Shown: one piece after another, positions 1-64,000 of the stretch
Numbering within the stretch: position 1 is the first letter of the stretch
Layout: the number at the start of each line of letters is the position of its first letter
DNA from: Candidatus Limnocylindrales bacterium
Lineage (GTDB): Bacteria; Chloroflexota; Limnocylindria; Limnocylindrales; CSP1-4
Direction: 5' to 3'
Assembly (NCBI GenBank): GCA_035308445.1
Contig: DATGGQ010000030.1
Coordinates: 52,598-116,597 of the forward strand
DNA: 64,000 bases
Program-made: the position numbers and the translations under genes
The notes under the pieces: generated by a model
The model's database searches: none
Seen by the model: only the letters and a program-made list of their open reading frames with translations
Told to the model about the DNA's origin: nothing

Positions 1-363
1 CGGCGTCGCCGGTTCGAGCTTCGCGGCCGTCAGGCACCAGGCGAACGGATTGAGGTCGTTGCCGACGCCGATCCGTCCCTCGGCCGCGGCCTGGAGCGGC
101 GCGGTCCCGCGGCCGGAGAAGGGATCGAGGACGACATCGCCCGGGCGGCTGTACCTGGCGACGAAGGCATGAGCGAGCGCAGCCGGGAAGCTCGCGAGGT
201 ACGAGCACATCGGATGGAACGAGTGGCCCCAGAGGCGGGGCTGGAGCTTCCAGTCCGGCTCGATCTGGAGCCGCGGGAGCTCGACCGGGAGGTCGAGGGC
301 CAGCTGGGAGGCCCCGGAATCAGCCGTGGCCGACGCTTCGCGATCGGATCGCGCGGCGGTCAT
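1..363 (-). CDS. DNA methyltransferase (N6/N4 family), N-terminal part. The gene runs off the 5' edge of the window.
   Basis: Minus-strand ATG at 361-363. Translation MTAARSDREAS...HSFHPMCSYLASFPAALAHAFVARYSRPGDVVLDPFSGRGT matches the H-P-x-x-FP...GD-VLDPF-G-SGTT block of N6/N4 DNA methylases. No stop codon in the window. Confidence 0.55.
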   Translation of the reverse strand, partial: MTAARSDREASATADSGASQLALDLPVELPRLQIEPDWKLQPRLWGHSFHPMCSYLASFPAALAHAFVARYSRPGDVVLDPFSGRGTAPLQAAAEGRIGVGNDLNPFAWCLTAAKLEPATP

Positions 364-491
364 CCGGGCTCGGCTCCTCGCTCGCGGCCCGCGCCGGGCC
401 GAGGGCCGGGGAGCATAGCACGGCCCCGGCTGCGCTCCGAACGGGTCGGAGCCGTCGCCGGGGCCGTCTCGCGCAGGCTGGCGCGCTCGAC

Positions 492-659
492 CTACAGGTG
501 GATCGCGCCGAGGAGCAACAGGACCACGAAGATCACGACGAGGAGGCCGAGCAGGCTCGTGCCGCCCGTGTAGTAGCCGCCCCATGCGTCGCGATAGCCG
601 TAGCCGATTCCGCCGAAGAGCAGGAACAGGACGATGAGGATGATCAGCAGCGTCAGCAC
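492..659 (-). CDS. Small Gly/Tyr-rich membrane protein (~55 aa), hypothetical
   Basis: GTG start at 657-659 preceded by AAGGAGG with 8 nt spacing. Product VLTLLIILIVLFLLFGGIGYGYRDAWGGYYTGGTSLLGLLVVIFVVLLLLGAIHL has two hydrophobic helices. The longer track ORF 492..863 carries an N-terminal extension that is antisense to the tRNA. Confidence 0.45.
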   Translation of the reverse strand: MLTLLIILIVLFLLFGGIGYGYRDAWGGYYTGGTSLLGLLVVIFVVLLLLGAIHL

Positions 660-785
660 GGATGTCGCCTCCTTCCGTGCCCGGCAAGGTAGCCGGAGCG
701 GCGCGCCGGCCGCGTCACGTCCGAGCCGGCTGGCGCGACGGTCATCTCGCAGCAGGTCGTCCGGTAGACTCGCGGCCCCGATCGC

Positions 786-862
786 GTCCCCGTAGCTCAG
801 TGGACCAGAGCGGCTGCCTTCTAAGCAGCGGGTCGCAGGTTCGAATCCTGCCGGGGACGCCA
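786..862 (+). tRNA. tRNA-Arg (anticodon TCT)
   Basis: Cloverleaf read by eye. Acceptor GTCCCCG/CGGGGAC, D-arm GCTC-AGTGGACCA-GAGC, anticodon arm GCTGC-CTTCTAA-GCAGC (anticodon TCT), T-arm GCAGG-TTCGAAT-CCTGC, 3' CCA encoded. Confidence 0.9.
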
Positions 863-916
863 CCCGCGCTGACCGCCCGAGTGGACCGATCGGTCGGGCA
901 GGGTAGAGTACCCGCC

Positions 917-1591
917 ATGGTCGCTCGAACGGGCCGCCTGCTCACCGCCGTGGGGGCGGTCCTGGGCTCGCTCGTCCTCGCCCATTCGATCGTGTTCCTC
1001 GTCCGCTACGGCTCGGCCTACGGCGAGGAGCTGGCCCACAACGGGCACGACCTGGCGTGGTCGATCGCCGTCTGGGCCTCGATCGTCCTCGGCGTGGGGC
1101 TGGCGCTCGCCGGCGCGATCCAGCTGGTCCGGCTGGCGCGGGCCGCGAACCGGACCGCGTCGATCGCTCCGAAGCGCTCGCCGACAGCCGCCGAGATCGG
1201 TCGGCTCGATCCCCGGGCCTTCGTCCGGTCGTGGCTCCGCATCGGTGGCGGCCTCGCGATCGCCGTCGCGATCCTCCTCACCACTCAGGAGAACATCGAA
1301 CGCGCCGGCGTCGGCCTCACCGTGCCGGGCGTCGGGCTGCTCGTCTCGCCCGAGTACCCGTGGGCCGTGCCGATCGTCGTCGGCGTGGGCCTCGCGGTCG
1401 GCTTCGTCCTCGCGCTGTTCCGCTGGCGCCGGGGCGTGCTCGTCGCGCGCCTCGCGGCCGCTCGGCGGGCGGCGCTCGTCGGCCGGACCTCGGCGCTGCG
1501 GCCGCGCATCCCGTGGGTCGAGCCGCGCCATGCGGCCATCGTCGCCCACCAGATCGCCGGTCGGGCCCCGCCCGCGGTCGTCGCCGCCTGA
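917..1591 (+). CDS. Hypothetical polytopic membrane protein
   Basis: ATG at 917 directly after the tRNA. 224 aa with ~4 predicted TM helices (LLTAVGAVLGSLVLAHSIVFLV, WSIAVWASIVLGVGLALAGAI...). GC3 codon bias is as expected for a real gene. No recognisable motif. Confidence 0.5.
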   Translation: MVARTGRLLTAVGAVLGSLVLAHSIVFLVRYGSAYGEELAHNGHDLAWSIAVWASIVLGVGLALAGAIQLVRLARAANRTASIAPKRSPTAAEIGRLDPRAFVRSWLRIGGGLAIAVAILLTTQENIERAGVGLTVPGVGLLVSPEYPWAVPIVVGVGLAVGFVLALFRWRRGVLVARLAAARRAALVGRTSALRPRIPWVEPRHAAIVAHQIAGRAPPAVVAA

Positions 1592-1665
1592 CCCGCGCGC
1601 TCACCAAGAGCGCATCGACCGATCCCGCCCCGGCCGGCATGGCCTGGGCCGCTCTGGAGATTCGG

Positions 1666-2418
1666 ATGTCTTCTCATCGCCTGCCCGCGCGGCCGAGGCT
1701 GGCCGCCATCCTCGCCGCTGCGGCGTGCCTGTCGCTCCTGCTGGCCGGGACCGCCCAGGCCCACATCGTCAAGACGTTCGGCGGCTACACCGTGGCCCTC
1801 GGCTGGAAGGTCGAACCGACCTATGTCGGTATCCCGAACGCCGTCCAGGTCATCGTCACCGACTCGAAGGGCAAGGCCGTCACCGACATCCCGGACGGTG
1901 ACCTGACGGTCGTCGTCAGCCTGTCCGGCCAGTCCTCGGCCGCGCTGCCGCTCAACAACGCGTTCGATTCGGACACGGGCCTTGGGATCCCCGGCGACTA
2001 CGAGGCCTCCCTCGACCCGACCGTGCCCGGCGACTACACGTTCCACCTGAACGGGAAGATCCACGGCGTGGCCGTCGACGAGACGGCCACCGCCAGCGAC
2101 TCCACGTTCAACTCGGTGGTCGACGGGAGCTCCGTGGACTTCCCGACGAAGCTGCCCTCGATCTCGGACGTCGCCACGGCCGTGAGCCGGCTCGAGGCGC
2201 GGGCGTCCGCGGCCCCCGCCGCGAGCTCGGGACCGGATGTGGCGGCCATGGCCCAGGCGGCCCAGACGGCCGCGAGCGACGCGGCCTCGGCGGCCGCGTC
2301 GGCCCAGGCCCAGGCGAGCACGGCCCTCCAGGTCGGCATCCTCGTCGGGGCTGTGGGGATCGTCGTCGGCGTCGCCGCCCTGTTCGTCGCCACTCGGCGT
2401 CGGACCGGCGCGGCGTAA
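1666..2418 (+). CDS. Secreted copper-binding protein, YcnI-like (DUF1775-type), with C-terminal membrane anchor
   Basis: GGAGA RBS 7 nt upstream of ATG 1666. Signal peptide MSSHRLPARPRLAAILAAAACLSLLLAGTAQA, followed by His as first mature residue (AQA|HIVKTF...). C-terminal TM helix LQVGILVGAVGIVVGVAALFVA plus RRRTG tail. Sits immediately upstream of the CopC-CopD fusion, as in Bacillus ycnI-ycnJ. The family call is an inference. Confidence 0.55.
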   Translation: MSSHRLPARPRLAAILAAAACLSLLLAGTAQAHIVKTFGGYTVALGWKVEPTYVGIPNAVQVIVTDSKGKAVTDIPDGDLTVVVSLSGQSSAALPLNNAFDSDTGLGIPGDYEASLDPTVPGDYTFHLNGKIHGVAVDETATASDSTFNSVVDGSSVDFPTKLPSISDVATAVSRLEARASAAPAASSGPDVAAMAQAAQTAASDAASAAASAQAQASTALQVGILVGAVGIVVGVAALFVATRRRTGAA

Positions 2419-2435
2419 CCACGCCGGGGCAGGGC

Positions 2436-4499
2436 ATGCGCCGCGCTGTCGCCGCATCGACCATCGCGCTCGTCTGGCTGGCGGTCCTCGCCGGCGCGAC
2501 GCTCGCGCATGCCCTGCCGCAATCCTCGGATCCGAGCCCCGGCTCGAGCCTCGCCCAGGCGCCGACCCAGGTCTCGATCGTCTTCGGCGAGCGGCCCGAC
2601 GCCAAGCTGTCGTCGATCCGGGTCCTCGACTCGTCGGGGGCCGCGGTGACATCGGGCCCGACGACAGTCGCGCCTGGCAACGCGGATGAGCTGGTCGTCC
2701 CGCTCAACCCGCTGCCGCCGGGCGTCTACACGGTCGCCTGGCGGACCGTCTCCGCGGTCGACGGCCACAACGCCACGGGGTCGTTTGCATTCGGTGTCGG
2801 CGGCCAGACCCCGCCGCCGAGCGAGGTCGGCCCCGGCCCCGGGACCACCGTATCCTCGGGGCCATCGGACGCCGCGATCGCCGCCCGGTGGCTGCTCTTC
2901 GTCGGGCTGATCGGCCTCCTCGGCCTGTCCTTCTTCGGGGCGGTCGTCGCCGGCGCGGCGCCGTTCGACCCTCGGCGCCTGGTGCCGATCGCCTGGCTGC
3001 TCGCCGCCGTGGGCACTGTGGCCGTGATCGTCGTTCAGCTGAGCGAAGCCGGCGTCGCGCCCGCGGACGCGCTCGGAACGTCCTTCGGACCCGTCATCAT
3101 CGAGCGGACGGCGGCCATGGTCGTCGCGGCCGCTGCCATCGCCGCGTTCATCATCCGGCCTCGCGCGGTCCGGCCGGCCCTCGCGGTCAGCGGGCTTGCT
3201 GCCGCCGGAGCGCTGCTCGCCGACGTCGGCGCCAGCCATGCCGCCGCCGGAGCGCTGCCGATCCTCTCGGTCGCCATCCAGTGGCTCCACGTGGCGGCGG
3301 TCGGGATGTGGCTGGGCGGCCTGGCCGGGCTGCTCGTGGCGACCCGGCGCGAGCCGGGCCCCGGGACGGCAACGCTCGTGAAGCGCTTCTCGTGGGTGGG
3401 CACCGCGGGCATCTCGATCGTCGCCGCCACGGGCCTGGTGCGAGCCATCCAGGAGGTCGGGACGATCGACCAGCTCCTGGCCACCGACTTCGGGCATCTC
3501 GTCATCATCAAGACAGGACTCCTCGGCATCCTGGCGCTGCTCGGCGCGTTCAACCACTTCGTCAGCGTCCCGGCCGCCGGGCGTCGACTCAGGGGCCTCC
3601 GACTGGTGGGATCCGGCGAGCTCCTCGTCGGCGCAACGGTGATCCTGTTCTCCGCTTCGCTCGTGAACCTGGCGCCACCGGTCGAGGCCGGCGGCGGTGG
3701 CGGCACTGGTCCGAGCGCGAGCCCGGCCGCGACCATCGGGCCGCTCGTGGTCAGCGGCAACGACTTCGGGACGTCGATTCGGCTCAGCCTCGCGGTCTCG
3801 CCAGGGCTCGCCGGGTTCAACACGTTCACGGCGACCGCGACCGATTTCGACACGGGCCAGCCGGTCGCGGCCACGAAGGTGAGCCTCCGCTTCGACCTGC
3901 CCTCGCGGCCGGACATCGGCTCGTCGTCGCTCGACCTGGCGCCATCCGGATCGAGCCCGGGCGTCTTCGTGGGGACCGGCCCGAACCTCTCGATCGCCGG
4001 CGCCTGGGCCGTGACGGCCCTTGTCGTGAACGGCACCGGCTCGGTCGAGGTGCCCCTGTCCGTGACGACCCGCTGCCCGACGAGCCCGTCGCCATCGCCG
4101 ACACCGATCGTGACCCAGAACGCCGCCCCGGGGCTGCCGACGATCTTCACCGAATCGCTCCCGGCCGGTCGATCCGCGCAGGTTTACCTGGACCCCGGGA
4201 CCGCCGGCCACAACGAGCTGCACGTGACGTTCTTCGATGCGAACGGCACGGAGCTGCCCGTCCAGAGCGTGACGATGTCCATCGGCCCGTCGAGCTGCGC
4301 GCAGTCGCCGCTGACCCCGCGCATGCTGGAGCCGGGGCACTTCGTCGCGGACGTCGACCTTCAATCCGGCACCGACGTCACGGAGATGACCGGACCAGCG
4401 CCCACCGGCGAGCAGCTCGCGGTCCAGATCCAGCTCACGGTCGACCCGGCGCCGCCGCCCTCGGCCGGCGCCAGCCCTCCGAGCTCCGTGCAACCATGA
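2436..4499 (+). CDS. Copper resistance protein, CopC-CopD fusion (YcnJ-like), with ~270-aa C-terminal extracytoplasmic extension
   Basis: N-terminal signal peptide then CopC fold motifs (AHALPQSSDPSPGSSL...VSIVF...VAWRTVSAVDGHNATGSFAFGVG). Central ~300 aa has 8 TM helices typical of CopD. The C-terminus (GGGGGTGPSAS...) holds two repeated beta-rich segments (NTFTATATDFDTGQPV.../ELHVTFFDANGTELPV...). Confidence 0.8.
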   Translation: MRRAVAASTIALVWLAVLAGATLAHALPQSSDPSPGSSLAQAPTQVSIVFGERPDAKLSSIRVLDSSGAAVTSGPTTVAPGNADELVVPLNPLPPGVYTVAWRTVSAVDGHNATGSFAFGVGGQTPPPSEVGPGPGTTVSSGPSDAAIAARWLLFVGLIGLLGLSFFGAVVAGAAPFDPRRLVPIAWLLAAVGTVAVIVVQLSEAGVAPADALGTSFGPVIIERTAAMVVAAAAIAAFIIRPRAVRPALAVSGLAAAGALLADVGASHAAAGALPILSVAIQWLHVAAVGMWLGGLAGLLVATRREPGPGTATLVKRFSWVGTAGISIVAATGLVRAIQEVGTIDQLLATDFGHLVIIKTGLLGILALLGAFNHFVSVPAAGRRLRGLRLVGSGELLVGATVILFSASLVNLAPPVEAGGGGGTGPSASPAATIGPLVVSGNDFGTSIRLSLAVSPGLAGFNTFTATATDFDTGQPVAATKVSLRFDLPSRPDIGSSSLDLAPSGSSPGVFVGTGPNLSIAGAWAVTALVVNGTGSVEVPLSVTTRCPTSPSPSPTPIVTQNAAPGLPTIFTESLPAGRSAQVYLDPGTAGHNELHVTFFDANGTELPVQSVTMSIGPSSCAQSPLTPRMLEPGHFVADVDLQSGTDVTEMTGPAPTGEQLAVQIQLTVDPAPPPSAGASPPSSVQP

Positions 4500-4506
4500 G
4501 GTCCCG

Positions 4507-4968
4507 ATGAATCGCCGATCGCCCCGCTTCGCCGGGCTCTCGTCCGTCCTGCTCCTCGTGGCGCTGGGCTCCGTGGCCTGCGGCGGTGGGGCGAGCCCCA
4601 CCACGGCGCCGGCGACATCGCCCGGGGCGAGCATCGTCTCGAGCTTCGGCCCCCGCCCGTCGTCGCCTGCCGTCGTGACGATCGTCGAGCCGACGAACGG
4701 CGCCCAGCTCAGCGGCCCGACCGTCCATGTCGTGCTGACCCTGACCGGGGCCACGATCGTGCCCGCGACGACCACGAGCATCAGCCCGACGACCGGCCAC
4801 ATCCACCTGTACGTCGACAACAACCTCGTCTCGATGAACTACGGCCTCACCCAGGACATCCCGGTGAGCCCCGGGACGTACGTCCTCAAGGCCGAGTTCG
4901 TGGCCGCCGACCACGCGCCGTTCAACCCGCGGGTCTACTCGGCCGAAGTCTTCTTCACCGTCAAGTAG
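4507..4968 (+). CDS. Lipoprotein with HxH motif (DUF4399-like), hypothetical metal-binding
   Basis: ATG 8 nt after the CopCD stop. Lipobox LVALGSVAC. Motif TGHIHLYVDNN. 153 aa. Confidence 0.6.
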   Translation: MNRRSPRFAGLSSVLLLVALGSVACGGGASPTTAPATSPGASIVSSFGPRPSSPAVVTIVEPTNGAQLSGPTVHVVLTLTGATIVPATTTSISPTTGHIHLYVDNNLVSMNYGLTQDIPVSPGTYVLKAEFVAADHAPFNPRVYSAEVFFTVK

Positions 4969-4973
4969 CGGCG

Positions 4974-5759
4974 GTGCGGCTCGCCCGGTTCACGGTCCCG
5001 CGAGCCGCCGCGGCCGCGCTCGCCGTCGGCGCCGCGTGGGCGCTCGGGGCGCAGCTCGCGTTCCCGACGCTGACCCCGCTCTACGACGGCCTGTCGCAGC
5101 TCGACCCGTACCGCTACCTGACCCCGACGGGGAGCCAGCCCGGCAATCCCGGGGGCTTCGCCTCGAAGCCCGGCCTCGACGCCAACGGCCAGAGTCGAGC
5201 CTTCGCCGCCCTCACACCCGAGAACCCGCCGCAGGCCCAGCTCATCGCGCTCGGTGGCGCCTTCGTCGCGCCAGCCGGCTCGACGTCGATGGACGTGACG
5301 ATCGAGCCCGTCCAGCCGCTCGACCAGCCGACGGCGGGGGCGATCGCCGGCAACGTCTACCGGTTCACGGTCGTGGACGATGCCGGGAACGCGTTCGGCG
5401 TCGCCCCGGGCGCCCAGCCGACGATCACGCTTCGGGAGCCCGATGGCGTGACGGACGCGGTCCTGGGCCACGACACCCCTGATGGCTGGGTCGCGCTCCA
5501 GACCGTGCATGGCGGCGCCCTCGGGCTGCTCCAGGCCCAGGTCACCGAGCTCGGCGACTATGCCGTGCTCACGGGCGTCTCGCCGCCGCTCGACCTCGGC
5601 CCGATCGCCGCGATCGGCCTCGCGATCGGGGTTCCGCTCGTCGCGGTCGCCGTCTATCTCGTGCTCCGGCTGCGTCGCGAGCGTCGGGCCCGGGCCATCG
5701 CCGCCGAATTGGCCCGCAACCGGGCCCGCGTGCCCTCCAAACGTCGTCGTCGCCGCTGA
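4974..5759 (+). CDS. Secreted membrane-anchored protein, paralog A of an unknown family
   Basis: GTG start 6 nt after the previous stop. Signal peptide, conserved blocks PLYDGLSQLDPY, PQAQLIALGGAFVAPAGSTSMDVTIEPVQP, GNVYRFTVV, ELGDYAVL, then a C-terminal TM helix and Arg-rich tail. Paralogous to 7892..8776. Confidence 0.6.
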   Translation: MRLARFTVPRAAAAALAVGAAWALGAQLAFPTLTPLYDGLSQLDPYRYLTPTGSQPGNPGGFASKPGLDANGQSRAFAALTPENPPQAQLIALGGAFVAPAGSTSMDVTIEPVQPLDQPTAGAIAGNVYRFTVVDDAGNAFGVAPGAQPTITLREPDGVTDAVLGHDTPDGWVALQTVHGGALGLLQAQVTELGDYAVLTGVSPPLDLGPIAAIGLAIGVPLVAVAVYLVLRLRRERRARAIAAELARNRARVPSKRRRRR

Positions 5760-5793
5760 TGGCGCACCATCCGGGTACAGACCAGGAGCCGAC

Positions 5794-7212
5794 ATGACCA
5801 CACCGCTCGTCCACCCACGCCGCCGCCCGTCGCGCCTCGGGCTCGGTATCGCCCTGCTCGCCATCGCCGCCCCCGTCGGCGGCTTCGTGCTCGTGAAGGC
5901 CGTCTCGGCCCAGCCGATCCGGATCGGCGCCGTGTTCCCGATCACCGGCAACGCCCGGGCGCTGGCCGTGCCCGAGCTGACCGGCGTCCGCATCGCGGTC
6001 GACATGGTGAACGCCGACGGCGGCATCGATGGCCGGCCCGTGGTCCTCGACGTCCGCGACCTCGAGAGCCGGGCCGACGCCGACGGGATCATGGCCGGCT
6101 TCGCCCGGGACGGCATCCGGCTCGTCATCGGCGCCTATTCGTCGGACCTGTCCATCGCCGCGAGCGCGGCGGCCGACAAGGCCGGGCTGCTCTACTGGGA
6201 ATCCGGCGCCGTGGCGGACCAGCTGACCGGCCGCGGGCTGCCCCTCGTGTTCCGAGTCGGGGCGAGTGGCACGAACCTTGGCTCCAACTCGGCGACGTTC
6301 GTCGCGACCCAGCTGGCGAGCCGGCTCGGCAAGGCGGTCGGCCAGACGCGGGTGGCGATCGTCAACGCGAACGACGCCTACGCGACGTCCGTCGCCGACG
6401 CGGCCGCGTCCACGGCAACGACGGCGGGCCTCGACGTGGTCGCCCAGGCGACCTACGACCTCGGGATGCCGGACTGGACTGGGCTGATGGACCAGCTGAA
6501 GGCGGCGCGCCCCGACGCGATCATCCTCGCCTCCCACATCCCCGATGGGGTCGCCTTCCGGCAGGCGATGCTGGCGTCGGGCCTCAGGGTCGGGGCTCTG
6601 ATCGGCTCGACGATGGCCGAGTGCGACCCGGACTTCGCCGGCGATCTCGGGGCTGATGCGATCGGCATCTTCGCCTCCGATCGACCGACGGCCGGGTTCC
6701 GGCCCGATGCGCTCGATCCGACGGCGAAGGCGGCGTACGACCGCTTCTCGGCGGCGTGGGCGGCGGCCACGGCCGCTTCGGCGGCGCCCACGGCGGCGTC
6801 GGCGGCCTCGGGGGCCCCGGCGTGGGGCAGCGGCGACCCGGCGTGGGGCAGCGGCGAGCCGTACACCTTGATCGGGCCGGCCGAATCGCCGACCGCGGAG
6901 GCCTCGGAAGAGGCCCTTGCCGGGTTCTCGGCGGCGTGGGCCTTGTTCACGGACGTCCTGCCGGCGGCGGCGAGCACCTCGCCGGGCCTCGATCCCGCGG
7001 CCGTGGCCTCGGTTGCCCGAGCGGTGGACCTGCCGACCGGCGCGCTGCCGAACGGCGCCGGCCTCCGGTTCTCGACGGACGAAGCGACGCTCGGCCAGAA
7101 CCTGCGGGCGGCCGCGGTGATCTGGCAGTGGCAGGCCGTCCGCCAGTACGCGTTCGTCTGGCCGCCGTCGTACGCGACCGGCGCCATCGCCTTCGTGCCG
7201 CTCGGCCGATGA
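5794..7212 (+). CDS. Periplasmic solute-binding protein, type-1 (LivJ / branched-chain amino-acid ABC-type family), orphan
   Basis: AGGAG RBS 6 nt before ATG 5794. Signal/TM anchor (LGLGIALLAIAAPVGGFVLV), then IRIGAVFPITGN...VIGAYSSDLSIAA, typical of the Leu/Ile/Val-binding fold. Low-complexity insert APAWGSGDPAWGSGEP. No permease or ATPase genes adjacent. Confidence 0.75.
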   Translation: MTTPLVHPRRRPSRLGLGIALLAIAAPVGGFVLVKAVSAQPIRIGAVFPITGNARALAVPELTGVRIAVDMVNADGGIDGRPVVLDVRDLESRADADGIMAGFARDGIRLVIGAYSSDLSIAASAAADKAGLLYWESGAVADQLTGRGLPLVFRVGASGTNLGSNSATFVATQLASRLGKAVGQTRVAIVNANDAYATSVADAAASTATTAGLDVVAQATYDLGMPDWTGLMDQLKAARPDAIILASHIPDGVAFRQAMLASGLRVGALIGSTMAECDPDFAGDLGADAIGIFASDRPTAGFRPDALDPTAKAAYDRFSAAWAAATAASAAPTAASAASGAPAWGSGDPAWGSGEPYTLIGPAESPTAEASEEALAGFSAAWALFTDVLPAAASTSPGLDPAAVASVARAVDLPTGALPNGAGLRFSTDEATLGQNLRAAAVIWQWQAVRQYAFVWPPSYATGAIAFVPLGR

Positions 7213-7895
7213 TCGCGGGGCGGACGGCCCGGCGATCGGAGAGGGCGGCGCTCGGCGCGGACAGCGCGACGCGAGGCGCTGAGGCGGCGGCGCTCGGCGG
7301 GGGTCGCCTCGCCGGTCATCCCGTGGCGGCTCGATGGCTTCGGCCGGCGGGGCTGCTCGCCGGCCTCGCGATCGTCATCGGGGCACGCTGGGCGGCGACG
7401 GTCGACGGCCTCGACGCGATCGGCGTCGGCGTGCTGTTCGGCGCCGCCCTGGTCTGGGTCGCGGTCGTCGGCAGCCAGGGCACGGTGGCGTTCCGCCGTC
7501 CGCGGGTCGCCGAGGTCGTCTACGGGGTTGTCGGCGGCACGGCGCTCATCGCGATCGCCGTCGTCGCGAGCTCATCGGTGCCGCGGCCGATCGGCGAGCC
7601 GGCGCCCTCGTTCGCTCCGTGGGCGGCGGTGACGCTGCTCGTGGCCGGGGCCGAGGAGCTCCTGCTCCGAGGCGTGCTCTTCCGAGCCGTCGAGCGCGCG
7701 GGCGGCGTTGTTGCGGCGGTCGCGGTCACGAGCATCGCCTTCGCCGTCATGCACGTCCCGCTGTACGGCTGGCACGTCGTGCCGCTCGACCTGGGGGTCG
7801 GGATCTTCCTCGGTGGCCTGCGGCTGGCCGGCGGCGGCTGGCTCGGCCCGGCCATCGCCCATGCGATCGCCGACCTCGCGACCTGGTGGCTGTGA
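7209..7895 (+). CDS. CPBP family intramembrane metalloprotease (CAAX protease-like)
   Basis: ATGA overlap with the solute-binding protein stop. Motifs EELLLRGVLF and FAVMH...H (the EExxxR / FxxxH pair of CPBP/Abi proteases). The true start may lie further downstream. Confidence 0.6.
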   Translation: MIAGRTARRSERAALGADSATRGAEAAALGGGRLAGHPVAARWLRPAGLLAGLAIVIGARWAATVDGLDAIGVGVLFGAALVWVAVVGSQGTVAFRRPRVAEVVYGVVGGTALIAIAVVASSSVPRPIGEPAPSFAPWAAVTLLVAGAEELLLRGVLFRAVERAGGVVAAVAVTSIAFAVMHVPLYGWHVVPLDLGVGIFLGGLRLAGGGWLGPAIAHAIADLATWWL

Positions 7896-8776
7896 CCGCG
7901 GCCGCGACCGGCCGGCGCTGGGGCCTCGTTCGGCGCCGGGCGGCTCTCGCCAGCATCGTCGTCGGGCTCGCCCTCGCCTTCGCGACCGCAGCGACCGGAC
8001 GCCTCGCCGGCCCGCCGCTCTACGACGGCGTGACCCAGGTCGAGCCGTACGTCTGGCTGGACCCACCCCCGAACCACCCCGGCAACCCCTCGAGCGGCGC
8101 GGCGACGCTGCCGGTCAAGGGCGGATCGAGCCCGCTGGTCACGGTCGCCACCCAGGAGCTCACGCCGCAGGCCCAGCTGTTCGCGGTTCCCGGAGCCCTC
8201 GTGATGCCGCCGGCCACGACCTCGCTGCAGGTCTCGATCACGCCGGTCCAGCCGACCGCCCTGCCGACCGACGGCCACATCCTCGGCAACGTCTACCGAA
8301 TCCTCGTGACGACGCAGGCCGGATCGCCTGTCACCGCGCCCGCGTCGGCCAAGGTCAGCGTCATCCTGATGGCCCCCGATCCGACGACGACCCAGGCGAC
8401 GATGGGCCTCTTCGCCAACGGCACGTGGACGACCCTCGACACGACGCCCGAAGGGCAGGCGGCCGAGTTCCTGGCCGTGATCACCCAGTTCGGGGACTTC
8501 GCGCTCATCGGACCCGGTGTCGGCCCGAGCGCCGTTGCCTCGGCCGGACCCGGCGCGACCGTCGCGGGCGGCACGCCGGTGATCGGCCCGCCGACCGTGG
8601 TCCCCGGCAGCGAGACGCCGGGCGGCGGGATCCCGACGGTCACGATCGCTGCCGGCATCGCGATCGGCCTTGTCCTGGCGGGCCTCGTCGCCGTCGCGAT
8701 GCTGCCCGGTCGACGCCGTCGCGCGGTCGATCGCGACGGCTGGTCGAGGCGGCCGCCTCCACGGACCCGTCGCTAG
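7892..8776 (+). CDS. Secreted membrane-anchored protein, paralog B of the same unknown family as 4974..5759
   Basis: GTGA overlap with the CPBP stop. Signal peptide, blocks PLYDGVTQVEPY, PQAQLFAVPGALVMPPATTSLQVSITPVQP, GNVYRILVT, QFGDFALI, then C-terminal TM helix and RRRR tail. Confidence 0.6.
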   Translation: MTAAATGRRWGLVRRRAALASIVVGLALAFATAATGRLAGPPLYDGVTQVEPYVWLDPPPNHPGNPSSGAATLPVKGGSSPLVTVATQELTPQAQLFAVPGALVMPPATTSLQVSITPVQPTALPTDGHILGNVYRILVTTQAGSPVTAPASAKVSVILMAPDPTTTQATMGLFANGTWTTLDTTPEGQAAEFLAVITQFGDFALIGPGVGPSAVASAGPGATVAGGTPVIGPPTVVPGSETPGGGIPTVTIAAGIAIGLVLAGLVAVAMLPGRRRRAVDRDGWSRRPPPRTRR

Positions 8777-10005
8777 GCGGTTTCCGCGACCACCGCCTCG
8801 CGCCGACCGCCGCCGGCGCGCTGGACCACCAGCTCGGCCGTCGAGCCCTGGACGAACAGCGTGAACAACACGATGCCGAACGCGATCTCCTGGAGCAGGC
8901 CGCGCTGCGGCAGGTCGGCCGGCAGCGAGAGGGCCATCGCCACGGCGACCGCGCCCCGCAGCCCGGCCCAGAACAGGACATGGAGCCAGCCCAGCGGCAT
9001 GTGGCCGGTGCCGCGGGCCTGCCCGATCAGGCGCGACGCGCCGCCGAGCAGGCCGTAGACGACGACGGCCCGGCCGACGACGATCGCGACGACCCCCCAC
9101 GCGATCCAGGCGGCCGCCTGGACGAGCGCCGCGAGCGAGATCGCCAGACCTACGAGCAGGAACGCGAACGCGGTCAGCAGGAAGGCGATGAACTCCCAGA
9201 CCGTGTCGAGCGCCTCCCGGGTCCGCTCGCTCATCCCGACCCGGCGGCCGTAGCTGCCGATCACGATCCCCGAGGCCAGCGTGGCAATGACGCCGGACTG
9301 GTTGAGCCCGTCGGCGAGCAGGTACGTGCCATACGCCGCGACGAGGGACAGGCTCAGCTCGATCGGGTGGTCGTCGACGAGGGCCATGAGGCGCGTCGCG
9401 ACGAACCCGCCCGCGACGCCGATCGCCGTGCTGGCCAGGATGGCGACCGCGAAGGCGCCCACCTCGTCGGCGAGCGTGACGCCGCCGGCCAGCGCCCGGA
9501 TCGAGATCGCGAAGATGACGAGGGCCGTTCCGTCGTTGAGCAGGCTCTCGCCCTCCACGACCGTCCGCAGCTCGGTCGGCGAGCCGAGCTGGCGGAACGT
9601 CGCGATGACGGCCACCGGGTCCGTCGCCGCGACGATCGAGCCCACGACGAATCCAAGGCCGAGGTCCAGGCCGGCGGCGACGTGGAGGACGACGGCCACG
9701 AACGCGGCGGTGACGACGACGCCGGGCACGGCCAGCAGGGCGACTCCGCCGAAGGATCGCCGCAGCTCGCCGAGATCAAGGCCGAGCGAGGCCTCGAACA
9801 CGAGGCCCGGCAGGAGGACGAGGAGCACCAGCTCGGGCGTCACCTGGAGCTGGGCCGGGCTCAGGTCGGCGGCCAAGAGGCCGACGAGGACGAGCGTCAC
9901 CGTGTACGGGATCGCGAGGCGCCGGACGACGATGGCCACGATCGCGGCGACCGCCACGAGGGCGACGAACAGGCGGATGGCGTCGAGCGTCGCGGCGCTG
10001 GTCAT
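8773..10005 (-). CDS. Na+/H+ antiporter, CPA1 family (NhaP-type)
   Basis: 410 aa with 10-12 TM helices. Motifs FEASLGLD, ATDPVAV, ESLLNDGTALV are typical of NhaP/CPA1 exchangers. Confidence 0.8.
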   Translation of the reverse strand: MTSAATLDAIRLFVALVAVAAIVAIVVRRLAIPYTVTLVLVGLLAADLSPAQLQVTPELVLLVLLPGLVFEASLGLDLGELRRSFGGVALLAVPGVVVTAAFVAVVLHVAAGLDLGLGFVVGSIVAATDPVAVIATFRQLGSPTELRTVVEGESLLNDGTALVIFAISIRALAGGVTLADEVGAFAVAILASTAIGVAGGFVATRLMALVDDHPIELSLSLVAAYGTYLLADGLNQSGVIATLASGIVIGSYGRRVGMSERTREALDTVWEFIAFLLTAFAFLLVGLAISLAALVQAAAWIAWGVVAIVVGRAVVVYGLLGGASRLIGQARGTGHMPLGWLHVLFWAGLRGAVAVAMALSLPADLPQRGLLQEIAFGIVLFTLFVQGSTAELVVQRAGGGRREAVVAETA

Positions 10006-10163
10006 CGTCGCCGGATGCTAGTACCCCCGCTGGCCTGACCGAAGTACGGCTTGGCGCAATCTCCACCGAACCGTACGTTCCTGCCGACAGCGAGCCGGTT
10101 CCGCACTCATCCTCATCCGACCTTCATCCGCCGGCCCGAACTGTCGCGAAAGGCCCACATCGA

Positions 10164-10358
10164 ATGGCGTCGTTGGCTGTCAACGAGCTTGGCAAGATGC
10201 TGACTGCGTCCGAGGTTGCGGAGATGCTCCATCTCCACGTCAACACCGTGAAGCGGCTCGGCGATCGGGGCGAGCTCAAGTACTACAAGGTCTGCAAGCG
10301 CGGCGACCGCCGGTTCCTCCTCGAGGATGTCCGGCGCTTCCTCGACAACAACCGCTGA
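10164..10358 (+). CDS. Helix-turn-helix DNA-binding protein, excisionase/MerR-like family
   Basis: 64 aa. MLTASEVAEMLHLHVNTVKRLGDRGELKYYKVCKRGDRRFLLEDVRRFL matches the excisionase-family HTH pattern. It sits alone in a 400-bp gap. Confidence 0.5.
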   Translation: MASLAVNELGKMLTASEVAEMLHLHVNTVKRLGDRGELKYYKVCKRGDRRFLLEDVRRFLDNNR

Positions 10359-10411
10359 CCGCGCGCAGGTCCTGACCGGACCGCCGGGGCCCGAGGCCCG
10401 CGGCGGTCTCG

Positions 10412-11623
10412 TCATTCCCGGGCCGGGATCAGCCGGGCCGCGAAGGCCGTCGCCACGAGGCAGGCGATGACGGCGACGACGATCGCCAGCTCGATCGAGC
10501 GGGCCGCGAGGAACCCGCCGATCGCCGCCCCGACCGGGTAGCCGGCGAAGTTGAACGACATCGAGACCGCGAACGCCCGACCCATCCAGGCCGGATCGGT
10601 CCGGCGCTGGCGGACCGTGAACATCGCCACGTCCATCGGCCCGTTGACCAGCCCGAACAGGCCCATCGCCACGATCGGCGCCGTGAGGCCGAGGGGCAGC
10701 AGAAGGATCGTGGTCGAGGCGGCCATGCCCAGCATCGGAACGGCGATGAAGGTCCGCTCCCGGCCGCGCGTGTCGAGCCGGCCCGAGATCAGCCCGGCGA
10801 CCACGCCGGTGACGCCCGAGACCGCGAACACGAGGCCGACGGTCGCCTGGTCGAGGCCCAGCCGGTCGAGGACGATCAGCGGGACGACGATCGAGACGAT
10901 CCCGCCCGAGATGTTCAGGGTCGTGATCGAGAAGCCGAGGCCGCGGATCGTCAGGTTGCTCCAGGCGTACCTGAGGCCGTCCCAGGCGTCGCGGAGGAGG
11001 CGCCCCGACGTGGCCGTCTCGGTCGGCGGATCCGGCACGCCGATGACGATGATCGCGGCCAGCGCGAAGACCGCCGCGATCACGAGGATCGCGAGCGGGC
11101 CGCCGGTGAGCCCGACGAGCAGCGCCGCGACCGGCGGCCCGATGATCGTGGCGACGACGTAGCCGTTCGAGTCGACCGCGTTCAGGCGCTCCCACAGGTA
11201 TCGCGGCGCCATCAGCGGGAAGAGGCTCCGGAGGCCGGTGGCGCTCAGGGGGCCGGTGAGCGAGGCGAGGCCCGAGATGAGCACGAGCAGCCACGCCGGC
11301 AGGAGGTCGCCGATCGCCAGGGCCGCGATGAGCCCGAGCGAGCCGGCGGCGATCACGAAGTCGAGGGTGATGAGCCGAGTCCGGCCGTGGCGGTCCAGGA
11401 GCGCTCCGGCAATCGGGCTGACGAGCAGCCCTGGCGCGATGCCGGCGAACGTGACGATGCCCGCCAGCTCCGGCGAGTGGTACCGACCGAGCGTGAACAG
11501 CACGAGAGCAAGCCCGAGCATCGACTGGGCGATCCGGGCCAGCTGCATCCCCGACAGCGCCCGCCCGAGGTGCGGCACGCCGAGCAGGGCCCGGTACGAG
11601 GCGGTGGGGTTGGGCTCCGTCAC
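10412..11623 (-). CDS. MFS transporter
   Basis: 12-TM protein with the conserved MFS loop (GALLDRHGRTR). Start set at in-frame GTG 11621-11623, because the 5' part of the track ORF is antisense to the divergent acyl-CoA dehydrogenase gene. The start is uncertain: ATG 11546-11548 is an alternative. Confidence 0.7.
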   Translation of the reverse strand: MTEPNPTASYRALLGVPHLGRALSGMQLARIAQSMLGLALVLFTLGRYHSPELAGIVTFAGIAPGLLVSPIAGALLDRHGRTRLITLDFVIAAGSLGLIAALAIGDLLPAWLLVLISGLASLTGPLSATGLRSLFPLMAPRYLWERLNAVDSNGYVVATIIGPPVAALLVGLTGGPLAILVIAAVFALAAIIVIGVPDPPTETATSGRLLRDAWDGLRYAWSNLTIRGLGFSITTLNISGGIVSIVVPLIVLDRLGLDQATVGLVFAVSGVTGVVAGLISGRLDTRGRERTFIAVPMLGMAASTTILLLPLGLTAPIVAMGLFGLVNGPMDVAMFTVRQRRTDPAWMGRAFAVSMSFNFAGYPVGAAIGGFLAARSIELAIVVAVIACLVATAFAARLIPARE

Positions 11624-11633
11624 GCTCCCTAGA

Positions 11634-12878
11634 ATGCCGAACGTGCTCGACTTCCGCCCGACCGACGAGAACCGGCTCGTCCAGCGCACCGTCCGGGACT
11701 TCGCCGAGGACGAGATCCTGCCCCACATCCGCGAGTGGGACGAGCAGGGCGAGGTCCACCGCGAAGTCTTCGGGCGGATGGCCGCACTCGGCCTGCTCGG
11801 CGCCCCGATCCATGGCCGGTGGGGCGGCGCCGGGATGGACTACATCTCGTGGGCGATGATCTGCGAAGAGCTCGAACGGGCCGATACGGCATTCCGGGTC
11901 GTCCAGAGCGTCCACGTCGGGCTGAACTCGCTGACGCTCATGCAATGGGCGACCGAGGCCCAGAAGCAGCGCTGGCTCGTGCCCCAGGCAAAGGGCGAGA
12001 AGCTCGCGACCTTCGGTCTCACCGAGCCGGGTGTCGGCACGGACGCGGCGAACCTGGCCTCGACGGCCCGCCTCGACGGCGACGCGTACGTGCTGAACGG
12101 CCAGAAGCAGTGGATCAGCCTCGCCGACCTGGCCGACCACTTCCTCGTCTTCGCCTCGGTCGACCGGTCGAAGGGCTGGCGGGGCGTCACCGCGTTCGTC
12201 CTGGAGCGGGGCATGCTGGGACTAACGACCGGCACGCTGCACGGCAAGCTGGGGATTCGGGCCGGCAACACGGGCACGATCTCGATGGAGAACGTGCGCG
12301 TCCCGGTCGAGCACCGGATCGGCGAGGAGGGCGAGGGCTTCATCATCGCGATGAGCGCCATCGACCAGGGCCGGTACACGGTCGCCGCCGGGAACGTCGG
12401 CCTCGCCCAGGCGTGCCTCGACGCGTCCCTGAAGTACGCCCACGAGCGGCAGACCTTCGGCGAGGAGATCGGTCGCCACCAGCTCGTCAAGCAGATGCTC
12501 GCGAAGATGCTCGCGGGGACCGAGATGGGCCGGCTGCTCGTCTGGCGCGCGGGCTTCCTGAAGAACCACGGCGTTCGCAACACGCGGGAGACCTCGCTGG
12601 CGAAGTGGCACGCCACCGATCACGCGGTGGCCAGCGCCCTCGACGCGATCCAGATCCACGGAGCGAACGGCTACTCGAACGAGTTCCCGGTGGAGCGCTA
12701 CCTGCGGAACGCGAAAGCGTCGGTGATCTACGAGGGCACCTCGCAGCTCCACACGCTCATCCAGGCCGACTACGCCCTCGGCTATCGCGAGGACCATCCG
12801 CTCCGCTGCGAGCCGCTCCCGGCCGAGGGCTTCGAGCGCCTGCCGGCGGCCACGGCGACCCAGACCGGCCGCGCGTGA
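11634..12878 (+). CDS. Acyl-CoA dehydrogenase (glutaryl-/short-chain-like)
   Basis: MPNVLDFRPTDENRLVQRTVRDFAEDEILPH...YEGTSQLHTLI. Full acyl-CoA dehydrogenase fold signatures are present, including the catalytic Glu region near the C-terminus. Confidence 0.85.
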   Translation: MPNVLDFRPTDENRLVQRTVRDFAEDEILPHIREWDEQGEVHREVFGRMAALGLLGAPIHGRWGGAGMDYISWAMICEELERADTAFRVVQSVHVGLNSLTLMQWATEAQKQRWLVPQAKGEKLATFGLTEPGVGTDAANLASTARLDGDAYVLNGQKQWISLADLADHFLVFASVDRSKGWRGVTAFVLERGMLGLTTGTLHGKLGIRAGNTGTISMENVRVPVEHRIGEEGEGFIIAMSAIDQGRYTVAAGNVGLAQACLDASLKYAHERQTFGEEIGRHQLVKQMLAKMLAGTEMGRLLVWRAGFLKNHGVRNTRETSLAKWHATDHAVASALDAIQIHGANGYSNEFPVERYLRNAKASVIYEGTSQLHTLIQADYALGYREDHPLRCEPLPAEGFERLPAATATQTGRA

Positions 12879-12894
12879 GCGGGCGCGCCGGCCG

Positions 12895-14937
12895 ATGACG
12901 CCGGGCGAGCGGCGCACCCTCGCGACCCTCGCCTCGACCTTTGTTCCCGCCGCCGACGGCGAGCGGATCGCGGCCCTCGCCGACGAGGCCCTTGCCCGGG
13001 CCGCCGACCCGGCCCAGGTCAGCCAGCTCCGGCTCGTGCTCCGAGCCCTCGAGCTCGGGCCCGCCAATGGCGTCATGGCCGGTGCCTGGGGGCCGTTAAA
13101 CCGGCTGGACGCGGCGGCCCGCGAGCGGGTGCTGCTTGCCTGGGCCACGTCTCGGGTCCCCCAGCAGCGCGCGGCATTCGCCGCGTTCCGGCGGCTGCTC
13201 ACGTTCCTGGCCTACGCCGATCCCGGCCCGCCGGAGGCGCCGAACCTCCTGCCCGCAAGCATCGGCTACGACCCGGACCATCCGCCGATCACCGATGACC
13301 TGACGCCGATCCGGCCGCTCGACATCGACCGGGCCACGCACGGCTCGGACGCCACGGTCGAGCTCGAGGCCGACGTCGTCGTCGTCGGCTCCGGGGCGGG
13401 CGGCGGCGTGGTGGCCGCGGAGGCGGCCCGGGCCGGGCGCTCGGTCGTCGTGCTCGAGGCCGGGCCGTTCGTCGACGAGGCGACCATGCCACGGATCGAG
13501 CTCGACGCGTTCTCGCGCCTGTACCTCAACCATGGCCTGCTCTCGACGTGGGATGGCGCCGTGACGATCCTCGCCGGATCCGGCGTGGGCGGCGGGACGC
13601 TCGTGAACTGGATGACCTGTATCGACGCCCCGGCCGATGTCCGGGCGGAATGGGCCGCCGAGCACGGGCTCGACGGGGTCACGGATGGCGAATGGGTCGA
13701 GGACGTGGCGACCATCGAGCGCGAGCTGGGCGTCGCACCGGCGACGGTCGTCCCGCCGAAGGACGAGCTGATCCTCCGGGGGGCGGCCGCGCTCGGCTGG
13801 GAGGCGGACCACATCCGGCGCAACGCGAGCGACTGTGGCGTCTGCGGGTCATGCCCCTTCGGCTGCGTCGTCGGCGCGAAGCAGTCGGGGATCCGGGTCC
13901 ACCTGCGCGCCGCGTCGGAGGCCGGCGCCCGAATCGTCGATCGTGTCCGCGTGACGCGCGTCCTCGTGGAGGGCGGGCGCGCGGTCGGTGTCGAGGGTCG
14001 CCTGCTGGCCGCGGACCCGTTCAGCCACCTGCCGGTCACCCGCGCCGGCGACCCGACCGTTGCCGAGGTCCGGCGCCTGGTCGTCCGGGCGCCGCAGGTC
14101 GTCATCGCCGCCGGCGCGCTCCGCAGCCCGGCGGTGCTCCAGGCCTCGGGGATCGGCCATCCCGCGATCGGCCGCCACCTGCGCCTCCATCCCGTGTCCC
14201 TCGTCGCGGCCCTCATGGCCGAGCCCGCCGACATGTGGCGGGGCACGATGCAGGCGGCACGCTCGGTCCAGTTCTCGATGCCGGAGCCGGGCCGCCGCGG
14301 CTACGTCATCGAGTCGGCGCCGGGGCACCTCGGGCTCATCGCCCTCGCCCTGCCGTGGGCCGGCGCGGCGGACCACGCGGAGCTCATGGCCCGCGCCCGC
14401 CGGGTCGCGCCGCTCATCGCGGTCACGCGCGACGGGGGCGAGGGCCGGACGACGATGTCGCGTGCCGGCCGCGTCCGGATCGACTACCGGTTGGACGCCG
14501 AGGGCGTCGCGACGCTCCGGCACGCACTCGTCTCGATGGCCCGGATCGGACGGGCCGCCGGCGGCGTGTCGGAGCTCGTCGGCGTCGGCAGCCCGATGGT
14601 CCGGCACCGGCTGGACGGCGCCGACGAGGCCTCCCGCTTCGCCCGCTTCGAGGTCGACCTGGGCGCGACGGACTTCGCCCCGAATCGCGGCTCGGTCTTC
14701 TCGGCCCATCAGCTGGGCACGGTGCGGATGGGTGGCCGGTCCGCCGACCACGCGGCCGACCCGCGAGGCCATGTCCGTTCCGGCACGGGAGCCGGGGGCG
14801 GCATCGTCCGCGGGCTCTACGTCGCGGATGGCTCCACGTTCCCGACCGCGATCGGGGTGAACCCGATGCTGTCGATCATGGCGATGGCCCGGCGGATCAG
14901 CCGGACGGTGCTCGCGGAGTCGTCGACAGGGGGTTGA
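12895..14937 (+). CDS. GMC-family FAD oxidoreductase with N-terminal extension (fatty-alcohol-oxidase-like)
   Basis: FAD motif VVVGSGAGGG and the C-terminal GMC signature (HQLGTVRMG...YVADGSTFPTAIGVNPMLSIMA). ~140-aa N-terminal domain. 16 bp downstream of the acyl-CoA dehydrogenase, so a likely operon. Confidence 0.8.
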   Translation: MTPGERRTLATLASTFVPAADGERIAALADEALARAADPAQVSQLRLVLRALELGPANGVMAGAWGPLNRLDAAARERVLLAWATSRVPQQRAAFAAFRRLLTFLAYADPGPPEAPNLLPASIGYDPDHPPITDDLTPIRPLDIDRATHGSDATVELEADVVVVGSGAGGGVVAAEAARAGRSVVVLEAGPFVDEATMPRIELDAFSRLYLNHGLLSTWDGAVTILAGSGVGGGTLVNWMTCIDAPADVRAEWAAEHGLDGVTDGEWVEDVATIERELGVAPATVVPPKDELILRGAAALGWEADHIRRNASDCGVCGSCPFGCVVGAKQSGIRVHLRAASEAGARIVDRVRVTRVLVEGGRAVGVEGRLLAADPFSHLPVTRAGDPTVAEVRRLVVRAPQVVIAAGALRSPAVLQASGIGHPAIGRHLRLHPVSLVAALMAEPADMWRGTMQAARSVQFSMPEPGRRGYVIESAPGHLGLIALALPWAGAADHAELMARARRVAPLIAVTRDGGEGRTTMSRAGRVRIDYRLDAEGVATLRHALVSMARIGRAAGGVSELVGVGSPMVRHRLDGADEASRFARFEVDLGATDFAPNRGSVFSAHQLGTVRMGGRSADHAADPRGHVRSGTGAGGGIVRGLYVADGSTFPTAIGVNPMLSIMAMARRISRTVLAESSTGG

Positions 14938-15949
14938 CGCTGGCAGCCGTGACGACCCCGCGCCGGAGCCCGAGCTCGTCCGCGGTTGTCGCCGGATCGG
15001 CACCCGCCTCCTCGGACGGCGTGGCCTCGGCCCGGCTCACGCGCCCGCGGGCCGTGACGATCATCGCCACGGCCCCGATGATCACGGCCGACGAGACGAG
15101 CGTCCGGAGGCTGATCGGCTCGGCCAGGAACAGCGTCCCGAGGCCGACCGCCACGACCGGGTTCACGTAGGCATACGTGCCGATGAGCGACAGCGGGGCG
15201 TGCCGCAGGAGCCAGCCGTAGGTCGTGTAGGCGAGCATGCTGCCGAAGGCGGCGAGGTACAGGATCGCGAGGATCGACTCGGGCGAGATCGCGGACGGGT
15301 CGAACGTGCCGCCCTCGCCGATCAGGAAGCCCTCGACGAGCAGCAGCACCGACGCCGCGAGCATCTGGAGGCCCGAGGCGATGAGCGGGCGATGGGGCAG
15401 GTGGGCCTTCCTCGCGGCGTAGAGCGAGCCATGCGCCCAGCCCAGCGGTGCCAGCAGCAGCACGACGAGCCCGAACGCGTCGAAGTGGTTGGCGCCCGTG
15501 CCCGTCGGCCAGACCAGGGCTGCCACGCCGGCGAAGCCGACCACGATCCCGAGGCCGACGATGGGGCCGGGCCGCTCCCGGAAGTACAGCCAGCCGAGGA
15601 CCACGAACCAGACCGGCATCATCCCGATGAGGATCGCGGCGATGCCCGACGGCACGGTGCGCTCGCCGAGGGCCACGAACCCGTTCCCGACGGCCAGCAG
15701 CAGCCCGCCGACGATCACGGAGTCGAGGAGCTGTCGGCGGCTCGGCCAGTGGCGCGCCTCGGGGCTCCGGACGAGGTCCCAGGCGACGAGGGCCGCGCCC
15801 GCGATCACGAACCGGATGGCCGCCATGAAGAACGGCGGCACGGTCTTGATCGCGATCGCGATCCCGAAGTACGTCGAGCCCCAGATGACGTAGATGACGC
15901 CCAGCGCCAGCCACAGCCGGAGGCCCGTCGCCCGCGCGGCAGTTGGCAT
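14897..15949 (-). CDS. EamA/DMT-family transporter
   Basis: 10-TM protein with duplicated EamA halves (LWLALGVIYVIWGSTYFGIAIA...). ATG 15947-15949 chosen over the upstream TTG. The 3' end overlaps the GMC gene by 41 bp, convergently. Confidence 0.75.
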   Translation of the reverse strand: MPTAARATGLRLWLALGVIYVIWGSTYFGIAIAIKTVPPFFMAAIRFVIAGAALVAWDLVRSPEARHWPSRRQLLDSVIVGGLLLAVGNGFVALGERTVPSGIAAILIGMMPVWFVVLGWLYFRERPGPIVGLGIVVGFAGVAALVWPTGTGANHFDAFGLVVLLLAPLGWAHGSLYAARKAHLPHRPLIASGLQMLAASVLLLVEGFLIGEGGTFDPSAISPESILAILYLAAFGSMLAYTTYGWLLRHAPLSLIGTYAYVNPVVAVGLGTLFLAEPISLRTLVSSAVIIGAVAMIVTARGRVSRAEATPSEEAGADPATTADELGLRRGVVTAASVNPLSTTPRAPSG

Positions 15950-16051
15950 AGTCTGGTGGTCCAAATCAGGTCGAGACTAGCATCCGGCCGGCCCGCTCGC
16001 CACGGTTCGATTTGGTTGCGATTGGGTCCGCCGGCGAGCCGGCGCCGTGCT

Positions 16052-16831
16052 TCAGGCAGCGAGCGAGACCGGGCGGCAGTGGCGGCACGGCCGGTAGCCG
16101 GCAACCGTGGCCGCACGGAGCGATCCGAACCTGACCCGGTGTCGAGGAGTGACCCGCCGGGCGTCGCGACACGTCGGGTGGCAGACGATGTGGGTCGTGT
16201 CCGAGCCCACGTACCGGAAGCCCTCGGCCGCCTCGGCCTCGAGACCGGGCACGTCGACGCCCTCGGCCGCGAGCACGCGGCGCTTGTTGTCCGAGCCGCC
16301 CATCGAGTAGTTCCCGATGTGGCCGTCGCTCCGGACGACGCGGTGGCACGGCACGACGAGCGGGACCGGGTTGCGGGCCAGGGCCGTCCCGACCGCTCGG
16401 ACGGCCTTCGGGTGCCCGATCTCGGCCGCGATCCAGCCATACGGCCGGACCTCCCCGCGGGGGATCTCGAGCGCCTTCCGCCAGACGGCAGCCTCGAACG
16501 ACGTCGAGCCGCGGAGATCGAGCTCGATCCTGGCCCGGCGGTCGCCGCCGAGGCGGCGGGCGATCGACCGCGCCAGCTTCGGTGGCAGAGCCTCCGCCCG
16601 CGAGGCCGGCCGGCCCGTGTGGTCCGTGAGCGCCTGCTCGAAGCGGGCCGGGTCGCCGGCCAGGGCCACCCACGACACGCCGCGCCCGTTCCAGGCGACG
16701 AACACCTCGCCGAGCGGCGATTCCGTCGCGGCAAATCGATCGGCGAGGCCGAGCGCCACGAGCGTGTTGGTGGCGAGCGAGGCCGGAGCCGTCGCGCGAA
16801 GGGTCGCGAGCTGCATCTCGAGGGTCGTCAT
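16052..16831 (-). CDS. ogt: Methylated-DNA-protein-cysteine methyltransferase (Ogt) with C-terminal Ada-type Zn-finger domain
   Basis: GGAGG RBS 7 nt before ATG 16829-16831. MGMT active-site motif PCHRVV and NPVPLVVPCHRVVRSDGHIGNY. C-terminal 65 aa HIVCHPTCRDARR...GYRPCRHC resembles the Ada N-terminal Cys4 zinc-binding module. ATGA overlap with the upstream ECF sigma gene. Confidence 0.8.
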   Translation of the reverse strand: MTTLEMQLATLRATAPASLATNTLVALGLADRFAATESPLGEVFVAWNGRGVSWVALAGDPARFEQALTDHTGRPASRAEALPPKLARSIARRLGGDRRARIELDLRGSTSFEAAVWRKALEIPRGEVRPYGWIAAEIGHPKAVRAVGTALARNPVPLVVPCHRVVRSDGHIGNYSMGGSDNKRRVLAAEGVDVPGLEAEAAEGFRYVGSDTTHIVCHPTCRDARRVTPRHRVRFGSLRAATVAGYRPCRHCRPVSLAA

Positions 16832-17481
16832 GCGGGCACCTCCGCGGTCGCCAGTGGGCGGCCGCCATGGATCGGGGAGCGGGGTCGCACGATGGAGGTC
16901 GAGGCGACGTCGATCTCTCGAGGCTCGAGGCGGAGGCGCATCCGCTCGAGGCCGCGGGCGACCTGGGCCTTGATCGTGCCTTCCGGTCGGCCCAGGGCTT
17001 CCGCCGTCTCGGCGACCGAGAGGCCGTCGACATGGCGGAGGACGACGGCGGCTCGCATCGTCGGGGACAGGTCGAGGAGGGCCGACGCGAGGTCGGCGAT
17101 CGCCTCCCGTCGCGCCATGGCCTGGGCGCCGGCGTCGCCGCCGTCGTCGGCGGGATCGAAGCCGGTCGCGAGCATCGGCTCGAGGGAGCGCGGCGGCCGT
17201 CGATCCTCGAGCCGGCGACGCCGGTTCCGGGCGAGGTTCACGGCGATCGAAGCGAGCCACGGTCGCAGCCGGAGGTCGCGCGTCCGCTCGGCGGGATAGC
17301 CCGCGATCGCCCGATACGCGCGGATGAGCGCGTCCTGGGCCACCTCCTCGGCGTCGCGAGGGTCGCCGAGGAGGCGGAAGGCGATCGTGAACAGCCGGTT
17401 CGAGTGATCGGCCACCAGGGCCGGGAACGCCTCGTCGAGGTCGGCCGCGAGCCGGCTCGCGAGGTGCGCGTCGGTGTCCAT
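16828..17481 (-). CDS. RNA polymerase sigma factor, ECF subfamily
   Basis: Region 2 (LIRAYRAIAGYP...WLASIAVNLARNRRRR) and region 4 (DGLSVAETAEALGRPEGTIKAQVARG) are present. The start is ambiguous: ATG 17479-17481 is chosen, GTG 17494-17496 is the alternative. Confidence 0.8.
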   Translation of the reverse strand: MDTDAHLASRLAADLDEAFPALVADHSNRLFTIAFRLLGDPRDAEEVAQDALIRAYRAIAGYPAERTRDLRLRPWLASIAVNLARNRRRRLEDRRPPRSLEPMLATGFDPADDGGDAGAQAMARREAIADLASALLDLSPTMRAAVVLRHVDGLSVAETAEALGRPEGTIKAQVARGLERMRLRLEPREIDVASTSIVRPRSPIHGGRPLATAEVPA

Positions 17482-17539
17482 CGCCTCTCTCAACACGGCC
17501 TCCGTCGGAACGGTTGCAGTGTGCGCGAGGCGGCCGCCG

Positions 17540-17920
17540 TCAGCCGGTGATCGTGATGGTCCCCTTCATCGACGAATGGATCGAGCAGTGGAACGGGTAC
17601 GTGCCGGCCTGGGTGAACGTCAGGCTGGCCGAGGAGCCGGTCGTGATGTGGCCCGTGTCGCAGCCGCCCGCGTCGAGCGTCACCGTGTGGTCCGTCGGAC
17701 CGGAGTTCTTCCACGTGATGACGTCGCCGACCTTTGCCGTCACGTTCGTCGGATTGAACTGGAAATCCGCGACGCCGGCCTCGACGGTGCCGGTCGCCGT
17801 GGTCACCGTGCAGCCGCCAGGTGCGGCGGCCTGCGAGCCACCTGCGCCACCCGAGCCGGAGCAGGCCGAGAGGGCCACGACGGTGAGCGCGCCGACGGCG
17901 AGGCGAGCGAAACGATGCAC
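17540..17920 (-). CDS. Cupredoxin (type-1 blue copper protein, pseudoazurin/plastocyanin-like) lipoprotein
   Basis: Lipobox ALSAC, copper ligands H (DHTV) ... C-x2-H-x4-M (HCSIHSSMKG). 126 aa. Confidence 0.75.
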   Translation of the reverse strand: MHRFARLAVGALTVVALSACSGSGGAGGSQAAAPGGCTVTTATGTVEAGVADFQFNPTNVTAKVGDVITWKNSGPTDHTVTLDAGGCDTGHITTGSSASLTFTQAGTYPFHCSIHSSMKGTITITG

Positions 17921-17990
17921 GGGAGAGGCTCCGATCGATTGGGCCGATGGTCGTTGGAATGTACGTCGGCAGGCCCGGTATGGTTCGCGC

Positions 17991-18833
17991 GTGCCCGAGT
18001 CCCTGCGCGATCCGGCGCTCGGCGAGCGCCTGCTCCTCCACGAGGCCCGGGCGCAACAGTCGCCCGGGCGCGAGCTCCGGGACCTGGGCGACGGCTGGCT
18101 CTTCTACGACCCGGCGGACCCAGAGCCATTCTGGAATCGGCTGATCGGCCCGCGCTGGCCGTCGGAGCCGGCACGGTTCGCCCGGCGGCTCGACGAGGTC
18201 GTCACGCTGTTCGCGACGCTCGACCGGATCGCCCACGTCCGACCGCTGCCCGCCGGCAACGAGCCCGCTGACATCGAGGCCCGGCTGCTCGCGTCGGGCT
18301 TCGACCGGATCGGGTCGGACCGGCGCATGGTCCTCGTCGACCCCGGGCCGGCCCGTCGTCTGGTCGCGGCGTGGGCGCCACGGCTCACCGGGCCGCTGAC
18401 GGTCGACCGACAGCCGGGTCGCCCGCTGGCGATTCGGGAGGGCTGGGCCGAGGACGCCGCCCTCGTGGTGGGCGAGGCCTTCGGCGTCGATCCGTTCCGT
18501 CGGGTCGCCCTCGAGACGGACATGCTCGCCTGCGCCGCGCGCCCCGGCTGCTCGGTCGTGCTGCTGCGCCACGATGGCCAGCCTGTCGCCGTGGCCCGGC
18601 GCGCGACGGTCGCCGGCGGCTCGTACCTGTCCTCGATCGGCACGCGGCCGGCCTGGCGAGGTCGGGGCTATGGCTCGCTGGTGACCGCGCTCGCCGTCGT
18701 CGAGGCCCTCGATGCCGGCGGCGAGCTCGTCCATCTCGCGGTCGACGTGCTGAACGCCCATGGACAGGGCTTCTACGAGGCGCTCGGGTTCGCCGTGCTC
18801 GGGGATCCGGTGGCGGATCTCGTGCTGCGATGA
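17991..18833 (+). CDS. GNAT-family N-acetyltransferase with N-terminal extension
   Basis: The only in-frame start after the divergent cupredoxin gene is GTG 17991. C-terminal acetyl-CoA-binding block SIGTRPAWRGRGYGSLV...GFYEALGF. Confidence 0.6.
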   Translation: MPESLRDPALGERLLLHEARAQQSPGRELRDLGDGWLFYDPADPEPFWNRLIGPRWPSEPARFARRLDEVVTLFATLDRIAHVRPLPAGNEPADIEARLLASGFDRIGSDRRMVLVDPGPARRLVAAWAPRLTGPLTVDRQPGRPLAIREGWAEDAALVVGEAFGVDPFRRVALETDMLACAARPGCSVVLLRHDGQPVAVARRATVAGGSYLSSIGTRPAWRGRGYGSLVTALAVVEALDAGGELVHLAVDVLNAHGQGFYEALGFAVLGDPVADLVLR

Positions 18834-19273
18834 CCGGCTGGTCTGGCAGCGAGGCCGGGCGGGCGATCATCGGGGCGGCGGAGGCGATCCTGGCCGACGC
18901 CGTGGCGCGAGATCGAAGCCTCGACGGCGGGCGAATCGCCGCGATCGCCTGGGCGACCGTCGACCTCGACCGTGCCGAACAGGAGCTGGGAGCGGCGCTG
19001 GGGGTCGAGCTCGCCGCCCGACCCTCCGCTCGGGAGCGGAAGCTCGGCGCGCGGGTGCGGTCGGCGAGCCCGTTCGCGGATGGGCCTGCGCTGCTCCTCC
19101 TCGAGCCGGACACCGAGGGGCGGCTCGCCGCGATTCTTGCCCGCCGGGGGGAGGGCGTCGCGCTGGTAGTGGTCGAGGCGGGCTACCGGACGCGGCGGCT
19201 CGTCGTCACCAGCGACCGCGGTGGACCACCTCGTCGAGCGCCTTCCGACCGCCTGCCTTCGGCGGGCGGGTGA
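18830..19273 (+). CDS. Hypothetical protein (possibly VOC/glyoxalase-like fold)
   Basis: ATGA overlap with the GNAT stop, so translational coupling. 147 aa. The last ~20 codons overlap the convergent nitroreductase gene, so the true stop/extent is uncertain. Confidence 0.4.
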   Translation: MTGWSGSEAGRAIIGAAEAILADAVARDRSLDGGRIAAIAWATVDLDRAEQELGAALGVELAARPSARERKLGARVRSASPFADGPALLLLEPDTEGRLAAILARRGEGVALVVVEAGYRTRRLVVTSDRGGPPRRAPSDRLPSAGG

Positions 19274-19727
19274 GGTCTGCCGGGTCGGCCGGGTAGCCGA
19301 ACGACAGGAGGTAGGGGCAGGCGAGCCCGTCGGGATAGCCGAGCAGCTCCTGGGCGAGGGCGGGGTCGTAGACGGTCGCCGGGCAGGACCCGATGCCCAT
19401 CGCCCAGGCGGCCAGCATCATGTTGTCGGCCGCGGCGCCGAGATCCCACAGGTCGGAGGGCGAGCCGTTCGCGCCGCGCGGGTCCGGGGTGATGAGGGCG
19501 ATCGCGACGGCCGCCCCCGCGAGATGGCCGGCGTACGGCCCGACCTTCGAGAGCTCCCCGAGCTGGGCACGATCGTCGATCACGATGAAGTCCCAGCGCT
19601 GGCTGTTCTTCGAGCTGCCAGCATGGCGGCCGGCATCGAGGATTAGCTCCAGGCGCTCGGTCTCGAGCGGGCGCGGCTCGAAGCGGCGGACCATCCGCTT
19701 CGTCCGGATCGCGTCCCAGGTGTCCAT
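19206..19727 (-). CDS. Nitroreductase-family protein
   Basis: MDTWDAIRTKRMVRRFEPRPL...SKNSQRWDFIV matches the nitroreductase N-terminal FMN-binding pattern. 173 aa. 3 bp downstream of the hydrolase gene. Confidence 0.75.
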   Translation of the reverse strand: MDTWDAIRTKRMVRRFEPRPLETERLELILDAGRHAGSSKNSQRWDFIVIDDRAQLGELSKVGPYAGHLAGAAVAIALITPDPRGANGSPSDLWDLGAAADNMMLAAWAMGIGSCPATVYDPALAQELLGYPDGLACPYLLSFGYPADPADLTRPPKAGGRKALDEVVHRGRW

Positions 19728-19730
19728 CGG

Positions 19731-20843
19731 CTACTCGGTGATCCGGCCGGTGGCGACCGGCTCGGGATCGGGTGACGCGATGGCCCGGACGAGGGTCCGG
19801 ACGCCCCCGGGCTCGCCCTCCAGCGCCGAGAACCCGCGGTCCTCCCGCTCCGGCATCCGCGTGGCCGGGACGTCCGCGGCGAGGGCAGCGGCGGCCTCGG
19901 GCGTGAACGGGCCGTCCAGCCAGCGCGTCAGGAACAGGCCGATGGCCCGCCGGTACGAGGGGAACTCGAAGAGCCAGCTGTGGTGGCCGCCCGGGATCGT
20001 GAGCGCCTCGATCGGCAGGGCCGCTGGATCGTCGCCTCGCGCTCGGCGGGCGATCGCGACCAGCCGGTCCTGGTGCCCCGGCGGGACCACGCGATCGTCG
20101 CTGCCGTTGATGAGGAGCACCGGGCCCCGGTACTGGGCGATCGCTCGGGCCGCCGACACGGCCGACACCCGGTGCCCGCGCGGCTGCAGGAACACTTGCG
20201 TGGTGAGCCACGCCAGCGGGTAGGCGATGACATTCGGGATCGGGAGGCTGGCGAGGTGAAACGTCTGGCGAGTCAACCGGTAGGGGTCGGCCGGCGAGGC
20301 GATCGCCACGACGGCCCGAACGCGCGGCTCGGCCGCCGCGGCGAGCAGCGCCCCGATCGCGCCCATCGAGTGACCCAGGACCCCGACCGCCGACACGTCC
20401 GGCCGGTCGAGCAGCCAGCGGACGCCGGCCAGGCTGTCCGCGCCGAACTCGCCGGCGGTGAGCGGCAGGACCTCGCCTGGGTTCTCGCCGTGGCCGCGGA
20501 CGTCGATGGTCAGGACGTGCATCCCGATCCGGCGGAGGATCAGCGCGTTCGGCAGCGTCCTGTCGCGCGCCGACTCCCAGCCGTGGACGAGCAGCACGGC
20601 CGGCCGCGGGGCATCGGCGCCCTCGGCCGGGATCCACCAGCCAGGCAGCGTTCGGCCCTCGACCGTCGGCACGTCGACGCGGGTGAATGGCAGGCCGAGG
20701 CTCGATGGGTCGGACTCGGGGAGGTGCCGTCGCGGGTACCCGGCCCGGGCGCGGTAGGCATGCGCGAACCGCCACGCCCCGAGCGGGATGAGGCCGATCG
20801 CCGCGGTGATGCCGGCCCGGCGGCCGGTGATCCGGGAAGCCAC
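19731..20843 (-). CDS. Alpha/beta-hydrolase (S9/BAAT-like esterase or peptidase), membrane-anchored
   Basis: Nucleophile elbow GHSMG. Catalytic Asp/His region (NGSDDRVV...GGHHS). N-terminal TM segment. Start placed at GTG 20841-20843, because the upstream part of the ORF overlaps the divergent DnaJ gene. The start is uncertain. Confidence 0.7.
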   Translation of the reverse strand: MASRITGRRAGITAAIGLIPLGAWRFAHAYRARAGYPRRHLPESDPSSLGLPFTRVDVPTVEGRTLPGWWIPAEGADAPRPAVLLVHGWESARDRTLPNALILRRIGMHVLTIDVRGHGENPGEVLPLTAGEFGADSLAGVRWLLDRPDVSAVGVLGHSMGAIGALLAAAAEPRVRAVVAIASPADPYRLTRQTFHLASLPIPNVIAYPLAWLTTQVFLQPRGHRVSAVSAARAIAQYRGPVLLINGSDDRVVPPGHQDRLVAIARRARGDDPAALPIEALTIPGGHHSWLFEFPSYRRAIGLFLTRWLDGPFTPEAAAALAADVPATRMPEREDRGFSALEGEPGGVRTLVRAIASPDPEPVATGRITE

Positions 20844-20904
20844 GACGTAAGGGGACGCCGGGCCGGGGAGGCTGTCAAGCGAGGCCCGTCGATACACTTC
20901 CCTC

Positions 20905-21573
20905 GTGCCGAAATGGGATCCCCATGACGTCCTCGGAGTGCCCCGGAATGCCTCGCAGGCCACGATCAAGGCCGCCTGGCGCAAGCTGGCCCGGGAGCAT
21001 CACCCCGACCTGACCGGCGGCGACTCGCAGGCAGCGCGGGCGGCAACACGACGGATGGCCGAGATCAACCAGGCCTACGAGCAGCTGCGGATCGGCCGGC
21101 TGGGGCAGGGGAACGGGACCGAGGCTGCGGCGACCAGGCGGCGCTGGCCGCCGGCCGAGAAGCCGACGCGGCCGGTCACCGGCCGGCTGGACACCTCGGG
21201 CACCTTCCGCCCGCGGAACACGACGACCGGACCGGCCCATCGCCCGGCCGGCCGCCCGCCGATCCGCGTCGACCGCCTCGATCGCGAGCCGCTCCGCGCC
21301 TCCCATCCGACCGGCCCGCTGAATCGGTCGCGCCAGCGCAACTTCAGCCCGCCGCCGCCGCCGAGCCTCGACGACGCCCTCGCCCTGACGATCGCATTCG
21401 GCAAGTTCCACGGTCACACGCTCGGGGAGATCGCCAGCTTCGAGCCCTCGTACATCGACTGGCTGGCCCGGACGATCGCCCGTGACCCGGAGCTCGTCGC
21501 GGCCGCCCGCGTCGTCCAGGAGGACCTCGACCGGCGCAGCGTCGCTCGCCGGCCGCGGCCGGTCGGAGCCTGA
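20905..21573 (+). CDS. J-domain (DnaJ-like) protein
   Basis: N-terminal J domain with HPD motif ([32 protein letters not shown]). The rest is low-complexity. GTG start. Confidence 0.65.
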
Positions 21574-21575
21574 CC

Positions 21576-22211
21576 ATCCGAGCGCGTCGGGCGGTCGTCG
21601 CCGCCCTGCTCGGGCTGCTCGTCGCTGCCTGCGCCGGTGGTGGCGCCGGGGCGACGTTCTCGACCTCCGGCCCTTGCCTCGCCGACGGGCGGGCGCCCGG
21701 GGCGTTCCCGGCCCTCGAGGCGCTGGCGCCAACCTCGCTGTCCGGCACCCCGCCGACGTCCGTCGACTCCGGGCGGAACTGCTCGGACGCGGCGCTCGGG
21801 ACGCTCGTCGAGCGCGGGGTCCGGGAGCTGGACTTCGGTGGCGCGACCTGGGACTACGGCCACGGCGCGGGCACCTCGATCGCGGTGCTCGCGCTGCCGT
21901 CGGGGCAGCTGCCCCTGGCCTGGACCGAGGAGTTCTATCTCGCCGGCGCGATCAACGGGACGAAGACCGACAACGTCAAGTCGTCGCATCCCAAGGTCCC
22001 GGGGGTGGCCGACGCCTTCCGGATCGATGCCCTGAACGACGACTCGCAGCAGGCGATCGTGGTCTGGCAGGCCGGGGACGACGTCCGCGTGGTGATCGTC
22101 GCGAGCCCGATCGGCCCGACGGCCTCGATGGCCGAGCACGATGCGCGGGTCGCGGCCGCGATCCAGGCTGCCTTGCAGGCCTCGGGGATTCCGGTACCGT
22201 CGCCGTCATGA
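21576..22211 (+). CDS. Lipoprotein, hypothetical; apparent non-canonical ATC start
   Basis: The frame is open from 21486. A perfect lipoprotein signal (I)[18 protein letters not shown] begins at ATC 21576, which lies 8 nt after GGAG. There is no ATG/GTG/TTG upstream of the signal peptide in this frame. The C-terminus is coupled to the mutase gene by ATGA overlap. Confidence 0.5.
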
Positions 22212-23896
22212 CGGACCGCGACTCCTGGCAGGAGCGCCGCCGGGCCTGGAAGGTCGAGCGCCTCGACCTCGCGCTGGCCCGCTCGCCCGAGCGGGCGAAG
22301 CGCTTCGCGACCCTCGGCGAGATCGAGCTCGATTCGCTCTACGGGCCGTGGTCCTGGCCGGCCGACTTCGATCCGCTCCGCGACGTCGGCCTGCCCGGCG
22401 AGCCGCCGTTCACCCGCGGCATCCACCCGTCCGGCTACCGCAGCCGCCTCTGGACGATGCGGATGTTCGCCGGGTTCGGCGCGGCCGAGGACACGAACGC
22501 CCGGTTCAAGTCGCTGCTGGCCGCGGGCCAGACGGGGCTGTCCATCGCCTATGACATGCCGACGCTCTACGGCTACGACACCGACCAGCCGGAGGCCGAG
22601 GGCGAGTTCGGGACCTGCGGCGTCGCGGTCTCGTCCCTGGCCGACATGGAGGTCCTGCTGGCCGGCCTGCCGCTCGACGGTGTCTCCACGTCGATGACGA
22701 TCAACTCGCCGGCCGCCCCGATCTGGGCGATGTACATCGTCGCGGCCGAGAAGGCCGGGTTCCCGCGCTCAACCCTCGAGGGCACGACCCAGAACGACAT
22801 CCTCAAGGAGTTCGTCGCCCAGAAGGAGTTCCTGTTCCCGCCCGAGCCGTCGATGCGCCTCGTCACGGACACGATCGAGTTCGGGACGCGGGAGCTGCCG
22901 CGCTGGAACACGATCTCGATCTCGGGCTACCACATCCGCGAGGCCGGCTCGACGGCGGTCCAGGAGCTGGCATTCACGATCGCCGACGGGATGGCCTACG
23001 TCGAGGACGCCCTGGCCCGGGGGCTGCGGGTCGACGACTTCGCGCCACGCCTGAGCTTCTTCTTCAACTCCCACAGCGACTTCTTCGAGGAGATCGCGAA
23101 GTACCGGGCGGCTCGGCGGGTCTGGTTCAAGCTCATGAGCGAGCGCTACCACGCGGAGAACGAGCGATCGACCTGGATGCGCTTCCACACCCAGACGGCC
23201 GGTGTCTCCCTGACCCCGCAGCAGCCCCTGAACAACCTGACGCGCGTCGCGATCCAGGCGCTGGCGGCGGTCCTCGGCGGCACGCAGTCGCTCCACACCG
23301 ACGCCTACGACGAGGCGCTCGCCGTGCCGACCGCCGGGGCCGCGCTGCTCGCCCTCCGGCAGCAGCAGATCCTCGCCGAGGAGACCGGCGTGACCGGCAC
23401 GATCGACCCGCTCGGCGGGTCGTGGTTCGTCGAGGCGCTGACGAACCAGGTCGAGCGCCAGGTCTGGCGGTACATCGACGAGATCGATCGCCGGGGCGGC
23501 ATGGTCAAGGCGATCGAGGAGGGCTATCCGCAGCGGGAGATCGCCGACTCGGCCTATCGCTTCCAGCGCGAGCTCGACGACGGCGAGCGCCGGATCGTCG
23601 GGGTCAACGCCTACCTCGACGACCGCGAGGAGACGACGGTGCCCGTGCTCGAGGTCCCGGCCGGCTCGCTCGAGGCCCAGCTGGGCCGCCTCGCCCGGAT
23701 CCGGCGCGAGCGGGATCCGGCCGCCGTCGAGGCGGCGCTGGCCGGCCTCCGGGACGCGGCGTCGAGGGCCGGCTCGTCGGAGACCAACCTGATGCCGCAC
23801 TTCCTGCGCTGCGCGGCCGCCTACGCGACGCTCGGGGAGCAGTGCGGCGTCCTTCGCGGTGTCTTCGGCGAGTACCGCGAGCCGGTCGCGGTCTAG
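22208..23896 (+). CDS. icmA: Acyl-CoA mutase large (catalytic) subunit, likely isobutyryl-CoA mutase IcmA, not methylmalonyl-CoA mutase
   Basis: 562-aa methylmalonyl-CoA-mutase-family TIM-barrel domain with no B12 domain. Substrate-specificity positions read RMFAGFG (Phe where methylmalonyl-CoA mutase has Tyr) and FVAQKEF (Gln where it has Arg). This is the isobutyryl-CoA mutase pattern. Confidence 0.8.
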
Positions 23897-23916
23897 GGAT
23901 CGACGGAGGGCCCGCG

Positions 23917-24396
23917 ATGTACCTCAATGCGCTGGAGTTCCTCGAGGAGGAGCGCGAGGGCTGGCGGCCCTTCGAAGCCCTCCTCGACCTGAGCGACGAG
24001 CAGCTCGGGGTCGGCGTGTCCGGCCCGGACCGCTGGTCGGGGCGGGACCTGATGGCCCACCTCGTCCACTGGCAGGCCGGCTGCCTCGACGTCGCACGGG
24101 AGCTGGCCGTCGGTCCCCACAGCCCGACGAAGGAGCGTCAGGATCGCGAGTGGGACGAGCGCGCCGACGCCATCAACGACGAGATCACGGTCGAGTGGGC
24201 CAAGCTCCCGATGTCCGAGGTCCGGCGTCGGTTCGAGACGACGCCCGGGGAGCTCCGCGGCTACCTGACGGTCGTGCCCGAGACGCGCTGGCTCAAGCAC
24301 GCCGACTACCTGGCGTACTTCCTGAACGAGACCACCGACCACTACGCCGACCACACGGCCGATCTCGAGGTGATCCTCGAGGCCGCCCGGTCGTGA
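23917..24396 (+). CDS. DinB_2 / mycothiol-maleylpyruvate-isomerase N-terminal-like domain protein
   Basis: GGAGGG RBS 7 nt before the ATG. Motif DLMAHLVHWQ. 159 aa. Paralog of 32210..32671. Confidence 0.6.
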   Translation: MYLNALEFLEEEREGWRPFEALLDLSDEQLGVGVSGPDRWSGRDLMAHLVHWQAGCLDVARELAVGPHSPTKERQDREWDERADAINDEITVEWAKLPMSEVRRRFETTPGELRGYLTVVPETRWLKHADYLAYFLNETTDHYADHTADLEVILEAARS

Positions 24397-24409
24397 CGGT
24401 TCGAGGCTG

Positions 24410-24730
24410 GTGACCGGACCGACCCTCGCCACGACCGTGGCCGGCCTCGCCGCCGGGCTGGACACCCAGGTCGTCATGGCGGGCGGCTCGATCACCTGGA
24501 GCCGAGGCGAGACCGCCTTCGCCGTGCTCCACGGATCGGCGGTCGAGCTGCGCCTCGATCGGGCCGTGGCGGCGGCAGCGCTCAGGACGCCAGACACCGC
24601 CCCATCCCCGCGCGGGCCGGAGTGGGTCTCGTTCGCCCCGTCGACCCTCGAGGGCCACGATCTCGACCGGCTCGAGGCCTGGTTCGGCCTGGCGTACCGG
24701 CGCGCCGAGACGGCAGCCCCGCGAACCTGA
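24410..24730 (+). CDS. Hypothetical small protein
   Basis: GTG start. 106 aa with coding-like GC3 skew. No motif recognised. Confidence 0.35.
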   Translation: MTGPTLATTVAGLAAGLDTQVVMAGGSITWSRGETAFAVLHGSAVELRLDRAVAAAALRTPDTAPSPRGPEWVSFAPSTLEGHDLDRLEAWFGLAYRRAETAAPRT

Positions 24731-24742
24731 CACCCTGCGCTG

Positions 24743-26113
24743 ATGCCCGCCTACGACGCCTTCGATCGCTACGTCGCCGACCACCTCGCTGCCTGGACCG
24801 GGGAGCTCGCCGAGTTCTGCGCGATCCCGTCCGAGGCCACGGACCCGGCGGCGCTCGAGGCCGCGGCGGACTGGGTCGCGGCGCGCTACCGGCGCCTCGG
24901 TCACGGGACCACCGTCGACCTCGTCACGAACCGGGGGGACCCGCCGCTCGTCGTTGCCGAGATCGGATCCGGGCGGACGGTCGTCGCGCTCCAGCACTAC
25001 GACGTCCAGCCCGCCTCGCCGTGGCATCTCTGGACGACGCCGCCCTACCAGCCCGACGTGCGGGACGGGCGCCTGTATGCGCGCGGGGCATGCGACAACA
25101 AGGGCGAGCTCATGGCCCGGATCTGGGGGCTCGAGGCCTACCTGGCCACCGTCGGCGAGCTGCCATGCCGGGTCCGATTCCTGACCCAGGGCCAGGAGGA
25201 GGGCGGCGGCGACTCGTTCCCGCGGCTCCTGGCGATGCGGCCCGGGAGCCTCGAGGGCGACGCCGCCCTGAGCGAGGGCGGCGGGCTCGACGTCGAGGGC
25301 CGGCCCGTGGTCTTCGCCGGCGTCAGGGGCATGGTCACGGTCGAGCTGGTCTGCCGGACGATCGCGTATGACGCCCACTCGAGCCTCGCGAACCTGCTGC
25401 CGAGCGCGCCGATCCGGATGGTGCAGGCCCTCTCGACGTTCTGGGACGCCGAGGGTGTCCCGGCCATCGAGGGCCTCAAGGCGCAGGTCCGACCGCCGAC
25501 GTCGGCCCAGCTCGCCGTCCTCGAATCGGCCCCGGCCGGCGCGCTGGAGGCCGAGCTGATGCCGGAGTTCAAGGTCGATCGGTTCGTCGCCGGCCGCACC
25601 GGCCAGGCGGCTGTTCGCGCGCTGGCCCTCGATCCGACCGTGAACGTTCAGGGCCTCTGGTCGGGCTACACGGGTCCTGGCGGGAACACGATCACGCCGG
25701 CCGAGGCCCATGCCCGGGTGGACATCCGGCTCGTGCCCGACATGGATCCCGAGACGACGGTGGCGACGCTGCGGCGGCACCTCGAGCGCCACGGATTCGG
25801 CGATCTCGAGGTCGTCGAGAACGACGATCGCTACCGCGCCTGGTGGACGACGCCGGACCACCCGCTCATCCAGGCGTCGGCCCGTGCGTCCGAGGCCGCG
25901 ACGGGCAAGCGGGCGGTGCTGCAGGTGTCCGCCGCCGGCACGGAGCCGATGTGGGACGTGGCCGCCGCGCACGAGCTGCCGATGTCGACGATCGGGGCGA
26001 CCGACCCGGACATCCGCGTCCACGCGCCGGACGAGAGCTACAGCCTCGACAACGCCGCGACCGCGGCCCGGATGTTCGGCCGCTTCCTCGACGAGTTCGC
26101 CGCGCTGGACTAG
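24743..26113 (+). CDS. M20-family metallopeptidase (dipeptidase / ArgE-DapE-CPG2 type)
   Basis: Metal-binding blocks HYDVQP, GACDNKG, QEEGG and the dimerisation domain are present. 456 aa. Confidence 0.85.
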   Translation: MPAYDAFDRYVADHLAAWTGELAEFCAIPSEATDPAALEAAADWVAARYRRLGHGTTVDLVTNRGDPPLVVAEIGSGRTVVALQHYDVQPASPWHLWTTPPYQPDVRDGRLYARGACDNKGELMARIWGLEAYLATVGELPCRVRFLTQGQEEGGGDSFPRLLAMRPGSLEGDAALSEGGGLDVEGRPVVFAGVRGMVTVELVCRTIAYDAHSSLANLLPSAPIRMVQALSTFWDAEGVPAIEGLKAQVRPPTSAQLAVLESAPAGALEAELMPEFKVDRFVAGRTGQAAVRALALDPTVNVQGLWSGYTGPGGNTITPAEAHARVDIRLVPDMDPETTVATLRRHLERHGFGDLEVVENDDRYRAWWTTPDHPLIQASARASEAATGKRAVLQVSAAGTEPMWDVAAAHELPMSTIGATDPDIRVHAPDESYSLDNAATAARMFGRFLDEFAALD

Positions 26114-26130
26114 CCGGCGCCGGGAATCGA

Positions 26131-26158
26131 GACGCCCCGGCGGGCCCGCCGGGGCGTC
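26131..26158. terminator. Bidirectional rho-independent-like hairpin between convergent genes
   Basis: Near-perfect palindrome GACGCCCCGGCGGG/CCCGCCGGGGCGTC between the M20 stop (26113) and the thioredoxin stop (26176). Confidence 0.5.
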
Positions 26159-26175
26159 GCTGTCTGCGAGGTCGC

Positions 26176-26547
26176 TCAGGCCGCGGACGATGCGCTGTCG
26201 CTTGCCGGAGCGGCCTCGACCTTCGGATACGAGGCCAGCTGGAACTGCGACTCCAGCTGCTCGGCCGGGCGGAACCCGACGACGCCCATCGGCTGCTTGC
26301 CCGGGGCGAAGAAGGCGATGGTCGGGATCGACATGATGTTGAACGCCCGGGACAGGCCGGGGTTCGCGTCGACGTCGACCTTGACGATGTCGATCGAGCC
26401 CTCGTACTTCGCGGCGAGCTTCTCCATCTCGGGCGCCACGAGCTTGCAGGGCCCGCACCAGGCGGCCCAGAAGTCGACGACCACGGGCCTGTCGTTGTGG
26501 AGCACGACGTCCTCGAACGTGGCGTCGGTGGCGGTCTTGATCGCCAT
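26176..26547 (-). CDS. Thioredoxin
   Basis: WCGPC active site. AAAGGA RBS. 123 aa with a short Ala/Ser-rich C-terminal tail. Confidence 0.85.
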   Translation of the reverse strand: MAIKTATDATFEDVVLHNDRPVVVDFWAAWCGPCKLVAPEMEKLAAKYEGSIDIVKVDVDANPGLSRAFNIMSIPTIAFFAPGKQPMGVVGFRPAEQLESQFQLASYPKVEAAPASDSASSAA

Positions 26548-26588
26548 CTGGATGGGTTCCTTTCTCCCGCTGGGCGGGACTCGTCGTC

Positions 26589-26936
26589 CTAGCGGGCGAT
26601 CGATTGGAGCAGGTGATAGGCCTCGAGGACACGGGTGTCGGCGAGGCGGTAGAAGACGGTGCTGCCCTCGCGGCGCGTGGCGACGAGCCCCGCGGACCGG
26701 AGGACGGCCAGGTGCTGGCTCATGTTCGGGACCTGGCACCCGACACGCATCGACAGCTCGCTGACGGACAGCTCGCCGTTCGCGAGGGACTCGAGGACGC
26801 ACAGGCGCTTCGGGTCGGCGAGCGCGCGGCCGATGACGGCGGTGCGCTCGTAGCTCGCTTCGGACGCGGCCGGCGCCGCGATGTCGATGACCATCGCGAC
26901 CATCATGTCACTGGTTGCGCAATCGCGCAAGTCCAT
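26589..26936 (-). CDS. ArsR/SmtB-family transcriptional regulator
   Basis: wHTH LADPKRLCVLESLANGELSVSELSMRVGCQVPNMSQHLAVLRSAGLV. Directly upstream of thioredoxin on the same strand. The start could be any of Met1, Met11 or Met12. Confidence 0.65.
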   Translation of the reverse strand: MDLRDCATSDMMVAMVIDIAAPAASEASYERTAVIGRALADPKRLCVLESLANGELSVSELSMRVGCQVPNMSQHLAVLRSAGLVATRREGSTVFYRLADTRVLEAYHLLQSIAR

Positions 26937-26977
26937 CGGCTGTCCGAACGGTCGGAGCCGGCCGCTATCCTCGCCCG

Positions 26978-27991
26978 ATGGCCGACCTCATCGCCTCGCC
27001 CGAGCGGATCGCCGCGGCCCGAGAGCGCATGGCCGGCAAGGTCCACCGGACGCCGATGCTATCGTCGAGCACGGCCGCCGCGTTCGTCCGGGCCCAGACG
27101 GGGGTTCGCCTGGCCGACGATCGGGTCTACCTGAAGGCCGAGCACCTCCAGAAGACCGGCTCGTACAAGCCGCGGGGCATGGTCAACAAGGTCGCAACGC
27201 TCGGGCTGGACGAACGTCAGCGGGGCGTGATCACGATCTCCGCCGGCAACGCCGCCCAGGGCTATGCCTACGCCGGCCACGTCGAGGGCGTGCCGATCAC
27301 CGTCGTCATGCCGCTCGCCGCGAACCCGGCCAAGGTCGCCGCGTGTCGCGGCTATGGCGCCGAGGTCATCCTCATCGGCTCGACATTCGAGGAATCGTGG
27401 GCCCAGATGGAGCGGATCGGGGCCGAGCGCGGCCTCGTGTTCTGCCATCCGTTCGACGACCTCGACGTGATCGCGGGCCAGGCCTCGGTCGGGCTCGAGA
27501 TCCTCGAGGACCTCCCAGATGTCGACCTCGTCATCGTCGGGATCGGCGGCGGCGGGCTCGTCTCGGGGGTGTCGACGGCGATCCGCCGGGCACGGCCGTC
27601 GGCCCGGGTGGTCGGCGTCGAGCCCGAGCTGGCCAACGGGATGGTCCTGGCGCTGGCCGCGGGCCACCCGGTCAACATCGCGCCGCGGAGCGTGGCGGAC
27701 GGCCTCAACGGCCCATATGCCGGCGAGCGGAACATCGCCGCGGTCCAGGCGTTCGTGGAGCAGGTCGTCGTCATCGACGACGCCACGATCCTCGCCGGCA
27801 TGCGGTTCGCCCTGGAGCGGACGAAGCAGGTCGTCGAGCCCGCGGGAGCGGCCGGGCTGGGGGCGCTGCTGACCGGGCAGATTCCGATCCACGACGGTGA
27901 GCGGGTCTGCGTGATCCTCTCGGGTGGCAACCTCGACCTCACGAAGCTGGCCGACTACCTCGAGCGGGCGGCGCCCCTCACCGCACCATGA
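26978..27991 (+). CDS. PLP-dependent threonine/serine dehydratase (threonine ammonia-lyase family)
   Basis: PLP-lysine region (SYKPRG), glycine-rich loop GIGGGGL. 337 aa, catalytic domain only. Confidence 0.8.
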   Translation: MADLIASPERIAAARERMAGKVHRTPMLSSSTAAAFVRAQTGVRLADDRVYLKAEHLQKTGSYKPRGMVNKVATLGLDERQRGVITISAGNAAQGYAYAGHVEGVPITVVMPLAANPAKVAACRGYGAEVILIGSTFEESWAQMERIGAERGLVFCHPFDDLDVIAGQASVGLEILEDLPDVDLVIVGIGGGGLVSGVSTAIRRARPSARVVGVEPELANGMVLALAAGHPVNIAPRSVADGLNGPYAGERNIAAVQAFVEQVVVIDDATILAGMRFALERTKQVVEPAGAAGLGALLTGQIPIHDGERVCVILSGGNLDLTKLADYLERAAPLTAP

Positions 27992-29808
27992 CCGACGCCC
28001 TGGAGCCAGCCGAGCCCGCGAACCCGGCCGAGGCCGCGGCACCCGCGCCGGCCGCAGTCGCGGCACCCGCGCCGGCCGTTCCGAGTCCGGAGGTCGAGCC
28101 GCCGCTCCGGGCCTACGAGCTGCCGAGCGCCCGCCAGGTCGTCACGTTCGGGCTGTCGCTCGCGTACCGGGCGAGCTCCGAGCTCCGCCGGGCATCGATC
28201 TACATCGGCCTGCTCACGCTGGCCCTTCTCGGCCCGCCGATCGTGTTCCTCATCGAGCTCATCGCCCACTTCCAGGTCACCGACGCGAGCACGTTGGCGG
28301 GCATGTTCGCCTCGCGCGACCCCGCCACCGTGGGGCCGCTGCTCCTCTTCGTGGTCCTCCTCTACCTCGCGATCGTCGGCTGGCTTGCGGTCTCGGTCGA
28401 CGGCCAGCTGATCGCGGTGGCCCTCCTCGCGGCCCGCGAAGGTGACCGGTCGTTCACCCTCCGCGAGGCCACGGTGAGGGCGAGGCAGGTCTTCTGGCGA
28501 CTCGTCCGGGGCTCCATCCTCGTCGGCCTGGTCACGGGGATCCTCCAGCTCGTGCTGGGCGCCGCGTTCTCCGCGGCGTTCACGAGCGGCACGGGCACCA
28601 GCGTCGTGCTGTCCGTCCTCGGGGCGATCCTGGTCGCCCCGCTGGGCTTCCTCGCGACCGGGGTCGTCCTCGGCGACGTTGGGGCGGTGGAGGCACTGCG
28701 GCGCTCGATCCGGCTCGCCCGGACGCGGCCCCGGATCGCCCTCGTCGTCGCCCTCTTCACGCTCCTGAGTGCGGCGATCCAGCTGTTCGCGCTGTCCGCC
28801 GGCCTCGACCTCTTCGTCGGCGCCGCGAGCGTCGTCCACCTCGGCTTCAGTGGTGGGGCCGGACCGCTGGCCGTCGTGATCCTCGGCGGCCTGGCCTTCG
28901 TGATGGCGTTCGGCAGCCTGAGCTTCACCGTGGCCGCGCTCGTCGCCGCACCGCAGGTCGCCGCGTTCCTCGGCCTGACCTTCTACACGGGGGGCCTCGA
29001 TCGAGCCCGCGAGATCCCGGCCGGGGCGCCGAAGTTTCGATGGGTGACGCGGCCGATGATCGCGGTGATCGTCCTCGTGATGCTGGGCTCCGGCTACGGC
29101 GTCGCCTCGGTGCAGGGCGTTGCGCCGATCCCGCGAAGCTGGATCGTCGATGACCTCGCGACCGTGAGCGCCGGCCGGACGGTGTTCCAGTCGGGCGCGC
29201 CCGTGACGGTGACGGATCCGGCGGGCGACCAGACCTGGCCGGCGACGCCGCTCGACATCCTCGGGGCGACCTACGCCCTCGCCCCGACGGTGCCGGACTG
29301 GGTCCTGGGCGACGTCTTCGACTGCAACGCGGCGGGGGTCACCTGTGGAACCTCGAGCAACGGCGCCGCGGCCTTCGACGACGGGGCGCTGGTGTTCGTC
29401 ATCCGCCTCGCAGGTCCGGTACCCGCCCTCGCCGGCGACGACACGAGCGACGTCGGACCGGTCCTCGAGGGGAGCGGCCTCGCCCCGGCCCCCGACCTCT
29501 CGAACCTCCTCGCGCCGGCCAACGAGGCGTTCGTCACCGAGGCCTACCGCGGGCAGATCGTCGTCACCGACTACGCCTACCAGGACGGCAAGTGGGCGTA
29601 CTACCAGACCTCGTCCCGCTCGCGCTGGTTCGGGAACGACCTCATGACGATCATCCCGTTGAAGTACATCTCGCAGCCGACAGCCTGGGATGCGATCGCC
29701 TGGCTCACCAGGGCGACGGGCACGGGCTCGAGCCGCGACGAGCTCCGATCGGACAAGGGCCCGCTCCGCCCGTTCGAGACCCCACCGACCCTCTACCTGC
29801 AGCCGTAA
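27988..29808 (+). CDS. Hypothetical polytopic membrane protein with large C-terminal extracytoplasmic domain
   Basis: ATGA overlap with the dehydratase stop. ~8 TM helices in the first 400 aa, then a Cys-containing soluble domain (DCNAAGVTCGTSSNG...). Confidence 0.6.
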   Translation: MTDALEPAEPANPAEAAAPAPAAVAAPAPAVPSPEVEPPLRAYELPSARQVVTFGLSLAYRASSELRRASIYIGLLTLALLGPPIVFLIELIAHFQVTDASTLAGMFASRDPATVGPLLLFVVLLYLAIVGWLAVSVDGQLIAVALLAAREGDRSFTLREATVRARQVFWRLVRGSILVGLVTGILQLVLGAAFSAAFTSGTGTSVVLSVLGAILVAPLGFLATGVVLGDVGAVEALRRSIRLARTRPRIALVVALFTLLSAAIQLFALSAGLDLFVGAASVVHLGFSGGAGPLAVVILGGLAFVMAFGSLSFTVAALVAAPQVAAFLGLTFYTGGLDRAREIPAGAPKFRWVTRPMIAVIVLVMLGSGYGVASVQGVAPIPRSWIVDDLATVSAGRTVFQSGAPVTVTDPAGDQTWPATPLDILGATYALAPTVPDWVLGDVFDCNAAGVTCGTSSNGAAAFDDGALVFVIRLAGPVPALAGDDTSDVGPVLEGSGLAPAPDLSNLLAPANEAFVTEAYRGQIVVTDYAYQDGKWAYYQTSSRSRWFGNDLMTIIPLKYISQPTAWDAIAWLTRATGTGSSRDELRSDKGPLRPFETPPTLYLQP

Positions 29809-29832
29809 GGCGCGCGTCGGGGCGACGCGCCA
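29809..29832. terminator. Candidate hairpin terminator between convergent genes
   Basis: GGCGCGCGTCGG-GGCGACGCGCC inverted repeat between the 29808 (+) stop and the 29846 (-) stop. Confidence 0.35.
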
Positions 29833-29845
29833 CGGACGGGCGGTC

Positions 29846-30274
29846 CTAGCCGGCTCCGAGCTCGTCCAGCCGCTCGTCGTCGATCCCGAGGTGGTGCGCG
29901 AGCTCATGCACCACCGTCCGGCGGACCTCGGCCTCGAGCTCGTCTGGATCGGGGAAGTCCCATTCGAGCGGTGCCCGGAACAGCGTGATCCGGTTCGGGC
30001 TCAGCGCCCAGTCGGCGGCGTAGGCCGTGCGGGGCACGCCCTCATAGAGGCCGTACATCGAGTCGTCGAGGGTCAGGCCATTGTCGAGCAGCTGCTCGTC
30101 GGAGGGCTCCTCCTCGACGATGACGGCGACCTCGCCGAGAGCCGCCCGGAAGGGGTCCGGGATCGAGGCCAGGGCTCGATCGACCAGCGCGTCGAAGGCC
30201 GCTCCGCGTCGGGCTTCGCGGGCCGCCCGCGCCGGCCCACGGCGTCGGCCCGAGCCGCGCACGCGTTTCGTCAT
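29846..30274 (-). CDS. Zincin-like metallopeptidase family protein (DUF1025-type)
   Basis: HELAHHLG zinc-binding motif. 142 aa. Confidence 0.65.
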   Translation of the reverse strand: MTKRVRGSGRRRGPARAAREARRGAAFDALVDRALASIPDPFRAALGEVAVIVEEEPSDEQLLDNGLTLDDSMYGLYEGVPRTAYAADWALSPNRITLFRAPLEWDFPDPDELEAEVRRTVVHELAHHLGIDDERLDELGAG

Positions 30275-30330
30275 CGGCGGCAGGATGCCACGCCTGGAAC
30301 CCGCCGATCGCTGGTCGCTACGATCCGAGC

Positions 30331-31413
30331 GTGAAGGCCGTGTACACGCCGCGCCACAAGGCCCACGACGTGAGCTACGAGACCTACCTCGGCAGGGCGA
30401 TTCCGGCGAACGAGGTCGTCGCCCGGGCCGAGCTGATCCGCCAATCGCTGGTCGCCGACGGTGGATTCGAGCTCGTCGGGCCCACCGACCACGGCGTCGA
30501 GCCGATCCTGGCCGTGCACGACCCCGGCCTCGTCCGGTTCCTCGAGACGGTCTGGGCCGATGTCGAGGCCGAGAACTCCGGTACCGAGGCGCTGATCGCC
30601 GACACGTACCCGGTCAAGGCGATGTTCGAGGGCATGAGCCCGGAGCAGGTGGCGGCCCTGCCCGAGCCGACGGCGCCGGGCGGTCGCGCCGGCTGGTGGG
30701 GCCTCGACACCGCGAACCCGATCGTCGCGGGCACGAACGACGCGGCCCGTGGCGCCGTCGACGTCGCCCTCACGACGCTCGACCTGGTGCTGGAGGGCGA
30801 GCCGATCGCCTACGGGCTGTGCCGGCCGCCCGGGCATCACGCCGGCCGGTCGATGGCCGGCGGCTACTGCTTCTTCAACAACGCCGCGATCGCGGCGGAG
30901 GCGTACACCCGGGCGAGCGGTGAGCCGGTCGCCATCCTCGACGTCGACTTCCATCACGGCAACGGGACGCAGCAGATCTTCTGGCGCCGCGGCGACGTGT
31001 TCTATGCCTCGCTCCATGGCGATCCGCGGCGCATCTACCCGTTCTACCTCGGCCACGCCACCGAGACCGGTGAGGGGCCGGGCGCCGGGGCGAACCTGAA
31101 CCTGCCCCTGCCCGCAGGAACGGGCGACGAGTCCTACCTCGCGGCGATCGACCGGGCGCTCGCGGCGATCGACGCCCGGCCCGGCTCGCTGATCGTCGTC
31201 TCGCTCGGCTTCGACACCTACCGGGACGACCCGATCTGCGACTTCGCCCTGACCACGCCCGGCTACCACGAGATCGGTCGGCGCGTCGCGGCGCTCGGAC
31301 GCCGGCTGGTCGTCCTCCAGGAGGGCGGCTACTACGGCCCGGCGCTCGGGCCCAACGCGGTCTCGTGGCTGCGCGGCGCGGCGGGCCGGGAGCCCGCCGC
31401 GACCGCTTCTTAG
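30331..31413 (+). CDS. Histone deacetylase-family protein (acetoin utilisation AcuC / acetylpolyamine amidohydrolase-like)
   Basis: HDAC fold motifs [23 protein letters not shown]-like region. GTG start. Confidence 0.8.
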
Positions 31414-31448
31414 GTCGGAACGGGAACCGGGCGTACCATCCGCGGGTC

Positions 31449-32138
31449 ATGGCGGATCTGCCCAATCACGTCCGCAAGCTCGTGGCCGAGATCGAGACCG
31501 AGATCGGCGAGGCCGGCTCCAATGGCCACGTCGCCGAGGCGATCCAGGGCTCGGGCTCCCTCCACGAGCCGGGTGGCCCCGTCGAGGAGGCCGTGCGGGA
31601 GATCCTGGTCGAGGTCGGCGAGGACCCCGATCGGCCGGGCCTCCGCGGGACGCCGGACCGGGTCCATCGGATGTACGCCGAGCTGACGGCCGGCTACCAC
31701 GTCGATCCCGACCGGCTGGTGAACGACGCGATCTACGACGTCGGCTACTCCGAGATGGTCGTCGTCAAGGACATCCCGTTCTACTCGCTCTGCGAGCACC
31801 ACCTGCTGCCCTTCTTCGGGAACGCGTCGGTCGCCTACATCCCGAAGGGCCGGGTGATCGGGCTCTCGAAGATCCCGCGCGTCGTCGAGATGTACGCCCG
31901 CCGGCTGCAGGTCCAGGAGCGGATGACCCAGCAGATCGCGGAGTTCCTCGACGACCGCCTCGGGCCGCAGGGCGTCGGCGTGGTCATCGAGGCCACGCAT
32001 CTGTGCGCGGTCATGCGCGGCATCCGGAAGCCCGGCACGATCATGACGACGGCATCGGTCCTCGGCCTCTTCCGGACGCGCGACCGCACCCGAGCCGAGT
32101 TCTACAGCCACCTCGAGCGACGTCCGCCGAGCTCGTAG
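31449..32138 (+). CDS. folE: GTP cyclohydrolase I
   Basis: Conserved FolE core ([44 protein letters not shown]). 229 aa. Confidence 0.85.
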
Positions 32139-32209
32139 CCCGCGGAGCGCCGGGGATCGCGGAGCGCCGGGATCGCGTCCGGTCGCGGACGCGGGAAACA
32201 GGGGGAGCT

Positions 32210-32671
32210 ATGAACGTTGCGACCGAGCAGCCGACCGTCAAGCAGCTCATCGCCACCATGGACGACGCCTGGGCGCCGTTCCACGACGCCGTCCGGGCCC
32301 TCCCGGCCCAGCTCCTCGAGCAGCGGCTCGGCGAGAACGGCTGGACGCGGAAGCAGATGCTGGCCCACGTCGCCGCCTGGCACGACATCACGGTCGAGCG
32401 CCTCAGCGGATTTCATGAGACCGGCGAGCCGGCCCCGTTCCTCGAGGACGAGGACGCTGTGAATGCCCGTGCTGCTCGAGGTGCCGAAGGCCGGACGACC
32501 GGCGAGGTCCTCCTGACCCTCGACGAGTCGTTCCGCCGCCTCCGCCGCGAGGTCGCCCGGCTCAGCAACGAGGACGCGGTCGCGTTCGACGCCTGGGCGG
32601 CCCGCATGATCGCGGGCAACTCGTTCGGCCACTACGGCGAGCACCTGTCCGACCTCATCGTCCGCCGTTAA
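32210..32671 (+). CDS. DinB_2/ClbS-like (DUF1706-type) protein
   Basis: GGGGGAG just upstream of the ATG. Motif MLAHVAAWHD. 153 aa. Paralog of 23917..24396. Confidence 0.6.
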   Translation: MNVATEQPTVKQLIATMDDAWAPFHDAVRALPAQLLEQRLGENGWTRKQMLAHVAAWHDITVERLSGFHETGEPAPFLEDEDAVNARAARGAEGRTTGEVLLTLDESFRRLRREVARLSNEDAVAFDAWAARMIAGNSFGHYGEHLSDLIVRR

Positions 32672-32683
32672 TACAGGCACGGC

Positions 32684-33030
32684 CGCCGGCGCGAGCACGT
32701 CCGGCGACGGGAGCACGGTCTGCCGACGGGAGCACGGTCTGCCGGCGCGAGCACGTCCGCCGGCGCGAGCACGTCCGCCGGCGCGAGCACGTCCGCCGCT
32801 CGGGCACGTCCGGCGACGGGAGCACGGTCTGCCGTTCGAGCACGTCCGCCGGCGCGAGCACGTCCGCCGGCGCGAGCACGTCCGCCGTTCGAGCACGTCC
32901 GCCGCTCGAGCACGTCCGCCGTTCGAGCACGTCCGCCGGCGCGAGCACGTCCGGCGACGGGAGCACGGTCTGCCGTCGCCGGCTCGGGCACGGTCGCCCG
33001 ACTCTGGGACGTCGCCGGCTCGGGCACGCG
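32684..33030. repeat. Spacer-less tandem repeat array, ~17 copies of a 17-19-bp unit (two unit types)
   Basis: Direct read of the sequence: unit A GAGCACGTCCGCCGGCGC and unit B GAGCACGGTCTGCCG(A/T)CGG are interleaved with no unique spacers. Unit length varies, so no reading frame is maintained. Confidence 0.85.
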
Positions 33031-33262
33031 CCATCGGATGGTGGCACCCGGGGCCGTCCGCCTCGGGCGGTCGCCGTCGACCGCTATCGGCGGTCATGAG
33101 ACGTGGGCACGCGTCATCGGACGGTGGCAGCCGGCGCCGCGGCCCTCGCTCGCCCAGGTTCGACTCGCATCCGCTGTCCGATGACGCGCTGGCGAGCCAA
33201 TACGCGGTTGTTGGTCGGTTACGAGACTCCTGCGGCCACGCGGTCAGCTCAGGAGTCCCTTG

Positions 33263-33565
33263 ATGTCGCGTTTGCCTGTCAGGGGGATCGAGCACGGGCG
33301 GAACGTGGTCGGCAGGCGGATCGAGCACGGGCGGAACGTGGTCGGCAGACGGATCGAGCGCGAGCGGAAGGTGGTCGGCAAGGCGAGGCGAGCGCTTGGC
33401 GAGGGTGTTCGTAAGCCGCACGTGAGCTCCAGCCAATCGGCATCGGTCATGCTCGGACCGTGCCGGTTCGGGACTCGATCGCCGCGCGCGGAGAGCGACG
33501 CAGTCGCCTCCTCAGGCTCCGTGCCGCAGAAGAGCTCGTCGCTGCCCGTCAGGCGGCAGGTCTGA
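33263..33565 (+). CDS. Candidate small ORF spanning the 33-bp iterons; may be non-coding
   Basis: AGGAG 7 nt upstream of ATG 33263. Translates the three iterons as 11-aa repeats GIEHGRNVVGRR. Overlaps the XRE gene start by ~105 bp in another frame. Codon usage after the repeats is poor. Confidence 0.25.
   Translation: MSRLPVRGIEHGRNVVGRRIEHGRNVVGRRIERERKVVGKARRALGEGVRKPHVSSSQSASVMLGPCRFGTRSPRAESDAVASSGSVPQKSSSLPVRRQV
33285..33383 (+). repeat. Three tandem 33-bp direct repeats (iteron-like) upstream of the XRE regulator gene
   Basis: GATCGAGCACGGGCGGAACGTGGTCGGCAGGCG x2 exact, then a diverged third copy GATCGAGCGCGAGCGGAAGGTGGTCGGCAAGGCG. Confidence 0.85.
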
Positions 33566-34107
33566 GCAGCCGCGAGGTCGCGCGCCGTGTCGGCGTGAGC
33601 CCGGACCGGATCCGCCGCGTCGAACGAGCGGAGGCCAGGTCGGCGACGATCGACCTCGTGGCGCGCGCAGCGATCGCGGTCGGGCTCGATCTCGCGCTGT
33701 CGCTCCACCCGAACGGAGATCCGGCTCGCGACCGCGGTCATCTGGCACTTCTCCGTCGCCTTCGCGCTCGAGTTGCAAGCGTGAGGTGGAGAACGGAGGT
33801 CCCGATCCCGATCGCAGGCGATCTGCGGAGCGCCGACGCCGTCGTGACGATCGCGGCGGGCGAGATCATGATCGAAGCCGAGACGCGCGTGAGCGACGTG
33901 CAGCTCGTGGAGCGGCGCTCGGCAGCCAAGGGCCGGGACCTCGGCGCGCTCCGCGTCGTCCTGCTGCTCGCCGACACCGCCCATCACTGGACGCTCCTTC
34001 GCCAGCACCCAGAGCTCCGGCAGCGCTACCCGATCGGGACCTGCGAGGTCCTGGCGGCGCTCCGGGCAGGACGCGACCCTGGTGGCGACGGCTTGGTCAT
34101 CCTCTGA
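33460..34107 (+). CDS. XRE-family helix-turn-helix transcriptional regulator with uncharacterised C-terminal domain
   Basis: HTH LSSREVARRVGVSPDRIRRVERAE. 215 aa. GTG start, with no alternative canonical start in frame. Confidence 0.6.
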   Translation: MPVRDSIAARGERRSRLLRLRAAEELVAARQAAGLSSREVARRVGVSPDRIRRVERAEARSATIDLVARAAIAVGLDLALSLHPNGDPARDRGHLALLRRLRARVASVRWRTEVPIPIAGDLRSADAVVTIAAGEIMIEAETRVSDVQLVERRSAAKGRDLGALRVVLLLADTAHHWTLLRQHPELRQRYPIGTCEVLAALRAGRDPGGDGLVIL

Positions 34108-34164
34108 CCGATACCTGCCACTGGCACGGATCGATGGGCTTCCCGGGGTGGCACAATCCCGCCG

Positions 34165-34569
34165 ATGCCAGATCGCCCGATCAAGGTCCTGATCGCGAAG
34201 CCCGGCCTCGACGGTCATGACCGTGGCGCGAAGGTCCTCGCCCGCGGCCTTCGCGACGAGGGCTTCGAGGTCGTCTACACCGGCCTCCGGCAGACGCCCG
34301 AGATGGTCGCCACGGCAGCGCTCCAGGAGGACGTCGACGTCGTTGGGCTGTCGATCCTGTCGGGCGCCCACATGACGCTCGTGCCGCGGGTGACGAAGCT
34401 GCTCAAGGAGCGCGGCATGGACGACGTGCTCGTGGTCGTGGGCGGGATCATCCCCGACGAGGACGTCCCGAGCCTCAAGGCGGCCGGGGTCGCCTCGACG
34501 TTCGGTCCGGGCACCACGATCGCCGAGGTCGCCGAGTTCCTCCGGGCGCACGCCCGCCAGCCCGCCTGA
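34165..34569 (+). CDS. icmB: Cobalamin (B12)-binding subunit of acyl-CoA mutase, likely isobutyryl-CoA mutase small subunit
   Basis: B12-binding Rossmann domain with DxHxxG motif ([11 protein letters not shown]). 134 aa, the size of IcmB/HcmB small subunits. Followed by meaB. Confidence 0.8.
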
Positions 34570-34570
34570 C

Positions 34571-35638
34571 GTGCCCGCGCGCGGCGAGTCCGCGCCGGAG
34601 GCGCGTGCCGGTCACCTGGCCGAGTCCGCGCTGGCGGGCGACCGTCTCGCCCTCGCGAGGCTCCTGACCGCCGTCGAGAACCGGACGCCGATCGCGGAGG
34701 CGGCCCTCCGCCAGCTCTACCCCAAGGGCGGCCGGGCCCACCTCGTCGGCATCACCGGGCCGCCGGGCTCGGGCAAGTCGACCCTCGTGTCGGCGCTGAT
34801 CGCCGAAGCCCGGGCACGTGGCCGGCCGGTGGCGGTCATCGCCGTCGATCCGTCGAGCCCGATCACCGGCGGGGCCCTGCTCGGCGACCGGGTCCGGATG
34901 CAGGCGTACTCGGCAGACCCCGACGTGTTCATCCGGTCGATGGCGGCCCGCGGCCACGCCGGCGGCCTGTCCGCGACGACGACGACGGCCGCGGCGGTTC
35001 TCGACGCGGCGGGGTTCGATCTGATCCTCATCGAGACCGTCGGGACCGGACAGTCGGAGGTCGAGGTTGCCGCGGCGGCCGACACGACCGTCGTGCTCGA
35101 GGCGCCCGAGATGGGCGACGAGGTTCAGGCGATCAAGGCCGGCCTCCTCGAGGTCGCCGACATCGTCGTCGTGAACAAGGGCGATCGACCCGGTGCGCAG
35201 CGGACCGCGTCGCAGCTCCGGGCGATGCTCGTGGCGAGCTCGCGGGTCACGGCGCCGAACGGCCACCACGGGCGAGCGCACAGCGTGTCGGCACACGCCG
35301 CCGATGCGGGAGCATCGGCGGCCCCGGCGACCGCGCCGGACGGCCACCGGCGGCCGAAGGAGCCGCTCGTCATGGTCACGACGGCGACGACCGGGGATGG
35401 CGTCGCCGAGCTCCTCGACGCGCTCGACACCCATCGCCGGCAGGTCGCCGCGGCGCCCGATGCCGCCGCGCGCCTGGCCCGGGCGTCGTCCGAGGTCTGG
35501 TCGCTCGTCGGGGATCGGGTCCGCCAGCGGCTCACGGACGGCAATCGCAGAGCCGCGACCGAGGCGTTGCTGCGGTCCGTCGCCGCCCACGAGCTCGACC
35601 CATATGCCGCCGCGGACCGGCTCCTGGCGGCGCGGTAG
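34571..35638 (+). CDS. meaB: Methylmalonyl-CoA-mutase-associated G-protein chaperone MeaB/ArgK
   Basis: Walker A GITGPPGSGKST, switch regions, NKGD motif (VVVNKGD). GTG start 2 nt after the icmB stop. Confidence 0.85.
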   Translation: MPARGESAPEARAGHLAESALAGDRLALARLLTAVENRTPIAEAALRQLYPKGGRAHLVGITGPPGSGKSTLVSALIAEARARGRPVAVIAVDPSSPITGGALLGDRVRMQAYSADPDVFIRSMAARGHAGGLSATTTTAAAVLDAAGFDLILIETVGTGQSEVEVAAAADTTVVLEAPEMGDEVQAIKAGLLEVADIVVVNKGDRPGAQRTASQLRAMLVASSRVTAPNGHHGRAHSVSAHAADAGASAAPATAPDGHRRPKEPLVMVTTATTGDGVAELLDALDTHRRQVAAAPDAAARLARASSEVWSLVGDRVRQRLTDGNRRAATEALLRSVAAHELDPYAAADRLLAAR

Positions 35639-35648
35639 GCTCGCGCCG

Positions 35649-36512
35649 ATGTCGTTCGAGTACGTCTTCGTCGCGGGCGCCGGGCTCATGGGCCACGGCA
35701 TCGGGCAGGTCCACGCCGCGATCGGGAAGCAGGTCGCGCTGTACGAGCCCGACCTCGGGCGAGCAGAGGCCGGGCGCGATCGGATCGCCGGCAACCTCGA
35801 CCGATCGGTCGCGAAGGGCCGGCTCTCTCAGGCGGACCGCGACGCCATCCTCGGGCGGATCCACGTCACGGACCAGCTCGACGAGGTTCGGAACGCCGAC
35901 CTCGTGATCGAGGCGGTCTTCGAGGATGTCGCCGTCAAGCAGGGGCTGTGGCGCCAGCTCGACGAGCGGGCTCCCGAGGACACCATCTTCGCAACAAACA
36001 CGAGCTCGATCTCGATCGACGAGCTGGCCGAGGCGTTGAGCCCGGCCCGCCGCGGGCAGTTCGTCGGGATGCATTTCTTCAGCCCGGTGCCGGTGATGCC
36101 TCTCGTCGAGATGATCCGCGGCGAGGCGACGACCGACGCCGCCGAGGGGCAGATCCGTGCTCTGGCCGACGAGCTCGGCAAGAAGCTGATCGTGTCGGCC
36201 GATCGGCCCGGGTTCATCGTCAACCGGATCCTCATGCCGATGCTCGCCGAGGCGATGCGGATCCTGGAGGAGGGGAGCGCGACGGCCGAGGACATCGACA
36301 CCGGCGCGAAGGTCGGGCTCAACCACCCGATGGGCCCGCTCGAGCTGGCCGACTTCATCGGGCTCGACGTCTGCCTGAACGTGATGAACGTGCTCCACGA
36401 GGGCATCGGGGAGGAGCACTACCCGGCGCCGAAGGTGCTCGTGGATCTCGTCGCCGCAGGGCATCTCGGCCAGAAGACCGGCCGGGGGTTCCACACCTAC
36501 CCGCGTGGCTGA
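35649..36512 (+). CDS. 3-hydroxybutyryl-CoA / 3-hydroxyacyl-CoA dehydrogenase (NAD-binding)
   Basis: N-terminal Rossmann VFVAGAGLMGHGIG. C-terminal 3HCDH dimerisation domain (GFIVNRILMPM..., HPMGPLELADFIGLD). Confidence 0.85.
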   Translation: MSFEYVFVAGAGLMGHGIGQVHAAIGKQVALYEPDLGRAEAGRDRIAGNLDRSVAKGRLSQADRDAILGRIHVTDQLDEVRNADLVIEAVFEDVAVKQGLWRQLDERAPEDTIFATNTSSISIDELAEALSPARRGQFVGMHFFSPVPVMPLVEMIRGEATTDAAEGQIRALADELGKKLIVSADRPGFIVNRILMPMLAEAMRILEEGSATAEDIDTGAKVGLNHPMGPLELADFIGLDVCLNVMNVLHEGIGEEHYPAPKVLVDLVAAGHLGQKTGRGFHTYPRG

Positions 36513-36522
36513 CGGTTTCCGC

Positions 36523-37710
36523 GTGTCTGACGGCGGGCTCACCGCGGAGGAGCGGCTCCTCCGCGACACCGCCCGGGAGTTCGCCCAGCGCGAGGTCGCG
36601 CCGACCGCCATCGAGCGCGACGAAGCCGAGCGCTTCGACCGATCGATCTTCAGCCGCATGGGCGAGCTGAGCCTGACCGCGGCCCCGATCCCCGAGTCGG
36701 CGGGCGGCGCCGGGTTCAGCTACCTCGGCTGGACGCTCGTCATGGAGGAGCTCGGGGCGGCCGACATGGCGAGCGCGGTCATGCTGTCCGTGCACATCCT
36801 GTCCCAACTCCCGGTCGTGACGTTCGGGAGCGAGGAGCAGCACAGCCGCTGGCTGCCGCCGATGCTCGCCGGCGAGGCGCTCGGGGCATTCGGCCTCACC
36901 GAGCCGGGCGGGGGCAGCGACGCGGCGGCGCTCCGGACCCGCGCGACCCGCCACGCCGGCGACGGCTCGGAGCTCCCGGCCGCGGCACCAGCGTCGGATG
37001 TCGTCTCGTACAAGCTCTCCGGCACGAAGATCTGGATCTCGAACGCGCCCGAGGCCGATCACTACCTCGTCTTCGCGACGATCGACCCATCGAAGGGGTC
37101 CAAGGGCATCACCGCGTTCCTCGTCGAGAAGGAGACGCCAGGCTTCCGGTTCGGGGCCCACGAGAAGAAGATGGGCATCCGGGCCTGCCCGGCGGCGGAG
37201 CTGGTCTTCGAGGGCGCCGAGGTCCCGGCCGCGAACCGGTTGGGCGAGGAGGGTCGCGGGTATCGGATCGCGCTGTCCGCTCTCGCCGAGGGCCGCATCT
37301 CGATCGGCGCCGGGTGCGTCGGCATCGCTCGCTCCGCGCTCGAGCAGGCCGCCGCCTACCTCCAGCAGCGGAAGGGGTTCGGCGCACCGCTGTCGGAGCT
37401 GCAGGGGCTCCGGTTCATGCTCGCCGAGATGGCGCGCGACGTCGCCGCGGCTCGAGCCCTCGTGCGCGATGCCGCGCGAGCCAAAGATCGCGGCGAACCG
37501 ATCGGCGTGCCGTCGTCGCTCGCGAAGTGGACGGCGTCGGACGCCGCCATGAAGGTGGCCACGGACGCCGTCCAGCTCTTCGGCGGGAGCGGCTACTCCC
37601 GCGAGACCGGGATCGAACGCCTGATGCGCGACGCGAAGGGCGCCCAGATCTACGAGGGCACGAACCAGATCCACCGGCTGATCGTGGCGGAGAATCTCCT
37701 CGCGACCTAG
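36523..37710 (+). CDS. Acyl-CoA dehydrogenase (short/branched-chain type)
   Basis: Full acyl-CoA dehydrogenase fold (GAFGLTEPGGGSDAAAL...YEGTNQIHRLIVAENLL). The start is ambiguous: GTG 36523 is chosen, GTG 36505 is possible. Confidence 0.85.
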   Translation: MSDGGLTAEERLLRDTAREFAQREVAPTAIERDEAERFDRSIFSRMGELSLTAAPIPESAGGAGFSYLGWTLVMEELGAADMASAVMLSVHILSQLPVVTFGSEEQHSRWLPPMLAGEALGAFGLTEPGGGSDAAALRTRATRHAGDGSELPAAAPASDVVSYKLSGTKIWISNAPEADHYLVFATIDPSKGSKGITAFLVEKETPGFRFGAHEKKMGIRACPAAELVFEGAEVPAANRLGEEGRGYRIALSALAEGRISIGAGCVGIARSALEQAAAYLQQRKGFGAPLSELQGLRFMLAEMARDVAAARALVRDAARAKDRGEPIGVPSSLAKWTASDAAMKVATDAVQLFGGSGYSRETGIERLMRDAKGAQIYEGTNQIHRLIVAENLLAT

Positions 37711-37762
37711 GCGTCTGGGCCGTCCAAGGGGGCGCCGCCCCGCCGGGATGTAGGATCGGTTC

Positions 37763-39004
37763 GTGGCCATGCAGCGTTCGAGCCCCAACGGGCAGGTCTT
37801 CCTCGTCAGCGCGGCACGCACGCCGATCGGCAAGTTCGGTGGGCTGCTCTCCACCACCCCGGCCGTCGAGCTCGGCGGGGTCGCCATCCGCGCGGCCGTC
37901 GAGCGGGCCGGCCTGCCGGACGGGACGGCGATCGACGAGGTCCTCATGGGCCAGGTGATCCAGGCCGGCGCGGGCCAGGCACCGGCCCGTCAGGCGGCCC
38001 TGAACGCCGGCCTCGCCGAGACGACCTCCGCGACCACGATCAACCGCGTCTGCGGCTCGGGCTTGAAGTCGATCATGCTGGCCGCGGCGGAGATCCGGGC
38101 GGGCGATGCCGAGGTCGCCGTCGCGGGCGGAATGGAGAACATGAATCTCGCCCCGTACCTCCTCCCCAACGCCCGCTTCGGCTATCGACTCGGGGACGGG
38201 AAGGTCGTCGACTCGACGGTCCACGACGGGCTGTGGTGCTCCATCGAGGGCTGCCACATGGGCACGCACGCGGAGCGCGTCGCGATCGCCGAGCACGTCA
38301 GCCGGGTCGACCAGGACGCGCTCGCCCTCACGAGCCACCAGCGGGCGATCGCCGCGATCGATGCCGGCCGGTTCACCGACGAGATCACGCCCGTGACGGT
38401 GACCGATGCCAGGGGCCGCGAGACCGTCGTCGACACCGACGAAGGTCCGCGGCGCGACACGTCGCTGGAGGCGCTCGCCCGGTTGAAGCCGGCCTTCGAC
38501 CTGCCGACCGGGCCGGACCGCGGCGACGCCACGGTCGGGACCGTGACCGCCGGCAACGCTCCCGGCATCACCGACGGCGCGGCCGCCACCGTCGTGGCCA
38601 GCGAGCGGGCCGTCGAGCGGCTCGGGCTCAGGCCGATGGCCCTGATCCTCGGCTATGCCCAGGCCGAGGTCGCCCCGAAGTGGCTGTTCCTCGCCCCGGT
38701 CGAGGGCGTGAAGAAGCTGCTCGACAAGGTCGAGATGCCGATCGACGCCTTCGACCTCGTGGAGATCAACGAGGCGTTCGCCGCCCAGACCCTCGCCGAC
38801 GGCCGCGAGCTCTCGTTCGATTGGGATCGCGTCAACGTGAACGGCGGCGCGATCGCGCTCGGCCACCCGATCGGCGCGTCGGGTGCCCGGATCATGACGA
38901 CGCTCCTGTACGAGCTCCGCCGACGGCAGGGCCGGTACGGGCTCGCGACCCTGTGCCTCGGCGGCGGCGGCTCCGTCGCCATGGCCGTCGAGCGGGTCGA
39001 CTAG
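37763..39004 (+). CDS. Acetyl-CoA C-acetyltransferase (thiolase II)
   Basis: Active-site Cys block NRVCGSGL, His/Cys C-terminal blocks GGAIALGHPIGASGAR, CLGGGGSVAMAVE. Confidence 0.9.
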   Translation: MAMQRSSPNGQVFLVSAARTPIGKFGGLLSTTPAVELGGVAIRAAVERAGLPDGTAIDEVLMGQVIQAGAGQAPARQAALNAGLAETTSATTINRVCGSGLKSIMLAAAEIRAGDAEVAVAGGMENMNLAPYLLPNARFGYRLGDGKVVDSTVHDGLWCSIEGCHMGTHAERVAIAEHVSRVDQDALALTSHQRAIAAIDAGRFTDEITPVTVTDARGRETVVDTDEGPRRDTSLEALARLKPAFDLPTGPDRGDATVGTVTAGNAPGITDGAAATVVASERAVERLGLRPMALILGYAQAEVAPKWLFLAPVEGVKKLLDKVEMPIDAFDLVEINEAFAAQTLADGRELSFDWDRVNVNGGAIALGHPIGASGARIMTTLLYELRRRQGRYGLATLCLGGGGSVAMAVERVD

Positions 39005-39035
39005 CTCCCGCACCGAGCGGCGAGCCGGTCGGGCC

Positions 39036-39989
39036 ATGAAGGTCGCGGTCTTCGGGGCAGGCGCCGTCGGGTCGTATCTCGGGAGTTGCCTGGCCAAGGC
39101 CGGCGCGGGCGTCCACCTCATCGCCCGGGGCAAGCACCTCGACGCCCTCCGCCGCAGCGGGCTCACGCTCGTCACCCCACGCGGCAGCGAGACGGTCCGC
39201 GTGGCCGCGACCGACGACCCCGCCGGGGTCGGGATCGTCGACGTCGTGCTGTTCGCCGTGAAGGCCTACGACACCGAGTCGGCCGCGAGGCGGCTCAAGC
39301 CGCTGCTCGGCCTGCGGACGGCGGTCGTGTCGCTCCAGAACGGGATCGAGAACGAGGACCAGCTCGCCGCGATCATCGGCCCCGATCACGTGGTCCCGAT
39401 GGCCGTCTACATCCTTGCCGCGATCGAGGAGCCAGGGGTCGTCCGGAGCGGTCCGGCCCGGGTGGTCCTCGGCGAGTATTCGCCGGGGCCGCCCTCGAAG
39501 CGGGTCGACGATCTCGCCGAGATGTTCCGGCTCGGCGGCGTCGAGGCCGAGGTCACGGCCGATGTCCGCGTGGCCAAGTGGCAGAAGTACACCTTGCTCG
39601 TCGGGTTCTCGGCCGTCAGCGCTGCCAGCCAGCTGCCGCTCGGCAGCATCCGCCAATCTCCCGCCGCCGTGGCGATGATGCGAGCCGTCATGCAGGAGGC
39701 CTTCGAGGTCGCCACCGCGTTGGGCGTGGCGCTGCCCGACGACCAGGTCGAGCGGTCGATCGGGCGGGTCCTCGCCCAGGCCGATTCCGAGGGCGCCTCA
39801 CTGCGGAACGACCTGCTCAAGGGCCGGCGGATGGAGCTCGACGCCCTCCAGGGCGCGCTGATCCGGCTCGGACGCCAGGCCGGTGTTCCGACGCCGTGGA
39901 CCGAGGCGGCCTACGCGATCCTCGAGCCGTGGGCGATCAAGAACGGCTCCAGCCAGGCCGGCAACCCGGACGTGGCCCGGCTGACGTAG
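39036..39989 (+). CDS. 2-dehydropantoate 2-reductase-family (ApbA/PanE-like) NAD(P)H reductase
   Basis: MKVAVFGAGAVGSYLG Rossmann motif. Conserved Lys/Asn/Glu region (VAKWQK...). 317 aa. Confidence 0.75.
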   Translation: MKVAVFGAGAVGSYLGSCLAKAGAGVHLIARGKHLDALRRSGLTLVTPRGSETVRVAATDDPAGVGIVDVVLFAVKAYDTESAARRLKPLLGLRTAVVSLQNGIENEDQLAAIIGPDHVVPMAVYILAAIEEPGVVRSGPARVVLGEYSPGPPSKRVDDLAEMFRLGGVEAEVTADVRVAKWQKYTLLVGFSAVSAASQLPLGSIRQSPAAVAMMRAVMQEAFEVATALGVALPDDQVERSIGRVLAQADSEGASLRNDLLKGRRMELDALQGALIRLGRQAGVPTPWTEAAYAILEPWAIKNGSSQAGNPDVARLT

Positions 39990-40024
39990 GGGTCGATGAG
40001 CCTCGGCCGACTTATCCTGAGCGC

Positions 40025-41560
40025 ATGACCGACACCCTGGCCCCGGCCGCCACCAGCGGCACCGGCGCGGCCCCCCGGACCTTCCAGCTGTACATCGCCG
40101 GCGAGTGGGTCGACGGGGTCGGCGGCGAGACGTTCGAGAGCCTGAACCCGGCCGATCGCCGCGACGTCATCGGGCGCTTCCAGCGGGGCACCGCCGCCGA
40201 CGTGGCAATGGCCGTCAAGGCCGCCGAGATGGCCCTGCCGCGATGGAAGGCGACGCCTGCCCCGAAGCGCGGCGAGCTGCTCTACCGTTTCGGCGCCCTC
40301 ATGGCCGAGCACAAGGAGGAGCTCGCCCGGGCCATGACCCGGGAGATGGGCAAGGTGCTCGCCGAGGCGAGGGGCGACGTCCAGGAAGGCATCGACATCG
40401 CCTTCCTCATGGCGGGCGAGGGTCGCCGGATGGCCGGTGAGACCGTGCCTTCGGAGCTGCCGGACAAATGGGCGATGAGCATCCGCCAGCCGATCGGGAT
40501 CGCCGGGATCATCACGCCCTGGAACTTCCCGATGGCGATCCCGTGCTGGAAGACGATGCCGGCGCTCGTGACCGGCAACACGGTCGTGTTCAAGCCGGCC
40601 AGCGACACGCCCCACTGCGCCACGCTTCTCGTCGAGCTGATGGCCGAGGCCGGTATCCCGCCCGGCGTCGTCAACCTCGTGACGGGAGCCGGCGCCGACG
40701 TGGGCGACGCGATCGTCGAGTCGCCGGACGTCCGGGTGATCTCGTTCACCGGCCACACCTCGACGGGCAAGCACATCGCCGAGCGGGCGGCCCACCGGCT
40801 CAAGCGAGTCTCGCTCGAGCTCGGCGGCAAGAACGCCGTTGTCGTGATGCGCGACGCCGACCTCGACCTCGCCACCGACGGGATCATCTGGTCGGCCTTC
40901 GGCACGACCGGCCAACGCTGCACGGCCGCGTCGCGGGTCATCGTCGAGGAGCCGGTCGTCGAGGACCTGCTCCGGCGCCTGGAGGCCCGAGCGACGAAGC
41001 TCGTCCTGGGCTCCGGGCTCGACGAGCGGGTCGACGTCGGACCGCTGATCAACCCGGCGGCGGTCGAGAAGGTCGGCTCGTACGTCGAGATCGGTCGGAC
41101 GGAGGGGGAGCTCGTCATCGGCGGCGCGACGGCAACGGACGGCGCGCTCGCGAACGGCAACTTCTTCCAGCCGACGATCTTCGCCGGCGTCGGGCCGATG
41201 GACCGGATCGCCCAGGAGGAGATCTTCGGACCGGTCCTCTCGGTGGTGCCCGTCCCGGACTACGCCGCCGCGGTCACCGCCCTGAACCAGACGAAGTACG
41301 GGCTCTCCTCGTCGATCTTCACGCGCGACACGAACACGGCGTTCCGGGCGATGCGCGACTTCGAGACGGGGATCGTCTACGTGAACGCGGGCACGACGGG
41401 CGCCGAGACCCACCTGCCGTTCGGCGGCTGGAAGGAGACCGGCAACGGTCACCGCGAGGCCGGCCACGCCGCGCTCGACACCTACACCGAGTGGAAGGCG
41501 ATCTACGTCGACTATTCGGGCCGGCTGCAGCGAGCCCAGATCGACAACCAGCCGGGCTGA
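40025..41560 (+). CDS. NAD(P)-dependent aldehyde dehydrogenase
   Basis: Aldehyde dehydrogenase catalytic Cys (GQRCTAAS), Glu (LELGGKNA), and a full-length 511-aa fold. Confidence 0.85.
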   Translation: MTDTLAPAATSGTGAAPRTFQLYIAGEWVDGVGGETFESLNPADRRDVIGRFQRGTAADVAMAVKAAEMALPRWKATPAPKRGELLYRFGALMAEHKEELARAMTREMGKVLAEARGDVQEGIDIAFLMAGEGRRMAGETVPSELPDKWAMSIRQPIGIAGIITPWNFPMAIPCWKTMPALVTGNTVVFKPASDTPHCATLLVELMAEAGIPPGVVNLVTGAGADVGDAIVESPDVRVISFTGHTSTGKHIAERAAHRLKRVSLELGGKNAVVVMRDADLDLATDGIIWSAFGTTGQRCTAASRVIVEEPVVEDLLRRLEARATKLVLGSGLDERVDVGPLINPAAVEKVGSYVEIGRTEGELVIGGATATDGALANGNFFQPTIFAGVGPMDRIAQEEIFGPVLSVVPVPDYAAAVTALNQTKYGLSSSIFTRDTNTAFRAMRDFETGIVYVNAGTTGAETHLPFGGWKETGNGHREAGHAALDTYTEWKAIYVDYSGRLQRAQIDNQPG

Positions 41561-41573
41561 GGGCCGGCCCGCG

Positions 41574-41912
41574 ATGTCGACCTTCGAGGACGTCCGGCGG
41601 ATCGCCCTCGCCCTGCCCACGGTCGAGGAGGTCGTCACGTGGGGCTCGGACCTGACCTTCCGGGTCCGCGGCAAGATCTTCGCCATCGGCGGCGAAGGCG
41701 CGGAGATCGTGTCGATCAAGGCCTCGCCCGATGCCCAGGCCGACCTCCTCGCCCTCGACGCGACGACGTTCTCGAAGGCCGCCTATACGGGCCGCTTCGG
41801 CTGGGTGAACGTCCGCCTCGCGGGCGTCGACGAGCCGATGCTCGAGGAGCTGCTCGCGAACGCCTGGCGTCAGACCGCGCCGAAGCGCGTGGTCCGCGAA
41901 GCCGACCGTTAG
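41574..41912 (+). CDS. MmcQ/YjbR-family small protein
   Basis: 112 aa. FEDVRRIALALP...GKIFAI pattern typical of the MmcQ/YjbR family. Confidence 0.55.
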   Translation: MSTFEDVRRIALALPTVEEVVTWGSDLTFRVRGKIFAIGGEGAEIVSIKASPDAQADLLALDATTFSKAAYTGRFGWVNVRLAGVDEPMLEELLANAWRQTAPKRVVREADR

Positions 41913-41951
41913 GGCTCGCCGGCCGGCTCTTGGGGTATCCTCCGCCTCCGC

Positions 41952-42026
<75 letters not shown>

Positions 42027-42307
42027 CGTTCCCGATCGCGCAAGAACCAACGACCCCCCGGGCAGGCGCCCGAGGGGTCGTCGTCGTTCCCGTGGCGACC
42101 GCACTCGCCGCCTGGTGATGACGATGCCCCGAGGCTGTCGCGGCGGCAGCCCGCCGTCGAGAGGCGCGTTCGTCATCCGACGGCGTGCGGATGGCCTATG
42201 CGGCCGGGCACCACCGAATCAGGGCTGCAGCCCGATGGCGAGGCGGCGCCTTAGATCGACGGTCGCTCCATGGCCGGCACCCGCCGGCGACCGCTGGAGC
42301 GATCGAC

Positions 42308-42820
42308 ATGCTGCAAGCCCACGAGCGACAGGTTGCCGAGGCCTATGAGGCCCACCGCGGGCCCCTCGTCCGCCATCTCACCGCGATCACCCGCGACCCC
42401 GCCGACGCGGAGGACCTCGCCCAGGACGCGTTCCTCCGGCTTGCCGCAGAGGTCGCGGCCGGCCGCGCACCCGACGACACGGGGGCATGGCTGCACCGGG
42501 TCGGCTGGAACCTGGCCATGAGCCGGGGCCGGCGTCGGTCGGTGGCCGACCGGCGAATCGCCGAGCTGGCCCGACCGAGCGAGCCCAGTCAGCCCGACCG
42601 CATCGTCATCGGCCGCGAGGCTGGCACGACCCTGGCGTCGGCGCTCGAGACCCTCCGACCCGTCGAATCCGAGGCGATCCTGCTCGCCGCGAACGGCCGT
42701 CGTGGTGACGAGGTCGCCGCGGCGCTCGGCCGATCGGCTGGCGCGACCCGCACCCTGCTCTGTCGCGCCCGGGCGAAGCTGCGCCTCGTCCTCGATCAGG
42801 AGGCCCTCGTTCCCGCCTGA
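42308..42820 (+). CDS. RNA polymerase sigma factor, ECF subfamily
   Basis: Region 2 (DLAQDAFLRL...WLHRVGWNLAMSR) and region 4 (LAANGRRGDEVAAALGRSAGATRTLLCRARAKL). GGAG RBS. Confidence 0.75.
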   Translation: MLQAHERQVAEAYEAHRGPLVRHLTAITRDPADAEDLAQDAFLRLAAEVAAGRAPDDTGAWLHRVGWNLAMSRGRRRSVADRRIAELARPSEPSQPDRIVIGREAGTTLASALETLRPVESEAILLAANGRRGDEVAAALGRSAGATRTLLCRARAKLRLVLDQEALVPA

Positions 42821-42844
42821 CGCGATGCGTATCATCGGCGGGCC

Positions 42845-45838
42845 GTGGTCGACCTCCTCGAACGGCGCGCGTTCGTCGGGCGCGAACGGGAGCTGGCGCG
42901 TCTCGTGGCGCTGCTCGACGATGTCATCGACGGCTCCGGCCGGACCGTCATCGTCGCCGGCGAGGCCGGGATCGGGAAGTCGCGGCTGGTCTCGCGGTTC
43001 GTGACCGTCTCGGTGGACCGGGCTCGCGGCGAGACGGGCGCCTGCCTTCCGCCCGGCAGCGGGGCGCTGCCGTACGGGCCGTTCGTCGAGATCCTCCGGG
43101 GGATCGTCGCCGACATGCCGCGCGAGCGCCTGCCCGCCCTGCTGGGGCCGGGACGCGGCGTCCTGATCCGGCTGCTGCCCGAGCTCGCGAGCCGCGAGGC
43201 CGAGATGACCGTGGGCCTCGACGGCGAGGCCGATCCCTCCGCGCAGGGCCGGCTGTTCGAGCTCATCCTCGGCGTCTTCCAGCGCCTCGCCGGCGAGCGC
43301 CCGCTGATCCTCGTCGTGGAGGACATCCAGTGGGCCGACGCCTCAACTCGCGAGCTCCTCGGCTTTCTCGTCCGAGGCCTCGCCCACGATCGGGTCCTGA
43401 TCGCCCCGACCCTCCGCACGGACCCGGACGATCTCGGTCCGGCGACCCTCGACCTCGTCGCCGAGCTGGAGCGCGACGATCGCGTCGATCGGGTCGACCT
43501 CCGGCCATTCGATCGGGGCGATGTCGCGGAGCAGGTCCGCGTGCTGCTCGACCACCGGCCCGAGCTTGACCTCGTGGATCGGCTGGTCGCGCGGAGCGAT
43601 GGCAATCCGTTCTTCGTCGAGGAGCTGCTCCTGGCCGGTGCCGAGGACCGGGATGACCTGCCGCCGGTCGTTCGGGACGTCGTCGCCGCCCGATTGCTCG
43701 GGCTGTCGGACGAGACCCGGCGGGTCCTCCGCGCCGCGACGGTGATCGGCCGGACCGTCGACGAGGACCTGCTGATCGAGGTCCTCCACCTCGATCGCGA
43801 GCGAGTGGCCGCGGCGCTCCGGGAAGCCATCGTCGCCGGCGTCCTCGAACGCGATCGTTCGGCTCCCGAAGGCCCGCCGGCCTTCCGGCACCAGCTCCTC
43901 CGCGAGGCGGTGGCCGCCGAGCTGTTCCCGGGCGAGCGACGAAGCCTCCATGAGGCCTGCGCCGAGGCGCTGGTCCGACGGATCGCGGACGGGCGTGGCC
44001 TGGTGTCCCCGGCCGACCTCGCCCGGCACTGGGACGCCGCGGAGCAGCCGGCGCGGGCGCTCCGGCCGATGGTCGAGGCGGCCCGAGCCGCCGAGGCCGT
44101 CTACGCCTGGCCCGAGGCCCTCGCGTCCTGGCAGCGGGCCCGGGCCCTGTTCGCTTGCGTCGCCGACGGCCCCGACCTCGCGTCGATGTCCCTCGCCGAG
44201 CTCGAGAGCCACGCCGGCGACTGTGCGGTCCTGGCGGGCGAGTACGGCGAGGCCATCGCCCTTGGCCGCGCGGCGATCGAGGCGATCGACGCCCAGGCCG
44301 ATCCGGCGGCCGCCGGGGTGCTCCACAACCGGCTTCGGTGGTACCTCTGGGAATCGGGCGACCGGCGTGGCGCGGCGGCCGCGGTCGAAGCGGCCCTCCA
44401 GCTCATTCCCGCGGAGCCGCCTAGCCAGGCGCGGGCCGCGGCACTCGCCCAGCACGCCGGGATCCTCCTGTTCGCCGGCCGGTACGAAGAGTCGGCCGCG
44501 GATGCGCGGGCCGCCATCGACATGGCGCGCGGGCTGCAGACAGTCGGGGAGGAGGCGCTGGCCTCGGGCGTGCTGGGCTGGGACCTCGCGGCGCTCGGTA
44601 ACGTCGAGGGAGGGGTGCGGCAGTTCCGGGAGGGCCAGCGGATCGCCGAGGCGATCGGCTCGGCCGAGGGGATCGCCCTCGCGGCCATCAATCTCGTGGC
44701 GCTCCTCGACCGCGTCGGGCGATCGCGCGAGGCGCTCGAGACGGCAACCGCGGCACGGGCTACCGCAGCCCGGATCGGGCTCGACCGGACGTACGGCGCG
44801 CTGCTTCTCGGATACGCGGCGAAGGCGCAGCTGGCGCTCGGGCTCTGGCGCGAGATAGACGTCGCGACGTCAGGCGCCCTGCGCGTCGGTGCGGCGCCTC
44901 GCGGCGAGCTGTGGATCTCGATCAACCGGGCCCGCCTCCTCGCGGCGACCGGGCGGTTGGACGAATCGGCCGCGCTGCTCGACCGCGCACGGACCCTGGA
45001 GCGACGCCTTGGCGGGACCGAGTTCGCCGGGGCGTTGCTCCTGGCCGATGCCGAGCTCGCCGAAGCCCGCGACGACGTCGACTCGGTCCGGCGCGCCGCG
45101 GATGCCGGGACGGATCTGGCCAGCCAGCCGGGACCGCCGGACCCATCGCTCGCGTGGCTCGCGATCGCGATCATCCGGGTCGAGGCCGACGCCCTGGATC
45201 GGGCGATGGTCGGCCCGGCCGATGCCGGGCCCCGTCGCCTCGCGCGGGAGCGGGTCGAGCGTGTCGAGCGGGTCATGCGGCAGGTCCTCGGGCGCCGCCC
45301 CGAGCTCGCCGCGGGCGATCGCTCGGACGCGATTCGCGACCTCCTCGAGGCCGAGCGATCGCGGCTCGGCGGCCGACCCCGCCCTGACCGCTGGGCGAGC
45401 GTCGCGGCCGCGTGGACCGCCCAGGACCGGCCGTACGTCGCGGCCTACTGTCGGTATCGCGAGGCGGCCGCGATCATCGCGACCCATGGCGATCGGGAGG
45501 TCGCCGCGGAACGCCTCCGCCAGGCGCGGGCCATGGCGGCCGCCCTCGGTGCGGCGTCGCTGGTCGCGAGGATCGACGCCCTCTCGAGGGCGGCTCGGTT
45601 GTCAGCCGGCCCGGCCGATGCCGCGACGAGCCAGCCGGCGGACCCCTACGGGTTCACGGCGCGCGAGCGCGAGGTGCTCGATCTCGTCGTCCTGGGCCGG
45701 ACGAACCAGCAGATCGCCGAGCTGCTCTTCATCACCCGCAAGACCGCGAGCGTCCACGTCTCGAACATCATGGCCAAGCTCGGCGCGACGAACCGGGGCG
45801 AGGCGGCGGCGATGGCCCGCCGCCTCGGGCTCGCCTGA
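42845..45838 (+). CDS. LuxR-family large ATP-binding regulator (LAL / MalT-like STAND NTPase + TPR + LuxR HTH)
   Basis: N-terminal P-loop VAGEAGIGKSRL. Long helical repeat middle. C-terminal LuxR HTH REREVLDLVVLGRTNQQIAELLFITRKTASVHVSNIMAKLG. 997 aa. Confidence 0.8.
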   Translation: MVDLLERRAFVGRERELARLVALLDDVIDGSGRTVIVAGEAGIGKSRLVSRFVTVSVDRARGETGACLPPGSGALPYGPFVEILRGIVADMPRERLPALLGPGRGVLIRLLPELASREAEMTVGLDGEADPSAQGRLFELILGVFQRLAGERPLILVVEDIQWADASTRELLGFLVRGLAHDRVLIAPTLRTDPDDLGPATLDLVAELERDDRVDRVDLRPFDRGDVAEQVRVLLDHRPELDLVDRLVARSDGNPFFVEELLLAGAEDRDDLPPVVRDVVAARLLGLSDETRRVLRAATVIGRTVDEDLLIEVLHLDRERVAAALREAIVAGVLERDRSAPEGPPAFRHQLLREAVAAELFPGERRSLHEACAEALVRRIADGRGLVSPADLARHWDAAEQPARALRPMVEAARAAEAVYAWPEALASWQRARALFACVADGPDLASMSLAELESHAGDCAVLAGEYGEAIALGRAAIEAIDAQADPAAAGVLHNRLRWYLWESGDRRGAAAAVEAALQLIPAEPPSQARAAALAQHAGILLFAGRYEESAADARAAIDMARGLQTVGEEALASGVLGWDLAALGNVEGGVRQFREGQRIAEAIGSAEGIALAAINLVALLDRVGRSREALETATAARATAARIGLDRTYGALLLGYAAKAQLALGLWREIDVATSGALRVGAAPRGELWISINRARLLAATGRLDESAALLDRARTLERRLGGTEFAGALLLADAELAEARDDVDSVRRAADAGTDLASQPGPPDPSLAWLAIAIIRVEADALDRAMVGPADAGPRRLARERVERVERVMRQVLGRRPELAAGDRSDAIRDLLEAERSRLGGRPRPDRWASVAAAWTAQDRPYVAAYCRYREAAAIIATHGDREVAAERLRQARAMAAALGAASLVARIDALSRAARLSAGPADAATSQPADPYGFTAREREVLDLVVLGRTNQQIAELLFITRKTASVHVSNIMAKLGATNRGEAAAMARRLGLA

Positions 45839-45845
45839 GGCTCGC

Positions 45846-46826
45846 CTAGGGGGTCAGGCCGCCGCCCAACAGCTGCTGGACCATCGGGCCGACGAGCTGC
45901 ATGAGCGGGATGTCGACCGAGGAGGCGGGCGTGTCGAGGCTCGCTCCTGGATCGGGCGTCTTGAACGTGACGTTGACATCGAACGTCTGCGTCGCGTCGG
46001 ACTTCGAGGCGCCCTTGACCTCGACCGCGATGATCCGGCTGCTCGAGTGATCGAGCCACAGGTCGATCGTGAAGGTCGCGTTCTGGGCGGCGCTGATGAC
46101 CTGCTGGACCTCGGCCTGGGTCGACGGGTTCGTCGCCGCGCCGCTCGCGGCGAGCTTCTGCCAGTCGACCTGCACCGAGAGGTGGTCGGCGTTCGTGCCG
46201 GCGTGCTGCTCGGTGCCAACGTAGGTGAGCGTCACCCCGGCGTCGGTGAGGACGGCCTTGAGGTCGGCCGCGCTGCCGATCGAGGCCATCGGCGCCGTCG
46301 AGGCGCCGGCGGCGCCACCGGCGCCACCGGCGAGCGCCCCGAGCGAGGCGAAGTCGGCCGCCGTGGCGAGCTTGAGCCAGCCGGTGAGGTCGCCCTGGGG
46401 GGCCGTGCCGCCGGTGCTCGCCATGAGCAGGGTCACGAGCGACGGTGCGAGCGGGCTCTTCACGTACAGCGCGCTGCCGTCCCACAGGACGTCGAGGTCG
46501 ATCGTGTCGCCGGTCACGCCGAACTGGGCCAGGTCCGAGGCCGACGGCACGACGCTCGGCACGAGGGCCGAGACCGGCAGGGACACGTGGAACAGGCCCT
46601 TGCCGGCCTTCGTGTCGACGACGAGGCGGACGGCGCCTGGCTGCAGATTGATCGAATCGCTGCCGTTCTGGACCGAGAGCGCAAGGTCCACCTGAACCTG
46701 GTCCCAGCCGGCGTTCTTGGCATTGAAGGCGAGCTGGTAGGGGTCCGCGGTGGTCGTCGTGCCGGAGCACGCGACCGCAACCATCGCGATCACTGAGATC
46801 AGGCCGGCCGTGAACAGGCGGCGCAT
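45846..46826 (-). CDS. Lipoprotein, hypothetical
   Basis: GGGAGGGA RBS. Lipobox MVAVACSG. 326 aa, Ala/Gly/Thr-rich, no motif recognised. Confidence 0.6.
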   Translation of the reverse strand: MRRLFTAGLISVIAMVAVACSGTTTTADPYQLAFNAKNAGWDQVQVDLALSVQNGSDSINLQPGAVRLVVDTKAGKGLFHVSLPVSALVPSVVPSASDLAQFGVTGDTIDLDVLWDGSALYVKSPLAPSLVTLLMASTGGTAPQGDLTGWLKLATAADFASLGALAGGAGGAAGASTAPMASIGSAADLKAVLTDAGVTLTYVGTEQHAGTNADHLSVQVDWQKLAASGAATNPSTQAEVQQVISAAQNATFTIDLWLDHSSSRIIAVEVKGASKSDATQTFDVNVTFKTPDPGASLDTPASSVDIPLMQLVGPMVQQLLGGGLTP

Positions 46827-46982
46827 GCTGGCGTTCCCTCCCCGGAGCCGGACGCCCTCGCGACCGGTCGCGGGTCATGGTAGGGCGTCGTCCGGGCCGT
46901 GTCGGTGATAGGCTCCGACCGTCCTTGAAGCCGGTCCCGTGAGGCCGGCGTACCGGTCCCGTGAGGCCGGGCAGGAGGCTCG

Positions 46983-48158
46983 ATGGCGGCGCCCCGCACC
47001 ATCGGCGGCGAACCTCGCCGCGTCCAGCAGCCCGCCCTCACCCCCATTTCCTCTGCCGTCGTCGATCCGCGCATCGGCGATCGCGGCCCGGCGCTGCTCG
47101 CGCTCGAGGACGGCACGATCTTCCACGGAGTCGCGTTCGGCGCGCCGATCGCGGCCGGTGGCGACCTCGTCGTCAACACGAGCCAGACCGGCTACCAGGA
47201 GGTCTGCACCGACCCCTCGTACGCCGGCCAGGTCGTCGTCATGACGTATCCGCTGATCGGCAACTACGGCCGGGTCCTCGACGACGACCAGTCGCTCCGG
47301 CCGTGGCTCCGCGGGCTCGTCGTGGCGAACGCGACCGCGGCGGTCCTGGACGACGCGCGGCAGCTCGCGGCCCTCCTCCGGGAGCACGGCATCCCGGCCA
47401 TCGCCGGCGTCGACACGCGGGCCCTCGCCCGTCGCCTCCGGAGCACCGGCAGCCTCCGCGGGCTCATCGTCGAGCCGGGCGCGCTCGACCGGGATCGGGC
47501 GATCCGCCGGGCGCGGGCGGTCCTCCGGTGGGAAGACCAGGACTTCGTCGGCCAGGTCTCGCCGACGTCGGCCGCCGAGATCGGGCTGGGCGAGGACGGC
47601 CCGCTCGTGACGATCGTCGACCTCGGCCTGAAGGCGAACATCGTCCGGTCGCTGCGGCGCCGGGGCGTCCGCGTCCGGATCCTGCCGCATACCGCGCGGC
47701 CCCAGGACGTGCTCGACCCGGAGGTCAGGGGCGTCGTGCTGTCGCCCGGGCCGGGAGATCCGGCGCGGCTGGACGCCCAGGCGGCCCTGGCCCGAGCGAT
47801 CATCGAGGCCCGGCGGCCCCTGCTCGGAATCTGCCTCGGTCACCAGATCGTCGGCCGAGCCGCCGGCGCGGAGACGCGACGCCTGCGGTTCGGTCATCAC
47901 GGTGCGAACCACCCGGTCCGCGACGTCGACACGGGCTACGTTCAGGTGACGGCCCAGAATCACGAGGTCCAGGTCGTCGGCGACACGCTGCCCGCCGCGA
48001 GCGGGTTCCGGGTCAGCCAGGTGAACCTGAACGATGGCTCCGTCGAGGGTCTCCGCCACCGGGAGCTGCCGATCGAGACCGTGCAGTACCACCCCGAGGG
48101 CGCGCCGGGCCCGCTCGACGCGCTGGCGGTCTTCGACCGGTTCGTGGCGGCGCTCTGA
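46983..48158 (+). CDS. carA: Carbamoyl-phosphate synthase small (glutaminase) subunit
   Basis: Glutamine amidotransferase triad region (GICLGHQ...HPE). The N-terminal CPSase small domain is present. ~30-aa N-terminal extension. Confidence 0.85.
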   Translation: MAAPRTIGGEPRRVQQPALTPISSAVVDPRIGDRGPALLALEDGTIFHGVAFGAPIAAGGDLVVNTSQTGYQEVCTDPSYAGQVVVMTYPLIGNYGRVLDDDQSLRPWLRGLVVANATAAVLDDARQLAALLREHGIPAIAGVDTRALARRLRSTGSLRGLIVEPGALDRDRAIRRARAVLRWEDQDFVGQVSPTSAAEIGLGEDGPLVTIVDLGLKANIVRSLRRRGVRVRILPHTARPQDVLDPEVRGVVLSPGPGDPARLDAQAALARAIIEARRPLLGICLGHQIVGRAAGAETRRLRFGHHGANHPVRDVDTGYVQVTAQNHEVQVVGDTLPAASGFRVSQVNLNDGSVEGLRHRELPIETVQYHPEGAPGPLDALAVFDRFVAAL

Positions 48159-51100
48159 TGACCGACCGGCCGCGGTCCGTCCTGATCATCGGCTCGGGGC
48201 CGGTCGTGATCGGCCAGGCCGCCGAGTTCGACTACGCCGGGACGCAGGCCTGCCGGGCGCTCCGCGCCGAGGGCGTCCGAACGATCCTCGTGAACTCGAA
48301 CCCGGCCACGATCATGACCGATCCCGGCGTGGCCGATGCCGTCTACCTCGAGCCGCTGACCGTGCCGGCGATCGAGGCCATCATCGCGATCGAGCGGCCG
48401 GACGGGCTCCTGGCGGGGCTCGGCGGCCAGACCGGGCTCAACCTGGCTATGGACCTCGCCAGAGCAGGCGTCCTCGAACGCCACGGGGTCCGGCTGCTCG
48501 GGACGCCGCTCCGGGCGATCGAGATGGCCGAGGACCGCGAGGCGTTCCGCGACCTGCTCGAGCGGATCGGCCAGCCATATGCCCCGTCTCGGATCATCGA
48601 GGGCGACAGCGCCGAGGCGCGGCAACGCTCCACCGAGCGAGCCCTCGCCGAGATCGGCCTGCCGGCGATCGTCCGTCCCGCCTTCACGCTCGGCGGCACG
48701 GGCGGGGGCATCGTCGAGACGGAGGCCGACTTCCGAGAGCGCGTCCGCTCTGGGCTCCGCGCCAGCCCGATCGGCCAGGTCATGGTCGAGCAGTGCCTCG
48801 TCGGCTGGCAGGAGATCGAGTACGAGGTCATGCGCGACGCGGACGACACCTGCATCGCGGTCTGCTCGATGGAGAACGTCGATCCGCTCGGCGTCCACAC
48901 GGGCGACTCGATCGTCGTCGCGCCCGTGCAGACGCTGCCCGACCCGGTCCACCAGCGGCTCCGGAGCGCCGCCCTGGCGATCATCCGGGCGCTCGGCGTC
49001 GAGGGCGGCTGCAACGTCCAGTTCGCGCTCTCGCCGGACTCCACGGAGTATGTCGTCATCGAGGTCAACCCCCGGGTCAGCCGCTCGTCGGCGCTCGCGT
49101 CGAAGGCCACTGGCTATCCGATCGCCCGCGTGGCGGCCCAGATCGCCATCGGCCGGCGGCTCGCCGAGATCCCGAACGTCGTGACGGGCACGACGGTCGC
49201 GGCCTTCGAGCCGGCGCTCGACTACGTCGTCGTGAAGCTGCCGCGCTTCCCGTTCGACAAGTTCCCGACCGCCGATCGGAGCCTCGGCAGCCAGATGAAG
49301 GCGACCGGCGAGGTCATGGCGATCGACCGGACGTTCTCGAGCGCCCTCAACAAGGCCCTCCGCGGGCTCGAGCAGGCCGGCGCCGGCTTGCTCGCCGAGG
49401 ACCCGGCCTGGCGGGCCACCCTCGACTACCTCGCGGCCGCGCTGGCAGATGAGGATGACGAGAGCATCGAAGATGCGGTCATTCGCTGGGTCGGCGAGCG
49501 CGGCGAGGCCTGCGAGTCGACCCGCTTCGCCCAGCGATCGGCGGCGCCGATCGTCCTGAGGCGGTTCCTCGCTCCATCCGACTCGCGCCTCTGGCGGGTC
49601 CTGGCGCTGCTGCGGCGAGGCGTGCCCGAGGCCTCGATCCACGTCGCGACCGGGATCGCTCCGTGGTTCGTGGCGGAGATGGGCCGGAGCGTCGACGTCG
49701 AGGCGCGGGTGCGGGCGCTCGGGCCGTCGATCCTCGAGGCGGCCCACGACGACGCGGCGGCCGCGACGCTCGTCACGGCGAAGCGCTTCGGGCTCGGCGA
49801 TGCCGAGCTGGCCGCGCTGGCCGGTGCGCCGGTCACGGCGAGCGCGATCCGGGACGTCCGGCTGCGCCTCGGCCTCGTCCCGGGCTTCGCGATGGTCGAC
49901 ACCTGCGCCGCCGAGTTCGCCGCCGAGACGCCCTACTTCTACTCGACCTACGCCGCGTCCGGCTCGGAGCCCGAGGCGCCGGCGGTCCCGCGTCCGGCGG
50001 CGCTCGTCATCGGCAGCGGGCCCGTCCGGATCGGGCAGGGGATCGAGTTCGACTACTGCGCGGTCCAGGCCGCAGACACGCTCCGCCGCGAGGGCTGGTC
50101 AGCGGTCATGATCAACTCGAACCCGGAGACGGTCTCGACCGACTTCGACGCCTCGACCCGGCTGTACTTCGAGGCACTCGATTCGGAGAGCGTCAGGTCC
50201 GTCATCGACGCCGAGAGCCCCACCGGGTCCGCCACCCTCCCGGCCTTCGTCGCCTTCGGCGGCCAGACGCCGCTGAACCTGGCGGCGCCGCTCGCGGCCG
50301 GCGGGGTCCCACTCCTCGGTAGCGACCTCGAGGCGATCGACCAGGCCGAGGAGCGCACCCGGTTCGCGGCCCTCCTCGATCGGCTGGGCATCCCCCAGCC
50401 CGAAGGCGGGATGGCCCACTCGGTGGAGGAGGCGCTGACGATCGCGGAGCGGATCGGCTACCCGGTCATCGTCCGGCCGAGCTTCGTGATCGGCGGCCTC
50501 GCCATCGACTTCTGCTACTCGCCGGACGACCTCGTCCGGCAGCTGGCCGCGGCCACGGTCGTCGATCCGGACCGGCCCGTCCGGATCGATCGCTATCTCG
50601 AGGGCATCGAGGTCGACGTCGACGCGATCTCCGACGGCGTCGACGTGCTGATCCCCGGGCTGCTCGAGCACGTCGAGCGCGCCGGCGTCCACTCCGGCGA
50701 CTCGGTCGGGCTGTTCCCGCCCCAGACGGTTGGCGCTGCCGACCAGGGCCTCATCGTCGCCACGATGCGCCGGATCGTGCTGGCCCTCGGGGCGACCGGC
50801 CTCGTGAACGCCCAGTTCATCGTCCGCGAGGACGGCGTCTACCTGATCGAGGTGAACCCGAGGGCTTCACGGACGGTGCCGTTCCTGTCGAAGGTCACGG
50901 GCGTGCCGATGGTCGAGCTCGCGGTCCGGATCGCCCTCGGCTCGACCCTCGCCGAGCTCGGCTGGCCCGACCGCCTGCTCGAGCCGCCGCCGTTCGTGGC
51001 GGTCAAAGCGCCGGCGTTCTCGACCGCGAAGCTGCGCGGCGTCGATCCGTCGGTCGGGCCGTTCATGCAGTCGACCGGCGAGGTCATCGGGATCCACGTG

Positions 51101-51646
51101 GACCCGCGTGTGGCCCTTGCGAAGGCGCTCCGCGGCGCGGCGCTCGTCCCGCCGCGGGCGCACCTGGGCCACGACGACCCGGCGCCGCTGGCCCTGCTCT
51201 CGATCGCCGACCGCGACAAGGGCCATCTCCCGCGGCTCGCCCGCGCGCTCGACCGGGCCGGCTACCGCCTCGCGGCCACGGACGGCACGCGGGCGGCGCT
51301 CGAGGCCGCGGGCTTCGAGGCCCGGCGCGTGGCCCGCCTCGCGTCGGACGAATCCGAGGCCGCGGGCGTCCCAGACATGATCGGGATGATCCGCTCGGGT
51401 CGCGTCCGGCTCGTCGTGAACACGCCGACGCCGCGCTCCGGACCGGTACGTGACGCGGCCGAGATCCGCCATGCCGCGATCGGCGAGGGCGTGCTCTGCC
51501 TCACCGCGATCGAGACGGCCATCGCCGCGGCCGAGGCCCTCGACCCGGAGGTCGCGGATCGGCTGGCGGAGGTGCGCTCGCTCGACGCCTGGCTGGCCCT
51601 CCGCTCGCCGCTCGCGCGGAACCAGGCGGAGGCCGCCGCGACCTAG
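48158..51646 (+). CDS. carB: Carbamoyl-phosphate synthase large subunit
   Basis: TGATG junction with carA. Two ATP-grasp halves (VLIIGSGPVVIGQAAEFDYAG and LVIGSGPVRIGQGIEFDYC), the oligomerisation domain and the MGS-like domain. 1162 aa. The track shows carA and carB merged into one 1561-aa ORF only because a longer upstream start was used. Confidence 0.95.
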   Translation: MTDRPRSVLIIGSGPVVIGQAAEFDYAGTQACRALRAEGVRTILVNSNPATIMTDPGVADAVYLEPLTVPAIEAIIAIERPDGLLAGLGGQTGLNLAMDLARAGVLERHGVRLLGTPLRAIEMAEDREAFRDLLERIGQPYAPSRIIEGDSAEARQRSTERALAEIGLPAIVRPAFTLGGTGGGIVETEADFRERVRSGLRASPIGQVMVEQCLVGWQEIEYEVMRDADDTCIAVCSMENVDPLGVHTGDSIVVAPVQTLPDPVHQRLRSAALAIIRALGVEGGCNVQFALSPDSTEYVVIEVNPRVSRSSALASKATGYPIARVAAQIAIGRRLAEIPNVVTGTTVAAFEPALDYVVVKLPRFPFDKFPTADRSLGSQMKATGEVMAIDRTFSSALNKALRGLEQAGAGLLAEDPAWRATLDYLAAALADEDDESIEDAVIRWVGERGEACESTRFAQRSAAPIVLRRFLAPSDSRLWRVLALLRRGVPEASIHVATGIAPWFVAEMGRSVDVEARVRALGPSILEAAHDDAAAATLVTAKRFGLGDAELAALAGAPVTASAIRDVRLRLGLVPGFAMVDTCAAEFAAETPYFYSTYAASGSEPEAPAVPRPAALVIGSGPVRIGQGIEFDYCAVQAADTLRREGWSAVMINSNPETVSTDFDASTRLYFEALDSESVRSVIDAESPTGSATLPAFVAFGGQTPLNLAAPLAAGGVPLLGSDLEAIDQAEERTRFAALLDRLGIPQPEGGMAHSVEEALTIAERIGYPVIVRPSFVIGGLAIDFCYSPDDLVRQLAAATVVDPDRPVRIDRYLEGIEVDVDAISDGVDVLIPGLLEHVERAGVHSGDSVGLFPPQTVGAADQGLIVATMRRIVLALGATGLVNAQFIVREDGVYLIEVNPRASRTVPFLSKVTGVPMVELAVRIALGSTLAELGWPDRLLEPPPFVAVKAPAFSTAKLRGVDPSVGPFMQSTGEVIGIHVDPRVALAKALRGAALVPPRAHLGHDDPAPLALLSIADRDKGHLPRLARALDRAGYRLAATDGTRAALEAAGFEARRVARLASDESEAAGVPDMIGMIRSGRVRLVVNTPTPRSGPVRDAAEIRHAAIGEGVLCLTAIETAIAAAEALDPEVADRLAEVRSLDAWLALRSPLARNQAEAAAT

Positions 51647-51932
51647 GCCGCGGCGGCCTCGCCATGGCTGCATGCCGCGGCATCGGACCCGTCGCACTGA
51701 CCGTGACCGGGCAGCTGGCCAGCCCCGGCATGCACGGCGCGAAGGGCGCGGACGTGGGTCCGCTCCGCGACACGGAAGGTTCCCTGGTGGGCCGAGGCCT
51801 CGGCCGGCATGGTGCGATCGTCGGTGGCCTCGTCATCGGTGGCTCGAGCTCGGCGGGCGCCTCTGCCTCTGCGAGCAGCTCCTGGTGGCGGCTTCCCGTG
51901 AGGAACCGCAGGTCGTCCATCAGCCCGATCAT
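51501..51932 (-). CDS. Doubtful small ORF downstream of the ArsR-like gene, preceded by a 22-codon upstream ORF
   Basis: AAGGGAG 7 nt before ATG 51930-51932. Only the first ~30 codons (MIGLMDDLRFLTGSRHQELLAEAEAPAELE) look coding. The rest is antisense to the carB 3' end, so the real stop is unknown. Confidence 0.2.
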   Translation of the reverse strand: MIGLMDDLRFLTGSRHQELLAEAEAPAELEPPMTRPPTIAPCRPRPRPTREPSVSRSGPTSAPFAPCMPGLASCPVTVSATGPMPRHAAMARPPRPRSRRPPPGSARAASGGPARRRASAPPPADPRPPGRGPRPRRWPSRSR

Positions 51933-52032
51933 CGCTCGACTCCCTTCCCGACCTTCTCGATCGTCATCTCAAGGTTGTTAGTCATCGATCTAATCATTGG
52001 TCGTCCGCCTTTCAGGACAGCAACAATCGGAG

Positions 52033-53127
52033 TCAGCCGACCAGGAAGCGCGTCAGGTCGCCGAGCGCGTCCTGGAGCCGTTCGCGGCGGAGGCTGTAAT
52101 ACACGGCCGAGCCGGCCTGGACGGCGGTCACGAGGCCGGCGGCGCGGAGCTGGACCATGTGGTGCGTCACCGTGGGCTTGCTGATGTCGAGGAGCGCCGC
52201 GAGCTCGGTGCCGTACAGGTCCTTCTCGGCGAGGGCCTTGAGGATCCGGAGCCGGGTCGCGTCGCCGAGGGCTCGGTGGAGGCGCAGGACCGATGGCGGC
52301 GGCGAGAGGGGATCCACGTCGAGCGCGGCGTCCGCGACCGGATAGCCGGCGAACCGCCAGTCCGTCCCGCCGAACAGGTAGTTGAACGGCCGCGAGAAGT
52401 ACGACGGGGCGAGGATGACCCGCCGGATCGCGGGCTCCGGCATGATCCGGATCCCGCCGGTTGTCTGCTCGACGAGCTCGACGCCGCCGAGCCGCTCGCG
52501 ATCTGCGGCCCGCAGGTCGTAATCGCGCTGGATGATCCCGGCGACGCGAGGCTCGACGGTCGCGAACGCTGGCGCCCACGCCTCGAGCAGCGCGACGAGG
52601 CCGTCATAGGCGGCGTTCGGGTCGGCGAGGATTCCGGCCAGCGCCTCGGACTTGTGGCCGTCGACGCGGGCCAGGATGGCATCGGTGGCCGATCGATCGC
52701 CGGCGAGCGCTCGCTTGAGCTCCGCGTGATCGACGTCGTGCATCTCGCCGACGAGGTGGGGGAACAGATCCTCCGGCGATGTCGCCCGGATGGCGGCGAC
52801 CACGTAGGCCGCCGTGCGGAGCTCGGGATGATCGACGAGGAACCCGGCCAGGTGGATCGTGACCATCCGGCCCGGGGTGCCGTGGGCGAGGAACTGGCGT
52901 GAGGCCTCGGGCAGCGCGGCGAGCGCATCGGCGAGCCAGGTCCGGTCGGCCTCCGGCAGGTCATCCGTCGTGCCCGAATCCTCGGACAGCGAGAGGATGA
53001 AGTCGAAGGCCGGCCGGACGTCCCACTCGATCGAGAAGGACGCGGACGCCGCGGTGAAGTCCCGCACGGGCGGGCTCGCCGGACGCTGGCTCGGGCGCGT
53101 GGCGGCTCGTGGTCCGCGACTCGCCAT
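52033..53127 (-). CDS. ArsR-family transcriptional regulator with ~250-aa N-terminal sensor-like domain
   Basis: AGGAGG RBS. C-terminal wHTH LGDATRLRILKALAEKDLYGTELAALLDISKPTVTHHMVQLRAAGLV. 364 aa. Confidence 0.7.
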   Translation of the reverse strand: MASRGPRAATRPSQRPASPPVRDFTAASASFSIEWDVRPAFDFILSLSEDSGTTDDLPEADRTWLADALAALPEASRQFLAHGTPGRMVTIHLAGFLVDHPELRTAAYVVAAIRATSPEDLFPHLVGEMHDVDHAELKRALAGDRSATDAILARVDGHKSEALAGILADPNAAYDGLVALLEAWAPAFATVEPRVAGIIQRDYDLRAADRERLGGVELVEQTTGGIRIMPEPAIRRVILAPSYFSRPFNYLFGGTDWRFAGYPVADAALDVDPLSPPPSVLRLHRALGDATRLRILKALAEKDLYGTELAALLDISKPTVTHHMVQLRAAGLVTAVQAGSAVYYSLRRERLQDALGDLTRFLVG

Positions 53128-53241
53128 TGTTCAAGGTCCTCCTGACGACTGTTCGATGCGCATCTAACACCACGTTCCCGGCGATGTCAAGCGGGGACGG
53201 TCGGGATCCGGTCGTCACGGGCCGTCGTATCCTCGGAGGCC

Positions 53242-53625
53242 ATGGCAGGTTCGCGAGCCATCATCCCGACGCGCTGCAACATCGGCGCGGCCGAGCTGTC
53301 CCGGCGCCGGGTCGTGGCCATCGTCCTGACGGGTGCCACGGCGGTCGTCGCCGTCGCGCTGCTCGCCGCTGGCCTGCCGCACCTCGCCCGGATCGGGCTG
53401 TGGCCGTTCGCCGCCGGGGCCGGCGTGTCGTGGCTGCAGGTGACGCGCCGGTTCTGCGTCCGATTCGGCGCCCAGGGCGTCGAGAACTTCGGGCCGCTGG
53501 GTGCCGAGATCCCCGTGGATCCGGCCCAGCGCGCGGCCGATGCCCGTAGGGCCACGCTGATGATCCTCGAGGGCGTCCTCGCCGGGCTCGTCGTCACCAC
53601 CCTCTTCGTCGTCCTGCCGCTCTGA
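53242..53625 (+). CDS. Hypothetical small membrane protein
   Basis: Divergent from the ArsR-like gene. Two TM helices (VVAIVLTGATAVVAVALLAAGL; LAGLVVTTLFVVLPL). All overlapping frames look like antisense junk. Confidence 0.4.
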   Translation: MAGSRAIIPTRCNIGAAELSRRRVVAIVLTGATAVVAVALLAAGLPHLARIGLWPFAAGAGVSWLQVTRRFCVRFGAQGVENFGPLGAEIPVDPAQRAADARRATLMILEGVLAGLVVTTLFVVLPL

Positions 53626-53658
53626 GGCCCGCAGGCGCGCCTGCGCTAGCATCCCGGC

Positions 53659-54966
53659 GTGCCCGTCCCCACCGTCGAGTTCAGCGATGAGCGCCTGCCC
53701 AACGGCCTGCGCCTGATCGTCGCCGAGGACCACCTCGTGCCGGTCGCCGCGGTCAACCTCTGGTACGCCGTCGGCTCGAAGCACGAGGAGCCGGGCCGGA
53801 CGGGCTTCGCCCACCTCTTCGAGCACGTCATGTTCCAGGGCTCGGCCCACGTCGGGAAGGCCGAGCACCTCGCGATCGTCCAGGCGGCCGGCGGCGTCGG
53901 CAACGGCAGCACCTGGCTCGACCGGACGAACTACTACGAGTCCGTCCCGGCCCACGAGGTCGAGCTCGCCCTCTGGCTCGAGGCCGATCGCATGGGCACG
54001 CTCCTCGACGCGCTATCGCAGGACAACCTCGACAACCAGCGCGAGGTGGTGAAGAACGAGAAGCGCCAGTCGTACGACAACCGCCCGTATGGCTCGTGGA
54101 ACGAGAAGCTGCTCGCCGCGCTGTTTCCGCCGAGCCATCCCTACCACCACCCGACGATCGGCTCGATGGACGACCTGAACGCGGCGTCGCTCGATGACGT
54201 CAGGGCGTTCTTCCGACTGCACTACGCGCCGAACAACGCGGTCGTGTCGGTCGTGGGCGACGTCGACCGCGCCCGCGTCCGCGCCTGGACCGAGCGCTAC
54301 TTCGGCGCCATCCCCGCGAACCCCGACCTGCCGGTTCGCCTGCCCGACCTGACGCTGCCGCCGGTCCTCGGCGCGGCGATCCGGGAGGTCGTGCCGGATC
54401 GCGTCCCGCTGCCCCGGATCTACTGGGGCCTGCGCGCCCCGGTCTATGGCGACCCCCGCCTGGAGGCCCTCGACATGGCCGGCCAGGTCCTCGCGGGTGG
54501 CAAGGGCAGCCGGCTCCACCGCCGGCTCGTCCGCGACGACCGCATCGCCCAGGACGTCGCGTTCTTCACGATGGGCTTCACCGGCGGAGCCTCGGTCTCC
54601 GCCGGCTGGGCCACGGCCCGGCCCGGCGTGGATCTGGCCATGCTCGAGTCCGCGTTCTGGGAGGAGCTCGAGCGCCTGACCGTCGAGCCGGTGACGGACG
54701 ACGAGCTCGACCGGGCGAAGGCCCTCACCGAGGCCGACGAGCTCGGGGCGCTCATGCGGGTCGACGAGCGGGCCGACCGGCTCTCGATGTACGCGACGCT
54801 GTTCGACGACCCGGGCCTCGTGAACCGGATCCTCGGGCGCTACCTGGCCATCACGCCCGCCGACATCCAGGGGGTCGCCCGGGACGTCTTCCGCCCGGAC
54901 AACCGGGTCGTGCTCACGTACGTGCCCGCGGCGATGAACGAGCAGCCCGGAGAGGCTGCCGCGTGA
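53659..54966 (+). CDS. M16-family zinc metallopeptidase (insulinase/pitrilysin-like), active subunit
   Basis: Inverted zinc motif HLFEH (HxxEH) plus the downstream Glu region. 435 aa. Confidence 0.85.
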   Translation: MPVPTVEFSDERLPNGLRLIVAEDHLVPVAAVNLWYAVGSKHEEPGRTGFAHLFEHVMFQGSAHVGKAEHLAIVQAAGGVGNGSTWLDRTNYYESVPAHEVELALWLEADRMGTLLDALSQDNLDNQREVVKNEKRQSYDNRPYGSWNEKLLAALFPPSHPYHHPTIGSMDDLNAASLDDVRAFFRLHYAPNNAVVSVVGDVDRARVRAWTERYFGAIPANPDLPVRLPDLTLPPVLGAAIREVVPDRVPLPRIYWGLRAPVYGDPRLEALDMAGQVLAGGKGSRLHRRLVRDDRIAQDVAFFTMGFTGGASVSAGWATARPGVDLAMLESAFWEELERLTVEPVTDDELDRAKALTEADELGALMRVDERADRLSMYATLFDDPGLVNRILGRYLAITPADIQGVARDVFRPDNRVVLTYVPAAMNEQPGEAAA

Positions 54967-56366
54967 CGGACACGACGGTCGTCGCGGAGCGGCCGACGCC
55001 GGGCGAGCCCCGCCCGTACACGTTCCCGACATTCGACCGGGTCGCGCTGGGCAACGGCCTCGGCGTCATCGCCGTGGATCTGCCAGGGCGCGAGCTCGTA
55101 TCGGCCTCGCTGGTCCTCCCGGCCGGTGCCGTGGACGAGCCGGACGCCGAAGCGGGCGTGACCAGCCTCATGGCCCGCGCGCTCGCCGAGGGCACGAAGC
55201 ACCACGATGCGATCGAGCTCGTCGAGGCGACCGAGCGGCTCGGCGCGTCGCTCCATGCCGAGGCCGGCTGGGACGCGCTGTCGGTGAGCGTCGACGTTCC
55301 GGTCGAACGGCTGGACGCGGCCCTCGACCTCGCCGGCGAGGTCCTCGCCGAGCCCGTCTTCCCGCCGAACGAGGTCGAGCGCCTCCGCGAGGAGCGCCTG
55401 AACGACCTCCTCCAGGCCCGGGCCGATCCCCGCCGTCGGGCGGAAGAGGCCTTCATCGACACGATCTACGACCGCGCGTCGCCATATCGACGACCGTCCG
55501 GCGGGACCCGCGACACTGTCGTGCGCCTTGACGCCGCCGCCTGTGCGGCAGAGCTCGGCCGCCGGTTCGAGCCCAGCCGAATGACCCTGGTGCTCGGCGG
55601 GGATTTCGAAGGGGTCGACGTGCTGGGCCTCGCGAACGCCCACTTCGGCGCCTGGACGGCGAGCCCGACGTCGGAGCTGCCGGGCCCGATCACCTCGCGG
55701 TCGGCGCTCGAGGGCCGCCGCCAGCGCCTCGTCCGCATCGACCACCGGCCCGGTTCCGTGCAGACGGAGATCCGGATCGGGCACGTCGGGCTACCGCGGC
55801 GGATCGACGACTTCCACGCGCTGTCGGTGATGAGCGCCATCCTCGGCGGCCTCTTCGACTCGCGGCTGAACCGCAGGCTCCGCGAGGAGAAGGGGTACAC
55901 GTACGGCGCGAGCGCCGGGTTCGACCTGCGGCGAGCCGCCGGGCCGTTCGCCGCCCGGACCGCGGTGAACACCGACGTCACGGTGCCCGCGGTCCTGGAC
56001 ACGCTGGCCGTCCTCGAGGGCATGGGGGCCGGCGACGTGACGGATGCCGAGCTGCGCGCCGCCCGCGACTTCCTCATCGGCGTGTTCCCGCTCCGCTTCG
56101 AGACGCCGCCAGCCGTGGTCGGCGCGATCGGCGGGCTCGTCGTCCACGGCCTGCCATTCGACGAGCTCCGTCGCTACCGCCCGGCGATCTCGGCGGTCAC
56201 GGCCGACGACGTCGTGGCCGCGGCCCGAGCCCACGTTCGGCCGAACGATGCCGCGATCGTGCTCGTCGGCGACGCCGACGCGTTCCTGCCTGCCCTCGAG
56301 GCCGCCGACCTCGGGGAGATCGTCGTCGACCGCGAGCCGCTGCCGGGGGACGCTGCCTCGGGCTGA
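54963..56366 (+). CDS. M16-family peptidase, non-catalytic partner subunit
   Basis: GTGA overlap with the upstream M16 gene. M16 fold without the HxxEH motif. 467 aa. Confidence 0.8.
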   Translation: MTDTTVVAERPTPGEPRPYTFPTFDRVALGNGLGVIAVDLPGRELVSASLVLPAGAVDEPDAEAGVTSLMARALAEGTKHHDAIELVEATERLGASLHAEAGWDALSVSVDVPVERLDAALDLAGEVLAEPVFPPNEVERLREERLNDLLQARADPRRRAEEAFIDTIYDRASPYRRPSGGTRDTVVRLDAAACAAELGRRFEPSRMTLVLGGDFEGVDVLGLANAHFGAWTASPTSELPGPITSRSALEGRRQRLVRIDHRPGSVQTEIRIGHVGLPRRIDDFHALSVMSAILGGLFDSRLNRRLREEKGYTYGASAGFDLRRAAGPFAARTAVNTDVTVPAVLDTLAVLEGMGAGDVTDAELRAARDFLIGVFPLRFETPPAVVGAIGGLVVHGLPFDELRRYRPAISAVTADDVVAAARAHVRPNDAAIVLVGDADAFLPALEAADLGEIVVDREPLPGDAASG

Positions 56367-56414
56367 AACCTTTCCGGTTCCGGTCGCCTCAAGGATGCGG
56401 GCCGGGTACGCAGG

Positions 56415-57095
56415 GTGCGTGCCGACCGGATCACCGCCGAGATGACGAACGGAACGTCCGGATGGCTGGGCAGCGACGCCACGATGACCGCGATGCCGGT
56501 CGCTCCCTCGACCGGCCATGCCGAGTGGAGGTCGCCCATCGACGCCAGGGCCACGGACGCCGTCGATGAGCGCGCGATCGCGGCCGCGGTCCTGGCCGGC
56601 GACACGGAGGCCTACCGGCTCCTGGTCGACCGGGAATCGAGCGCGGTCGTGCGGGCGTGCCTGCGCGTGCTCGGCGATCTCGGGGAGGCTGAGGATGTCG
56701 CCCAGGAGGCGTTCGTGATCGCCTATCGATCGCTCGCGATGTGGCGTGCCGACGGGCCGTTCGGGGCGTGGCTCTCGCGGATCGCGATCCGGCTCGCCAT
56801 TCGTCAGCTCGGTCGCCGGCGGCCCGTCTCGTGGATCGAGCCCGATCCCGACGCCGAGGCCCAGACCGATCCCGCCGATGCGGCCATCCGCGGGGAGCGC
56901 GCCGACCAGGTTCGGGCGGCCGTCGCGTCGCTCGGCGATCCGTATCGCGAGACCGTCGCGCTCCGGTTCTTCGCCGATCGGTCGCTCGACGAGATCGCGG
57001 CCGTGACCGGGCGGCCGCTCGGGACCGTCAAGACGCATCTCCGGCGCGGGCTCATCCAGCTGCGCGACCGGATCGAATCGGGCGGCCCGCGGTGA
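56415..57095 (+). CDS. RNA polymerase sigma factor, ECF subfamily
   Basis: Region 2 (EDVAQEAFVIAYRSLAMWRADGPFGAWLSRIAIRLAIRQ) and region 4 (SLDEIAAVTGRPLGTVKTHLRRG). The start is uncertain: GTG 56415, ATG 56442 or ATG 56484. Confidence 0.75.
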   Translation: MRADRITAEMTNGTSGWLGSDATMTAMPVAPSTGHAEWRSPIDARATDAVDERAIAAAVLAGDTEAYRLLVDRESSAVVRACLRVLGDLGEAEDVAQEAFVIAYRSLAMWRADGPFGAWLSRIAIRLAIRQLGRRRPVSWIEPDPDAEAQTDPADAAIRGERADQVRAAVASLGDPYRETVALRFFADRSLDEIAAVTGRPLGTVKTHLRRGLIQLRDRIESGGPR

Positions 57096-57757
57096 TCGAT
57101 CGCCGCCCGCGATTCGACTCCGCCGAGGTCCGCAGTGACGATGGCGCCGTCGGCGAGGACGAGCTCCGTCTCGCCTCGGAGGCTGCTCGGCTCGTCGAGC
57201 AAGCGGCCTCGCGCACGTCCGCGGCCCGCGTCGACGTCTCGTTCGGCGACCGGGTGATGGCCGCCGTCCATGCCGAGCCGATTCCCAGGCGCGGCGGCTT
57301 CCTGGTGCCGTTGCGCCGCCAGCCGGACGCCCGGGGCTTCGTCGCGAGCCTCGGCGCGGCCGTCCGAATCGCCGGAGGCGTCGGCTTCGGGCCTCGGGCT
57401 CGGGCGACGGCCCTAGCCTACGTGCTGGTCATCATGCTGGTGCTCGGCTCGGTTGGCGGAGCCGCCGCGTACGGAGCGGCGGGCGTGTTCGGCTGGCTTC
57501 CCGTTCCAGCAGCAAGCGCCGGCCCGACGGTGCCGCCGAGCGCGCCGGCCAGCACGATCCGCCCACGGGAGAGCGAGGAGCCCTCCGGCGAGCCGGAGGA
57601 GTCGGAGTCACCGGCCGAGACCCGCGACGCGGGCGAGGGCGCCGGCCCCGGATCGACGCCGGAGACCAACGGCGCGGGCCAGACGGAGCACGATGACGAT
57701 GGCCCCGACTCGTCGTGGTCGGGCACGGGCTCAGGAGCGGGTGCCGGCTCCAGCTAG
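57092..57757 (+). CDS. Putative anti-sigma factor (single-pass membrane protein, acidic C-terminal tail)
   Basis: GTGA overlap with the sigma factor stop. One TM helix ALAYVLVIMLVLGSVGGAAAYGA. Low-complexity Glu/Ser/Gly-rich C-terminus. Confidence 0.55.
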   Translation: MIDRRPRFDSAEVRSDDGAVGEDELRLASEAARLVEQAASRTSAARVDVSFGDRVMAAVHAEPIPRRGGFLVPLRRQPDARGFVASLGAAVRIAGGVGFGPRARATALAYVLVIMLVLGSVGGAAAYGAAGVFGWLPVPAASAGPTVPPSAPASTIRPRESEEPSGEPEESESPAETRDAGEGAGPGSTPETNGAGQTEHDDDGPDSSWSGTGSGAGAGSS

Positions 57758-58423
57758 CGTCTCCTCGGAGTCCGCGGCCTCTGCCATGGCGGCTTCCGCT
57801 GCGGCCACCGCCGCCTTGCGACGCGCCCGGGCGGCCTTCGGCGCCCCGGTTCCCTCGGTGGCGACCCCGAGGATCTGGCTGCGCTGGATCAGCGCGAACG
57901 GGTAGCGACCCGCGAGCCGGCGATCGGCGAGCCAGCGAACGCGGACGTTGGCCATCGGGATGAACTTCGGGTCGGTGCTGTCCACGAACTGGATGAGGCC
58001 GCCGGACTCGTGGATGAAGGCATAGCCGTAGATGATGTGAGCCCGGGTCATCACGACGAGGCGCCGCATCTGCTTCGGGATGACGACATGGCCGTCGTTC
58101 GCCTCGCCGAGCGGGGCCACCACGAGCTGGCCGACGATCGCGACGTCGTCGAGCCGGACGCGGAGCTCCGGCAGGGTGATCCGGGTGGGCGCGCCCGTCC
58201 GATCGAGGAGCACGACGTCCCGCAGGCGGAAGAACCCGTCGAGCAGGTTGACGTAGTCCGAGATCCGCCGGAATCGCCCGACGTCGGCGACGCCGGACGC
58301 CCGCAGGTGCGTGCCGATCAGCTCGAGGTAGGCCTCGTTCGCCTCGCCCGGCGCACCCAGCGCGCCGGCGGTTCCGTCGGCCCCCGGGCCTGAGCCCCAG
58401 GGATCCCCGAACGCGTCGCTCAC
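57731..58423 (-). CDS. Hypothetical protein, last gene of the Tad-like operon
   Basis: GTG start 4 nt after the TadG-like stop. 230 aa with coding-like composition (RISDYVNLLDGFFRLRDVVLLDRTGAPTRITLPEL...). Confidence 0.5.
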   Translation of the reverse strand: MSDAFGDPWGSGPGADGTAGALGAPGEANEAYLELIGTHLRASGVADVGRFRRISDYVNLLDGFFRLRDVVLLDRTGAPTRITLPELRVRLDDVAIVGQLVVAPLGEANDGHVVIPKQMRRLVVMTRAHIIYGYAFIHESGGLIQFVDSTDPKFIPMANVRVRWLADRRLAGRYPFALIQRSQILGVATEGTGAPKAARARRKAAVAAAEAAMAEAADSEETLAGAGTRS

Positions 58424-58427
58424 CGGC

Positions 58428-60161
58428 CTACTGTACGAGGCCGTAGGCGAACGGCGTCGCGAACGCGTTCCGGCGGTAGGCGAAGTAGAAGTTGTTGTTG
58501 CCCGCGAGGGTCAGGTCCCAGCACACGAACTGGAGGGTGTTCTGGGCATCCGCACCACCGCCGGTGCCGCACGACGATCCGCCGAAGTCGACCTCGGCTC
58601 CGGCCGCATACACGGTCCCGGAGAGGACGACGCACGATCCGCCGGTCATGCCGACGATCGGCTGGGTGGTCGAGGCGCTCGGCGCCGGCGTCCGGGCCTG
58701 CCAGACGACGAGGTTCTTGTAGCTCGCGAAGGTCGTGCTGTTGGCCGTGGATCCGTTCGAGGCCACCGTGTCGTAGGTCGGGTTGTAGGCCCGCAGGAGC
58801 AGGACGCCCTGCGAGCCGTTGTTGATCGTGTCGGCCGACGAGCCGTTCGTCGACCACGTCCCCGGGCTGTCGGCCGGCGCGTTATAGATCAGCACCCCGC
58901 AGCTCGACAGCGCCGCGGCCGGCGTCGGGGTCGCGGTCACCACCTGGCAGTCGTTCTGCCAGTTGGTCCCGACCTGCGTCGTCGTGAGCTGGCACGAGCC
59001 GTTGTTGTTGTTGGTCGGGTTGCAATAGCGGGTGATGGCGTTGGCGTCGGTGCAGGAGTTCGCGACGGACGTGCCGATGCAGTTCCCGGTCAGTGACGGG
59101 ATCGCGATGATCTGGGCCGCGGAGCTCTTCAGCTGCACGCCGCCGCCGGCGATGTAGTACACGCCGGGCCGGAGCAGCAGCGTGGACGGCTGGCTGCCGT
59201 TGGCCGCGAGCAGGCCACCGGTGTAGGTGCCCGGCGAGAGGACGCAGGCGACCTTCGTGTTCTTGCAGTGCCCCTGGCCGGTCGTCGCCACGTCCTCGGC
59301 GGGGAGCGAGCTCGTCGTCCCGAGGCAGTCGGTGCCGCTCGTCGCATGGCACGGCTTGATGAGGCCGGCGAGTGGATCCGGCAGCAGCGGCCGGTAGTTC
59401 TCGGTCGGGGTCGGCGTGATCTTCGAGACCGTACCGGACGAGACCTGGCCGCCCGTCAGGAGCCGAGCGCCGTTGAGCATCGTCATGCTGAACGCCGAGT
59501 TCTGGGCCTTGACCGAGCCGTTGCTGCTGGTGGACAGCGTGCAGGTCGAGTCGACCATGATCGAGCCCTCGTAGGTGAGGGTCACGCCGCCGTTGATCAG
59601 GTACGAGGAACAGCCCGTTCGCGTGCCATGGCCGGTCCAGTTCGGGTCCGAGGGGTCGAGCAGGGCCACGGAGTAGTCGCCGTTCGTGATCTGGCCGTTG
59701 ATCCCGGTGCTGCTCGTGGCGACGGTGTTGGCCGAGGCGCCGAACCACGAGGGCCCGTTCAGCGACAGGTTGACGGTGACCGCGACGCTGCCGTAGGCCG
59801 ACGTGCTGGGGCAGGACATCGTCATCCGAGAGGTGACCTGGGCCGCCGTCCAGCCGAGGTTCGTCATCACGCTGGCCTTGGCCGCGGTGTAGAGATCGTT
59901 GCCGGAGCCCGATGACGCGATGCGGGTCGACGTGCAGCGGTACTCGCCGCTGGCGCCCTGCATCATGATGTTGGCCGCCGCGAGGGCCGCCGAGTCGCCG
60001 GCGTTCTGGAGCTGGCGCCGCAGGACGAGGTCGCCGGCCGCGCTATACAGGACGGCGGCGAGCAGCGTGATCGTCGTCAGCATGAGCGCGAAGAGCACGA
60101 GCACCTGGCCTTGCTCGGTCGGCCGCTCCGGGCCACCCTTGGCCTTCGTCCAGCGTCGCAT
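58428..60161 (-). CDS. TadG-like Flp-pilus-assembly/pseudopilin protein with large Cys-, Ser-, Thr-, Asn-rich extracellular domain
   Basis: ATG 60159-60161. N-terminus MRRWTKAKGGPERPTEQGQVLVLFALMLTTITLLAAVLYSAAGDLV is the TadE/G N-terminal helix. 577 aa with more than 20 Cys and long S/T/N/G tracts. Confidence 0.65.
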   Translation of the reverse strand: MRRWTKAKGGPERPTEQGQVLVLFALMLTTITLLAAVLYSAAGDLVLRRQLQNAGDSAALAAANIMMQGASGEYRCTSTRIASSGSGNDLYTAAKASVMTNLGWTAAQVTSRMTMSCPSTSAYGSVAVTVNLSLNGPSWFGASANTVATSSTGINGQITNGDYSVALLDPSDPNWTGHGTRTGCSSYLINGGVTLTYEGSIMVDSTCTLSTSSNGSVKAQNSAFSMTMLNGARLLTGGQVSSGTVSKITPTPTENYRPLLPDPLAGLIKPCHATSGTDCLGTTSSLPAEDVATTGQGHCKNTKVACVLSPGTYTGGLLAANGSQPSTLLLRPGVYYIAGGGVQLKSSAAQIIAIPSLTGNCIGTSVANSCTDANAITRYCNPTNNNNGSCQLTTTQVGTNWQNDCQVVTATPTPAAALSSCGVLIYNAPADSPGTWSTNGSSADTINNGSQGVLLLRAYNPTYDTVASNGSTANSTTFASYKNLVVWQARTPAPSASTTQPIVGMTGGSCVVLSGTVYAAGAEVDFGGSSCGTGGGADAQNTLQFVCWDLTLAGNNNFYFAYRRNAFATPFAYGLVQ

Positions 60162-60172
60162 CTGTCCCCTCG

Positions 60173-60703
60173 TCAGTTGTTGATCAGGACGGTGGAATGG
60201 GCGTTCACCGTGAAACCGCTGAGGCCCAGGAGGCGGCCCGTGAGGATCGGGACCGTTGACTGGACGGTGACCGTCACGTAGGTCCCGCGGACGTTCGTCA
60301 CGCCCGACTGGTCGGTGTCGCCGCTGCACGAGGTCGTGGTGTAGTAGCAGACCCACACCGTGGAGCTGCCGCCCGAGGCGATGAAGTAGGCCTTCGTCGC
60401 ATCCCGGATCGGCTGCTTCGAGTCGGGCGACCACGCCGGGCAGCCGGTGGCCGGCGTGCCCGACAGGCCCGGACCGACCGGGCAGCTGGTCAGGAACGAG
60501 CCACCATGAATGGACGCATATCGCGCGCCCTCCCGAGCGGCGTTCGTGATGTCGTCCGTGGCCCAGACGACCCGCCCGACGTCGATCATCCCGAAGACGA
60601 CGAGCAGGAAGATCGGCAGGACGATCGCGAACTCCGCGAGGCCCTGGCCGGCGTCGAACCGGTCGCCCCGGCGACGGTGAGCCAGGCGGCGAAGCAGGTG
60701 CAT
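60173..60703 (-). CDS. TadE-like protein (Flp pilus assembly pseudopilin)
   Basis: TadE motif RGDRFDAGQGLAEFAIVLPIFLLVVFGMIDVGRVV. ATG 60701-60703 lies 1 nt after the upstream TadE-like stop. Confidence 0.7.
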   Translation of the reverse strand: MHLLRRLAHRRRGDRFDAGQGLAEFAIVLPIFLLVVFGMIDVGRVVWATDDITNAAREGARYASIHGGSFLTSCPVGPGLSGTPATGCPAWSPDSKQPIRDATKAYFIASGGSSTVWVCYYTTTSCSGDTDQSGVTNVRGTYVTVTVQSTVPILTGRLLGLSGFTVNAHSTVLINN

Positions 60704-60704
60704 C

Positions 60705-61277
60705 TCAGCGCCCCACAATGGTCGAGACCGTCCGGTCGGTTCGAACGACCCACGTGCCGTTCTGGAGCCACGGGTAGGACACGAACATTCGGAACGGGAT
60801 GCAGGCGGTGACGTCGACCTTGGCAACCGGGTACTGGTTGCTGCCGCCGTCCGCTACGCTGACGTCGGGGCTCGAGAGGCTGGCCCAGACCTTGGGCGAC
60901 GTGCAGTCCGTCTGGGACGAGGACTTCGTGAAGGTCCGGCCGGTCGCCCCGTCGAGGATCGTCTTCGCGTCGGTCGTCGGTGCCGAGCTGCACGGATACG
61001 TCGAGCAGTAGTTCGTCGAATCGGTCGAGTCGTAGTAGCCGCCGCCGCTCGAGGACAGGGCCGGGTCGCTGGCGACGTACTGGGCCGCGTCGCGGGTCGC
61101 GGACTCGAGGTCGATCCACTGGAAGAACAGCCGGGCGTAGTCGACGCCCATGCCGAGGAGGGCGAGCATCACCGGCAGCACGAGGGCGAACTCGGCCAGG
61201 GACTGGCCGCGGCTCGGGCGGTGGCGTGGGCGCCGGCCGGCGGGATCGCGCGGGGATCGAGTCAGTGGACTCCTCAA
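60705..61277 (-). CDS. TadE-like protein (second copy)
   Basis: Motif RGQSLAEFALVLPVMLALLGMGVDYARLF. The only in-frame start is TTG 61275-61277. The start is uncertain. Confidence 0.6.
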   Translation of the reverse strand: MRSPLTRSPRDPAGRRPRHRPSRGQSLAEFALVLPVMLALLGMGVDYARLFFQWIDLESATRDAAQYVASDPALSSSGGGYYDSTDSTNYCSTYPCSSAPTTDAKTILDGATGRTFTKSSSQTDCTSPKVWASLSSPDVSVADGGSNQYPVAKVDVTACIPFRMFVSYPWLQNGTWVVRTDRTVSTIVGR

Positions 61278-61385
61278 GGTCGACCTGGTCCTCGCTCGGG
61301 TACGTACGTACTACGCGGGCAGTTTCCCGGCGGCACCTTGCAACCTACGTTGGAACGGTGCGTTCGCGCATAGCCCGGAAGGACC

Positions 61386-62000
61386 ATGGCGGCTCGCGAG
61401 ATGGTCCCTGCGCGCGGCGAGTACGCTCCCGGCGTGATCGTCGTCGTGCGGGGCCGGACCCCCGATAGCGCGGCGTCTGACCTCGCCCGCACGACCGCCG
61501 AGCGGGTGGCCTCGGCGGGCGATGCCGTCGAGCTCGTGGCGGCGGTCCCGGCCGATGCCGGCGGGGATCGATACCTCCTCGGGTTGCGCACGGCGAAGGT
61601 CGGGCACGCGGCGGTGCTCCGGACGCCGGCGCCGGCGCTGGAACCGGCCGACCTCGACCTGGCGCTTCGCTACCTGCCCGACGTCCGGGCGATCGTCCTC
61701 GTGGATCCCTCACCGGGCACAACCGGGATCGCTGCCGCGTCGGCCGCCTGGTCGGGCGCCGGGCTAGTGGTCGTCGGGGCCGGGGCGGACGGCTCGGACG
61801 GCGCGGACGACCCCGGCGGATCCGAAGGCGACGATCGGACGATCACCGTGGCCGGACCCGCCGCCGATCCCGACGGCGCGTTCGCGGGCTTCGTCGCGGC
61901 GCTTGCGATCCGGCTCGCCGGTGGCGCGAGCCCGGCCGGCGCGTGGGCGGACGCGACAGGCGCGCTCGGGGTGGAGGCGGTCAGCCCTTCCGGGTCCTGA
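61386..62000 (+). CDS. Hypothetical protein
   Basis: ATG start, divergent from the Tad-like operon. 204 aa, Ala/Gly/Asp-rich with coding-like GC3. No motif recognised. Confidence 0.4.
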   Translation: MAAREMVPARGEYAPGVIVVVRGRTPDSAASDLARTTAERVASAGDAVELVAAVPADAGGDRYLLGLRTAKVGHAAVLRTPAPALEPADLDLALRYLPDVRAIVLVDPSPGTTGIAAASAAWSGAGLVVVGAGADGSDGADDPGGSEGDDRTITVAGPAADPDGAFAGFVAALAIRLAGGASPAGAWADATGALGVEAVSPSGS

Positions 62001-62742
62001 GCGCGGCTTCGGGGAACAGCTGCGGCTCCACGGCGGTATCTGCGGATCCCGCCGCCGGATCCGACCCGACCGGGGCCACCAGGTCCGGACCGTCGTTCCG
62101 GACGTCGTTGACGAGGCGGCTGACCCGGTACATCCGCAGCTCGTCGTCGCCGGCCGGCTCGAGCAGGCCTCGCAGCTCGCGCAGGTCGCTCGGCTTCGTC
62201 AGCGTCGGGTCCAGCCATTGGTCCCAGGCCGACTCGGGGATGAGCACCGGCATCCGGTTGTGGACGGGCTTCATCATCTCGTTCGGCCCCGTCGTCAGGA
62301 TCGTGAACGAGCGCGTGACCGCGTCAGTCTCCGGGTCCTTCCAGCCGGCCCACAGCCCGGCGAGTGCCAGGGGCCGGCCGTCGGGCTTCACGACGGCGAA
62401 CGGCGTCTTCACCTTGCCGTCGCGCTGCCACTCGTAGAACGCGTCGACCGGGACGAGGCAGCGCCGCTTCCCGAACGCGTACCGGAACGCCGGGTTGCGA
62501 TCGATGGTCTCGGAGCGAGCGTTGAACATCCGGTTCCCGGTGTCCTTCGACTCGGACCAGTGGGGGATGAGGCCCCACCGGAACGCAGTGACCGCCCGAT
62601 GCTCGTCGCGCTGCACGACGACGGCGGCATCGTCGGTCGGCGCGACGTTGAACCGCCCTCCGGGCAGGTCGACCCGGTCCTCCGCGCCGAAGATCTCGGC
62701 GAGCTCGGATGTCGAGCGCTCTTGGGCGAACCGGCCGCACAT
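61981..62742 (-). CDS. SOS-response-associated peptidase (SRAP/YedK family), abasic-site DNA-protein crosslink enzyme
   Basis: Invariant N-terminal MCGRF (Cys2 nucleophile) and the downstream SRAP blocks (NARSET, FYEW). 253 aa. Confidence 0.8.
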   Translation of the reverse strand: MCGRFAQERSTSELAEIFGAEDRVDLPGGRFNVAPTDDAAVVVQRDEHRAVTAFRWGLIPHWSESKDTGNRMFNARSETIDRNPAFRYAFGKRRCLVPVDAFYEWQRDGKVKTPFAVVKPDGRPLALAGLWAGWKDPETDAVTRSFTILTTGPNEMMKPVHNRMPVLIPESAWDQWLDPTLTKPSDLRELRGLLEPAGDDELRMYRVSRLVNDVRNDGPDLVAPVGSDPAAGSADTAVEPQLFPEAALRTRKG

Positions 62743-62767
62743 CGGTTTCCAAGTATCCTCCGGCGCG

Positions 62768-64000
62768 ATGGATGCACCCGGCATTAACCCGCCCCCGGCG
62801 GGGATCGCGGACCTCGACGCAGCCCGGGCGTCGCAGGGACCCCTTCCCGCCGCGGTTGCGCACGCCCTGCTGGATCGGGGCCGGGAGCGACTCGATGTCG
62901 GCGAGCCGCAGCAGGCCCTCGCGGACTTCCAGCGGGTCGTCGGGCACGGTGATCCGGCGCTGACCTCCGAGGCCTGGCTCGGCACGGGCGATGCGCTGTA
63001 CCGCCTCGACGCCGAGGGCCAGGCCCTCCGCGCCTGGGACGCGGTCACGAAGCTGCCCGAGACGCCGAGCACGTACCGGGCCTGGCGCAGCATCGCCGGG
63101 GCGCGGGTGCGGGCCAACGAGCTGGCCGAGGCTCGCGACGCGTATCGCGAGGCCGATCGACGGGCCCCGGCCGCGGACAAGGCCGAGATCGCGAGCCGGC
63201 TCGGCTGGCTGAACAAGGAGCTGGGCAACAGCGGCGCGGCCAACCGCTATTTCGCCCGGAGCCGCGGATCCGGGCTCGTGATCGGCGCGGCGCTCGGCGT
63301 CGTCGCGATCACCGTCCTGGTCTCGGTCGTGGCGTTCCTGCAGGCCCCGGCGACGACGTGGCCGGATTCGGGCCCGCCGGCCGGCTCGCTGTATGCCCTC
63401 CTCTGGCTGGATCCGACGCTCGTCGTCCAGGGCCAGGTCTACCGGCTGCTGTCGGTCGTCCTGCTGCACTCGCCCGACCCGACGTTCTTCCTCATCCACC
63501 TCGGGTCGAACATGTACGCGCTGTACCTCGTCGGCCCGATCGTCGAGCAGATCTGGGGCTGGCGGATGTTCCTGACGTTCTACGTCCTGACCGGGATCGC
63601 CGCGTCGACGGCGAGCCTGGTCTTCTCGGCGGCGCCGGCGGTCGGCGCCTCGGGCGCGATCTTCGGACTGATCGGGATCCTGTTCGCCGGCACGCGGGTC
63701 CACCACCCGATGCTCGATCGGCGGACGCGGGCGATCGTCGGCCAGCTCGGGTTCCTGATCCTGCTGAACCTCGGGATCGGGTTCGCCGCGGGCGGGTTCA
63801 TCGACAACGCCGCCCACATCGGCGGCCTCGTGTCGGGGATCTGGCTGGGGCTCGTCGTCCAGCCCGGCAAGGTGCCGACGCTCCGGTCGGTCTGGCAGCA
63901 CCCGGGCGGCCAGCCGACGACCCAGTCACCGCTGCTGGTCGCGGCCGGAATCCTGCTGCTCGTCGCCGTGATCGCCCTCGGCCTCGCCTTCGCTGGCGTC
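62768..64000 (+). CDS. Rhomboid-family intramembrane serine protease with N-terminal TPR-like cytoplasmic domain. The 3' end runs off the window.
   Basis: ATG 62768. Helical N-terminal domain, then TM helices with the rhomboid catalytic GASGAIFG (GxSG) and the His in NAAHIGG. No stop before 64000. Absent from the ORF track because it is incomplete. Confidence 0.75.
   Translation, partial: MDAPGINPPPAGIADLDAARASQGPLPAAVAHALLDRGRERLDVGEPQQALADFQRVVGHGDPALTSEAWLGTGDALYRLDAEGQALRAWDAVTKLPETPSTYRAWRSIAGARVRANELAEARDAYREADRRAPAADKAEIASRLGWLNKELGNSGAANRYFARSRGSGLVIGAALGVVAITVLVSVVAFLQAPATTWPDSGPPAGSLYALLWLDPTLVVQGQVYRLLSVVLLHSPDPTFFLIHLGSNMYALYLVGPIVEQIWGWRMFLTFYVLTGIAASTASLVFSAAPAVGASGAIFGLIGILFAGTRVHHPMLDRRTRAIVGQLGFLILLNLGIGFAAGGFIDNAAHIGGLVSGIWLGLVVQPGKVPTLRSVWQHPGGQPTTQSPLLVAAGILLLVAVIALGLAFAGV

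Follow-up and report, generated by a model that had tools for sequence, protein, structure and literature searches.

A three-gene TadE-TadE-TadG cassette from a Limnocylindria bacterium as a probable satellite tip complex of a Tad pilus

What might a set of Tad-type minor pilin genes do where no pilus machine is encoded beside it? This question is raised by a minus-strand operon in an uncultured soil Chloroflexota (Limnocylindria) bacterium, which we analysed together with its surroundings in a 64-kb stretch of DNA (the window). Limnocylindria are an abundant uncultured class of soil and freshwater. A sequence-only reading of this DNA had proposed either a satellite cassette of minor pilins that relies on a Tad machine encoded elsewhere, or a repurposed secretion accessory set. 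We conclude that the first three genes probably encode a satellite tip (initiation) complex of a Tad pilus whose machine would be encoded elsewhere.

The operon and its TadE-like prepilins

The operon comprises four tightly spaced genes with intergenic gaps of 1, 11, and 4 nt. They lie where the sequence-only reading had placed them, in the order TadE-TadE-TadG plus a coupled gene. The features are as follows.

60705..61277, minus strand: TadE-like minor pilin A (Pfam PF07811 TadE, E 1.9e-12)
60173..60703, minus strand: TadE-like minor pilin B (Pfam PF07811, E 3.4e-16)
58428..60161, minus strand: TadG-like large protein, putative tip pilin, 577 aa (borderline PF13400 'Tad'; predicted pilin-like head and beta-solenoid)
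57731..58423, minus strand: DUF6812 protein, 230 aa (PF20660 match)
61337..61376, minus strand: conserved non-coding block 5' of the operon (aligns in six loci)
61300..61311, no strand: perfect 12-bp palindrome GTACGTACGTAC in the leader region

TadE-like A has 190 aa when read from a TTG codon, the sole canonical start 5' of its signal motif, and carries an Arg-rich leader of 24 aa. The JGI call (154 aa) truncates this motif away; the homologues in loci L004 and L005 have calls of 189 and 178 aa that match PF07811. TadE-like B (176 aa) starts 1 nt past the stop of gene A. The two N-termini picked out from the letters, GQSLAEFALVLP and GQGLAEFAIVLP, are present, and HMM searches confirmed the TadE identity of both proteins, with PF07811 scores of 47.5 bits for A and 59.5 bits for B against a gathering score of 22.9. 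TadE-like B also gave weak matches to Tad_C (PF09977) and NCBIfam TadE_Rv3655c, both under their own cutoffs.

Cleavage is predicted after Gly in both proteins (slash), at RG/QSLAEFALVLPV (RG/QSLAEF) in A and at AG/QGLAEFAIVLPI (AG/QGLAEF) in B. The two share an invariant G/QxLxEF prepilin motif, with a class III leader, Gly at -1, Glu at mature position 5, and then a hydrophobic helix, which together make up the substrate motif of TadV. Judging from this motif, a TadV-type peptidase would cleave them; a scan of ten membrane-type proteins of the window turned up no Peptidase_A24 gene. In each of the 20 loci examined, the first TadE gene carries the motif G/QS[LIV]xE. The second TadE gene retained its motif and Cys counts in the 12 relatives where a motif pattern located it, and the pattern located none in L006 and L010-L014. 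Cys counts were even in both proteins: each has 4 in the window (in A, within the mature part), and mature A always has 2 or 4 across loci.

In the upstream region, the conserved block, GGGCTATGCG..GCACC..CAA..GTAGGTTGCAAG, aligns in loci from three different genomic neighbourhoods and is a probable promoter or operator. The region gave no match to the sigma-70 consensus, and a scan for sigma-70 promoters and terminators returned nothing useful. A sigma-54 reading of GCACC..TTGCA was rejected, as its spacing is too long. The palindrome noted earlier is indeed there, as a single exact copy in the window, but it is kept only in the closest relative, L004 (10/12 bases), and is absent from L005, L007, L008, and L021. 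The palindrome overlaps a potential ECF promoter, GAAAC-N17-CGTAC, for which the ECF sigma factor encoded nearby (56415-57095) could have been the partner; this idea was rejected as unsupported: in L004 the -35 element is degraded and there is no ECF neighbour, and the motif is missing in L005, L007, L008, and L021. Rfam searches of the leader region and the whole window yielded no credible match, and the leader RNA fold was unremarkable (z = -1.39).

GC content dips at the operon to 0.69 against about 0.73. Horizontal transfer was rejected as the source of this dip, as GC3 of the operon genes is still 0.92-0.95. The dip arises because first-codon-position GC is low in Thr/Ser/Asn-rich genes.

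Triads, Tad core loci, and the DUF6812 gene in Limnocylindria

Using related-locus queries in phmmer, we detected no Flp, CpaB, TadZ, CpaF, TadB, or TadC at E<=10 in the whole window, and no window gene has a CpaF-type Walker A motif. The lack of Tad core genes near the locus, as first read from the sequence, therefore extends across all 64 kb. The same reading had raised a contiguous tad operon just outside the window, and none was found: the genes called in about 6 kb past its end include no Tad core gene and belong to other families (SRAP, rhomboid, histidine kinase/response regulator, aminotransferase, MoxR AAA, and VWA_CoxE).

The TadE-TadE-TadG triad is nevertheless widespread. It was present in 17 of the 17 Limnocylindria loci that show the TadG gene and its upstream flank, a count that leaves out three other matches, which are fragments at a contig end. 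Tandem arrays of 2-4 triads occur in L006, L010-L014, and L020, and in the MAG DASSHR01 triads lie on two contigs (L009 and L014), so that one genome can hold several triads, not all of them beside the core. In most loci the triad is on its own, about 14 of the 17 having no core gene nearby.

The link to a pilus machine comes from the remaining loci. In L019, the triad lies directly 3' of a complete flp-cpaB-tadZ-cpaF-tadB-tadC locus, in the order Flp, CpaB/RcpC, TadZ (REC+ParA), CpaF (T2SSE), TadB, TadC, response regulator, histidine kinase, two TadE, and TadG-like; the last of these is full-length and 33% identical to the window protein. Core-type regulator and kinase genes precede about four triads in L020, and a TadZ-like gene sits immediately 5' of the triad in L022. 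Two further core loci, L108 and L109, resemble L019 in layout and end in their own, differently built TadE-TadE-large-gene set. Their resident third gene has no sequence similarity to the window TadG family, so that it is chiefly L019, L020, and L022 that connect this family to the core. A metagenome scan with L019 CpaF drew 80 loci from many phyla (GC 32-75%) because CpaF is so conserved, and none carried the window TadG family. The linkage of core and triad in L019, together with the solitary triads elsewhere, supports a satellite minor-pilin cassette, while we found no support for a repurposed secretion accessory set.

Solitary triads, in the 64-kb window as in most other loci, would also suit an explanation without any Tad motor. 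In it, the TadG-like protein, anchored in the membrane, would be an adhesin of the cell surface or a beta-helix protein active on polysaccharides and would never become part of a pilus, and the two TadE-like proteins would be membrane accessory factors. The classical TadG of Aggregatibacter is, moreover, described as a membrane protein and not as a processed pilin. We regard this explanation as improbable, however. The strict prepilin motif and Glu5 of both TadE proteins make sense only with a peptidase and filament assembly, L019 joins a family member physically to a full core, and Pfam detected no catalytic domain. In addition, CpaF occurs in 120 clusters among the matches listed, with conservation of 90% or more; the few source names of these clusters are mostly Chloroflexota or Limnocylindria.

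The fourth gene encodes a DUF6812 protein (34.6 bits against a gathering score of 27.1) with two tandem Sm/LSm-like beta-barrels and a C-terminal helix, without a hydrophobic segment. Its start lies only 4 nt past the TadG stop, and the two genes are translationally coupled. The triad-then-DUF6812 order recurs in eight loci (L001, L004, L005, L007, L008, L009, L021, and L023) and at least three different neighbourhoods. Such coupling could mean that the four genes are one functional unit, in which the Sm-like protein serves the triad specifically from the cytoplasm, for instance as a chaperone or by regulating it post-transcriptionally. We think this rather unlikely, since the two parts also occur separately: the triads of L006, L010-L020, and L022 have no DUF6812 beside them, and DUF6812 stands alone in L026 and, at the syntenic site of the window, in L027, with a homologue of hyp204 (E 1e-33) on one side and a Peptidase_M16 pair on the other. 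DUF6812 is also conserved far above the triad proteins. Because it occurs without the triad, it is probably not a pilus component but a cytoplasmic passenger or regulator, and on this reading it should not be annotated as a pilus gene. The tight coupling in eight loci is left unaccounted for by the pilus model.

The large TadG-like protein and the proposed tip

The N-terminus of the TadG-like protein reads G/QVLVLFAL, with a hydrophobic helix following Gly18 and no Glu at position 5. Gly18 is invariant among 40 homologues, and Glu5 is absent. Its sole Pfam match is an N-terminal one to PF13400 'Tad', at 21.3 bits against a gathering score of 22.3; a precomputed PF13400 match exists in most homologues. 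In the structure model, residues 14-65 form a long N-terminal helix and the distal domain is large; the overall order is helix, pilin-like head, and disulfide-rich beta-solenoid. Residues 351-425 form a variable, indel-rich insert. Of the vWA or adhesin domains that the sequence-only reading suggested looking for, an adhesin-like domain is predicted in the form of this solenoid, but no VWA match was obtained in Pfam at E<=0.1. The expected richness in Ser, Thr, Asn, and Gly is evident (S+T+N+G = 40.8%), whereas the protein has 17 Cys (2.9%) rather than more than 20. Ten of these are invariant as five consecutive pairs, and three more pairs are gained or lost together.

According to the model, the protein has a ComZ-like build, that is, a pilin-like domain plus a beta-solenoid of the ice-binding-protein type. 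As fold matches, ice-binding proteins and generic beta-helices of adhesins or lyases equal or nearly equal ComZ in score. A profile search of PDB sequences revealed no similarity to ComZ at E<=1, and a sequence search of solved structures gave nothing significant.

This resemblance suggests a possible role in competence, with the pilus taking up DNA and the solenoid acting as an extracellular DNA receptor as in Thermus. Flp-pilus-dependent natural transformation has reportedly been observed in Actinobacteria, and a ComF-like gene (DZR_2 and Pribosyltran domains) follows the Limnocylindria core loci. However, comF and hpf are commonly adjacent in genomes that have no Tad pili, and comEA, comEC, and dprA were seen near no locus. 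ComZ does bind DNA and has been proposed as a pilus cap, but its authors obtained no functional clue from the solenoid fold (PMC6561018). Given also the lack of sequence similarity and the comparable scores of other beta-helices, we attach a low probability to DNA uptake, which in any case refines the tip model and does not oppose it.

In the tip model, a TadV-type prepilin peptidase would cut the two TadE-type prepilins after the conserved Gly, and, within the membrane, their hydrophobic N-terminal helices would form a bundle with that of the large pilin, which lacks Glu5 like the capping pseudopilins GspK and ComZ. The trimer would prime Flp pilin polymerisation on a CpaF/TadB/TadC machine from another locus and end at the distal pilus tip. 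There, the disulfide-stapled solenoid with its variable insert may serve as a ligand-binding or adhesive module. Limnocylindria would keep one conserved core locus that has a TadE-TadE-large-gene set of its own, as well as one to several further triads that act as exchangeable tips. One such triad would have come to sit 5' of the conserved Sm-like DUF6812 gene, itself no structural part of the pilus. A bolder version, which we offer as speculation with little chance of being correct, is a Limnocylindria tip library. Here, the solenoid, through its hypervariable insert, would be a specific receptor, for instance for extracellular DNA, a polysaccharide, or the surface of a mineral or of ice; the Tad pilus would serve in competence if DNA is the ligand. 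The co-transcribed DUF6812 would be a post-transcriptional switch choosing the tip.

Comparison with known systems

Many annotated TadG proteins have a vWA-like ectodomain. The window cassette shares with the canonical TadE/TadF/TadG of Aggregatibacter actinomycetemcomitans and CpaJ/K/L of Caulobacter the TadE Pfam domain, the G/xxxxE(F/Y) leader, which is cleaved by TadV in the canonical systems, and the order of two small pseudopilins followed by a large PF13400-type protein. It differs in sitting away from flp, tadZ, tadA, tadB, and tadC, and its large protein has a borderline PF13400 match and no detected vWA-like domain.

Compared with Sm/LSm/Hfq fold proteins, the DUF6812 protein fuses two units in tandem and adds a long C-terminal helix; it has no sequence match to the Hfq/LSm families, and the likeness is one of fold, so that RNA binding or ring formation would be putative. 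The TadG-like protein resembles the DUF3494/IBP-1 ice-binding proteins (PDB 3wp9, 5uyt, 6bg8) in predicted fold; these have no Pfam or sequence match to it and are free secreted or Ig-anchored proteins, not pilins. ComZ of Thermus thermophilus (PDB 6qvi; PMC6561018) combines a pilin-like part with a triangular beta-solenoid related to ice-binding proteins; like the window protein, it lacks Glu5 and is so bulky that it would fit only at the tip. ComZ, however, belongs to a type IVa rather than a Tad system, shows no detectable sequence similarity, and is described without mention of disulfides. DNA binding is a property of ComZ, to which the window protein is likened by predicted fold only.

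The closest parallel is with Tip1-4 of the Myxococcus xanthus Kil system, four paralogous KilL/M/N (TadE/F/G) clusters described in 2025, in which the distal end is formed by the large KilN and numerous disulfides are predicted; any one Tip is enough to prime the pilus (PMC12075869). Both are three-gene sets homologous to TadE, TadF, and TadG that occur as several paralogues in a genome, with one set inside the core cluster and the others apart from it, and both have a large TadG-type pilin with a distal modular domain and many predicted intramolecular disulfides. Assembly priming and tip customising, demonstrated in Myxococcus, are proposed here. The differences are a different phylum and envelope, with no secretin gene seen in the three Limnocylindria core loci; the absence of a link to predation; and a trimer that is a prediction here. 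The distal domain here is a beta-solenoid of the ice-binding-protein/ComZ type, whereas that of KilN4, as described, lacks structural homologues among characterised PDB proteins (PMC12075869).

The cassette thus falls within a known kind of module and is no new class of system. If the tip model is correct, the idea of an adaptable tip, with one conserved motor and several exchangeable minor-pilin tips, would hold not only for a predatory deltaproteobacterium but also for a class of Chloroflexota that is uncultured and abundant in the environment, and in whose Tad core loci no secretin gene was seen. It would also add a distinct tip fold, the ice-binding-protein/ComZ-type beta-solenoid with conserved disulfides, and would account for the frequent orphan TadE/TadG-like genes in these genomes.

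Gene content of the cassette and its surroundings

Gene calls bore out the four consecutive minus-strand genes proposed by the sequence-only reading, at the place it had given. They lie nearly end to end, with intergenic gaps of 1, 11 and 4 nt in the order TadE-like A, TadE-like B, TadG-like and DUF6812, in a window of 73% GC. TadE, TadF and TadG are the classical pseudopilins of Tad systems.

Genes of the cassette
60705-61277, minus strand: TadE-like A, Pfam TadE
60173-60703, minus strand: TadE-like B, Pfam TadE
58428-60161, minus strand: TadG-like, 577 aa, N-terminal PF13400 'Tad' domain below cutoff
57731-58423, minus strand: DUF6812 gene, 230 aa, DUF6812 match

The TadE motifs of A and B were backed by HMM searches, both proteins scoring far above the Pfam TadE gathering score. 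PF13400 was the sole match of the TadG-like protein (21.3 bits; cutoff 22.3), and an NCBIfam scan of the cassette proteins gave nothing beyond sub-threshold TadE-type matches. For TadE-like A, no canonical start other than the TTG at 61277 precedes the signal motif, and the shorter JGI call loses this motif. Because the motif was kept in every gene A examined (20 loci), we consider the long form to be right. The TadG-like protein has exactly the sequence of 'hypothetical protein VKR30_08075 [Candidatus Limnocylindrales bacterium]' (phylum Chloroflexota, class Limnocylindria, order Limnocylindrales), and it also occurs on the metagenome contigs JGI Ga0209579_10000140 (114 kb) and ENA ERZ27279685 k141_25529 (182 kb).

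We then searched for the core genes of a Tad machine. Flp, CpaB, TadZ, CpaF, TadB and TadC queries from a related locus returned nothing at E ≤ 10 except the cassette itself when compared with the six reading frames of the window. No CpaF-type Walker A motif was present among the predicted window genes, and none of the 10 membrane-type window proteins scanned was a prepilin peptidase. Past the window end, where the look-up covered only ~6 kb, the source contig carries genes for SRAP, rhomboid, a histidine kinase/response regulator pair, an aminotransferase, a MoxR-type AAA protein and VWA_CoxE. The earlier statement that no Tad core lies close by therefore held in the 64-kb window and among the genes called in those ~6 kb, where a full tad operon just outside the window was also looked for and not found. 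Since three checks agreed on the absence of core genes, the cassette is separated from any core by at least 57 kb on one side, and the ~9 kb covered on the other side showed no core gene. Elsewhere in the window, a 1.1-kb region with no convincing gene contains an 18-bp tandem repeat (32677-32979; ~17 copies, consensus GCACGTCCGCCGGCGCGA, higher-order period 89 bp) and a separate 33-bp repeat (33280-33385; 3.2 copies).

The DUF6812 gene, upstream region and flanking genes

In the predicted model of the DUF6812 protein (pLDDT 81.5), two Sm/LSm-like barrels precede a helix, and the protein has no hydrophobic segment. Its 433 homologues are conserved well above the triad proteins (TadE_A, TadE_B and TadG). 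The gene lies 3' of a triad in eight loci representing at least three neighbourhoods, and occurs without a triad in two others, L026 and L027. L027 shares its neighbourhood with the window: genes for VWA_CoxE, MoxR, aminotransferase, rhomboid and SRAP come first, the homologue (E 1e-33) of the divergent 204-aa gene is next, and DUF6812 and a Peptidase_M16 pair follow. Judged by this synteny, the triad is an apparent insertion or deletion just upstream of DUF6812. As the gene stands alone at a window-like site in L027, we read it as a resident gene that was later co-transcribed, and not as a pilus part. On this reading DUF6812 should not be annotated as a pilus gene; a regulatory role is possible.

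Features flanking the cassette
61337-61376, minus strand: conserved non-coding block of 40 nt (GGGCTATGCG..GCACC..CAA..GTAGGTTGCAAG), upstream of the first TadE gene
61386-62000, plus strand: divergent 204-aa gene, no Pfam or NCBIfam match
56415-57757, plus strand: ECF sigma factor gene (Sigma70_r2/r4) and overlapping downstream 221-aa gene, converging on the cassette

The 12-bp palindrome GTACGTACGTAC reported in the upstream region was found at 61300-61311, and was common to the closest relative only. The 40-nt block was kept in six loci of different neighbourhoods (the window, L004, L005, L007, L008 and L021), and was absent upstream of the stand-alone DUF6812 gene of L027. It is probably a promoter or operator of the cassette. 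A consensus promoter, an Rfam family and a stable RNA fold were all looked for in the upstream region, and none was found. In L005, the four-gene operon lies ~220 bp downstream of tRNA-Pro(TGG) (8641-8717), which replaces the divergent gene, and the block is kept; this tRNA context might mark an integration site. L004 and L027, both syntenic, were the sole loci with a homologue of the 204-aa gene. The 221-aa gene possibly encodes an anti-sigma factor. Because the ECF/221-aa pair is missing in the otherwise syntenic L004, it represents a second insertion or deletion at the cassette site.

Triads in related loci and their link to a Tad machine

Homologues of the TadG-like protein numbered 163 in a large protein collection. 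The best 120 of these were all 45-75% identical and mostly full length, and their names, where given, were Limnocylindr* or Chloroflexi. Scanning a single genome from each species gave 19 TadG loci, of which 18 belong to Chloroflexota or Limnocylindria MAGs. The ectodomain (residues 170-577) had only 86 matches (E ≤ 1e-3) in 1.84 billion representative proteins, indicating that the TadG family is lineage-restricted. L010 and the proteins P0160 and P0249 are labelled Deferrimicrobiaceae, Acidoferrales or Methylomirabilota yet are close to Limnocylindria sequences; these labels probably reflect binning errors in the source MAGs.

Loci were annotated with phmmer and with gene and Pfam tables. The order TadE_A, TadE_B, TadG was seen in all 17 loci showing the TadG gene and its upstream flank; the remaining three matches (L023-L025) are contig-end fragments outside this count. 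L006, L010-L014 and L020 contain two to four triads in tandem, and the MAG DASSHR01 carries triads on two contigs. The TadG-like genes of some arrays are much larger; L006 has two that carry PF13400 and encode 846 and 883 aa. In ~14 of the 17 informative loci, no core gene lay within 10 kb.

In L019, a full-length TadG homologue (33% identity) closes a complete Tad locus: Flp (…G|QTLVEYGLLLALIAIIVIVAL…), CpaB/RcpC, TadZ (REC+ParA), CpaF (T2SSE domain, E 7e-65), TadB, TadC, an OmpR-type regulator, a histidine kinase, TadE, TadE and TadG. Two Limnocylindria core loci, L108 and L109 (contigs of 0.7 and 1.5 Mb), share this layout; both include a TadE-TadE-large-gene set of their own, and neither has a secretin gene. 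L020 begins with a core-type regulator and kinase, followed by ~4 triads. In L022, a TadZ-like gene (7471-8754; REC and ParA-type ATPase; E 4e-73 to L019 TadZ) directly precedes the triad, and CpaF, TadB and TadC are absent within 10 kb; this suggests an orphan TadZ paralogue that moves together with a satellite tip. Across the 120 clusters listed, whose few source names were mostly Chloroflexota or Limnocylindria, CpaF identity was at least 90%. The motor is thus highly conserved, in contrast to the fast-diverging triad proteins.

A ComF-like gene (double zinc ribbon and phosphoribosyltransferase domain) lies 3' of the core in L019 (11666-12316), L108 (18446-19509) and L109 (18598-19683); in the latter two loci it stands between a DUF192 gene and a ribosome hibernation factor gene, in that order. 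Its position beside Limnocylindria core loci possibly bears on a role in competence.

The core-linked triad of L019, the related L020 and L022, and the isolated triads elsewhere favour the first proposal of a satellite minor-pilin cassette. These sequence comparisons support the cassette as a putative satellite Tad tip set in a window without a core.

The TadG-like protein and known pilus tips

The TadG-like protein had been credited with more than 20 cysteines, but the count is 17 (2.9%), every one beyond residue 75. Ten are invariant, forming five consecutive pairs (76/117, 184/207, 299/306, 405/421 and 510/531), and the pairs 271/279, 361/370 and 380/390 are jointly gained or lost across homologues. 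This paired pattern is what disulfides would give. The mature parts of TadE_A and TadE_B always have two or four cysteines. Conservation of the TadG-like protein is lowest, and indels are most frequent, at residues 351-425. Three giant proteins, P0397, P0416 and P0434 (1664, 2182 and 1323 aa), each gave 14-19 matches to a ~50-residue solenoid piece (TadG ~478-538); the terminal TadG solenoid turns therefore resemble the repeat unit of these proteins.

Tad genes have been noted earlier in other Chloroflexota, and our literature search found no paper naming both Limnocylindria and pili. What the present work adds is a predicted ComZ-like fold and the multiplicity of putative tip cassettes in an uncultured class. 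Foldseek ranked ComZ first for the TadG-like protein, although weakly. ComZ combines a pilin-like domain with a triangular beta-solenoid, its nearest structural relative is an ice-binding protein, and, like GspK, it lacks Glu5 and has been argued to fit the pilus tip only (PMC6561018). The TadG-like protein has the same two-part build by prediction, and its invariant Gly18 is followed by QVLVLFAL, also without Glu5.

In Myxococcus, the KilL/M/N (TadE/F/G) cluster exists in four paralogous versions; the kil core contains one, and the other three are located elsewhere (2025; PMC12075869). The predicted product of each set is a spearhead-shaped trimer that contains many disulfides and ends in the extra domain of the large pilin, each set suffices to prime the pilus, and TadEFG proteins have been proposed to form such tips in general (PMC12075869). 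In its genes and predicted fold, the window locus fits this description of a tip, in another phylum and with another distal fold.
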